A stretch of 64,000 nt of DNA from Adineta vaga. Its lineage: Eukaryota > Animalia > Rotifera. Position 1 is the first letter of the stretch; each line of letters starts with the position of its first letter. Positions 1-64,000 of this stretch are shown here, piece after piece. Below the pieces are notes generated by a model. That model was not told where the DNA came from, ran no database searches, and saw nothing but the letters and a program-made list of their open reading frames with translations. Made by a program: the position numbers and the translations under genes. The stretch lies in assembly GCA_021613535.1 (NCBI GenBank), contig CP075496.1:10354001-10418000 (forward strand), given 5' to 3'.

Positions 1-442
1 CTCGTACACGTGAACAAGCAGAAAGTCTTGAACGAGTACCACTAATGGCACCAACTCGGTACGATCAATTTTGAATAAAACAACTTATTTTAATTCATAA
101 TCATTTTTCTTTTCTAGTGTTTTCTTTTTGGATATACCACTCGACGTTTCCTTAGAACGTTTAACACAACGAGGATTAGATCCTATCACTGGTGATCGAT
201 TTCATACACATGATCATCCAGCACCAACTCATCATGTTAAAGAACGTTTAGCTCAACATCCAACAGATGATGATGATCGTGTACAGAAACGTTATCAAAG
301 CTATTCTATTTATTATGATGAATTACAAGAATATTATTCACAACAAGGCGCTATTCATATTCCAGCTGATCAAGATTCTTATACAGTATTTGAAGCTGTC
401 GAAGCAGGAATTGTTAATCAAATAAATAAAGATGAAAATTAA
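1..442 (+). CDS. AK8: Adenylate kinase 8-like, 3' end (partial, starts before window)
   Basis: Exon 1-58 (RTREQAESLERVPLMAPTR), intron 59-117, exon 118-442 (VFFLDIPLDVSLERLTQRGLDPITGDRFH...RLAQHPTDDDDRVQKRY). This is an adenylate kinase LID/C-terminal region resembling the second AK domain of ciliary AK8. Confidence 0.75.
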
Positions 443-2909
443 TGAGATTTTTTTCTCGAAAACTATTATATGAATTTTCTTTTAATAACATATTCAATAA
501 AAAATTTTATCTTTCAAAACCTGATCTTAATTTAGTTGTTTGATAATATATTTTGTGTAGAAATTCTACATTTACACGTCTTGTCTTTGCAGTTATGATA
601 TATAACCAATGTTTGTTATTATAGATCTTATTGTTTGATTGATAGATGTTTGACTGGCATTGTAATATTCTATTAGAGTCATAGGATACTTTGTTGAAAG
701 TGTTATAAATAGAATTTGTCGTGTACAGTACATCAGTTCTTAGAATAGGAAAGATCATTGTTGAAATCTGAGAAATAGAATCAATGACGTGATTCAATGA
801 TATTCTATTCATTGAATATATCGCTGTAATTAATCCAAATATCTTTGAACATAATTCTCATCGATCAATTTAATCATTCTTATACGAACACATTAGTAAT
901 CAACATGAACGTCTTTATAAATACATTGTTATTCATTTTAACACTATTCTTCTATACTGACAGAAGTGATATATCTACGGTGCTATACATATGTATATCG
1001 ATTAATCATGATAACTAATTCTCGTCAGTTGACTCTATCTGATAATAATTGTAACAGAGGTGAAAAAACGTCATATATACACATTGAATCCTCCTACTAA
1101 TATTCTCGGAAAAGAAACTTATTTTTCTGGAATATGCTAACCTTTCAAAAGCTCTTTATTTCATTATAAATAGATCACTGTATATGGAACCAATGTATAC
1201 TAATACATCTGTTTGCAAAGTACTCGTGCGAGTATTATTCACATTGACATATAAACAAAAAATATCATCTATAAGGCTAGAGTTAAATCTAGTTTTCTCC
1301 TTTGTTTTCAATAGATTTTCAATGAAAGAAAAACTTATCGATCGACTTTTCTTTTCGTCTGTTCATATTTCGATGAAAAATCATTTTGGAAATAACAATG
1401 CTAATTAATCTTTTTTTTATATGATTACAAAAATAACACCTAGTCAATACTTTATTCATTATTCATTTAAGAAATTAATGTTCTTTAGTATTTTTTTGTT
1501 TCTGCATCTTAATGAAAAATATTTCCGTCAATGTTGTTAGAAAGATGTCGTATTATTTTGTTTTGTCAATAGAAAATTAGTTTATCAATATTGATAATGA
1601 TTATGTCTGTCAACAGATGTTAAATGACAAAGTTCCGAACGAATATTCTATTATATAATCTTTCTCATTTAGCTTTACTTGTCATTTAATCACTATTCTT
1701 TGACAGTATATTTACGTTTATTCTCTCAATGTTTTCTTTTTCGACATTGTTCTGGAATAATTATGATTAAAAATAGGAAAGAAAAATTGATTGACTTTAG
1801 AAAAAGAACAAATTAAAGAGTATTGTTCTGACGGCAAATGTGTTATTAGTCTTTTTTTCTTCAACTATCCTTATATAAATGTCTTATCAATTCATGAGAA
1901 TTTCATCATTTATTGATGAGAAATAAAATATTTTTATGTAACAAATTAGTCTCTCATACATATTCATAGATATTCAATCAATAAAAACTCTTCTTCAAAT
2001 CGATTAATCACAGGTGATTTATTTTTTTGTTTTGTTTTACAATTCTTTCATTCCAAGATTTAACAATACTTTAATAGATACAGATCACAGTGTTGTTACA
2101 ACACGTCTCTATATACCCACAGGGCGAAGAAACAACGTTGCACTCATTTCCGATTTTTCCTTTTCATCGTTCCTTAATGGCACTATATTTACCAGAAAAA
2201 GAACAAGTTATACATAATATATTACTAGTAATGCCATCTAGCAGCTGTGACAAAAAAAAACTCAATCGAGCAGTAAATCAATCAAGAGTTATAGTGAGGA
2301 AGAACTTGATTAGATACCCTTCTCGATCGAGTCATGCATATAAGGAGAAATTCATTGATTTTCTTGTAGTTATTTATCTCGTTCTCTGATCGACTTAAAA
2401 TCTTTACACTCTACTACTAATAAGACGGAAATCTCCTAGATTAGATTACAACAACTCGTGCACATCATGACATCGACGATTATTGCACAGCAGTCGTAGG
2501 ATCAGTATACAAACACGCGCTGAGACATATACATCATCATCGTTTTCTCCCTATTATTTTCTACTATTTGCTATGTAATAAACATGCTCTCTCTCTTTCG
2601 TCGATGCTAAAACCGGACAAAAACAGACTGACGACGTCAACATGAATAGAGAAAGCATTCGGGCGACATGCATCTTTCTTCTTCTTCTGCGTTTCCTGTT
2701 TCTATTGCTCTCTTTTTTAGAGATATCTCTCTTTCTCTTGTAACTGTCGGCGTTTTGCCTATCTCTCTCTCTCTCTCTCTCTCCCTTCTTGTTTCCATCT
2801 GGTGTGCGTTACCAACAAGTAGAAAGTTGACAGTGAGGGAGAAAGCAACATATAAACTACACCAATTTCAGTGCATCAAAGATCACTCTGACTAGTAGAA
2901 AGAACAACG

Positions 2910-5036
2910 ATGGGTTCTGATTCATCGAAATCAAAAAAACGTGCTACACAATTAACTGAAGATGAAATACAACTATTACTCAAAAACACACATTTTAATC
3001 GTCAACAAATCAAAGAATGGCACCAAGGTTTTCTCGTAAGTACAAAGATCTGCATAATACAAAAGTAAAAAATTTCTTTTTTTTATAAGATGTATCTAAT
3101 CAAACAACCTATTCATGTTGATTCCTTTCTTTTGCACACAAATTGAGAAAAGCAGAGGAAACCGTCTTTTTTTTCTATTGTAATTTGTTTCCATTTTCCC
3201 AAATGGAATAAATGTAAAAATACATCGAAGATAAAAGCTATTTGTCCATTAATATTAGTAAATATTTCTAATCATCTGTACGTGTAGGTTTACAAAGATA
3301 GAACTAATTACGGCAGAATGATTTCGCTATAAACTTTTAATTATACCATTAGAATTAACTGAGTGCATATTATAATTATAGGATTCATGTTTTTAACGTC
3401 TAGTAGTTAATATGATCGAAATTAATGAACTTTATTACTTTTCATTGACGTAACTGATTTGTTCTTTTTCCGATACTTTTTATCTCATAAAACATTAGCC
3501 AAAAGAATGTATGAAAAATTATCTATCTGATACTACTAACTAGAGCTACTGAAATAACTTAACGAAAGCAATTCTTTTCTCTACAGTTATTCATCTATTA
3601 TTAGTCCAAATAAGAACGTAGGAATTCTCATAATATTCTAATTATTATTTTATTTATGGAAGGAAAACTGATATTGATCTACTTCTTTGATCATCATGAT
3701 TAACGATGTTCGTCTAGGCAACAAAAAAAAGGAGTCAAACCATGATCTTCTGATATCTTTTCTCGTCAAAATCTAATTGATCGAAAAAAACAACAATAAC
3801 TGATCTGTTGTTTGCTTCTTCGCACATCTGTTAGATTGATAAGGCAGCATAATCGTCCAGAGATATATGTAACAATATGCCATTCTAAACAGGATTCTCA
3901 TCTGGTAACTGAATTCTAGTCGAATCGTTGTTATTTTCAAAGAAGGTCAAATGACGAAGTAATTTTTGTTTAAAATATGTTTACTGCGCCAAGAAAAAAA
4001 AGGAAGGAGAAGCCCGAATGAAATGATATAAAAGCCTTTTTCGCCTAACTAAACTAGTTGATGAACATATCCGATGATGCAATTGCCTTTCACATATCTT
4101 CACATAGATTTCCTAATTGAAGTGACATGTTTGATGCTTCTCTATTCTAGTAGAAAAGAATCCATTATCACTGTTAAGAATTGTTTGTTAAAAAATCTGT
4201 CGAAAATCACTTTGAGTTATCTATGTTAATTTTATCATAGAAGTTTGGACAAGCGCGTTAATTATCATATAAGAACCATCCAGGATATGATTGATTCCAT
4301 ATGGAGAATCTTTCTAATCATAATATTTATTAATACAAGTTTAAAAAACATCTATTAAACATATGAATAATCATGTATACTGTCTATTCGTTTTTCGTAG
4401 AAAGATTGTTCAAAAGGTAAATTAGACAAGAAGAAATTTATCGAAGTTTACAAACAATTTTATCCATCTGGAAAAGCAGACAAATTTTGTACGCATGTAT
4501 TCAAAACATTCGATACAGATAATTCAGGAGAAATCGGTATGTAGATTGACAAGAAGATTTGAACAAACAAATCTCTCACATTTTTTTCTTTTAGATTTTG
4601 TCGAATTTCTCATTGCCATATCTGTAACATCGCATGGTGATATTCGAGAAAAACTTAATATGGCATTCAATATGTATGGTAAGAATAACAAAATTAAAAT
4701 CCATTTTGAATCTCGTTTCTAATTATAATTTTTTATTAAGATATCGATAAAAATGGAAGCGTTGATTCAAAAGAAATGGAACAGATTGTTACTGTATGTA
4801 TAACATACAATCATTGTGCATAAATAGATCGATAAGAAAATTGATTTTTATTTAAGGCTATTTATGATTTACTTGGTGAAGAAAATCGAAAAGGTGAAAA
4901 TTCTCCTGCGAAACGTGTAGAAAAAATCATGCGAAAACTTGATTTAAACGGTGATCGATCATTAACCAAAGATGAATTTATTAATGGATGTTTACAAGAC
5001 GATTTTTTAAAAAATCTTTTAGCACCTAACGCTTAA
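2910..5036 (+). CDS. Neuronal calcium sensor (recoverin/neurocalcin/NCS-2-like EF-hand protein)
   Basis: Exons 2910-3035, 4401-4536, 4595-4678, 4741-4793, 4857-5036 splice in frame. N-myristoylation start MGSDSS, 'EWHQGFLKDC', and EF-hand loops [36 protein letters not shown]. Confidence 0.93.
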
Positions 5037-5496
5037 AAGAAATACGAATAAATTGTAGAAGAATCGTGTTTTTTGTTTTTGCTTCCTATCTTGCTATTTG
5101 TCGTTTGTCTTGTTATTCATGTTTCATAAACAAGAATATGATATTGATACTTTAATATAAATAGTCAATCGAGTTGATAACACAAGATACCTGTATATAT
5201 TTTGATTAATTACATGATTATGACACACAACATGTATCTAATGATTATAAATGTAAATATTGATAAAAGAGAAACTGTCTCTCTCTCAAACTTGATTTGT
5301 CTTTCGAATAGAATTATAAAAATGATGAAGTCTTTCAAAAAAATGCATTAATAGTTTTCACCGGTTAATATTCTTATTATAGAAAAAAAGCAAAAGAAAA
5401 TTTTTATTTCAAATCAATGATTAAATAAAATGAAAAGAATCCAATGTTTATTAATTAATTAATTAATTAATTCTTTTCTTTTAATTCGAGATATTT

Positions 5497-8400
5497 TTAA
5501 GCATATGTCAATGGTTTAATACTCATCAGAAATTGATTAACTGTTTCGACAAATAATGGATTTGCATCCATTACACGGACGAATGCAGCTGGAGAGAATT
5601 TTTCGCGTACCAGATGGAATAATTCTGCATGATACTAAAAACACAAAATTATTAAAGCAAATCAAAATTAAATACTCACATCGGTAAAGGTTGTAGCAAC
5701 AACAAATTCTTGAGAACTTTCGGAAACATCAGTAAAACCAACTAATTCGTTATTAAAGACGATACATCTCATATCTTCCTAGAAAATTAGAAAACAAACT
5801 TTAAACCAAATAATTATTATTTGAAATAAATACATCAACAGTAGATTTATCACTTAAATGTTCTTTACAACCAACCACAATTCTCATCTCATCATTTACA
5901 AACGCATTCCAATGACTGTAAGAAAATGCCGTACAAGAAGAACCTATAGCCATTTGATTATATGCCCACCATTCTAATTTATGATTCTATAAATACATAT
6001 ATATATTCATTTTTTATTTCAAACTGTTGGTTGCATATGTAACAAATACTTACTTTATTAATAACGGTCACATATGAATCGGAATCTGGTTCAGGAAAAA
6101 CATTCAAACCAAGTGATCGTAATTTCTAGTGTGAGAAATAAGATGATATTCAATTACATTACAAATTATGATCTTTTCTCTTACTTCGATTAATTCTTTT
6201 AATGGCATAAATTTATTAGCAATCGGTTCGATAATAGCAGCAAATGCTGGATATGTTTTATAAATATGATCACCTTCTTCAACTGGTGGTGGAGCAGTTG
6301 GTTTAGTAGATTTTGGAGCAAATATTGATGCAGGTTTTTCTTCAATAACTTCGACTTTTCGAGGCGGAAGAAAGACAGCTACTTTATTGAACTAAATCAA
6401 AACAAAAATACAGTCATAGTTTGTTGAGTGAAATATTCGTATCATCGTTTCTCTTGAAGATATTTGATAGAACATATTTTTTTAAAATATAATTAATCGA
6501 TCAAGTAAGAAATATTGCGTGATAAGAGTAATCTTCATTCATCTTTATAACATCTTGAAAAAAGATACTAACATATTCAATTGCCTTGAGGCTCTATTTG
6601 ACTAGAGTGAAATTTTATGCTTTTCGTATTTTTGTATCAAGATAATTGTGAATCAGTAAACAGACACAGTTCATTTCCGATCATCTATGTTGATTTTTAA
6701 CAGCATCTTTGGAGATTTCTCATCATATATATGCGAGAAAATAACGAAATATAATAATCTCAAGACATCGATCAATTTCAACATGGAAAGTAAACAAGAA
6801 ATATACAAAATTTGTATTTAGTTGTTCTACTTCTTCCTTCTTTTCTCTCTCTTCTCTCCTACCAATGATCATATTGGTGATAATGGCGTCAAACACGCGT
6901 TAATCCTATTAGTGATGACGGCGATATTGATGATGCGCTATCGTTCATTGTCATCACAACGTCCGGAGGCATCGCTCTTTGTTACGTCGTTTTTCTTTTT
7001 TTATTTGGACAGCCTTTCCAATGATGATGATGATGATGATACCCGATAGATTCTCTTTTACAGATGATGGTGACATATTCATTCGAAGAGAGACAAGAAA
7101 ATGTTGCGTGACGGTGTTGAATGGCATTGTTTGATCGAAGTTTGCATCTGTAAACTGTCGTGTTAGGGAACAATATAGACAGATAATCAATAGATAGAGG
7201 TGTCAAATCTTGTCAGATAGTATTTCATCAGAATATACAGTAGCATTAAAGAAAGACAAGGTGATATCCAGTTTCTTTTCTATGTTGTCTTGCTATCTAT
7301 GTATCAGCAGATTGTAATTCTACTGCTGGTATAAACATTCATACATAGTTCGTCTGTATGTTTGCTACATAGAAAGAGATTAAGCCTGAGGCTCGTTGAT
7401 CGACTATGTGTGTCTTCCGCCACCATCTTCGTTATTAGTCCGTAGGATGCGAATGATGGGACGTACATTAAAAAAATAGGATTAACAAATAAATACATTA
7501 CCGCATCGAACTTTTTCCTTCTTTTCTTATCCATAGCAAAAACTAAGTTGAGAAATAACTTTATAATATAGGTCGATCTAACTAGAAAAGGAATAGATCA
7601 AACCGATGTTTCGCTAACTTGTTATAAATTGACTGAAGACAAAATTGATTCCCTCTTCATTTCGAGGTCTCTTGAATAGATTTTCATCTTCTCAAGATTA
7701 ATCATCTTTAGATTTTTTTAATTCTTCTATTATTCGTTCGGAAATATTTGTTTTTCCTTCTCTCTATTGTCAATGAATAGTATTAAACACCATCGTACAA
7801 AAAAAGAAAAAGAAAAGAAACTCTTTCCTCTTCTTATGCGTAACAAGACAGGAGTCGTAGCTTCTATCTCTGTTCTTTTCATTGACAACATGTCTTAACT
7901 TAGGAACAACAGTGGTAAGTAAGCAGAACGATGTCGATGCATGGTTCCACATAGAAGAGGATAAAGATGAAGCCGATTTTTCTTCTTCTTCTTCCCATCG
8001 TTTATAAGATCGAAGACAAATATAAGAAAGAAAATCTTCATTAAAACTAAGTTTTTTCTTTTAAATATTGAAGAGTTTGATTTGAATGATTTTCTCCTCT
8101 ATTAAATATGCTTATTTCCTCAGTTTTATTCTCTGTGCATGAGAAAATCACTTGTCAACGGGTAACTATCATTGCAATTCCTATCTTTTGTCCTTCATTC
8201 TTTATTCACTCATTCTTTCTAGTGGATTTTTTTTTCTTCATCGTATAATAGATTTTTTCGTCACTTGTCCCTCTATGCATGTTCCCATCAAATTGACGTA
8301 TAAGCAGCTGACGTCTACATTCGATCAACTCCGAATAGAAAAATCGTAAATTTATGACTAGTTATAATGACATCAAACATTTTATTCATAGCAAGATTTT

Positions 8401-8938
8401 TTCAAGTAATGAAATAAAAATCGACGGGTAAATCACTTTTCCATTATGGAAATACTCTTTGTACATGAATTAAATATTTTCTCGCTCTTTTCCTCTTCAT
8501 CCTTCGAATCTAAATAGATTTTTCAGTATAAAAGTTTTAATAATATATTTCAAGTGCCGCTTATAGCTAAGAAAAAAAGAATCTACTGTATGCAAAACTG
8601 CATGTATCTGTAGATCCTGCTGTGTCATGTTATTTTTTTACCACTCATGCTTGTTATTCTCTTACTATTTACACTTTAGACACTCATTTTTTTTTCTAGA
8701 GTTCTCTTCACCAGAGGTCGATCGCATCTCATTTCCAAGATAGAGATAGACATACATAGAATTTCTATTTTTCTATTAACCATTTTGATAGGATTTACCA
8801 CTATTGTTGGCATATCGAGCGCATAGAGGAAATGACATCACCGGGAAGTATTATTGTTGCACACACGCGCACATTCAGGCAAGTCTATTCATTCGTTGGC
8901 ACGAGTAGGAAACAGACAGATTTTTGAGCCGCCCAAGA

Positions 8939-8970
<32 letters not shown>

Positions 8971-9865
8971 AAGTTTTGTGTTTACTCAGAATGCGCAAGT
9001 CCTCACGGGGAAAAGAAACGAAGAAGACGAGAAGGAGAGAAACGAAGCATTAGTAACAGCAAAAGCAACAGTTCCATTGTCGTTGATGAGAAAAATAGCG
9101 AGAATAACAACATACACACACATACATACACACATCCTATATATCGACAAGAGATAGGAAAAAGATTTAGAAAGAACAAACAAAAAGAATCTTTCTCTTC
9201 TCTCTTTATTCAGCCATTTATTCTTGTCAAGAGATCAGGATATTATTAAATCTTCTGAATAAATATCAATTTTCTAGATAGAGATACATAGACATTAAAG
9301 AGAAAAATAAACCTTTCGAAAATGATCTAGAAATCCAATTACGTTAACTTAATGGATGTACTTGAATTACCTCGACCTGTCATCAATTTTCTTCGAACAA
9401 TGGCCAAAGAAAGCTGTCGTTATGCTCTGTCTTGGGATATTTTTGGTGGACCAGATTCTGTTACATTAACATTGACATGGAAATTGATCGACGAAGAGTC
9501 CCAATCATCAATTATCAATGAAGCATCATCATCCTTGAAACAGTACCAACAACAACAGCAAAATTATGATGATACTCATAGTCGTGTACGTTCGACAACT
9601 AAAACTAATACGTCATCATCTTCACCACGTCGTTCACGTCGTGATAATCATACTTCTTCAAATGAAAATGCTTCCGTACCAGCTATATTTCGTTCGTCTC
9701 GAGGCAAAAGTCTTGAAGATCCATCTATACATTCAAGTAAGCAAATGACATCTCATCATCAACATCAATTACAACAACTACAACATACAACAAAAGAACA
9801 TTCACATGTATCTAGTGTAGAACGAACTACAATACCTAATCATTATCATCGTCGAACAAAGAAAG

Positions 9866-9897
<32 letters not shown>

Positions 9898-12800
9898 AAA
9901 CAAATCCCAACTCAGTCAGATCAATCCTATGGCAAACTTTATGACGCACGTTCAGCACCCGTTGTTAAATGTGCTACAGTTTCCTCGCTTTCGAGTTCTT
10001 CGCCATCTCCTCAACCAAATAATAATACTAACACGAGTCCATCTTTACCTGCTACCTATTCTCATTATCAACGAGCTAAACCACAACAACCACAAACAAT
10101 CAGTTCTCCAACTTCACGAAAAGCGATACGTCCATTGACTAATATATCTCGTACACCAACATTACCGTTAACTAGTCCTACAACTACAAATTATATGAAA
10201 TTAAAACGAACTGATAATATTGCTACTCATTATGATTTTGATGATGATGATGATGATGATGTACTTGATCCATGGGTGAAACGTTTTGAATGTTCACTTG
10301 AAGATCATGATGATGAATCAACTGAACAATCAGAAGAAAAAGAAGCATTGCCTTCGAACACACCTCTACCCGGTGTAGATGATTCCGCAAATACATCTGG
10401 CAAAGTGAAATTCAAGACTAAACCTGATTACTTCTAGTATATATATCTCTCACTCTCTTTCTTTCTTTATTTTTATGTTTTTTTCTGATTGTTCTCAGGA
10501 GAAAGAAAAAGCTGAATATTCTATTTAAATATGCGATTGAATCTTTATATAAAAACAAACTAATTAAATAAATTCATCATTTCTTTTTTTTTATAGGATT
10601 CTCATATTTTAATTTCTTATTGTTTTGATATGAAAAGTAAACAAGTTTGTCTGTAAAGACATTTAATTGACACCATATTTTCTTCGTTAGTATGATGATC
10701 ATTTGTCAATATGTCATTCGCCGTGCCAAAAAAAAGTTCATTGCTGTCATTTTAGATTATGCTACAATACATTCGTTTGTTGCGTAAACTGTTGATTTTC
10801 ACTATTCTTCTTCTTTTCTTTCCTTGTATATATATATTATAGTATGTCGTTTGCATATCATACTGTTTCCGCTAGCATTTTAACTCAACCAACAAGCCAA
10901 TTAATACGCAACCATAGATTGACTTTTTTCTTCGTCTTTTCCTTCCCTTTGTTTTTCTAGACATTGAAGGAGAAAAGAGCGAAGACAAACATCTGTAGAA
11001 TCTTGAAACTACACAATTGAGAACATTAGATGATGATCGACACCAGATGGTGTCAATAGAAATTAGTCAAATGAACAATCGAACTCGGGAAGGAAAAATT
11101 TCTTTTCTCAATATATTTCTGTCAAAAAAATTCTTCTTCATTTCTTTTCGCTTCGATTATGAATATTAATGAAGTTAAAATATATCTAATTGTTCTATTT
11201 ATAGATTAACGTAGTGAACTTAAACAAGCAATAATTAATATAAAGATCTAATTTGATACAAAATCCTGATTATTTGCACGATCTTTTCTTTTGTATCTAT
11301 GTATATAATTAAAGTATCTGTTTGAAAAGGAAAACGTTCGAAGAAATTACTGAGATATTACCCATGGGTGATCAATGAAATCGATCATTGTATTTTCTTT
11401 TTTCTAACATCTCGGAAAGTTTTTTTCAAGTCATTGATCATTATCGAAAGTTTGCCGTTTGATATAATCCCTGAAGAGTTATCTTGTACAACACCGAATG
11501 CGATATATCTTTCTTAACCAATTATTACTTATAATTTTTCAGTGACAAACTCATGGGAAACGATCTAGTCCTTGTTGAGTATGATATTATAACTCATTGT
11601 AGGTTTTAAAACTCTACGGATTAATATAATAGTTTTACGACAAATGCGAAGCACAACAACAACACGATATGTCTATCTAAACGAATGTGTTCGTTTACGT
11701 CAATCAGATGATGTCAAATGGCATTCAAAAATAGCAAACAAGAGAAATAAAACAAATAGGAAGATAAAAATAGCTTTCAATATTAGTTTTGTTATTGTTA
11801 ACCTGGATTTATTCAACAGTGGCAAATTTCCTTTACTCAGTACTTTTCACTAATAAGCCATTTTATGCATACGATGAATAATTTACAAGAGAGAAAAAAT
11901 TCGTTCAATTTTTATCTGAATAAGAAAATTAACATAAAATCTTATCATTAAACATAGACATTTATCTTCTTTTAAGCACAAAATTTCAAATTTCTCTTAT
12001 TAACAATGAACTATATCAATAAACTCCACCATTATAAATATACTGTATTACTTGTCATTGATAAGCGAATGAGGAATAATCCCATAAGCTACTTGATAAA
12101 ATAATACACTCAACAGACATTGAGCAGCAATCTTAACCACATGTATTAAATTTAAGCTTTTTGATTTACTCTAGCGTAGCAGCTATCAATATAGCCGGAA
12201 TCGTTTTTTGTTTCATCACTAGTCAAATAGAATCTCTTCTTCTTCCATTTTAACTTTTTGCCGAAAGGAAATATTCTCTCGTACACTTCACTAGATATCA
12301 ACATTTCTCTCTTCATTTGCATACAAAGTAAAATCATTTCTATCAACAAGTTTCTAATCAGATAGTAATAAAGCAAACTTTTTGATTTTTTAATTCTTAA
12401 CATGTTAGACATGTCTATCAACACCATGTATCTCGTTTGATCGTCAAAAAATCTCTTGCATAACTATCTACATCATTTACTTTTTAATTGCAAATTCTCA
12501 TCATATGAACAAGAGAGAAAAAAAGTCATCGATCACATCACTCACGGTTTTATACTATTTTATATTCCATCATCAACTTTACTAACTTTCCTATCGATCA
12601 TTAATTTTCATTTTCCTTTTCTCTCCTATCATATAAAGATCAGCAGAGATTGATAAGCACAAAAAAAATTAATTACTCTTTTGTCATCTTACTGATATTT
12701 CATATGATAGGGGAGAAACATTTATTTGCATTAACGACTGGTTAGACATAAGAAATTCTTGATACAGTACAAAAAAAAGAACGACAAGAGCGTATGAGAG

Positions 12801-15800
12801 AATGAATATTTTTTTTATTTTTCTTTGATCAATTTTCTCATCAATTCTATATGTAATGAGAAACTTTATGAACAGTTTACGAGACAAAGACAAACATTAT
12901 CGTCATTATCATTGATAACAACAACAACAAAAAACATCAATAGTCAAGTAAAAGCAATTAATGAACAGAAATTACATCATTGTTATCATTTATTCTCCCA
13001 TCCGCAATCTTTTCTTTTATACTAGAATTCAATCGATCGAATAATACGAAAGAAAAAGAAATACATCTATTAGAACATAACTTATCGACGACATACACCT
13101 GTTCTAGACAATGATATACATATACATATATATATGTATTGATAACGATCGATATTTCTTTGCCGGAAGCAGTTTAAAGTAAGTAAGTATATGAATGATA
13201 TACATCTTAGCATCAATAATAACTCTGAATACTTTTGTTTATCGATTTTGATGAAATAAAAAAGAATTGCCTTTGACAACTTTATGATAAAGAAAAAAAG
13301 AATAACACTCTGATTTAATCTTCTACAGTTTATTATTATTATTATTACTATAAGCTCAATAAGTACAGTTTCCTTCCGGCCATCTGTTAAGCATGTATAG
13401 ATACATAATGATAAAGTATCAAAAGACGGTCACTACCAATACATATATCATTGCACTTGTATATTCAATAGATGATCAGATATCTTTCTTTATCCGATGT
13501 TCAGTACAATAGATATTCTTTTATGATCTATAGACGTTACATAAAAAGTTACTATTTTCTTCTTCGCCTTTGAATCGCTTACACTTGTAAAATCAGTCAG
13601 TAGCTTATTTATATGCATGTATCACGACACTTACTCAAGCGTCATCACTTGTCTGTCTCATGTCTCACTATTAGTATTCGTTGCGTTCTGTCTCTCTCCC
13701 CCTCCCCCTCCTCCCCCTCCTCTCTCTCTCTCTCTCTCCTGTTCACTCATTCTCATTTTACTTTTTTTTTATTTAAATGTCATTGATTTCTTCACTTTTT
13801 TTTCTTTCAATCTCTCTTTCTCTTTAGTGTTAGTAGGTTTACTGCTATGTGACCATTATTGTCGACAGACCAACTACGCCTCCTCATTCTTCTCCTTGTT
13901 CTTCTTCATTCGTTCTCAAATAATAATCACACACATCTCATATTAATACGATTATCCATGATAGATGGCTTGTCCAATAATCTTTGTAAATATATCTATA
14001 CCTTTCAATGACTATCACTCTGTTACTTATGATAACTTTGACACATTGACTATGATCTGAATTCTTTTCTTTTAGATTTCGTTGTTTTTTTTTATCTTAT
14101 TTTATTATTCTGTTATTGTTATTTGAATTATCATTTAATTTAAAGTGAAACTAAAGAAACGAATTAATGAAAATGAATAATTGAACAGTGATCTTTGAGT
14201 TTTTTTCCTTTGACCTACACTTATCTTCTTTTTATAAACAACTACTAAACGAAAAGAAGAAGGAGAAGAAGATATGGAATATCGCAAAGCAATGATTTCT
14301 CCTCTAACGATGACTGAATCAACTAGCAATAATCATTCACATTATCAGCATCAGCATCGAAGGAAGAAAAGAACAGCTAAACGACAACAGTTACTACCGC
14401 CATCATCATTACCATATACTGATCAACACGTTCCATCAGTATCAAATACTGAATCGAACTCTAATCACGTCAAGATACATTTATGTGAACAACAAAAAGA
14501 AAACTCTCCGATGAAACGTCCGTTAGCTTGGACTAAAAAATGGACGAAATGGTTTTCACCATGTGGTTCACAACGAGTGCCCCGTAGTGATATAAATACA
14601 ACAACATCATCACTATCACCACCACTACCACCATCATCATCACAAACAGCAACAGTATCAGTTGGTGTAAGTAATCGTTCTATTCTCGTGTTTCTTTTTT
14701 GGTTTAATATCTACACCTGTTATGAGATTGATAGTTATAAGACATCGATGTCGTTCACTCATCCGTTGATTAATGATCGTAAAAAACGTGAGATGTTTTT
14801 TCGTCTCTCTACATTGTTCTCATATATACAATCTATTGTCTGAAGGACGTGATTGAGTATCAGTAAAACAATAACAACATCTCTAAGTCATCGGTGGTAT
14901 GCGTATGCGTGTAAGACAATCTGGCAATGTCTGTTTAATAGAAAGAAAAGATAAAATTCCATTTTTAATGTTCAACTCGTAATTGAATGACATAGAAATT
15001 AATTGTTAGGAATGAAGTGTATTCGATTGTCTTCGTATATGTATATAGTGATTGGCCTTTTAACACCATTTACATTGATGTGATGTGATGACAAGGAAGG
15101 ATAAGAGACAAAAAAAGAATGAAAGAAAGACTAACCGACAAAATATCTGTTCAAAGAAAGTAAATGCGTCGAAAAGACAAACGTTAAATGATCATTGATG
15201 TGAATCATATTCATTTCTACGTTGATGAATATGATAAAAATTTAATCTATTGTTCTCAATATCAGATGATTCTTTATATGAAAATAATATAAAAGGTAGA
15301 TCAAAGATTAATGCGAGACATTCGAATAGAATTTTCGTCTCATTTTCTTGTATTCAGAAGTGATCTAACTGTCTTTGATTTTGAACTGATTGAATCTTTC
15401 TCTTTTTTCTTATAGTATATTTAATGAAGTTTATTCGAATGGAGACTTAGTTCTGTGGCTTCATTCGTAGTAAGTGGAGAGTTAAAAGGAATATTCGAAT
15501 ATTTGTATTCGACTGAGTATATTAAGATAATAATCAAAGTTGTTCTAAACTGATATATTCACAAGCATTTATTTTTTCAAGACATTGTTTGACTATAAGT
15601 ACGAGTATCATTAAGAAGAATAACATCTATTATTTGACCTGTGAATGAGTGATAGGTACTAAGATTCTTTCGAAAGAAATGTATAAGTAAACATTTAATG
15701 AGCAAAACAATGCATCAACAGACTTTGTTTTCTTTTAGTAAAGTTAGTATTCATTCTCACTGAAATCTATACATAACATTGATTACATCTTTAACAGATA

Positions 15801-18800
15801 TATTCTATCTATTTCAAGATCGAATTTACTTTCTTCTTTTGAAAAAAAAACCCTCATTCGATAAGCTTAAACATATCTCTTCTCAAATTTGCTCGATAAT
15901 AGTTTTACTAACAATGATTTGTTCTATTGATAAAAAGAAAAGCTATAACATCTTGAAGTTATTCTTTTTTCTTGATCGATTCACATATGTTTACTTTAAC
16001 CTTTCATCATATACATTTGTTCTTAATCATTAATCATCAGATTTCCACATTATATAAGTTCAGACAAAAGTTGTAGAACAAGCATTTTCCTTTCTTCAAC
16101 TTTCGTTATTCACCAAATCAATTTTCTTAATCTACAACGTAGTACATAAATAATTCAGACGTTTGCCTTTCCAATCAGGAAAAAGAACAACGTTGAATAT
16201 ACTAAAACTTAAATTCAACATGACAGATTCATTGAACATTATCAGAACGAAGTTGATAAACATACAAACAGAAAACTAATAAATATTGCAAAGAAAAAAA
16301 AAGATCTTAAATCTATTTTATATTTGTTGATTACATCATCATAAAAGAAAAATAGAATAGTTGTAAACGAAATTGTCTTTTACGATACTATTATTGCACG
16401 TGTTTAAATCACAATCCGATTAGAGTTAGTAGTATATTTTCTTGTGTAATCAAATATCTTTTCAAGATTCATTTGATAACTTATGTATTATGTAGATTGA
16501 ATCGTATTTTACTATATGTATATAGTTGACTCAAGTGTATACATAAATGCGAGGTAGGTAACAGCTTGAGTTCTCTTTTTATCTCGTTTTATTTTGAACT
16601 TGAGAATACAATTATCAAAAGATATATAGACGTATGTTTGTGTGTGACAGCAGGAATATGTTACGCAAAAGTAGACAATACTAATTTATTGAGAAAAAAG
16701 AAAGAAAAGAAATTCTAAATAGAAACAAGTGATTTCTATGTTAAGAATGAATATCGAATAGAATTTCTCAGATTTATATTGATTAATAATCACGTTCAAT
16801 CAATCAATCAATCATTTACTTAGTAAATTTACTGAAAAGAAAAGGAAAAAACTATAAATTTCCCTTCATTAGCACATGTGCATGTTGCCTTTAAGAACGA
16901 TAATGAAGTGAGGTGTATTATTATGTTTTGAAGAAAATCATCGATGTGTTTAATGCAGTTCATTTACAGGTCTAAGAAAACAAAATCAATGTAGATGAAC
17001 TATTATTCATTATAGAGTGGTGCTCATTTCTTCTTTCTTCTTCATTTTTTTTACTTCTTTCCTTTGTTATGCGGTAACAGAAAGGAGTGTGTGTGTGATG
17101 GCTCATTGAACGTTTTGTATAGATGTGTGCGTGTCAAGCTTGTTGAAAAAAGTGAAAAGAGAGAGAGAGAGAATAAATAAGGGAGAAGCAGAAGACGAAC
17201 AGGAAATCAGTCTCTCTCCTGACTATACTTAATAGAAAGATGATGATGAGACGCTGTTGCTGCTGCTGTGACTACTTCAGTAGCCGACGCTTCATCTCCA
17301 TTAGTTAGAGTTATTACTTCGCTGGTTGTTGTTGCCATCTTCGTTATACGACAGAAATAGTATCTAACTAGCGCTAGTTCCATTGCCGGTGTTTCTTCAT
17401 CATTTATTAATTACAAATGAAACTCTTCCGTGTCAAAGTATGTATTTTAAATAACAATCTAGCTAATCACTTGGGACATATTCATATCAAATAAATATGC
17501 ATATTTAATAAAGAGGAAAAAATTCGATTTGTATAGAATGTTATTCTTATGTTTTTTTTGTTATTTTTTATTATAGAAACGTGCCCGAACGAAGTCCGAA
17601 AACGATCTATCCAAGCGTGGTAGCATCGATCAGAATGAAAAAGTATGTATATAAGAAAACTTTATTATTTGTATTTGGTTTTTTTCTCTTCTGTTTCATA
17701 ACCTTGAATCTATTTTTAACTATGTCAATGTAATATTTCAAAAAAAACCTCGGTCCTCTTTGACAGACTGAAGAACGAAGAGCAACTTAATAATATTTAT
17801 CTGATCAGTTTCACTTTTCAATCACGATGATCATTTGATTTTTTTTCTTTTACTATCAATTCTCCTTGACTTGGCTATTAATAATTTTGCTAACAGCAAA
17901 ATAATCTTCGTATCGGCAGTAATTTACGCGAATGCATGACGTTCATCTTCTTCCTCTCTTCGCCTGTTTTTTCAACGTTAAGGAATTCTCGTTTTTTTTT
18001 CATCTAAGACTATCTTTCTACTTCTGTTCTTTTGCTTCCATTTTAGTAAGATTTATATATATTTATTGGAATGTGATTGCTTGTTGATAGATGTCATATT
18101 TTTGGTCTTGAAATACGAGTTTCTTTCATTGTAATTTAGAGTCTTCTGGTTAACATTGTATATCAGTTTAACTTATGATAGTTATACTAATCAGATGCCT
18201 TTATACTCCTCATTTAATGATAGAGACAAATGGATCAACATACACGCATAGATTAGATCTTTTCATTAATGACTATTCGGTATAAATAGATAAGTACGTG
18301 TATATTGTTTTGTTTTTTCTCTAGTTTTATAAATATAAGGCATCTATCGAAACGATTAATAGGAACTCTTTCTTTTTTTTCTACTAGTATATTGATAAAT
18401 GTAACCAAAACGCAGGTGAAGGTCATATAAATACATATGTATATAATATAAGAATAATCCTATGTTCGTTCGTCGAAAGTTACTGATAATTGACTTGACT
18501 CGACGCAACCAGAAAGAAAGAAAAAAGGGTACGCAAACATATATTCACCTTTCGAATAAGACTAGCAAAAGAGGAACCGCAAATAACTGAGACCATAAAA
18601 GTTGATTTTCATTTGCTCTCAGACACTTTTTCCTTCTCTCTTTCATCTGTTAATATCAGATTGAGAATGACGCTTGTATGCACGTGCCATGTGTGCTTAT
18701 CTAATTTTACAACATGAAATATTGCTTGCGTTTCTTTTTTTTATCAAGTAGAAAGCGAATCAGAGAGAACTTGCCGTTCGATGGTGATTCTATTATGTGT

Positions 18801-21800
18801 CGGTATTATTGAGGACTAAGCGAAGACGAAGAGAGAGAGAGAGAGGAATCGAAAGCTGTTCTGTGTTCCTTCTTATGCGACAAAACAAACCGATCGAAAT
18901 AAGACAGAACGACGAATAAAAAACTACAATAATAGTAATAGCAGCAAAATACGATGTCGACAAGGAAAAGAGAAAGAAGAAGAAGGACATGGTGGCGTCG
19001 ACAAACGTCGTCGACATAGCTGTGCCTTTTTTCTTCTTTCTTCTTGCGGTTTTTCTTCTACTAACACAAGCTCGTCCGACTATTATATAAGTAACCTTCA
19101 AGCTATTACATTTGTATATATATATATATATATCGATGAGTATAGGTGACAAATAAGGAAAAAAAACAACATCATCTTCTAGGTACGTGTTTTATCAATA
19201 AATATAACGACATTTTAAATGAAAATTGTGCTAATTAGATTTAGTTTTTATTTTTCACGTATACTATTCTAGTTATTTTTTTCACATTGCTTTTTCATTC
19301 ATTCATTTAGTCATTTCTTTATTTCTATTATCACTAGTCAAATAAGTATGTTAAAGAGCAGATACCGGTGTAACTACTAGTGCAACTAACTTCAAACGAA
19401 AATGACTGTCCGATGTCTGCGCACCCATCATTGTGCGACGATGAATAGTAAATACGAAAATGCGTGTCTATATATGCTTCGAGCGACGAGTTCATTCCTT
19501 CCCTCCCTTCATCTTCTCACTCTCTCTCTCTCTCTCTATTTTACATTTCATGTGTAGGGGTGAGTGAGAAAAAAAGAAGAGAGTAAAATGAGGAGAATTT
19601 TTGACGCTACACCTTGGCGTCGTGTTGTGTGAGAAATAATTTAGATCAACTAAACCAACAACGACAGACGAGACGAGGGAAAAAGTAGTGTGTACATGTA
19701 TATGCATATAAAAAAGGGAGAACAAGAAACAGGTAATTGATACGCATTGCTGCAACAGCAGTACTCAGTACATTGTATACATATATATATATATATATAT
19801 ATACGCTTACACCAATCTGTCACCACTAATGTCGTGTTCATAACTACTGACTGATTACAATTTGTTATTCTAGTGAGTAGTGAAAAAACATATCAACATG
19901 AATATGAGCAGGTACACACATATCGTCTTTTCACCAAAGGGGCGGTTTGTAAATACGCCCATGAAAAGGTTATCGATTATCGATAGACTAGGCTGAGACT
20001 TCAATCTCCAGTCCTATGGGAGTAGCATAAAAAGAAAAATGAAGGAAAAGAGCAACAACAATAAGTAGAAGGAAAAAGGATAGATGCTCTTTTCTATTTC
20101 TATTGTTCTCATCGTCATATCTATGTGAGTAAATAGATGCACATGTTTTGTCTTTAGTTTCGTATGTGATTGAGTTGCTGATTAAGATAGAATAAAACCA
20201 AGAGAGAAAAGTTGCTGTTTTTCTTTCCACTTGTCTTTCATCGTCAATTTACCTTTTTTTTCTTCTTATTCTTTTATGTTTCTTTTTTCGTTCTTTATAT
20301 ATGCAGGAAAAAATCAAATGAAAAGAAATCGTCTCTATATGCGCATACATTTCGATGAAATTTACACCTAAATACATTATTTTTTCTTCGATTTTAACCG
20401 ACGACGAAGGTAAACGTTAGAAACGAGAGAAGAAAAACATTCAATGTTTTATTCATTGTTTTTGGTTTTAAAAATTACCGATGCATATAAATAGATTCTT
20501 TGACTACAGTAGTTTTAAGTAGTACAAGAAAAATTTCATTAAATAATGAGACAACGACAAGAAATGAAGAATACTTTCTTTCTTTTTCTTTTTCTTCTTC
20601 TTCTTCTTCACTTTTTGCATATGAGCTATAATCTAAAGGAAACTTTAGAAATGTTCTTTCTTTCTCATAACATTTTCTTTTTTTGTTTTTTTTCATCTAG
20701 ACAAAATTACCAACAACTAACTCAAGCTTTGCTGTTAGTCAACCTTCAAACGAAAATTCATCGACAACATCTTATCATCATCAATCTAACGAAAAAGTTA
20801 ATCATACAAATACTGTTGTCTATCGAAATAATTCTCGTCGTTATTCGAACAGTTTTTTCACATCTGCACGTTACGGAGGACCTCGAACATCGATTGCTGC
20901 CATTCCATCAATAGTTCTTAGTACTTTACAAGAAAAACAACCTAATCTTACTACTAATAATAATACTAATACCCATTTAAGTCGTTCAGTTGATCGTCTT
21001 CATAATACAAAATCTTCTCGTCGTGAACTACGTTATGAAGAACATGATGATTACATTCCACCACTGCATTCAATTCAATGTCATCCATCAACAGATCATT
21101 ATGCGAAAAATCTAAATCAATCAACTCATTTCTCTTTAAATCATCGTCGAAGTCAAATAGAAACCTATCAATTATCATCATCAACAAATAATCGTCGAAT
21201 ATTACCAAGACCCTATTCATCGAATATTCCACTTTCATACAGTCTTCAAACAATGTCAAAATCATCATCATCATCAGATAAAAAGAATAAAAATGATACT
21301 TATGGTAAATTATCTGATTGTCATTCGCCGTTATCTCCATTGGAAAACTCTGCAATAAAAGCTCCACGTCGTATTGAATCTGCATACAGTCAATTTCCAA
21401 TACCTGAACCTGTCTATGCAAATACTCAATCTCTCTACGATAATATTCTATATCCACAATCTACATCAAAAGTATTAGATACAATGGATGAGCATGAAAA
21501 AAGATCATGTGCTTCACAAACACAATTAACATGGACAATGGCAACATTTTCTTCATTTGTTGATTTAGAAAATCAATCTGCTATTATTCCTCAACCCGAT
21601 CCAAATACATTGTATTCAATTGTACAACATTATCATACTCATCCACCACCATCGGCATCTTCAGAAACAATTGAACAACTAAAATGTATATCACCTGATG
21701 TAAGTTTTATTGAAAGTATTTAAGTCTATTGTATGTAAAGTCAAGTGATACTTATTATTTCTATAAAGATTATTTCAAGATGGTATAATTCTTTTCTTAT

Positions 21801-24800
21801 CTTTAGTTAAGATATACAGATGAAACAAATCCTTCAACACATTATCAACGTCCACGTAGTCCAGCATCATCAAATTTAATAACCATAGAAAAACGTGATG
21901 GTTCTTTTCAAACTCATCTGTCTATAGCACCAACACAAGATATTGAATCGAATAAACATTTGTTTATTCATGATCCAACTCCATCACCGATTTCATCGTC
22001 ATCAGCAACCACGGGTCAACAAAAACAACATCATCATCACCATCATCATCATCATCGGAAACATAAATCACGCAGTAATGGAAATATAACTACGCGTGAT
22101 GTTGGTCTACAAGTAAATATTCAAACAGTGAAAAAGATCACGATTATTCCACAGAAAAGTGATGAATCATCGTTAACAACAACAACAACATCCTCACCGC
22201 CATCGCTTATGAAAACGTCTCGTGAAGTAAAACATGTTGAAACAAATACTGAACCAATAATAACAAAACGTGATACAAGTACATCCTATGAATCGAATGT
22301 TCGTTTGGTGACCTCATCATCTCAGACAGTCGATTCATCGACATCAAGTAGTACCAATCTTCAAACAAAAGCTGCTCAAACGCCAAATAAAACACTACGT
22401 GATCAATCAATTGAAACAAATAATCATGGTTTATTCGTATGTGATCTTAGTTCATTATTAAAAAACAATTCCGATGATTCATCATCATCGACATCATTAT
22501 CATTAATGAATACAAAACGAAAATCGTAGGAAAGAAAAAAAATTCCCTTTTCTAAGCTATTTCTATTATCAGACGCTTCTGTGTGTATCTCTTTTTTTAT
22601 TTTGTATTTTCTTTTTCGTTTTTTTTTTCAACAAAGAGAAAGAAAGAATTTATATAAATAGAATTTCTATATCGACAATAAGACTACAATGAGAACTTAC
22701 TCGAATTTCGAAGATGATTTCAAATGATTGAGTATTCAATGTAAAAAGCACACTATCAGGTGCTTTTGGTCGCATACGCCATGATTGAAAGGGCATATGA
22801 GAATGACGATCATTCAATAATGCAAATGTACCAAAATCATAGGTTTTAAATGAAATCATACGAGTATCTAAATGAAGATGAAAAAGAAAATATACGATTA
22901 TGTATAAGTGAATTTACCAGGTGTATATTCATAATCAACATAACCTTCTTGTTTCCAATGATTTCGATCTTTAATCCATCGAGCAAGTAATGGTTTTTCA
23001 GTTACAAATACGTCCGATGGAATCCTGTGAAATGGAGAGTTCTTACTAGACTTGAACATCGATATTTAGATTGAAATGAATCTTTAGAATGCTAAAGTAT
23101 TCGTTTCATTTGTGAACTATCTTACTTATATCTGAAAACAAGTGCTGATTCTTGTTTCAGTGCATTGGCTAAAAACATTTTTCTTATTTCTGGATTATTT
23201 GCGATCATTGTTGCATCCAATGTTATCGATGGATCCATCGCTTCATCTGTCTGAAAGTATTCACAACTGAACAGATTATGAGCAGTAGTTTTGACTTACT
23301 TTTTCTTCAGCTTTCGTTTTTCCTGATTCAGTTTTATTCACTGATGTATATTCTTCATAGAATCGCTTGGCAAGCATCGGATCGGATGGATATGGATACG
23401 GCACAAGAACATTACTATCGTCCACTACAAATTAACAAAGAACAATGACATTTAGAAAATAAAATAACAAACAAAATAATGAACTAACCTTGCATTATTG
23501 TCCAATCTTGTACTTTTTTTGGTTGTGGTGGAATATGATAGAGATTTATCTCAAGTAAGGGTAAAATAGGCCAATGAGAACGAAGATCAATAACTGATTC
23601 ATCAGCCAATTCTTCTAAGATTAGATCAGCAGTAACTAGAAAAAAAAACAAATAATGTAAGTAGTCATTTTAAATCAATATAAATTTCAATTTGAAGTAA
23701 ATCCATATTAATAAATATATGTTTTATGTTGTTTAAGATGTTTCAAATGTCAATAAGATGGTGTTTTCGTAAACACACTTACCATCTCGTATGGATTTTT
23801 TTCTGTTTAATGCCGTTGGTGAAATATTTCCATCTTGACCTTCGTCAGCATTTTCTTTGGCAGTTTGTTCAGCTAAAGCATCTTGTAAAGCTTGCGCTTC
23901 CGCAGCTGCTGCTGCCGCCACCGCTGCTGCAGCCTCTTTTTCACGACGTCTTGCTTGTTCCATAAGTTTTCGAATTTCAGGTGGTAATGTTGGATCAATA
24001 GGTTCTTTATCATCATCTTCATCTGTAGTTGGTTTTGCTGTTTCATCAACTAACGGTTCAGGTATTGGATCTATGAGATTCAAAATATTTTCAGACAATT
24101 CTTAATATTCTTCTTGAAACGAATTTACCATAAGTATATTCAACTGATCGTATACGACATTTTGCTAATAAAGAACGTTCCGAATAATAATCGTATTTAA
24201 GAAATAACCCAAGTATAGCAATATGAGCTAATGTTAATGGTTTTGGCAAATCAAAACCGAAACCATTTTGTTCAAATGTATAACCTTTGATTCTATACAT
24301 GAGAGAAAGATCAATAGATTTTGGCTAGAAGAAACTTTAGATATTTCAATCAAACCTTGGATTATGACTCAAATTTGCCCAAACACAAACGGAAACATTT
24401 TCATTTTCAGCTATGTATTGAAAATTACTAGTTTCAAAATCTTGTAAATCAGTTGCTTTTAACATCGTATCATGAGCTGCTTGACTCCATTTATGGCGTA
24501 ATAAATCTTCCAGTTCATAAATAGTCTAAATTATTGAATGGTATTTTATTTCGTTTTAATGTTGTATACATACATTTTTATAAGTTGGAATAGAATCAAG
24601 TTCAGAAGAATCTTTTGGAATTGAATGAATAACAGTATTCAATTCTTTAATTAGAGATAAAACAAGATTTGTTTGTTTCATTGTATATTCCAAATTTGTT
24701 CGTTGATGTTCATCATTCCATAAAGTCATAAATGTATTTATTTCAAGTAAACTTGTTGGATCTGGTGTACCATCACATTGCATAACACGTTTCCACTGTT

Positions 24801-26249
24801 CAAAGAGAACAGATAGAAAAATAATATTTATATAGCGAAATATTTTTTCAAATTGTTTACTTTAAATTCTTCACGTTGTTTATAACGACCTATATTCGCT
24901 TCATCTTGTCGTGGTTGAATAAATTCATAAAATTCAGCTAATTCTCGACGTCGTAATTCATTGATCTAGTTAATTTAAAACTCAATTTTTAAATAAGAAA
25001 ATAATTCAATTGCATACTTCTTTGGCTAAAATGGCCTTTTCTTCAGCAAGTCGTTTTTCAGTTTCAATACGTTCTTTTTCAGCAAGTTCAGCACGTTGAC
25101 GAGCTTCCTCTATAAAATAAACATAAACGATAAAATAAGACTGGCAGTGTGGCCGAGTGGTCTAAGGCGCTGGTTTTAGGCACCAGTCGTAAAAGGCGTG
25201 GGTTCGAATCCCACCGCTGTCAGTTTATTATTATGAGGCAAGATGGCTTGCTTCTCTTTTTTTCTTTTCTTTTCTATTCTTCGTTCTTTTTCTCTATTTG
25301 ACTCTGAGAATGCAGATAATTTGAGACATTAATAAGAGAGAATCTACAACGGAAAAACTCTACTTTTCTCTGTTCTATTTGAAGTTTAATCTCTCTAATA
25401 AAATAGAAATACCTCTCTTCAGATTATTATTTTCTTTTTAAGCAAATGTCTGGTTTGTTATACATCAGATGAAAGCTAGAAATTGACAGATGATGGCATG
25501 TTAAGGCCATTTTAAAGATGTTGCGAGCCTAACGCCTAATATTATAGAAAAGTTGATTGTATCCCTGAAAAAGCTTGTCGGTTAGCTAACAGTTGTCCTA
25601 TCACGACGTACCTATCATGGAGTATTCTTGATAATTAGATATTATTAGTAGTCTACTCTTACAAAGAAATATAAGACATCCGAATTTAAATATACAGACC
25701 TTCTTCTCTTCGTTTTCGTTCTTCTTCTTCTCTCTTCTTTTTTGCTTTAGCAGTTTTGTTGTTCGTTGACGCCGATTTCTAAACAAATCGAAAAAGATTC
25801 TTATGATACGTACATAATATTTTTCAACGAAAACAAAAAGAAGCGCAAAAGTTGTGATTGTTGCATTCGCATACACTAGTTTTCTTCTTTTGTTTTGAAC
25901 CTTTAGCAAGCTGCTTTTTACGTGATTTGCTTTTCTTTGATTTCACACTTTTTCTAATTGCTTTTTTCGATCCATCATTTGTTAATGATCGGTCATTTAT
26001 ATTTTCATCTTTAGTCATTGTCATGTTCTAGAGAATTACTTGTCCTTTAGCTATCTTCTTCATAGTTATTTTTTTCTTTCGTTCCGATTTCTTCGACTGT
26101 GCATTCTCATTTAAGTTTGCATCATTATCAACTTTCATACAACTAGATTCGAATAGTTTCCATCTTGCAATCATTTCATGTGCTGACAAGTATGATATTT
26201 GTTTATTTGACTCTAAAATGAATAGTTTACTTACTTGAGCAGTAGACAT
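5497..26249 (-). CDS. DNAI7: Dynein axonemal intermediate chain 7 (CASC1/CFAP94) homologue, ~18 exons with one 16.3-kb intron
   Basis: 5' block (approximate exons 26235-26249 tentative, 25700-25778, 25018-25109, 24861-24965, 24574-24795 ... 22701-22867) has a charged N-terminus, WKRVMQCDGTPDP, VCVWANLSHNPR and HMPFQSWRMRP...IIFEIR. 3' block (6185-6391, 6054-6125, 5834-5986, 5680-5778, 5497-5634) has LGLNVFP, AYNQMA...FSYSHWN and YHAELFHLV...PLTYA*. The donor at 22700 and acceptor at 6392 are both phase 0 and join colinear CASC1 segments. Confidence 0.85.
9352..10437 (+). CDS. Uncharacterised 361-aa protein nested antisense in the DNAI7 intron (short ordered N-terminal domain, S/T/Q/H-rich disordered body, C-terminal KVKF)
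   Basis: Single uninterrupted ORF with coding-like composition, including polyQ (CAA)n and polyD. An AATAAA lies ~130 nt after the stop. Confidence 0.8.
14274..22529 (+). CDS. Uncharacterised ~726-aa disordered protein nested antisense in the DNAI7 intron, with multiple TQT-like motifs
   Basis: Exons 14274-14666, 17577-17642, 20701-21699, 21807-22529; all junctions are GT-AG, phase 0, and the frame stays open to TAG at 22529. Possible alternative first exon 17417-17437 (MKLFRVK|gtatgt). Confidence 0.75.
19777..19803. repeat. (TA)n microsatellite
   Basis: Directly visible. Other simple repeats: (TA)n 35119-35142, (GA)n 8943-8957, (AATT)n ~5449-5472, (CAA)n 9868-9897. Confidence 0.9.
25143..25222 (+). 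tRNA. tRNA-Leu (anticodon TAG), inside a DNAI7 intron on the opposite strand
   Basis: Acceptor stem GGCAGTG/CGCTGTC with discriminator A; A box TGGCCGAGTGGTCTAAGG; anticodon arm CTGGT-TTTAGGC-ACCAG; long variable arm; T arm GTGGGTTCGAATCCCAC; T-run downstream. Confidence 0.96.
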
Positions 26250-26319
26250 TGATGAACGATTTCAGTAGTAGTGTACTGTAACTGAAATTTCACATGTGTT
26301 AATTTTCATTATATAGTCT

Positions 26320-26510
26320 GTTGTCATATCAACAACCTTTAACAGTGACCTCTGCCCAACTGTTATTGGTTAAGAAATGCATAAATTGATTTCTAGTATA
26401 TGAGTCATTATGTGATTGTAGTAGTTTTGTTCGATTCGATAGCTGTATGTATGTAATCGTAGACATCGATCGAGATACAATTCAATTCAAGTCAATGTTC
26501 TCTAGATAAC
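26320..26510. promoter_or_regulatory. Two X-box (RFX)-like imperfect palindromes in the divergent DNAI7/ARF gap
   Basis: GTTGTCATATCAAC (26320-26333) and GTTCTCTAGATAAC (26497-26510) resemble GTNNYY-AT-RRNAAC and lie upstream of a motile-cilia gene. Confidence 0.4.
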
Positions 26511-26598
26511 GACAAATCAATTTAATTTTGTATTTTATCTAAACTGGCATCGACTATATAAATAAGTCAATTATTGATTACAAAAGAAGAACAAAACG

Positions 26599-27510
<912 letters not shown>

Positions 27511-27750
27511 GAATAAAAACAGAATGTCTGTATTTTGTGTGCAGTGATGATGATTTGACGGCATTTTCTGTTATTGGTTTTCTTCTTTCTTTACTTCTTT
27601 TTTTATACATATTCAACTGATACGTTGTTACTCCCTTTCTGTGTGTGTGTGCGTGCGTGTGTTAAGAGTCAGTGTTTTTTGTTTGATAATATGATAGTGA
27701 CTAAAGATAAAAAGAACTAATCAAAAAAAAAATTTAAAGATATACATTGA

Positions 27751-28558
27751 ATGATTTCTTTAGAAATAATGTTGAAATCTTTATTTTTACTTCGTCAAAC
27801 AACTGTTCAACCAATACGTTATTTACATCTTTCGATACCACATTTTACGGCTGGACAAACTCAATATCATGGTCAACAGGACTCTACATGGTGGGAAAAA
27901 TATGGTTCACATGTTGATCCTGTTCAATCACGTTCCGAATTATTAGATATGGATGATTTAGATGAACGACATTTCCGACCAGTTAAACCAGTAATACCTA
28001 CTTATCAATCATTTTCTTGTTTCCATGATCCAGTTGTATCTCGAGTCATGGGAATTCTATTACGAGACGGTAATCGTGAATTAGTTGAAGAATTAATGCA
28101 TAAAACACTACGAACAATTAAACTGATACAAGTAGGAAAATGGCAACGAGCAACAACTGATGAAGAACGTACTTCAATTGAATGTAATCCCGTTACGTTA
28201 CTTAAACAAGCAATTAAAAATGCCACACCTATTGTTCGTAAGTAAAAATGAATATGAATAAATATTCTATTTTCAAAAAACAAATATTTCGTTAGGTCTT
28301 ACTCGAATAGCAAAAGGTGGAACTTTATATTCAGTACCAATTCCAATGTCACCGATACGTGGTACTTTTACAGCAATTCGTCTGTTGATTGATAGTACAC
28401 ATGATGCTCGACCACATGATCAACGATTTTGGACATTATTTGCCAAAGAAATCATGGATGCTGCACAGAATCAAGGACGAACAATAAAGAAAAAACAAGA
28501 AATTCATCGGAATGCTGAATTAAATCGTGCTTATGCACATTTCAAATGGCAAAAGTAG
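27751..28558 (+). CDS. MRPS7: Mitochondrial ribosomal protein S7 (uS7m)
   Basis: Exons 27751-28237 and 28296-28558. Transit-like N-terminus, FHDPVV, IECNP...AIKNATP, KGGTLYSVPIP, KKKQEIHRNAELNRAYAHFKW. The start could instead be the ATG at 27769. Confidence 0.92.
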
Positions 28559-28699
28559 AAAATATCTTTGATTTGTTATTATTATTTTCTTTTTTGCATT
28601 GTTTTGTGTACGATGATTAAATAAATATAGACTGAAAAATACCCTGAAAAGTATACTCATTTATTTGATAATGAAAAAAAGCACTGTAAACGTGATCGA

Positions 28700-28814
28700 T
28701 GACGTAGCTATTGTCTATTTTTGTACAAATATGTTTGCGTCTAATCATGAAAAGAGCACGAAGTAGATAACAATAGAATAGTGCGTTCCGGATGACGTCC
28801 TTTCTGGTATAAAA
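28700..28814 (+). promoter_or_regulatory. Proximal promoter of the coiled-coil gene: TATA box plus CRE/ATF-like sites
   Basis: TATAAAAGGG at 28808; TGACGTA at 28700; TGACGTC at 28793. A 5'UTR intron (28888-28946, GTAAGT...TAG) ends 2 nt before the ATG. Confidence 0.5.
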
Positions 28815-28948
28815 GGGGCTTGTTCTCAATGAAAAATTAACTATTTCAATACATTAATCTTCTAACGTCGATACAAACGATAAGCAAGTAAGTAAAATGA
28901 TTTGATTAAAACTAGCAATAGAATAACGGTTGATTTTTTTGTCTAGAT

Positions 28949-29867
28949 ATGACTAGTATTATCAATAAATTATTGGGAAAAGACAATGAACATGCACATA
29001 AAACTGAAGTTAAATGTGAAAGTGGATCATGCAGCACAACATTGACTGGTGGAGAAAAATGTGGAACCAAACAAGAATGTAAAACTGAAATTGCTCATGG
29101 TGAAACCTGTGAAAGTCGAACAGTTCAACGTGATGGTGTAAATATCAAATCAACTATTTCAACCGATGGTAAATCAACATTATCATTGGCCAATCAACAA
29201 AAACTCACCGATTTAGTCACTAAACTAGGTATTTAAATCAGCTGTAAATTCGTTTTACATATTACGAATCATTTTTCTTTTAGGCTCAACACATACACAA
29301 ATTGACAAATATGCGAAAGAACAAACGGAACAAATCAACGAACAAATTCAACGTGAAATCGATGAAGTTGTTGGTCGCTCACGTCGTGAACAAGAAGAAC
29401 TTCTTCGCAAAGCCAATGAACACACTGCTGTGATTGATGAAGAATATCGTGCACGATTACAATTGATGGTTGAAGAAATTGATGCTGCTAAAGCCAAACG
29501 AATCTCAGAAATTGAAATCGATTTAAACAATCAACAAGCTGTCATTTTACAAGCAGCTCGAAATGATATTGATGAATTGAATAAGAAAGCTTCTCGACTC
29601 AAAATCGGTGTTTTAGAAGCTGCTGAAGCTAAAGCTGCAAATGATGCTCGTGTAATCACTTCTAACGCTAATTTAGATAAAGCATCAGCTGTTCATCAAG
29701 CTACCGGCACAACAACAATTAAAACTGAAGTAACAGCAGCAGCTACAACTACTGCTGCTACTGGTTCAGCTGCAACAGTTCATGACGCAGCTAGTGGCGC
29801 TAGACATGTCACCGAAACCAAAACAGTTGAAACAACCAAACACCAATCACATGACATCAAAAAATAA
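28949..29867 (+). CDS. 287-aa hydrophilic protein with a central 11-mer amphipathic helix/coiled coil (CAHS/LEA-like architecture)
   Basis: Exons 28949-29228 and 29284-29867, separated by a 55-nt phase-1 intron. No Pro, Phe or Trp. Hydrophobic residues recur every 11 aa across ~105 aa. Both termini are T/K/E/H-rich. Confidence 0.85.
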
Positions 29868-30137
29868 ACGAAAACGACATCAGATACAAAAAATGTTTTT
29901 CTTATATCATGTCGTCTTCTTTTTTCGCTGTATATTTTATTCAAGCATTTTTAGTTAATATTTTCGAATGTCTTGTTTTTATTGAATGGAAATAAACATT
30001 TGAAAGCGTATTGTGTACTTCATATAAGTTGAAACAGATGTTTTCAAGGTCCTACAGTACATTCTTTCAGATCTAATCCACCTGATATAAATAATCTCAG
30101 TTAAATGTTCAAACAAATATATTATCTAGACTAAAAA

Positions 30138-31296
30138 ATGCAGTATACATTTGGTTTAATTGTTCCAGGAGCTATTATTACTTCTATTTTAAATTCTACT
30201 GCGATTATTCGACTCTGTGGTAGTTTACCAGAATTAGGTTCATGGTCGATAGATAAAGCACCAAAACTTAATTTACTTACAAAAGAATTTTATCAATCAA
30301 AGAATTTATTGAATGAACCAAGATTTTATCGAATCGATGTTAATATTTCAAGAGATGTGAAAGAATTCGATTATAAATACATAATTAATGATGTATGGGA
30401 AGGGAAACAAGGAGAAAATCGAGTATGGTTACGCGATGATTGTAAAAATTTAGTAGATGAAATCTATTATACACCAATTGATTACTGGATAGATGTCAAT
30501 AGTGGTGGTATGAAAAACTAAGATGTCTTCATAAATCATTTCTGTTTCTTTTTCTGTTCAGCGACGGATGAAAAGACTCATACATCAAATTATTACAATG
30601 AAATTGTTACGAATCAAATCATGCATTATGGTCGTGTCAATGATCGTTTAAATGTGGGCAGTTGTCCTCGCACATTAGGACACATTAATAACGTCTTACG
30701 TGAAAAATTAGGTGTCACAGCTGTTCTTAATTTGCAAGTTGTTAAAGATATTGAACGTAATTGTAAAAAAATTCTCGGTGATAATCATGTTCCTCAACCA
30801 AACAATGAGTATGATTTAGCAAGTGTAGATATCTTACGAAAAGCGTATGAACAAGCTGGAATTCTGTTCTTATGGGTACCCATAACTGATCTTTCATCAA
30901 CTGGAAGAGAATTAATGTCTCCACAAGCAACTTTAGTTTTGAAAACATTATTAGAAAAAGGTCATAAAGTTTATGTTCATTGTAATGCTGGTAAGTGTAG
31001 ATATAAAATGCAACGCGTATTAATCTATGTTTTTCAGTTGACCTTTGTTCCGAGGTTACATAAAAGATCATTTTTTTTCTTCATATATTTACACTTGATC
31101 GATAAAAAAACCTAAATCAATTGATATTTTAGGAGTTGGTCGAGCATTTGGAATTGTTTGTGCTTATCATCATTTCGTTTTGAAGATGCCATTATCCAAA
31201 GTTCATTATGAGTTAGCTCCAGTACGTTCATGTGGCTTTTTCGATCGTGTATTTTTGGAAAATGCAGAAAAAATATACAAACAAGCATACGAATAA
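30138..31296 (+). CDS. EPM2A: Laforin glucan phosphatase (CBM20 + dual-specificity phosphatase)
   Basis: Exons 30138-30507, 30562-30990, 31133-31296. CBM20 motifs GSLPELGSW, YKY, WEG, PIDYW; DSP motifs VGSCPR, LGVTAVLNLQ; catalytic VYVHCNAGVGRA is split by intron 2. Confidence 0.9.
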
Positions 31297-31368
31297 AACA
31301 AATGGTAAATAAGGATGAACAAAGCTTTTCATTTCTCTCTTTTCTATAATCAAGCAATCAATAAACAT

Positions 31369-32262
31369 TCAAGTTTTTTTAATATAATTTCCTCTATTTT
31401 GTTCTTGTCTTTCGATTGGTTGAAATTGAAAATCAAATTCAGGTTGAAAAGGTAATGACGATGATGTTGATGTTAAATCTTGTAAAGATTGTGAACGATA
31501 TTGCTGAAAGGGTGAATTTTGACTATGTTTTAATTCGACACCATGTTTAAGACACATTTCATCGACTAATTGATTGAATTCATGTGTTTGAGGAGTTGTC
31601 GAAGTTTTATAAACAACGATTTTTTTATTTGGATGAGAATGTTTAACATGAGCAAAGACGGATGATAATTCATTCGGATTCATTAAACATTCTTTTGTAC
31701 CTTCAACACGATAAACGACAGTAGGTTGTTGATCTGAATTAGGTTTCATTCGATGTAAACGACGAGAAGATTTTAATTCACCTTGAAGAACTTCACGACT
31801 ACTAGTTCGAGAATGACTTGGTGGCTTTTTACTTGGTGAATTGCCATTATGTGATAGTTTACCATTTGGGGTGACTGTGCAAGTTTGATGGGAAGTAGAA
31901 GGTAGATGATCATTTGAATAACTACGTGTACTAAAACATAAATCAAAGATAAGAAAAAGATTGTTAGAATCTGTTTACTGTTCTTCATTAAAAGAATTTT
32001 GATATTGTGATAGATCAGTTTTATCCTGATGATTGGTCGTTAAATTAAGTAATAATTTTAATAATAAATCTCGTTCTTTTCTCATTTCATTGATTGTTTC
32101 CATGAGAAGCGATTCATTCAATTTCGCTTTCAAATATTCATTCTCACGCCAAAGTACATCACGTTCATCCATCAAACCATGAATCATTGAAATAAGTTGT
32201 TCATTGTCATATTGCTGTTCATGATTTTTGTCAACTGTTTTTATTGGAATATTTTTAAACAT
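31369..32262 (-). CDS. Uncharacterised protein with a short N-terminal coiled coil
   Basis: Exons ~31979-32262 and 31369-31930, joined by a phase-2 GT-AG intron, give one continuous frame (ERDVLWRENEYLK...TVVYRVEG). Convergent with laforin, ~70 nt between stop codons. Confidence 0.7.
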
Positions 32263-33958
32263 AATTTCGTTCGAAATTTGTCAACTGTACTTAAATTTAT
32301 CTGTTTTGTAGTTGATCGAATTTGACCTAAGAATTGATTGACAAGACGAAGGGTAATGGAGAATGAGACTATACAATTACTAGCGTGCTCTTAGTCTCTC
32401 TACGTGATCTAAAGAGCAAAGTAATTTCAATGGCTCGCTCCGCCTTTTCTCTTGCCTCATTTTGCATCACTTGAATTATATTACGCGAAAGAGTTGAGAG
32501 AAGAAGAAAGAGAAGAAGAAGAAGAAGAAGAAGCATACTCTTCTCTTCGTTTTTGTTATTCACTCTTATTCGTTTTCTCTTATTCTTTTCTCTTCCCTTA
32601 CTTTGCAATACTTGTCCGTTGTCGTTTAGTGTTTGTAAATATCAACGATTGGACTGCCAATGTTACCTTGAGCAGATGATGCCATAGAAAAGAGTAACGT
32701 CAAAAGAAAAAGTAAAGAAAAAAGAAAAAAAAGAAACGAATTATTGATGTTTTCGATAGTTTTTCAAAAGGTGAAAATGAAGATTTATGAGTTTTACATT
32801 AAAAAAAGAAAAGAAAAACGAACTCAACATAAATCTTTCATGTTGATAAAGATTATTTTTGCAAAAAAAACGAATATATTACAATCATTTGTTTATTTTA
32901 GTCAAGAAATCATTTACATAAAAGGCAAGACCTCTCAAATATCGTTCAATAGTATACAATGCTGTAACAAGAGATAGATATTGTTTGTCTTTGTTGAAAT
33001 TGAATAATATGATTTGTTTTCTTTTAATTTATAACGTCTGTTCGACAAATGAAACCTTAAAGAAAAGAAATTCAATCGAATCTTTCTGTTTTTTTCGGAC
33101 TTAAATTTTCATTGTTTATTTAAATTCTATTAATCCTAGTTTTATTTGTTATTTTTTCTACGATTAGAGTACTATTACAATTGTCGTTGATGACAATGAT
33201 TAATCTTTCTACATGAGATATATCGTCAAGGATACATAAGAAAAGTTTGTTGAGGAATACTAATGTATGCAAATTATTAGTAATTCATAATATAAAAAAC
33301 TATGATCGCGCTTTTTGAACTTGAAATTATTCACATCAATACTCTTAGAATATATTCGAAAGTGAGGAGAAAAGGAATACAATTGAGCTGTTCATGTTTA
33401 TGCTTTTTGATATACAATGAATATTTCTATCGATATTTTCATTGTCAATATTGAAAACAAACATTCCTTGTATTAAAATTGTCGAAATAAGTACGGTATT
33501 GATGTGAAAAGTAAATATGAACGAAATTTTGGTATTTATTCATTGTTATATCTCCACCAAGCGGTTTTCAATCATAAACAAAACATCAAGTAAGTTATCA
33601 TCGTGATATATTCTTGTCATGCTGATCTGTCCGGCTCTCAAGAAATAAATAAACTTCGATTCATTTTCTACAATAACGATAAGAGAAGATTTCGATGGTG
33701 AAAGTTTCGTCTCATTTGTATTACAAAAAATGAATGATATCAATTCAAGAATTCTTTCATATTTCAATAACGTTATCTTCAATAACAATATAATACCTCT
33801 TGTAGTATTTTTCCTTCAGAGACTAAGTTATTTTAAAAGTGAAGAATTAAATTTTATAGAATTCAAAGCTAGAAACGTAGATAAATACAGTATTATAATC
33901 AGATTTCTTTTTATTGAATAATTATTGAGCATATCGATTGAAACTTTTACAAAATAAT

Positions 33959-34972
33959 TTATTGTAATAAAGCTCTGGCATAAACAGCTAAAACTCCACT
34001 TGCAAGACCACTTTTATGTGATAAACATCCATCAGTCATTTCTTGTTCAATCAATAAATGTCGTTTTGTTTTTATACTGGTTTCCATTGTATCAGATTTA
34101 CCATTAAAACATCCATCTTCTGGATCTTGCCATGTTAAAATTGTATTAAACCAATCAAAACGTAAAAATTCTTCATAGCCGATCATTGAACATAGGAGAA
34201 CTTGTTCAAGAAATAAATCTTGATTTTCATTTTCGATCAAATTCGTTTGAGCATCTTGATATATATTCGAACAATAACGATCTTCGAGTTGTTTGAGACT
34301 TTTACTCGCAAGATCTGATATAGGACGATGATCAATACAACCAATATTTTTTGCAATTAAAAACCATAATAATTGATGTGTTAAACGATAATCAGCACTA
34401 TTCACAGAAGTCATCAGTTTCCAACATGATTGAGTAACGAAACATTGTGATGAATTCGAATCATTACTTGAACCAAGTAATTCAGCAAAACAAGCATCGG
34501 ATACATCTTCATCGAAGTCACTAATTCTTTCACCGCTTTCAATTAGATGTGGTTTCACTTTTCTTATTTCATAATCGATAAGAAATGGTTTCGATGCAAC
34601 TAGTGTAAATCGTTGTAAATATGCTGATGTTTTTCGAGCTATTTCTGTTAAACTTTTATTTGCTATTCGTTCGATTTGATTCGATAATAATTGTATATGA
34701 TTATGTACATCTGTTAGATGTGTATTCTCGTTTGATGAAGAAGTTAACGTATTATGAAGAGCATTTAATTGTCCTTGTGCAATACGTAGACCATATAATC
34801 CATCGAGATTTAAATCTTTGGCATCCATTTCAAAGAATTGTAACAAACGTTGTAAAGCATTTAATGCTTGACCACCATATTTCATGTGTAATTCAGGTGA
34901 AGGTAGAGTTGAACTTGTTATCACATGTAAAGCAGAACAAATACTGAAGATCACAAACAATTGAATAGACAT
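33959..34972 (-). CDS. UPF0764 protein C16orf89 homologue, secreted
   Basis: 337-aa single coding exon with signal peptide; LNLDGLYGLRIAQGQL, SDACFAELLG, YRLTHQLL, DLFLEQVLLC, WQDPEDGCF, GCLSHKSGLA. Confidence 0.85.
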   Translation of the reverse strand: MSIQLFVIFSICSALHVITSSTLPSPELHMKYGGQALNALQRLLQFFEMDAKDLNLDGLYGLRIAQGQLNALHNTLTSSSNENTHLTDVHNHIQLLSNQIERIANKSLTEIARKTSAYLQRFTLVASKPFLIDYEIRKVKPHLIESGERISDFDEDVSDACFAELLGSSNDSNSSQCFVTQSCWKLMTSVNSADYRLTHQLLWFLIAKNIGCIDHRPISDLASKSLKQLEDRYCSNIYQDAQTNLIENENQDLFLEQVLLCSMIGYEEFLRFDWFNTILTWQDPEDGCFNGKSDTMETSIKTKRHLLIEQEMTDGCLSHKSGLASGVLAVYARALLQ

Positions 34973-36716
34973 CTAAAATAAATAAAAAAAGTAACATTTA
35001 TACACAGAACAACAACAGCATAGAGAAAGTACTGATAAATTAGTTAGATATAGAACTAAGAAATATAAGAACAAGCAATGGTTACTTGTGAGAAAGATGG
35101 TGTATGTTCTACTGATAGTATATATATATATATATATATATAGATATAGGATAGCAACATTTGTCTATTTCCTTTCTGTGGTTGTAAAAATGTATAGAAC
35201 AAAGAAGAGAAAGAAAAAGTCATATAGAACGGTTTAGGTTACAGTACTTGATAAAAAAATGACTCATCTCATTCGTATTGTTATCGAAATGCAGCTGGAA
35301 GCAAAAAAAATCAAATTGATTTGCATGTGAATATTTCATCTCTTATCGATTATATTATTTTCTTTCGTTCTATAGAAAATATTCAAATAATTTAATATAC
35401 ATGAAATAATCGTCTGATCATAAAATAATGATTAACCTCATGGATATTGGCAAATCATGTGTTCTGTACAAAAATAGAGAAAAATCGAAAAGTCACTCTT
35501 GATTAGCTGTCAGAACCCGATGATTCATACTTTTATTAGTAGATTGAATTCAAGTAATACACTTTGTCTAAACTAACTCTCTTCGTGACATTTCAATACT
35601 AAAAAATTCAAAATTTAATACAGAATCGAATGATATATTTTTTTATTGTGAAATAATGTTTATAAACATGATTTTTACCTCGAAAACGATTAGCTTGTAC
35701 AGTCATCTGCGATATTTCGTCGTAGTTTGCGATGTATTATTGATTCAATCGTAACTATCTCAGCATAAATATATTACAGAAATGTATGTATGACCTCGGC
35801 AATCTGTTATACAAAAAAAAAACGTTTTTTGAATCTATGAGTCTATACGTAAGGAAATATAGTTGTCGCTGATGAGAAGCGCATTTGCGATTAATTACAC
35901 GAAAGAAACATCTTTTTACTCCTCTGACAGTAAACCATAAAGTTAACGTTCTTTTCTGATCAGTCAAGCGTCAAATAAATTTATAAGAATCCTATAGTCG
36001 ACAAAAACATTGCTAATATTTGTCTTGATGTTACTTATTTTTCATAATAAAAAATGAATTTATGTTTTGTTCGTCTATAAATTTTTTTTTATACAATGGT
36101 ACAAATCGAAAAATAGAACTATGTAAACGATTATCAGTTAATCTAAGTGTATATTCCTAACATTCATCAATCACGTTCTTTTGTTCAACAAAAACAACCT
36201 GAAGTACAATAAGTGCGTTGATCCTCATCTATGATTCAACATGCATGTTTTTTTGTTATTTATTTCTTATTATGTAATCATTCTAACTAATACGACTATT
36301 GTTCATGTGACAATTCTTTTCAAAGATATGTTCAATGTCTGAATGAAATCTACACGTTCAAATTTTGACACAATATTTACGAATTAAGAATGATTTGACC
36401 ATCAGTAGTTCATTGATTATAAAATATCTTCTTCCAATATTCACATCTGTTTGATTGTTTGACCTCTCATCTAATTAAATATTGTTAATTTGACAAGCAG
36501 GTGATATAATACATTGAAAAAAAGAATATTGAATGTGTGAAAGAAATGTAAACCGATCCTTGAACCCGATAAATGCATTCATAAGCTTGCTGAGGTCAAA
36601 AACGTTAATCCTTCTTTCTTAAGTTTTTTTTTCTATTCTAAACAAACAATAGATTTGCTTCCTCCTTTCTATTTCGCTTCTTTTCGACTATTCACATCAT
36701 CACTTTCTTCATCAAC

Positions 36717-38652
36717 ATGCAATTCAATAGACTTCAAACATTCTTTCACTTCTCTGTATTTTTATCATATGTTTCAACAGGTAAATAACAAAATATATAC
36801 AATTAATCGCTTCTACTTCTATCATTCTAGACATGAGAATTGTCTGTTACTATGCAAATTGGTCATTTTATCGTCTTCCAAATACGCCAATCTTATATCC
36901 TGATCATATTGAACCATCGCTTTGTACACATATTCATGTTGCTTTTGCATTGATTAATCCAAAGACATTAAAAATTGAACCAAGTGAAAAACATGATACA
37001 CATTTTACCGATATATTTGAAACGGTAAACTGACGGATCTTTATTAGTTTCGATCGTATTTTTACAAAAATATTTGTATATTATTTAGCCATTATATTTA
37101 AGATTGTATAAATTGAAACGATTTAAACCTTCATTGAAATTATTGATAGCAGTAGGAGGATGGACAGCTCGTAGTGAAGCATTTAATAATATTCTAACGA
37201 ATTCATCAACTCGAACAACATTTATTCGACAAACCAAAGAATTTCTACGAGAATGGAATTTTGATGGAATCGATTTAGTATGTTATTCAAAGTTGTGAAG
37301 AGAAATGATTCCTATTAATTATTATTAATAGGATTGGGAATTTCCAGGTGATAGTGAACGTGGTGCTATGAATAATTCTCGTGAAGAATTCAATATTCTT
37401 ATCAAAGTAATTATGGAGTTATTAAAATCATATCGACATCGTTTCATCTAGGAAATGCATGAATCATTTCATAATGATTCAAATCCGTTTCTTCTAACTG
37501 CTGCAGTTACTGCTGATCCAATTAAAGTTGATAATGGTTATGTCGTACCTGATTTTTGCCAGTAGGAATGAAATATATACGAGTTATATCCTGTTTCATT
37601 TTCTCTTTACTATTAGGCATCTTGATTATGTTAGTGTAATGACATATGATTATTATGGAGCATGGGATAATGTTACGGGTATTAATGCACCACTTTATGG
37701 AAGAAATTCTCTTGCAAATGATGATGGTGATGAACATTGGAAGAATGTCGTAAGTCATGAGAATGAAATTCTTGAATCTATTGTTTGGTTTCTTTCGTAG
37801 AACAATTCAATTCATTACTGGTTATCGAATGGCTGTTCAGCAGAAAAACTTAATTTAGGTTTAGCATTATACGGTCGAAGTTTTACATTGATGGATGATT
37901 CAGATTCAGTATCAATTGGTACAGAAACGATCGGTAGTGGAATAGGTATTAATAATCAATTTTTATATATTTAAATGCTTTTTTTGTTGTATATCAATTG
38001 TAGCTGGACCATTCACAAAAGAAAATGGCACATTAGCATATTTTGAAGTAAAATTTTCCATAATCTACTAATCCAATTGATAATCGTATCTATTTTCGAT
38101 AGATTTGTCAAAAATTACGAGTTTACAATTGGACACGTGTGTTTGATACCGAAGCACAAGCTCCCTATGCATATAGTCCACTATCGAATCCATCCGAAAA
38201 ACAATGGGTTGGTTATGATGATCTGAAAAGTGTTACTATCAAAGTACATAGTTATATCTTATTCTTTCAATTTATTTGAATGAAGAAAATATGGTTTTTC
38301 TATCTAGGTTTTATATGCTAAAACAATGAATCTTGGTGGAATAATGTTATGGTCGCTCGATCAAGATGATTATACAGGTATATTTTGTCAACAAGGTCCA
38401 TTTTCATTTACACGTCGTGTTCGAGATATTCTTTACCCATCGAATAAAACGAACAAACAAGAATCGTCAAGTTCAACAAAAACACGACCTAAACAAACAA
38501 TTACCTTTGTTCCCATTCATCGACATACCTCACAAAAACATCGATCAATATCTACATCAACATTGAAATCAAATGTTACTAATACAAATGTTATAAGCAA
38601 TGGAATTGTCTATTTCTTATCTGTTATTTTGTTGCTAAGTTTTACCGGATGA
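36717..38652 (+). CDS. Glycoside hydrolase family 18 chitinase with S/T-rich linker and hydrophobic C-terminus
   Basis: Signal-peptide exon 36717-36780, then IVCYYANW, CTHIHVAFA, AVGGW, catalytic FDGIDL|DWEFPG (intact DxxDxDxE), MTYDYYGAW, WVGYDD, LGGIMLWSLDQDD, spread over about ten short-intron exons. Confidence 0.92.
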
Positions 38653-38980
38653 GAAATAAAATGTAGATAAATACGTGTGTTTTTGAACACGTCAAAAACT
38701 AGTGAAAAAACAGCATTTCATACAATCTGATATATTTCACATTGTTTCTTCGAGAGATCATCGGGTAATTGAAAATAGTAATATCATTGGATCAATAACT
38801 CTGATTGATTTTCAACGAGAGAAATGATTACATATGTTTTCAGATACTTTTGATAGACATGAAAAGCGTTTATTCATGCATGAAAATGAAATAAAGACAA
38901 AAAAATTCATCAGAATTTATATACACATACATCACACCGAAATCAGAGAATATAAATGCAAGTGAATAACAAGAATTTGT

Positions 38981-40554
38981 TCAATAATGTCGTCTTTTCT
39001 TCTGCAAATGTTCATGTTCAAACATATTTTCATAATTATTCTCGCCTAAATTATTTCCACATCCATCCGTCGATGGTATTGACGCATATGTGTATGAATT
39101 ATATGGATATCTTGAAAGAATAAAAACTATTTAAATAACTTTAAATGAAAGCATTTCAGACATACCGATTATCAGGACAATCACGAAAGCCTTTCGCAAA
39201 TGGATTATTATCAATTTTTAATTGTGTTATCTACAAAAGATAGAACAAGATTTTAATTGAATAGAAAAAGTCAATCTAGTATCAATATTTACATCAGTAT
39301 TTTGATATGCTGTTACAGCAATGAATTGTGTTTCAGGAAATGTGAATGTATACTTCGATAATGAATCAATTGATTCTTCACTAATTTGAACGATACTTAA
39401 ACGAGGAATATATTTATGCATTGAATTCAAAAGTAATGGCATCTAAATACATAGTTGAAATCATTCGCTTGAAAAATATTCATTCAATAGACATACTTGA
39501 TTCTGAGAATCACTTCCAGCTAATTTTTTATTATTTGTTAATTTTAATTTCGAAAAGGAAATTCTTGTATTTTTCATCCATTGTTCGCCACTGGAAGGTG
39601 AATCAGGATGTAAATAACGATGACCTAAAATAGAATTGAAAAAAAAATGAATTCAATTAGAAACTTTTCCTACTAACTGTTTTTCGGACATGAATCAGCT
39701 TGGTCACTAGCCATCCATTTACCAGAATTGAATTTCCAATGATTCGTATCTACTAAAACCATTTCTACGTAGATATCATAAATAGCTTCAGATTTTAAAC
39801 CAGATACTTTTAATTCAAGAGTTGGAAACATACGACGACCAGCTAAATATCCAATGATAGTTATAGAAAATATACTTTTCTTATGAATGATTAACTTACT
39901 TTTAGTGACAACATTTTCATGAATATGTGAAGCAAATTTTAACCATAATGGTCGATTAAGAAGTTCAACAGCAACAGAATCCGATTGACAAATTCCATTC
40001 GATGATGACTAAGAAAGATTAGTATGATTCAATAAATGTATTCCGATGAATAATTTAGAAATACAAGGAAATCTTCTACTCACATACGATGTGGAATAAT
40101 CTTTACTATCATTTGTATTACAATTTGCTTGTTTCATTGTTGATTGAGTGTAAGCTGGATGTTGATTACATATTGGATCCAATGGAGGAATACAATTTGT
40201 AGATGGTATGGAATAATCATATGTTGTTGCTGAATGATAATTGGAGAGTTTTGACGCATATAGTATTTCATTCGGATGTTCATCAGTCGTATAATGTGGA
40301 TTACAAATGGATTGATAGTGTGTTGATGAAACTTGATTATCTAGATCCTTTTCATTTATATTATTATGGAATTGTTGATTTGAAAGTGTATAGTAATGAT
40401 TTGTTTCATAAATTGATGGACGATAATGATGCGGATTATTGGAATCATCATTGAATGGTACTGGACAATAATATGAATGAGATTGTGGTGATATATAATA
40501 GTATTCTGTTGAATTTTGATGAACTTCATCATTCGTTTCAAGTGAAGCTATCAT
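38981..40554 (-). CDS. EOMES: T-box transcription factor, Tbr1/Eomes/Tbx21 (T-brain) subfamily
   Basis: Spliced T-box: [68 protein letters not shown]|[17 protein letters not shown]. NHWxF and QNTDITQLKID are typical of Eomes/Tbr1. Confidence 0.8.
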
Positions 40555-41895
40555 TGTAGAAGTCTTTAGGTATTGCTGTTCACACTTGTTCTGTAGCAGG
40601 TGCTAATCGAATAGAAGAAGGAAAGAAAACACGATATATGATGTTGAAGAAAAGATAAAATATATATTCTTATTTAAAAGAGAGAATAATAAAAACAAAA
40701 ATGACCAATAAAAATGTCAGCCAATAAGAGAAACGAAAGGAGAGATGATTACTCTTCTTCTTCTTCTTCTCTTCGCTTTTTGATAATTAATCGTTGATGA
40801 TCATCATAAAAAAAGATAACTTTTCATGCGTTTCAAATCTGGGACTTTCCCTAAAAAGAAAGATTTCTAATAATCTCGTTTCTGTTTGAATGGATAAGAA
40901 GAAAAAAAAATGAATGTTCTTTCGTGTTCGTTAGATGTGACATTTATCCATTATCAGCTTTTTATGTCTGTGATTTACTTTCATCTAGCATCGGAATTGA
41001 AGATTGAAAAGAATCGGTTTGTTTTTCACTTTTATTCAGTTTGAAGATTTGTCAACAAATCAATGATGAGTGCTTTTGTAGATCGTTGATATGACATTGT
41101 ATTGACTGTGAAATAATCAGATATTTCGTCATTCTGGGAAATCGATATGTTTGTCATGGTTGTGGTTAAGTCGAACTAATTGATACGATCGTCACTTAGC
41201 TAAGCTTGTTTGATAACGTTGATTAAAATTTAGTTAGGAGAAAGAAAATTCACATGAAGAATGAGATTAATTTCACTTCGTGAGAGAATTGTAATTAGTT
41301 CAAAGTTTTATGATAATTTGTAGAAAACTCTGCATTTTATTGAAGATTTTAATAACAAATCTGTATTGAAACATCTGTTTCGATAGGTAGGCGTAGAATT
41401 TCTTGTAGAAAAATATGTCGTATGCTTTGTCTCCTTTGCCATCTAATCTATATTATATATCACACATTCAATATTTCCTATTGTACGGTCATTATCACAT
41501 TGTTCATAAGAGATTGGTGCTATTATCGTGGCATGTAGTGATAACACAATCATGAACATCAGAACATGTTTGTTTTTATCTGCAGAGTAATTTCATGATG
41601 CAGTGTGTCTTGATGAAAACTTTTTAATTCGGTAAACGATACAAGTAGTTAATAAACTAACTTTCTCTTTTAATGACGACAAGTCTATCAGAAAACTATA
41701 TATATAGAATTTCAATGTATAGATAAAATCATGTTTTTCTTTGTATAATTGAAAGTCTAAATGTTTAAGAATACAATCGAGAGGGAAAAATAAACATAGA
41801 AATTATGAACAAGAGTACGAGGATGAAAGGATTACTTAGATTTTATATACATCAACAGAGTAAAAAACAAACAAACAAAACTATTAAATCCATTT

Positions 41896-44736
<2,841 letters not shown>

Positions 44737-45692
44737 TTTTAAAGTCAAAAAGAAAACGGATGAAGATATGAAACTAAGAATAAGATATCTAAAAACAACG
44801 AGTGTAATGATTTCTAGTTAAGTTAAGATCGGCAATAATTTTCCACGAAAATAGTCTAAACAAACAGAAAGAGACAGAAGAGATCTGACTGATCTACTCT
44901 ACTCCATCTGTGATTGGAATGACAAACAGCTGGTGAAATGAACAACCAATATACATTTTTGCTTTTCTTTTTGTGAGAGAAAGTGTGCCATTTTTATTTT
45001 TAATGTTGAGAAAAATATTTTGTTGATGAGGAAACAAAAATATCTGATCTCATATCAGATGTCGCTAGTATGAAATGGTTATTGATCAATGGGTCCATGG
45101 TTACACAAATAAATTGATTGCAAAAGAAAATTAAAACAATTGAGATCATATCGTAAATTATTGAATTGTTGAGGGCAATATTGAAACATGGTATTGACCA
45201 TGAAAAGAATGCAACTGTGCTACTACAAATACATTATGGATCCTTCGACTTTCTTACACTAGTTCTTGTACCATTATATTTCGTATATCAGTTATGTTGA
45301 TCATAGCGTTAGAATTATATTACTGCAATTACTAAATATAAACACTTCAATTTGATCTGAAATTGCATTCAGCAAAAAAATAGGAATTCTATCAATATCA
45401 CTCGTTTTATTCATTGAGAAAAGTTTGTACTTTCTCCTCCTGAGTCTTATTATAAAATAATAAAATACTAGAATTTACAACTAAAATGCACCTTTGTTTA
45501 AAAAAAAGAAGTTTATTTAGTATCTAACTGAACTGTCAATCTCTTTTCATTCTGACCAATCTTAATAGACGATTGTATGTCCCTCTATGAAAAAATGTTC
45601 TGAAACTAGGTAACCATTCTACAAAGTAAATTTCAATGGCACATGAATCATGTTTTCTATGAGAAATTAATATTGATAAATTTTATTTAAAA

Positions 45693-48600
45693 ATGGATCC
45701 AAACGATGAAATAGATCTTGATAAACTTATTCAAGAAGAACTTGATGCAATTACTCTCGATGGTTCACTTGAAGATGCTGATGATGAAGATAATGATAAG
45801 GAGGAAATGGATACAAAACCACTCGAACGTGAACAAGTTTTAAATGCAAGTCGACGAAATTTAGAAGAAGAAATGCACGAAAGATTAGCAGCCTTTGAAA
45901 AAGAAATACAACTAAATCTTAATCGATGTGAAATTGATTTTACAGAAATTGATGAGTTATTGCAAAAACCAGTTGGAGAAAGTGAAAAAGAAATTCAAAC
46001 GAATGTTGCACGTCATTGTGGAATTGAACGAGAAGAATTAGATCGCGTAAATTATTTAATTGTTCTACATAGAAATCGAAATATATTCTATTTAGATTCT
46101 TGAAAGTATCAATACAGAACAATTACCATCTGATTCAATCATACAGTCCGATTCTGACGATGATGATCATGATGAACGTCATAAAATTGAAATTCTCAAA
46201 CGAAGTATACAACCTATGGAAACTGTTGAAGTAAGATTAATACTCGATTTGGGTTGTTTTTTTTTCTGTTTGATGAAAAAATCGATGTTATTTTAGTCTG
46301 TTGAACCAACTCCTCGTGAACAAGAAGATCCAAATAAGAAATTATATGATGAACGTTTAATTGAGTCTCATCAACGAATGCTTGATGAATTAGCACTACT
46401 TGAACAACGACGAAAAGTAATTTGAATGAATTGTTTACTTTTTATAACATGATTATTTGTGATATTTAGGAAGAAGAAGAACGTTATGCTGTTGTACTTC
46501 AAGAACAACAAGTTCGTTTAGCTGAAGAATATCGTCGTTTACAAGTTTGACATTTTGTTTTTTTCATTCTTGCATCTCGTCAGCGATTCATTTCTCTGTG
46601 ATTAGGAAACTCTTGATGAAAATGCTCGTCAAGCTAAAAATGAAAAGCTTCAATTCGAAAATCTTTGTCGTGAACAAGAACGTTTAACAAATGAACGACA
46701 AAATAAAGTGGCTACTATTATTCAAGCATGGTATCGAGGAAGACGGTAAATTGTTTGTTTATTCTAGTCAGAAAATGACAAAAATTCGAATTCTTAGTGT
46801 TTATCATCGATATCACAAAGAAATAGCAAAACGAGTTGAACCAACATTAAAATCGATTGCGAAAAAACGAAAGAGAAAAGAACAAATTGAAATGGCTAAT
46901 GCTGCTAAAGTGGCTAAAACCCAACGAATAGATGCAAATGAAAAAGAAAATCAACGTCAAATTGAAATAACTAAATTACTATTACCATCAAATAATCGAA
47001 TCTCATCTCCATTGATAGATGTTGGTAGTAAACAAATAAGTCAAGAACAAAAACTTCCTCCATTACTGTCAACAGGTATGACACGAATCAATCTATAGAA
47101 CGATCAATATTGATTTTGTTTTCTTATTATAGAGCAACCTGCTCTATCAACAGAAGAGTCAACAAAGAAAAAGAAAATAACTATTAAACAAACGTCGAAG
47201 TTTGTTAACTCATAAAACCTATTTTTTGTTTATTTCTATCAATTTTATTCATAGTATTCCTTCGCCTGTAACTCAAATTCTTCAACTTGAAGATCCATCT
47301 GATTTCATACCAACTGTCTTTCCCGACGAATCAAATGCTTTCACATCTGATCACAATCCAAGTCACATTCATCGAACATCTTCACCAATTCAATCAAAAC
47401 AACAACGATTAAAATCACCAAATAAACGATTACCTCCTACAAGAATAGAACTTATACAAACATCAATGAGCACAAAGTAATGCATTTACACAAAACAAAC
47501 ATTGAAAAATATTTATTAAAAAATCTAATATCTCGTTTAGAAATATTTCTTCAACTAAAAAACCTGTGTCAACTAATAAGCAACTTACTATGATTCCAGT
47601 TAAAGCGAATAATACTCATATATCAAATAATGTGACGAATCTTTCAACATCATTAGCACGTTCAAATACATTTGATAAAAGTATTGAAAGTCCAATATCA
47701 CCATCAATTGAAAATATTTCGATTGCTTCATCATTAACAAGATCAAAGACATTCGATAAAGAAATGGAAAATTTTCAAAGACCTTCTATTGAACGAATTT
47801 CTACAGCAAGATCGATTGATTCAACTTCATCAGCAACGATAAAACGATCGAATACATTTGTCAACAAATCCACAACTACGTTATTACGAATCGGAAGTAT
47901 TTCACCTAGAAAATCGACGAATTTGACTCCATCAGTAATGGAATGTAAACCAATATCTGTTGAAAATATCGTACCAGTAAAAACAATTGAAATTGTGCCA
48001 ACACAAACTGTGAAAAATTCTGAACAATCAATGGACAGTTCAAAACTTGTTTTTTCATTTGATGAAAAAGTTCCTACTATGAAATCTACAGATCCATTAC
48101 CAATCGATTCTATAAAATCTTCAAAGTCTACTGAAACAGTAGCAATTAAACCGACTCGTCCTGTCACACCTAAAATATCAACACCACGTCAAAAACCATC
48201 TGTCGAAGAAAAATCTTCTACGCAAGCAGTCTATCCATTCTTAAATGATGCTCGACGTTGGGCTGAACATACTCGTGATATGACTTATTCGAATCTAATT
48301 CGTTCGACTGAAGAATTAAATCAACAAATACCAACACGTAAAATGGGTGCTAGTATTCGAAAATTACCTGATATTGATTCTCAATTATTGACAAAAGCAG
48401 CAAAGAATCAATCTCCAAAAGAGGTATACATAACATTTTAAATTCGATTTTTTAAAGATTATATACGATTTAATATGTTTTGAAAACGAAATGAATTTTA
48501 CATTTTTAGCTTCGTTACTTACTATTGGACAAACTTATTACTCCTTGTTCTCTATCATTAATTGGTATTACTTACCCAAATTTAACTCATCTCACACTTC

Positions 48601-51041
48601 GTCAGTGTAAACTTGTTCAATTGACTGGTTTAGAATCATGTTCATCACTGATGATTCTTGATCTCGAGGTAAAAAAGAAAACAATTTTTTATTTGATCTT
48701 CAATCTAAACGAGAAAAACAATCTTCTTCAATATAGGGCAATTGGCTTGAACAGGTTCATATTCAATTAAATCATTTACAATATCTAAATTTATCTCGTA
48801 ATCGTCTTACATCCCTTCTTTCCATGCAAACTCCACTGTTAAAATATCTTGATGTTTCAAAAAATCGTCTTACACGTTTGAATGGTATCGAAACATTATC
48901 CAATCTTAATATTCTTCTCGCTACAAGTAATCAATTGTTAACTTCGATCGGCCTACAAGGTTGTACACATTTATTACATATTGATTTATCGGATAATCAT
49001 CTCGTTGAAATGGAACAAATTGAACAATGTCCATTATTGATTATATTAAAAGCAACTTCAAATGCTTTGATTCAACTTCCTAATCTTTTAAATACTATTC
49101 TATTAAATGAACTTGATCTTTCATCGAATAGTTTAACTTCATTTGATGAATTATCAGCAGGTTCATGGTTACCATTTCTTACACATCTTCGTTTATCTAG
49201 TAATAATTTACAAGAATTATCATCAATCAAATTACCAGCATTGAATGAACTTGATTTAGGATTTAATCAACTTTCCGGTAAAGATATATAAATATGTTAT
49301 TGATTGATCTTGTTATTTATGCTTTTCTCTAGATGCATCGATGATAAAACGTTTCATCAAAACTTGTTCATCATTATCTCGACTTAATTTAGAACAAAAT
49401 CCTGTTCTATGTGATATCGATGAAACATCATTAATTGAAAAGAAATCTTTAAAAACTCCAATATCATTATTACCACAATTTTCTACTAGTAAATCATCTG
49501 AATCAATTCAATTGTATCTAACATTTTTATCGAATATAACTTCAATGTTTATAAAACTTCGTCAAACAGTTGAACAATATCGTACTGAACCATTTCATTT
49601 ACTTAAACTAATTCAAAATCAATGTCAACAATATTATGAGCAGAAAAAAATTGAACCAATTGAAATATCCGAAGTGATCAATTCATCTACTGAACCTAAA
49701 GGTAGATAAAATTGCCGAATAATAACAATTAATTCTCTAAATTTGTTTAGTTTTATCACCAAATGAACGAAGTATTGTTCGATTACAAGCACATTGGCGT
49801 CGAAAATTAGTCGAACAGAAATTAAATAAACAAAATCAAGCAGCACAAAAGATCCAAGCGCGTTGGCGTGGTTATGTGGTTCGACAACGTATGCGTAATG
49901 TACGGCGTTTTCATAGTTCACAACACCAGACATTTGATGAGATTGATTTAACTCAATTTGAGTTTGATGAAGTAAGCTATCTTTTGTTTGTTTTATTTTC
50001 TTACGAAGATTAATTGAATAATGTGATAGGCTGCTTTTGATGCTCGTTTTCAACGACCACCGACACCATCTAATCGTATTCGACATGTTTGGCAATCTCA
50101 AAATGGAATTCTACCAAATCCAATTGGAGTCACTGAATTGCCTCGTCCAAATTCTGGTCGTTCATCATCTGCAGCATCATCACGTGCAAAACCTCTTGTT
50201 GAACCATTAGATATGTCAACACGACCTCATATGATGACAAATGAATGGGGTTTTACACCCTCGAGTACAACGGCAGCTTTAATGTTAAAACGTGCACAGA
50301 AAATGAAATGGAATGCAGAACGAAGACAAAAACGACAGCATATGGGTTTGTTTTTGAAATCTTTCTTTGTACATGCCATCAGTTTAGCTGTTTTTTTCTT
50401 CTCTAGATGCTTATCAACGTTTACAAATGGCTCGAAATAATGAACAACCACCTGGTTCACTTCGATTAGCTCGACGTAATCACTCATTAACAAATACAAC
50501 CAAACCACTCGCACAAACACAAAGTTTGATAGAATATAAGTTGAAAAACAAATCAATCGTTATATTTTTATGTTCTAGCTGTTAATAATCCACCTGTTGT
50601 TGCTCCACCACGTGCTAATCGTGTCTATGAATGGGTACATACTCAAGTAGCTCGTATTGATGAGTAAGCGATTGTTTTTCAATCGAAAAAGAGATGTCTT
50701 ATCATAATATCATAGTTCGGGACTACCAAATACAAATAGTCCAAGATATGATCGAAAACGTTTACCAAGTCTTGATGGTTCCACAGAATCTTTTAATGTA
50801 AATATTTGAATTATATTTTTTCAAGACATTTAACGACTGATTTTCTAGCGTATGCGTTCGAACGAAGTTTTACAACAACAACAACAGCAGCAGCAGCAGC
50901 AAAATCGATGGAATGCATCATCCAGTAAAAATATGATTTATTTCTAAGAATAAACAATGATTCTATTTTACTGTTTTAGTATCGATTCGTCAACCACCAC
51001 CATTATTACCACCAATCAATGGGCAAGCTCCACGTCTTTAA
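45693..51041 (+). CDS. LRRIQ1: Leucine-rich repeat and IQ domain-containing protein 1
   Basis: Acidic N-terminus LDKLIQEELD; IQ motifs IIQAWYRG, RLQAHWRR, KIQARWRG; LRR block ~48510-49400 (LxxLxLxxNxL); C-terminal EWGF...TAALMLKRAQKMK. Many short introns. Confidence 0.85.
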
Positions 51042-51659
51042 CTATACATATGATAAACAGTGTCAGATTTGAAGATTTATGAGTTGTTTTATAAATAAAA
51101 TATATTTGAACATATAATGATTTATACGAAAAGTGATCTCTTATTTTAATATTCACATGATGATTTTGTTTTATGAAAGAACACGATAGAAAATGATACT
51201 TAGATAATCTTCAATGTTTCTTGTACAAAAATAGATTTCGTAATATGGAACGATTAGTATGTATGGCTATATAATGCATATGAACGAACAACTATTTAAG
51301 ATAAAGCAAAATACAGCTCATCCGATAGTAACGCAGTAGGATTTTGTTGAGATTGTGAAAATAAAATATATTATTAATAATATGTATATGTATCTTATTG
51401 TAATTTGAAAGTATTTCGAGAACATCACTCGAACGCCATGACTATGAAAGTGTATTTATAACTTAATATTATGGTATGTTCTTGTTTTTATTCATTATAT
51501 TTATATAAGACTTCTACAAAACTGTTTAACGTACACACACAATATCAATATAATATCGATTCTCATTCTTTAGAAAGTTTTCCAATTATTATTTTAATTC
51601 GCAGTTAAACTGGTTCAAATTACTGATGATTTTGGATTGATATATAACTAAATACAAAA

Positions 51660-52690
51660 CAAATCATACTCGGCCAAGTGCATCTAGTAGCTGATCAATT
51701 TTATCCGGAAAAAATTCTATTCCATTATAATATTTTGATTGCATTAAGTTATCCCGTTGATCGAGTCGTTCCAATTCATTTGCTCTGCCAAAACCTTCGA
51801 ACAAACAAACAAACAAACAAACATTTCTATACTAAACAATCCAGATAATATTAACATACCTATCTAATCTTTAAATCAATGAAACATAAATAAAAAGATC
51901 TGTTGATCTTCTTCTTCACGTAACGCTTTTTGATCACGAACAATACGAAAACTTTCATTAATAATTGTTAAAAACATACTGATACAAACGAACACAACTA
52001 ATATGATAAATAAACTAAAGTAAAATGAACCAAAAAATGTATTAATCGTACCAAAAAAACAACAAAATGCAAGTAAACTTGTAAATAGTTCATTGATATA
52101 AACAAATCCATTAGTCTTTTCAAACAAATCACTGATACGTCGTAATTCTTGATATCGCCAGACATATATACAAACGCTAGTCCATGGACAAACAATAATA
52201 CCAAGATCAATAAATGACCAAAATCTTCGTAAATAACTTAATTTTAGTTCTAGAAATAATTGAATTTCATGAAACATTGAATAGATGATAAATATCATGT
52301 AGAATATTGTACAAATCAATTGAACAATCGAGGTAATCACTAAACGAAGGGAAATGATAGACAATTAAATATCTATTTAGTTTGAATATGAAGAAAACTG
52401 TTTTTCTCTGCATAATTAATAATTTAATTTGAAAAGAAATTGGTTGAATATTCATTTGTATTTCAATATCTCCAGTTGATAAAAATTCTACTAAAAAGTT
52501 AACTAAAGTAAACAATTTTGAATTAGGATTGTACAAATTGATCTGAATAATCATGGCTCCTGTTTGCCTATCGTCCATGATAGTTGTTGAAGAAGAGTGC
52601 TCTTTCCTTTAAGATCATTTAGTCGACCACGAAATTCATAAATATATCCACCACTGTTATATGTCGCATGTTTACCAAAATTTATGTATG
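51660..52690 (-). pseudogene. Polycystin (PKD1-like/PKDREJ family) channel-domain remnant
   Basis: TYNSGGYIYEFRG, INLYNPN...VEFLSTG, FWSFIDLGII, FFGTI, SMFLTIINESF, FPDKIDQLLDAL. It is 5'-truncated, has a frameshift at ~52575, lacks the segment expected between FFGTI and FFGSFYF, and has a premature TGA at 51876. Confidence 0.75.
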
Positions 52691-53209
52691 TTCAAGTGAT
52701 TAATTATCGTTTAAGAATATCTAGGTTGATAGCTCACTTTCTCGTAATAATTCACAACTTATGAAATATAAATTATTGGTTTGGTTATTTATACAGATTA
52801 TGCGTTCCTACTTCATTACATATAGCTTGAGCTGATCAACAAATCTTACTCACTCATCATGCTGAAGTCCTTTCATTAGTTGTCAAACCACAGACAAGTG
52901 AACGACATACATTAAAATTGATGAATACACATTATAAAAGTAATTAGTCTGTTGGATTTTTAGTAGATAATAGAACTTGTTAAATATACTTGTGCTTGAG
53001 AGCTGAGAAAATAAAGATCATTAATACAATTTTATCTTACTTATTCATCAATAATCTCAATAAAGTTTTCGATCTGGAAGATAATTCACATATGTTTTCT
53101 ACTACAACATATTCAATGTGATTGATAAAAAAATCTCGATGATTTTCGGCCCAACGCATGGTCAAGAAGAGTGGAATTTTCATAATCGTTCCAATGATGT
53201 GAAATGATT

Positions 53210-53562
53210 ATCAGTGTGAAGCTAGCATCATGAAACTAAGAGTTTTGTGAAAATGAATTCCCGTCGATAAAACCGAGTCTGTTCGATGTAGAATCAAATT
53301 CTGCGTCGAACGGACTCTTTTCCATGGACGGGAATTCATTCTGGGGAGAGAAATTACATGCCGAATGTCGTATAATGACGCATATACATGTATAGAAGAC
53401 AAATAAAGATCAAAGAAAACGTTTTCCCGTGAATGAAAATGTCACGATTCGACTCAGAATCAAATTCTGCATCGAACAGACTCGGTTTTATCGATGGGAA
53501 TTCATTTTTACAAAACTCTTAGTTTCATGGTGCTAGCTTCGTGGTGCTAGCTTCACACTGAT
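53210..53562. mobile_element. MITE/foldback-type non-autonomous DNA element with ~100-bp inverted repeats
   Basis: Left arm 53212-53310 (CAGTGTGAAGCTAGCATCATGAAACTAAGAGTTTTGT...) is the reverse complement of right arm 53448-53560, which carries a 13-nt duplication of TGGTGCTAGCTTC. Ends are CAGTG...CACTG, flanked by AT on both sides. Confidence 0.85.
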
Positions 53563-53569
53563 TTTCAAA

Positions 53570-53720
53570 CTGAGTGTTTTTGGGCAGAACCCTTTTGTAG
53601 TTCAGAATTGTTGCTCAGAACCTTTCTTGGTTTCTCATATGTCATACAGAACTTTTTCTGGTCTGGAGATGTTGCAGAACCCAAAAAGGTTTTGGAACAC
53701 TCCTTTTCTTCTTTCAGAGG
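53570..53720. repeat. Cluster of dispersed CAGAAC(C) motifs, probable transposon subterminal remnant
   Basis: CAGAACCC, CAGAACCT, CAGAACTT, CAGAACCC and GGAACAC recur at ~25-30 nt spacing next to the MITE. Confidence 0.4.
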
Positions 53721-54097
53721 ATAGATAGAAACAATTAATATCATTATATTTATCAAATTTACGTATTTTTAATGTTCGACTAGTACCGATCGGTCTCCAG
53801 AAAGAGAATAACTAAATCTCGATTTCTGGGCATATTTTTTGACAAGTCTCAAAATAGTTTCGAGAGTGGTTGTCAGTAAAATTGATGTATTTTTTTATTC
53901 GTTCAACCAGATGCGCTAAAATTTGGATCTCGAGGTTTTCAATGATGCTGAACAAAATCAAAACATAGAATCAAGAAAAGAAATTTTGACGAGTGTTTCT
54001 TCTCTTTAAGAGAGTTTTTTAAAGAATATAGATGCGTTAATCATCATTATAGTTCTTTCGGAGAGGGATCAGCGAATTCTACGGATGAGCGTTACTT

Positions 54098-54545
54098 GTT
54101 GTTTATATGATTACAAATCTTATTTATATTGATTTTACTGCAGTTTTAACTGTATTTGCTGGTTATGAAATGGATTTTGCAACAAAATTGACAATTTCTT
54201 GTTCTTTTCAAATGTATTTAAGTTATGTATTTACAGCAATTCCATCATATTTACTTATAATGGCATCATTAGATCGAATGTTTATTTCATCATCAAATGT
54301 ACAAATTCGTCAACGAAGTAACAAACGTTTTGCTCTGTTAATAATCATTTTAATTTGTATATTTTGGATCTTATTTCATCTTCATGCATTTTTCTTTTCT
54401 GAAATTCAATTAGTCTATGGAGTTCGTCTTAGTTGTACCACATGTTCAGGTATTCCATCAAGTTTTATATCTTATTATGGATTAATCAATGCAATTATTC
54501 CAACAACATTAATGAGTTTATTTGAAATTCAAACATTAAGAAATA
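54098..54545 (+). pseudogene. Rhodopsin-class orphan GPCR fragment (approximately TM2-TM5)
   Basis: CSFQMYLSYVF...LLIMASLDRMFISSSNVQIRQRSNKRFA...IFWILFHLH...C...IIPTTLMSLF. There is no TM1, and the frame runs into a TA-CAGTG transposon end at 54544. Confidence 0.7.
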
Positions 54546-55278
54546 CAGTGAAATCTCTATTAATGAACATCTCCCTACTCTGAACATTGAACACTTTTCT
54601 GGTCCCTTCTATGTAAGAAAACCTCTGCATAATGAACATGCACCGAATAAACACGCTTTCTTGTATGCAATGAGAAGTAGGGATTGTCTAGCTGAAGTTC
54701 ATGGACTCTATTCAAATGAATTAGAAAACGTTTTGAAGAGTTAGTCTGAACAAACTGAACTTATTCAGCAACGCTTTTCAAAAGAAAAACTAAATTGTTT
54801 TAAAAGTTCAGCTTTAGGAACTGATCACTTTCATAGAACTACACAGGCCGCTTTGAAGATATTTTAATGAAGTTAAACCAATTCAGTTCGTCCAATCTAA
54901 CTTTTCTTAAAATTGAAGTTCGTGCCAAAAGCTATTTGAACAGTTAAGTTCTTAATAATGTACGTTTTAAACAGTTCATCTATTCGGATCTAAAATTGAA
55001 CTTTCCCAACTCCAAATAATGACATAAGAAAATAAGCTATACAATACAGTAATCACAAATCAAACTTGGAGAGATGAAAAAGACATTTTTTAATTTTATA
55101 TTGCTTGTCACAGATATCAATATAAAAAGAATATAGTACTCGTTATCATTTGTTTATGTTCATCGTACACTATATACATAAGCCTCGTTCAAAATGAAAC
55201 CTCCATAAGATGAACACCTCCTTTAATAAACATCTTTTACGCAGTCTCGCTAGTGTTCATCTAAGAGAGGTTTCACTG
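54546..55278. mobile_element. Tc1/mariner (pogo-like) non-autonomous element flanked by TA
   Basis: TA|CAGTGAAATCTCT at 54544 and AGAGGTTTCACTG|TA ending at 55280, with subterminal ATGAACA repeats. An internal GAAC/GTTC-rich block (~54678-55014) may be a second nested element. Confidence 0.7.
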
Positions 55279-55280
55279 TA

Positions 55281-55650
55281 TTTACATCGATAAAGAGACC
55301 AGCGCATTCTGCTTCCACATACATTACAGTTGTACCATTGGTCGTATTTAAAGCCGATTTCTCTAAACGCTTGTTAATCAAGCCATTATCAACATAAATA
55401 TCTCCATTACCAGTAACAAAGACACTGTATGGATAACGTAAGCCATTCGAAATATTCCTTGATGGATTGACATTTCCTTCAAACCATATTTGAGCAATAT
55501 TAAAATATAGTCCAGTAGAATAAATAGTATTGTTTGTATCGATAAATATACCTGCCGGAATTACACCAATGGTGGTATTGTCTGCAAATGTGGAACCATC
55601 TACTTCCCATGTTGCATATGGACTGAATTTCGGTTGATTGAAAGAAACAC
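55281..55650 (-). pseudogene. NHL-repeat (beta-propeller) protein fragment, 3'-truncated by the transposon
   Basis: After the acceptor at 55651: VSFNQPKFSPYATWEVDGSTFAD...PAGIFIDTNNTIY...LRYPYSVFVTGNGDIYVDNG...CAGLFIDVN. The sequence stops at the TA of the element. Confidence 0.75.
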
Positions 55651-55974
55651 CTGTGAAGAAAGATGGCTAAATTTTCTTTCATGCAACATTTTCCAATTTG
55701 ATAGTTATTAAACGAATTATATTGCAAGTTACGTAATTCAGTAGGTGATAGAGGCAAATTTTTGAACAAATATATCACAGACGATGTTAAATCTATATGT
55801 GTAGTTTGTTATGAAAAATATAGCATTTAACATAACATAGAATACTAAAGCAATTGTGATCTGATTGTGAAACATGCATAGGACAATTGATAGATCCACA
55901 AGTTATCCAAAACTAATACAAGAGGATCTGCTGTTGTACTCTTCTTCTATTCAGAAACAAAGCCATGCGTAAAG

Positions 55975-56036
55975 CCCATATAACGAATGATTTTTTCGGT
56001 TCCATTAGTGTTCCCATCAGAGAGGTTTTTACTGTA
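55975..56036. mobile_element. Additional right-hand TIR of a related Tc1/mariner-like element
   Basis: TAGTGTTCCCATCAGAGAGGTTTTTACTG|TA resembles TAGTGTTCATCTAAGAGAGGTTTCACTG|TA at 55251-55280. Confidence 0.55.
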
Positions 56037-57590
56037 TTTGTTCGTTTTTTTCAAAAAGTCTATAGCTGTATAAACTGAAATTCTTTGTCCATAAAAAGAG
56101 TATTAAAATATCGAATTTTTTATAAATAAATTTACCTATTTTAAAATTCAATTACGAAAAAGAACTTCTGCATTTATAGTCATGTCTCAAATGCATACGT
56201 CCTACCGAAGAATGTAAATAGTACGTATATGCTTCGGAAAAAAACTCAACTGTGTATATTTAATGCTGACTAAATTATCTACGGATATAAACATGTACTG
56301 AACATCGTATCGAAAACTACCGAAAGCACTTTCAAACTAACCATACTCAAACGATTAGTCATCAATCTAACACAAGCAGTAGGTCAACCAATTGCAATGG
56401 AACGGTGCTTTCTTCGATGGACAACATTCATGTCTCTTAACAACTTAAATATTTATCAAGAATACGAAAATTAGTTACATTGTGGAGTAGATGAACCTAT
56501 ACAAAAAGTACACAAATTATGAAACTTTTTATTCTTCTCTTCTGAAAAATATCCACTCACCAATCCTCGTTTTTTGTCGGTGTTTCCGGTCTCTAACAGT
56601 CTTTTCTCTCGAAGTTCATTGATTTCATAGATACATCCTACTCCATAATTAAACAATTACCTGTTGTTTGCTCGATACTATTCTTTTCATCCCAGTATTG
56701 AATATCCAAAATGAAAGATAACTTCTTCAAATAATGCTAGAGTATCGTACTACCAATGTGGAATGAAAAGGAGGCATGAAATGACAAGCCTTTATCAAGT
56801 TCTAACTTTCTTTATTTGTGTTTATTTTTAATATTACTTCGAACGTTTACAATACTATCGATCAAACAAGAATTTCAATTTCAAAATGTCAATAGGACCA
56901 CTTCCGGAACAATATACTCGAAAAATTAATAACGAGAAATTATTTATCCATTTGACAACAGCGTCTTCGCAGGCAAAATAGTAAACAAAAAGACGACGAG
57001 CAAGTATTTATCTATTCTATAATAAAAAATAGTTTCCTACGAGTAAAATCACTCGTAAACTGTACAACCTTTCGAATAATTTTTAAAAAAATCAATACTT
57101 TTTCAGTATGTCAATATAGATTATTAATGTATTTTCACCGGACTGATTTGACCTATTCATCTGTTCTTCTTTATAGTCGCGAAAACTATTGCATATGAAG
57201 CTACGAAATCATTACACAGAGTCTGATGAATATAGATACTTTCTTTTGTAAATATTCATACAGATCGGACAACAGTCTTCTCGTCATATTGACAAAAAAC
57301 AAATGACTTTTTCTTGAGAAAACAAAATAATGAAACGAGCTCCATTTTAATTAAAACTAGTCTGGAATCGATTTTTCTCGTTTTTAAGTAAAAACCATCA
57401 ATGTAATTTCTAATTATCATTGAATTTTAATAGAAAAATATCGTAATTCAACGACACCTATTGTTTAATATATCAAATGGTTTGCATACTATTGACAAAA
57501 TCTACTTTACTCCATGACCGTTTTTACATTTACGAATAGTCATTTTCTCTCTATATTTATCTCACGTTATATAACTGATCAAACATAAAC

Positions 57591-57875
57591 ATGTCGAAAA
57601 AAGCGGTTTGGAATGGTAAAACTCTTGCTGAAAGTGACGAAACAGTCGTTGTCGAAAGCAATTATTATTTTCCACCGGATTCAATTAAGAAGGAATTCTT
57701 CAAAGAATCCGATACTCATACAACATGTGGTTGGAAAGGTGTAGCATCGTATTATACAATTGTTGTTGATGGTAAAGAAAATAAAGATGCAGCTTGGTAT
57801 TATCCAGAAACAAAAGAAGCAGCCGATGAAATCAAAGGCTACATTGCATTTTGGAAAGGTGTTAAAATTGAATAA
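57591..57875 (+). CDS. DUF427 (NTP_transf_9) domain protein, intronless, bacterial/fungal type
   Basis: 94 aa: AVWNGKTLAESD..VVVESNYYFPPDS...THTTCGWKGVASYY..VDGKENKDAAWYYP...IKGYIAFWKGV. AAACATG start context and AATAAA signals downstream. Confidence 0.92.
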   Translation: MSKKAVWNGKTLAESDETVVVESNYYFPPDSIKKEFFKESDTHTTCGWKGVASYYTIVVDGKENKDAAWYYPETKEAADEIKGYIAFWKGVKIE

Positions 57876-57980
57876 AAAGCTTTTTGAAATTGAGTTTTTA
57901 TTTATCTGAATTAGTTATTTTCTCTGACATTATCAAATAAAATATCTATAGTACAAAAGAAGAAAGGAAACATAAACAAA

Positions 57981-59979
57981 TTAATCAGTAGTTGTAGTCT
58001 TTTTCTTGATTTCTTTCCATGCAAAATGATCGCATCGTGCTTGAGGATTGTTGGAAGCACCATTTGCTCGTGAACAAACATAAAAATATCGTCCCCAATT
58101 AACAGAAGAAGTGTCTTTTACTTGACGTATGACACAGCGTTCCTTATGACCGGTGCATAATGGTGGTGGAGTTGGAGGACGAAAGATTTGATTCCATGTC
58201 GTTATTTGCTTTGGTTTTTCTTCGGTCACAACGATTGATAAATCAATAATTTCAGAATTCTTTGAAAAATAAGGGATAAGTCAAATAGTATATTGAACGA
58301 TCAATTTTACTTTGGGCGTTGAATCGATCGGTGCAGGAGACAACTTTGGTTGAGAACTTCGTTTAAAATGTTGAAAAAGTGATGATTGATCTGATTTAAC
58401 TTTTTTTAATGCTGGTTTCACAGAGAATTTTGCTTGTGTGACAGTCGATTTTTCACTCGGTTGATGAGTTTGTAAACTAATTTTCGATTCATTTACTTGT
58501 ACATCGGTTTCATCTGTTTGTTGTTTTCTAAAAATCCAAAAGTTTCTCCATTCACAATCTTCTTTCATCCAGATCTCTTACTTCTCAATATCATCCTCAC
58601 GTAATCGTTTTGTTTTTACAACAAATTGATTCAATTTCATTTGTGTACCTTTAAATTCAGGCCAATATTTCGTACAAATCGAAGGTGGTCTTGCTAACAA
58701 TCGATCTTTGAGAGCAAAACTAAATTCAGCCATCACCGGACAATGATCACTCGATTCAATTTCTGGACGACGTTGACAATCAATCAAATGTGTTTTCGAT
58801 TCAGCTCCATCGCAGATAATATAATCGATACGTACACCATAATTATTTACACGAGCATTCGATAATGTTTCCCAACAAGTATATGCTTCTCGTTGATCTG
58901 GATGTAAATAACGATATGTATCAATGAAAATATTGTCAGAAACTAATTTGGAAAACCAAAGACGAGAAGGACTGGAATTAAAATACTGAAGAAGATAAAT
59001 ATAAATTATATTTTTGAATATGTGTCTTTATCAATTACTTACATTGAGATCTTCTCCAGGATCACAGGTATCAATTGGTTTATGAGAAACATTGAAATCA
59101 CCAACGATGATGACTCGACTAATGAAAATACAGTTGATAAAATATTTAGATAAAGAAAAAGATTAACATACCATCCGCGTTCTAGAAAACATCTAGCACG
59201 TTGTTCAAGTGCAGAATAAAAATTAAGTTTATAAGTTAAACGTTCAGGTTTATCGGGATCAACACGAGGACAATAGACATTAATAATTACGAGACTTGTT
59301 CCATCTCTATTTTGTTACATAGAAGAAAAAAAACTATAATTTCCAAAAAAAAAGAAAGAATGATTTTTTTTTCGATTTACTCCAGTTCATGTTCCGTCAT
59401 AATGGCACGACCTTCTCTATCAATAGCTAACAAATCATTTTCTTCCATCGAAGCATATTCTCCACCTAAACCATCTTCAAGATTAGTATGTAATTTACCA
59501 GCTAAACCTAAAAACTAACGAACTATTTCAATCTTCATCAAAAACACAGGAATTATTTCTTGCGAAACTAACCTTCTTCAGCATGAATTGGTGTCAAAGA
59601 TGTTTTACAAAATATAGCAACACCTGAATAACCTGATCGAAGTCTTGACCAACTATAAAATGTATGATAACCATCGATTCGTGCATAAGCTTCAGCAAGT
59701 GCTTGACCTAAAAAAAACGACATGAATAGATTTTTCGATTGTTTTTATATGAAATATTTGTCAGATCTACAAATGATGTGAATACAAGTTTCTGTTGTTT
59801 ATTTATTGAACATAGATAGATCGTTCTATTTACGATTTTTATTTCAAATGACAAAAAAACTTACGTGTAACTTTTGTTTCTTGAAAACATATTATATCAC
59901 AATTCAATTGTTCAAGTACAGTTCGTAATGGTTTTCGCAATGAACGAAGACCATTAATATTCCACGAACAAATTCTCAT
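57981..59979 (-). CDS. APEX2: DNA-(apurinic/apyrimidinic site) endonuclease 2
   Basis: MRICSWNINGLR, CFQETKVT, GYSGVA, EGRAIMTEH, NVYCP, VGDFNVSH, YGVRIDYI, SDHCPV; PIP-like QMKLNQFV and QSSLFQHF; C-terminal GRF zinc finger (PLCTGHKERC...GRYFYVC...CDHFAW). Confidence 0.93.
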
Positions 59980-60406
59980 CTAGATATTGGCGATAAATTT
60001 TATATTCAATAGTAAGATTAAGAATTTCTCAAAAGCTACAGCTGAGTGTCAATCCATAATTTACCTAAATCATAGAAATTACATTTCTTCCTTTTTGTCA
60101 CTTCTATTTTAAATACAATCATATATTTAAACTTCTTTTCATTTAATCTTTGTTTTCTTTATGAAATAATTTTCACGAGAGATGTCGCATGATAGTCGTT
60201 TCATGTCACGGAAAAGTAATAATAAACAACAACAATGACAGTCGTGTTCTCATCTCATTCTGTTCTCTTTTTTTCATAACTAATAACTATCCAATCCAAA
60301 GATTACTATTTAGGATGTTTTTCTTATATTCAAATAAATCCAATAATTATTTTCTCTATTAGACTAGATTTCAAATTCTTCTTCTTCGTTTCCATTCCTG
60401 CAAAAG

Positions 60407-61109
60407 ATGACTGACAATGGTGCATTAACTAAGCGCATTGTTAAGGTTAATAAACAATAAAAATCAATCTTTTTTTTCTCAAAATTTTTTCTTCTTCATT
60501 TGTAGGAAAGTGCTCGTTTACTACAGGAACCTGTACCAGGTATCGATGCTATAGTTGATGAACAAAATCCTCGTTATTTCAAAGTTATCATTGATGGACC
60601 TAGTGAAGTGCGAAGATTATCATTTGAATCAGGATATAAATCGATATTGTATTCAATTTAGGGTCCATATGAAGGTGGTAAATTCAAAGTAGAATTATTT
60701 TTACCTGATGAATATCCAATGGCACCACCGAAAGTTCGTTTTATGACAAAACTATATCATCCTAATATCGATAAATTAGGTCGAGTTTGTCTTGATATTC
60801 TCAAAGGTATTTTATTTCTTAGGATTGATTAAGTTTATTAATTTTGTTTCCTTTTTGTCAGAGAAATGGAGTCCTGCTTTACAAATTCGTACCGTCCTTC
60901 TGTCAATTCAAGCTCTATTAAGTTCACCTAATCCCGATGATTTTTTAGACGCTGATGTCGCAGAAAAATGGAAAGCCGATGAAAAAGGTGCTAAAGCTAT
61001 AGGTAAATATATATCATATCATCAATTATTTCATTCACACATACATACTTTGTCCTCCTTCTCTACTTCAGCTCGTGAATGGACTCAAAAATATGCTCGT
61101 GAATCTTAG
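60407..61109 (+). CDS. UBE2N: Ubiquitin-conjugating enzyme E2 N (Ubc13)
   Basis: Five exons: LTKRIVK|[13 protein letters not shown]...[41 protein letters not shown]|[21 protein letters not shown]...AREWTQKYA. Confidence 0.95.
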
Positions 61110-61811
61110 ATCGAAAATCACGTATATATACATATATTTATTTATATAAACTCGTCGGATCAAAAGTGCATAAAAGACACTCAAAATAAATCATGGTGAA
61201 ATTTTTCTTTTTGTATGCTTTTTTTTCGCATGTTCATAGATACTATTTCTTTTATCTCGCGTCTTCTTCTTTTTTTTGTATTCAAGAGCAAAATTCATAT
61301 GTAATACTTGTTGCTAACAACTGTCTATATGACTCGATTGTCTATTTTCAAGAAAAACGAACTCATTTACTTCGTTGCTTCTATTTCGATTGTAATCATC
61401 AATGAATGAATGAATGAATGTATGCGTATGTAAGAACGAAGAAGAGAGAGAGAGAGAAGATAAAGAACAGAGAAGTTATATCATCTTTACTTACATCCTC
61501 AGAGCAGATGTGCTAAACATATCTATAGATACATATCAGATCATTTTGCATGTAAAGAACTGATGTACCCAAAGTATTAGGTTAACCATTGCATGATCAA
61601 AAGTTTGGGTACTAAAAACGTCGCGCATTCCATATCTCTATTATCTGTTCATTATTAATAAAACCATAGAAATTCTTAGCAGATAAGATTATTTTATTAA
61701 CTCTAATAAGAAATCATCGATGTTGAACTATTTTATACATACAATATCTTCTGAATCTAGATAATAAAATCTTAAACAACATAAAAATGTTCCACTACAA
61801 ATGAATTAATT

Positions 61812-63958
61812 ATGCGTTCTTTCAATAGTCGTGTTTTTATTTTCAAAATGCGTCGTTTATTTGAATTATTAATATTAACTTTATTCTTTCTTATTCTTTT
61901 TACTATCGGTTCAAAATGGACAACATCAAAATCAAAATTTAAACCAACAATAGATAATGATACTTTTAAATATTTAAGCCCGAAATTAAATTTAATCTCT
62001 AGTAATTCATTTGTATCTCAAGATAAATCTTTAAATCTTAATGATGATAATATGATAACAAAACAATTAAATTCTAAAGCAGATAATTTAGATAAATATA
62101 TTCATTTAGATTTAAAAGGTGCTCCACCATTAGCTGATAAATTTTATGAAAATTTCTTTGATTTTATTGATAAAATACAAATGGGTGTTAAAGGAATTCT
62201 AATTGAATATGAAGATATGTTACCATTAGAAGGTCGATTTGTTAATGTAAGTTATAAATATTGATATGAAAAATAAAACACTTGTCTTACTTCTTTTTCT
62301 AGACAACTCATCGTTTACATTATACAAAATCTGATATAGAATTAATTCAAACATCAGCTCGATCACATCAACTTGAGGTTATACCTTTAATTCAAACATT
62401 TGGTCATCTAGAATGGTTACTTAAATTGGAACAATTACAATTATATCGTGATGATTTAAATTCACCAATGGTTATTACACCATGTCTTAATGATACTTAT
62501 ATTCTACTTGAAGGTAAAGTAAAGATTAGCGAAAGAATTATTTATATAAAACAAAACAAAATCTTATTTATTAGATCTTCTTAAACAAACGCTCGATATG
62601 CATCCGTATAGTAATACAATTCATATTGGATGTGATGAAGTTATATTAACAAATTCTCATCCAAATTGTCGAGAAATTCAAATGGATATATCACAACGAT
62701 ATGTGGAGTAAATATTAAAAAAAAACTTTTGAATGTACTTTTATTTTATTTTGTAGGCATGTAAAACGTGTTGCAAATATCGTTCGAAGAATTCGACCAG
62801 CAATTCGAATACTTATTTGGGATGATGTTATTCGTGGTGATCAATTTCTAATGAATGAAAAGCTAGTAAGTAGAATTATTTAGTATCGATTATGAACAAA
62901 AAATATGTTCTTATCAATATCACATTGTAGAAGAACTATTGTTCGCTTTATTGTTAACATTCACATTCTCCTTAGAACATATTCTATAATTCATACAGAA
63001 GTGAATGATTAATCAATATTTGAATACATACATAGCAATCTGGAAGATCACTTTTCAATTAAAAATGAATAATAATTTTATTATTGTTTTCTTCTTTAGC
63101 TCAATGAATTGAAAGGTCTCGTTCAACCAGTTGCTTGGAATTATCATCCAATATTTGACGAATCATATGTTTATTCACCTGTATGGAATATTTATTCGAA
63201 ATTATTCTCTACAACATGGGCAGCTAGCGCATTTAAAGGTGGTCTTAATCGTTATTCAATGCAAACAAATGCTACGCATCATGCTTTAAATAATCGTGCT
63301 TGGCTTCAATTTCTTGAGTCATTATCAACTGAAAAGAAGACTTCATTTTCCGCAATTATTCTAACTGGTTGGTCACGTTTTGATCATTTTATGCCTTTAT
63401 GTGACTTATTACCAACGGCTTATCAATCACTTATCAGTAGTTTATATGCTATTAATACTGGCAAAATCCTTCCTAATGATTATATCAATGATTGTGATGC
63501 TTTAATGAATTTAATTGAAAAAGATGGTCAACTATGTCAATCATTACCAGGTAAATGAATGAATTTTTAAAAGCATTCGAAATCTATAGATATTCTTGTT
63601 TTTGCTTATAGGTCTTTCAATTTGGTCAGGTATATCGAGTTTAGCATCATCTCTGGCACAAATTGATGATCGTCTGACATTTTTACATACTGTTGCACCC
63701 TCGTACAATCGTAAACATCGATTTGTACGACGTTATGAGCTTGATTCCCGTCTAAATGAATTACAAATTTTACAAACTGATCTATTAACTATGACTCAAT
63801 CATTACATAAACAATTTAGTGAACTCTATTCAATCGATATTATCGATGAATGGTTTGATCTTTACATCTCACCGACATTGGGACGAATTAATTCAACACT
63901 TTTTGAATTCTCATCAGCACGAAATCAAACATTTTGGTCAAGACGACCATTAATCTAG
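61812..63958 (+). CDS. Hexosaminidase D-like GH20 enzyme with N-terminal membrane anchor
   Basis: Basic tail plus TM segment (RRLFELLILTLFFLILFTIG), HLDLKGAPP, LIEYEDMLP, IPLIQTFGHLEW, IHIGCDEV (catalytic DE), IWDD, WAASAFKG, LTGWSRFDH. Confidence 0.88.
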
Positions 63959-64000
63959 TTGAATATGAGCAACTAACTATGAACAGTTTTGTTTTAGAGT

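Follow-up and report, generated by a model that had tools for sequence, protein, structure and literature searches.

A transcribed gene from Adineta vaga, a bdelloid rotifer, encodes a hydrophilic protein predicted to have a long hendecad helix and to form an antiparallel dimer with a layout like that of tardigrade CAHS proteins

The window analyzed here is a stretch of 64,000 nucleotides of the Adineta vaga genome (C4:10354001-10418000), within which all positions below are counted. A short gene was delimited on its forward (+) strand, starting from a TATA box read in the sequence (TATAAAAG, 28808..28815) that lies ~20-30 nt 5′ of the cDNA 5′ ends. The latter fall at 28834-28839 in assembled RNA contigs, one of which carries a loose end resembling a cap-switch adaptor. 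Contigs from three runs (X1, X6 and X7) join position 28887 to 28947 and define a non-coding first exon (5′ UTR, 28839..28887) followed by a 59-nt GT..AG intron within the 5′ UTR (28888..28946). Coding exon 1 (28949..29228) opens with the ATG at 28949 and contains codons 1-93 and the first base of Gly94. It is separated from coding exon 2 (29284..29867, including the stop codon at 29865-29867) by a 55-nt phase-1 GT..AG intron (29229..29283) that is skipped exactly by contigs of four runs, from four studies. The 3′ UTR (29868..30005) follows the extent of an X1 contig that reaches 30005 and contains an AATAAA signal at 29991-29996. The spliced product of 93 residues, the junction Gly (GGC) and a further 193 residues amounts to 287 aa and equals the NCBI hypothetical protein I4U23_020472 (P0001, Adineta vaga, 287 aa), to which exon 2 is 100% identical. 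The spliced 287-aa gene proposed by the first-pass annotation is therefore borne out, as its exon/intron model agrees with both P0001 and the RNA contigs, and the locus is a real, spliced and transcribed A. vaga gene. Transcripts of I4U23_020472 were recovered in several studies, with the provision that contig depth does not rank expression. For database searches the two exons were used separately, and whole-protein analyses were performed on P0001.

I4U23_020472 is a hydrophilic, cytosolic protein (GRAVY -0.68) that lacks a signal peptide and is composed most commonly of T, A, E and K. The complete absence of Pro, Phe and Trp, which had been remarked on from the sequence at the outset, was confirmed for the 287-aa product and is kept (0 P, 0 F, 0 W) in most of 31 full-length orthologs, low-complexity tails included. 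Hydrophilins, by the criteria of Garay-Arroyo, reportedly combine more than 6% Gly with high hydrophilicity; the Gly content of I4U23_020472 is lower, at 4.9%.

Alignment of family members (A1) and AlphaFold2 modeling divide the protein into six consecutive regions. A conserved N-terminal motif, M-[ST]-S-I-I-N-K-L-L-G-K-D (residues 1-12; 28949..28984, +), was modeled as a short helix (residues 2-8) and is followed by a variable T/K/E/H/C-rich spacer (residues 13-54; 28985..29110, +) of low confidence in the model. The next region is a conserved, strand-prone N-flank (residues 55-79, RTVQRDGVNIKSTIS...; 29111..29185, +) with columns at least 70% conserved in A1, whose alternating V/I-S/T pattern recurs in distant subfamilies; here AlphaFold2 predicted a weak hairpin (residues 55-70) with a pLDDT of only 50-55. 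The long hendecad helix (residues 80-222; 29186..29669, spanning the intron 29229-29283, +) was assigned from the AlphaFold2 model and from its periodicity. It leads into a second conserved, strand-prone segment, the C-flank (residues 223-245, ...HQATGTTTIKTEV; 29670..29738, +), in which T237 and I239 are almost invariant in A1. The model renders this segment as coil, and TTT[VI]I-type motifs are present in paralogs and in the GC-rich homologs described below. The protein ends in a Pro-free T/A/S/H-rich tail (residues 246-287; 29739..29864, +), again of low confidence. In the AlphaFold2 model, which was built on a 33-sequence alignment, residues 80-222 form one uninterrupted helix (pLDDT 89-98) between low-confidence ends, and the three-part layout originally described is reproduced in this helix, the weak hairpin and the poorly modeled termini.

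Hydrophobic residues recur along the helix with a pronounced 11-residue periodicity. Within the first 125 residues of exon 2, hydrophobic power at 3.67 residues (11/3) reached 105.7 compared to a shuffle mean of 11.7, and none of 2000 shuffles attained the observed value (p<0.0005). The series at 11-aa steps read earlier from QIDKY onward (I, I, V, L, I, M, then I, I, I, L, V) were all found, as was the spacing of exactly 22 between ILQAA and VLEAA. Across the family, these residues form a stripe of four adjacent hendecad positions (~100 degrees) occupied by large conserved aliphatic residues, which would run nearly straight along the helix because of its 11/3 (hendecad) period. No repeated 11-mer sequence motif was detected in the helix by TRF or by residue-similarity autocorrelation: the sole repeat reported by TRF was of 12 nt in 2.1 copies, and autocorrelation gave |z| values of 2.5 or more at lags 11 and 37 only (lag 11, z 2.5). 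The similarity at lag 11 reflects hydrophobic periodicity only. Given the conserved large aliphatic residues and the lack of a repeated 11-mer motif, the core appears to be of the coiled-coil type and not an LEA-type repeat.

Comparisons with known families and structures were conducted at permissive thresholds. Pfam hmmscan produced nothing above cut-off, either for both exons (E<=10) or for P0001 and nine relatives (E<=1), and the weak matches that surfaced (Muted, DUF768, Apolipoprotein and others) were discarded as all lay far under their thresholds. The LEA_4 profile (PF02987), against which a comparison had been proposed, was run and matched neither exon at E<=10, nor P0001 and nine relatives at E<=1. 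Likewise, Perilipin and Synuclein gave no match at Pfam thresholds, and the Apolipoprotein model (PF01442) did not match I4U23_020472. Neither exon 2 nor profile A1 retrieved anything meaningful from PDB sequences, Foldseek found no match in the PDB, and the Atlas fold search was uninformative (TM <=0.32). A wide search with VIA-align retrieved generic long coiled coils only, with Z scores of ~8 that fall in a range non-specific for long helices; the nearest structures were cohesin, Ndc80, lamin, tropomyosin and ATP synthase stalks. A confident match to a known structural family, named by the first-pass annotation as grounds for abandoning its proposal, was thus looked for in Pfam, PDB and Foldseek and was absent.

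Two known systems built on similar helices can be set beside the rotifer protein. Group 3 LEA proteins, which include ArLEA1A/B of bdelloids, are known from these animals and have been linked to drying (PMC10809525). They share hydrophilicity, 11-residue periodicity and an amphipathic helix with I4U23_020472; however, the latter has neither a LEA_4 match nor tandem 11-mer repeats. Its core, with large aliphatic residues, is a single conserved helix free of repeats, and LEA_4 proteins are without conserved strand-prone flanks. The peripheral stalks of ATP synthases and V-ATPases also possess a long single helix with 11/3 periodicity, and stalk structures were among the best matches (9itj_U, 7jg5_d, 6fkf_b and 5bw9_J; Z 7.0-7.8, in the non-specific range), but there is no sequence relation and the flanking elements and context differ.

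I4U23_020472 belongs to a large family. A word-index search returned 61 close relatives, those with names coming from A. vaga, A. steineri, Rotaria sordida and R. sp. Silwood1/2, and the A. vaga genome holds at least 13 paralogous loci with 23-45% identity. One paralog (L003) is located at ~1.16 Mb on C4. When 1.84 billion representatives were searched exhaustively with a profile, 241 clusters were identified at E<=0.001, including 161 at E<=1e-10. All named members from this search are bdelloid (Didymodactylos, A. ricciae, A. vaga, R. sordida, R. magnacalcarata and R. socialis), with I4U23_015596 and I4U23_006250 as the named A. vaga proteins, and paralogs are found in the non-desiccating R. 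magnacalcarata and R. socialis as well. The N-terminus of one subfamily reads MGxxxS, as is typical of N-myristoylation signals. A further three clades derive from a GC-rich eukaryote that is not a rotifer, as represented by polyadenylated mRNAs with 64% GC, a GC3 of 84-87% and a GTGAG-type intron; one of its members adjoins a gene, read from its N-terminus only, that we take to be eIF3c-like. A quick tree gave no resolved relationship between the GC-rich clades and the rotifer subfamilies. Common to all subfamilies is a core consisting of a V/I-S/T strand-like segment, a short linker, the ~140-residue helix and a T-rich strand-like segment. The initial description of an uncharacterized rotifer family holds with respect to "uncharacterized", as no Pfam model covers it and our literature search found no paper describing it, but "rotifer" is too narrow in view of the homologs in the GC-rich eukaryote. 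Two members are labeled "phage host-nuclease inhibitor protein Gam" by JGI, which was taken as a spurious coiled-coil annotation. A restriction of orthologs to desiccating species was considered and rejected as evidence: the named ortholog list lacks A. ricciae too, although this species tolerates desiccation, so that the absence of a species from this list is not informative.

Since multimer modeling had been suggested as a check, a dimer of residues 50-245 was predicted. This produced an antiparallel coiled coil with a score of 0.56 compared to 0.00 for the best of three controls, where the score represents the model's own confidence and may echo solved coiled coils. The same mark was reached in a microbial benchmark by 21 of 30 same-chain pairs and by 0 of 23 solved single chains, and in a eukaryotic benchmark by 17 of 29, with only one of the seven without an older solved relative reaching it. 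The runs agreed in at least 67% of contacts, with a partner pLDDT of at least 76. Predicted contacts (119-192, 122-188, 111-199 and 137-174) place the two chains antiparallel over residues 85-222 with a center near residue 155; the N- and C-flanks are without confident contact in this model. Support that is separate from the structure model comes from the distribution of charge beside the hydrophobic stripe. Position f carries a basic excess in the N half of the helix and an acidic one in the C half, with position b showing the opposite, which is the pattern that an antiparallel dimer requires. This reversal is present in seven of seven subfamilies, the GC-rich non-rotifer homologs included. 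A uniform membrane-binding face is correspondingly disfavored, because the charge pattern reverses between the helix halves. Overall, the model supports binding between helices as an antiparallel coiled-coil homodimer, although it does not show it.

This predicted architecture invites comparison with the CAHS proteins of tardigrades. The crystal structure of CAHS-8 (9RKP) features a single 101-residue helix in an antiparallel coiled-coil dimer in which hendecads and stutters are dominant, and its fibril is built by a second interface on the opposite helix face (PMC12887604). CAHS D is described as gelling via antiparallel linker dimers together with beta-beta contacts of heterotypic termini (PMC10949331). 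I4U23_020472 is similar in size (287 aa compared to 227 aa for CAHS-8) and, like CAHS proteins, is cytosolic and very hydrophilic with one very long central hendecad helix, a comparable T-rich junction behind it and tails of low complexity. It may also share the strand-prone segments at both helix ends that make up the CAHS dumbbell: in the rotifer family both flanks are conserved with alternating V/I and S/T, and they are modeled as a hairpin of low pLDDT (N-flank) and as coil (C-flank). An antiparallel coiled-coil dimer has been solved in the case of CAHS-8, and one is predicted for the rotifer protein. There are also differences. CAHS-8 contains Pro as well as Phe, with Y126/F151 as a stacking pair, but I4U23_020472 contains neither, and the rotifer helix is longer (~140 compared to 101 residues). 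No fibril-forming second face of the kind used by CAHS-8 was identified: our inspection of the helix found no clear second hydrophobic face, but only a wider surface rich in Ala along the C half. The two also differ in taxonomic range, as the rotifer protein family comprises bdelloids and the GC-rich eukaryote, whereas CAHS proteins have been reported from Eutardigrada only (PMC12887604). Measured against what defines CAHS membership, the single long hendecad helix and the antiparallel dimer are present in I4U23_020472 by prediction only, and the confinement to Eutardigrada does not apply to a gene of Adineta vaga with orthologs in Adineta and Rotaria. A likeness in architecture is supported at the level of these predictions, and we consider it most likely to be convergent and not demonstrated homology. 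Of the two origins initially offered, homologous or convergent with CAHS, the layout likeness (helix, predicted antiparallel dimer and putative strand-prone flanks) was retained and homology was not, given the lack of a PDB match, an identity of ~17% and the missing 19-residue repeat, as set out further below.

The reading we favor, with a probability of roughly one in two, is that the family forms antiparallel hendecad dimers with sticky ends that assemble at rising concentration, CAHS-like by convergence. The ~140-residue helices would pair antiparallel over nearly their whole length, so that each end of the dimer would bring the N-flank of one chain beside the C-flank of the other, along with the Pro-free tails. 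By analogy with the CAHS scheme, we infer that such heterotypic ends could associate end-to-end or laterally and give rise to filaments or a gel as concentration increases. A role of this assembly in surviving drying would likewise be an extrapolation from the predicted dimer.

A different account of the same features, possible but in our assessment doubtful, is that I4U23_020472 serves constitutively as a structural coiled coil or scaffold (of the cytoskeleton, the membrane skeleton or an organelle) and plays no particular part in drying. The likeness to CAHS would then be the mere look of long hendecad coiled coils. Several observations are in keeping with a scaffold: with its 241 clusters, the family is both large and old and has members in the non-desiccating R. 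magnacalcarata and R. socialis as well as in an unrelated GC-rich eukaryote; the MGxxxS subfamily, with its N-myristoylation signal, suggests membrane scaffolds; conservation of the helix is high for a protein supposed to be disordered; and the nearest structures are generic coiled coils (Z ~8). On the other hand, extreme hydrophilicity, the lack of Pro, Phe and Trp, and His-rich tails are uncommon among ordinary cytoskeletal proteins and characteristic of hydrophilic proteins related to stress, and no known cytoskeletal family matches.

Alternatively, the helix may lie on membranes or lipid in the manner of group 3 LEA proteins, apolipoproteins, alpha-synuclein or perilipin instead of pairing with itself, which we regard as unlikely. 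An 11/3 period is the hallmark of amphipathic 11-mer helices at membrane and lipid surfaces, and I4U23_020472 shares this period with apolipoprotein, alpha-synuclein and perilipin helices, as well as, in its N half, a border of basic residues along the stripe. This half is class-A-like, with basic residues flanking the stripe and acidic residues filling the far face. The short amphipathic N-terminal motif is conserved, and the MG- starts of paralogs fit the N-myristoylation consensus. A very weak match to the Apolipoprotein model was obtained for one paralog (E 0.081, 13 bits compared to a cut-off of 90). However, charges are reversed in the C half, where the flanks of the stripe are acidic and fit antiparallel pairing, and the core positions resemble those of coiled coils in being occupied by large, conserved aliphatic residues. 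Moreover, the rotifer protein differs from exchangeable apolipoproteins and the other lipid-associated helices in matching none of their families (LEA_4, Apolipoprotein, Perilipin or Synuclein) at Pfam thresholds and in lacking both Pro punctuations and 11- or 22-mer repeats. The dimer prediction, which passes its controls, also speaks against a helix that does not self-pair.

Finally, common descent from CAHS was evaluated by direct comparison of sequences. The helix-to-tail junction of CAHS that the first-pass annotation had cited is correct according to the CAHS-8/CAHS D (P0CU50) sequence printed in PMC11524581. By eye, two local resemblances are found between the proteins, EEYRA compared to EAYRK of CAHS-8, and the T-rich NLDKASAVHQATGTTTIKT compared to the CAHS-8 junction (PMC11524581), and the Tyr-to-His distance across them is nearly equal (83 residues in the rotifer protein and 82 in CAHS-8), although these are low-complexity strings compared without statistics. 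Ungapped identity over the helix is ~17%, likewise judged by eye and without alignment statistics, and the hydrophobic registers disagree mid-helix. Profile A1 retrieved no CAHS chain at E<=10 from PDB sequences, in a copy that may lack 9RKP, and none of the ~60 members read among the best 150 of the 241 clusters was CAHS-like. The helix gave no autocorrelation signal at lag 19 or 8, and a 19-residue self-repeat such as defines the CAHS motif is absent. An Atlas search by language-model features placed a 224-aa tardigrade cluster second-nearest (0.87), which was treated as a lead only. The family member P0112 (224 aa, contig GC 46%) was examined as a possible tardigrade link and rejected; the lead stays unconfirmed because the clusters nearest to P0112 are from rotifers. 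Thus, despite a layout that matches by prediction, the EEYRA/EAYRK and T-rich resemblances at nearly equal spacing and the tardigrade cluster among the nearest by features, it is very improbable that I4U23_020472 is a true, highly diverged CAHS homolog, as the profile search, the members read, the ~17% identity with mismatched registers and no 19-mer repeat, the low complexity of the shared strings, the rotifer neighbors of P0112 and the confinement of known CAHS proteins to Eutardigrada all point the other way.

Bdelloids survive drying without trehalose. To our knowledge, CAHS proteins are considered an innovation of tardigrades. As a broader and tentative extension of the antiparallel, sticky-ended dimer, bdelloids and at least one GC-rich eukaryote lineage might have arrived independently at the CAHS design, with a filament or gel forming reversibly on water loss and accounting for part of trehalose-free anhydrobiosis. 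The architecture computed for I4U23_020472 agrees with the CAHS-8 dimer as solved and with the gel model published for CAHS D, and an expressed family with many paralogs and without a Pfam model provides a concrete set of candidates for work on drying protectants. Should these candidates act like CAHS proteins, the design would have evolved at least twice, which would speak for a general physical means of coping with drying; if they prove unlike CAHS, they would still constitute an undescribed and widespread coiled-coil domain that deserves a name. The I4U23_020472 ortholog group additionally stands out by the unusual constraint on its composition, which excludes Pro, Phe and Trp.

The first 12 residues of the window's gene product (M-[ST]-S-I-I-N-K-L-L-G-K-D, window 28949-28984) were nearly invariant across orthologues, and the motif reappeared in paralogues as MSAIINALFG. 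This short and amphipathic segment may serve in targeting or membrane contact, or as a degron. The variable spacer that follows (window 28985-29110) contains five Cys residues here compared to zero to eight in orthologues. It is also rich in His; each protein carries 6-15 His residues, and SHSHSH-type runs occur in relatives. By analogy with some dehydrins, for which metal binding or redox buffering has been reported, the Cys/His-rich spacer could serve either function.

A close homoeologue of the window's gene was not found in the A. vaga assembly, where the next best match had 45% identity. The paralogue L007 (G000:C4:9976811-9977230) lies ~400 kb from the window's gene and shares its overall layout, i.e., an MSAIINALFG start, strand-prone flanks and a T-rich tail, and differs from it in the position of the intron within the helix. 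Members of a further paralogous subfamily (P0097, P0122, P0123, P0141, P0174, P0176 and P0200) carry the usual N-myristoylation signal, MGxxxS/T, at their N-terminus and a conserved motif (NVG.K.PGQ.C) at their C-terminus; together, these two features suggest membrane-anchored versions of the family's long helix. The subfamily is represented in A. vaga (I4U23_006250) as well as in the non-desiccating species Rotaria magnacalcarata and R. socialis.

Outside rotifers, clear homologues of this family were identified in a GC-rich eukaryote (64% GC; GC3 of 84-87%) on contigs L014 (116-1477) and L017 (6001-6939), with further family proteins (P0143, P0162, P0185, P0079, P0088 and P0150) from the same source. 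Their mRNAs are polyadenylated, an intron of the GTGAG type is present, and many of the proteins end in EP[KR]S.DA..R[VI] at the C-terminus. One homologue adjoins a putative eIF3c-like gene, as read by eye from its N-terminus. The presence of these homologues may reflect either an ancient family or horizontal transfer. Three family members (P0041, P0158 and P0236) were named "phage host-nuclease inhibitor protein Gam" by JGI, seemingly a false annotation caused by their coiled-coil composition.

Both genomic neighbours of the window's gene are on the same (+) strand and unrelated to it: upstream, the C-terminal exon of a gene belonging to the ribosomal protein S7 family (window 28346-28558; PF00177, E = 2e-11) and, downstream, a gene starting with a CBM20 starch-binding domain (window 30138-30521; PF00686, E = 2.8e-6). 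Two TGACGT motifs (CRE/ATF-like bZIP half-sites), ~100 nt (window 28700-28705) and ~10 nt (window 28793-28798) upstream of the TATA box, are putative bZIP sites. A CCAAT/enhancer-type bZIP factor was reported as the top-expressed gene after desiccation and radiation (Moris et al. 2024).
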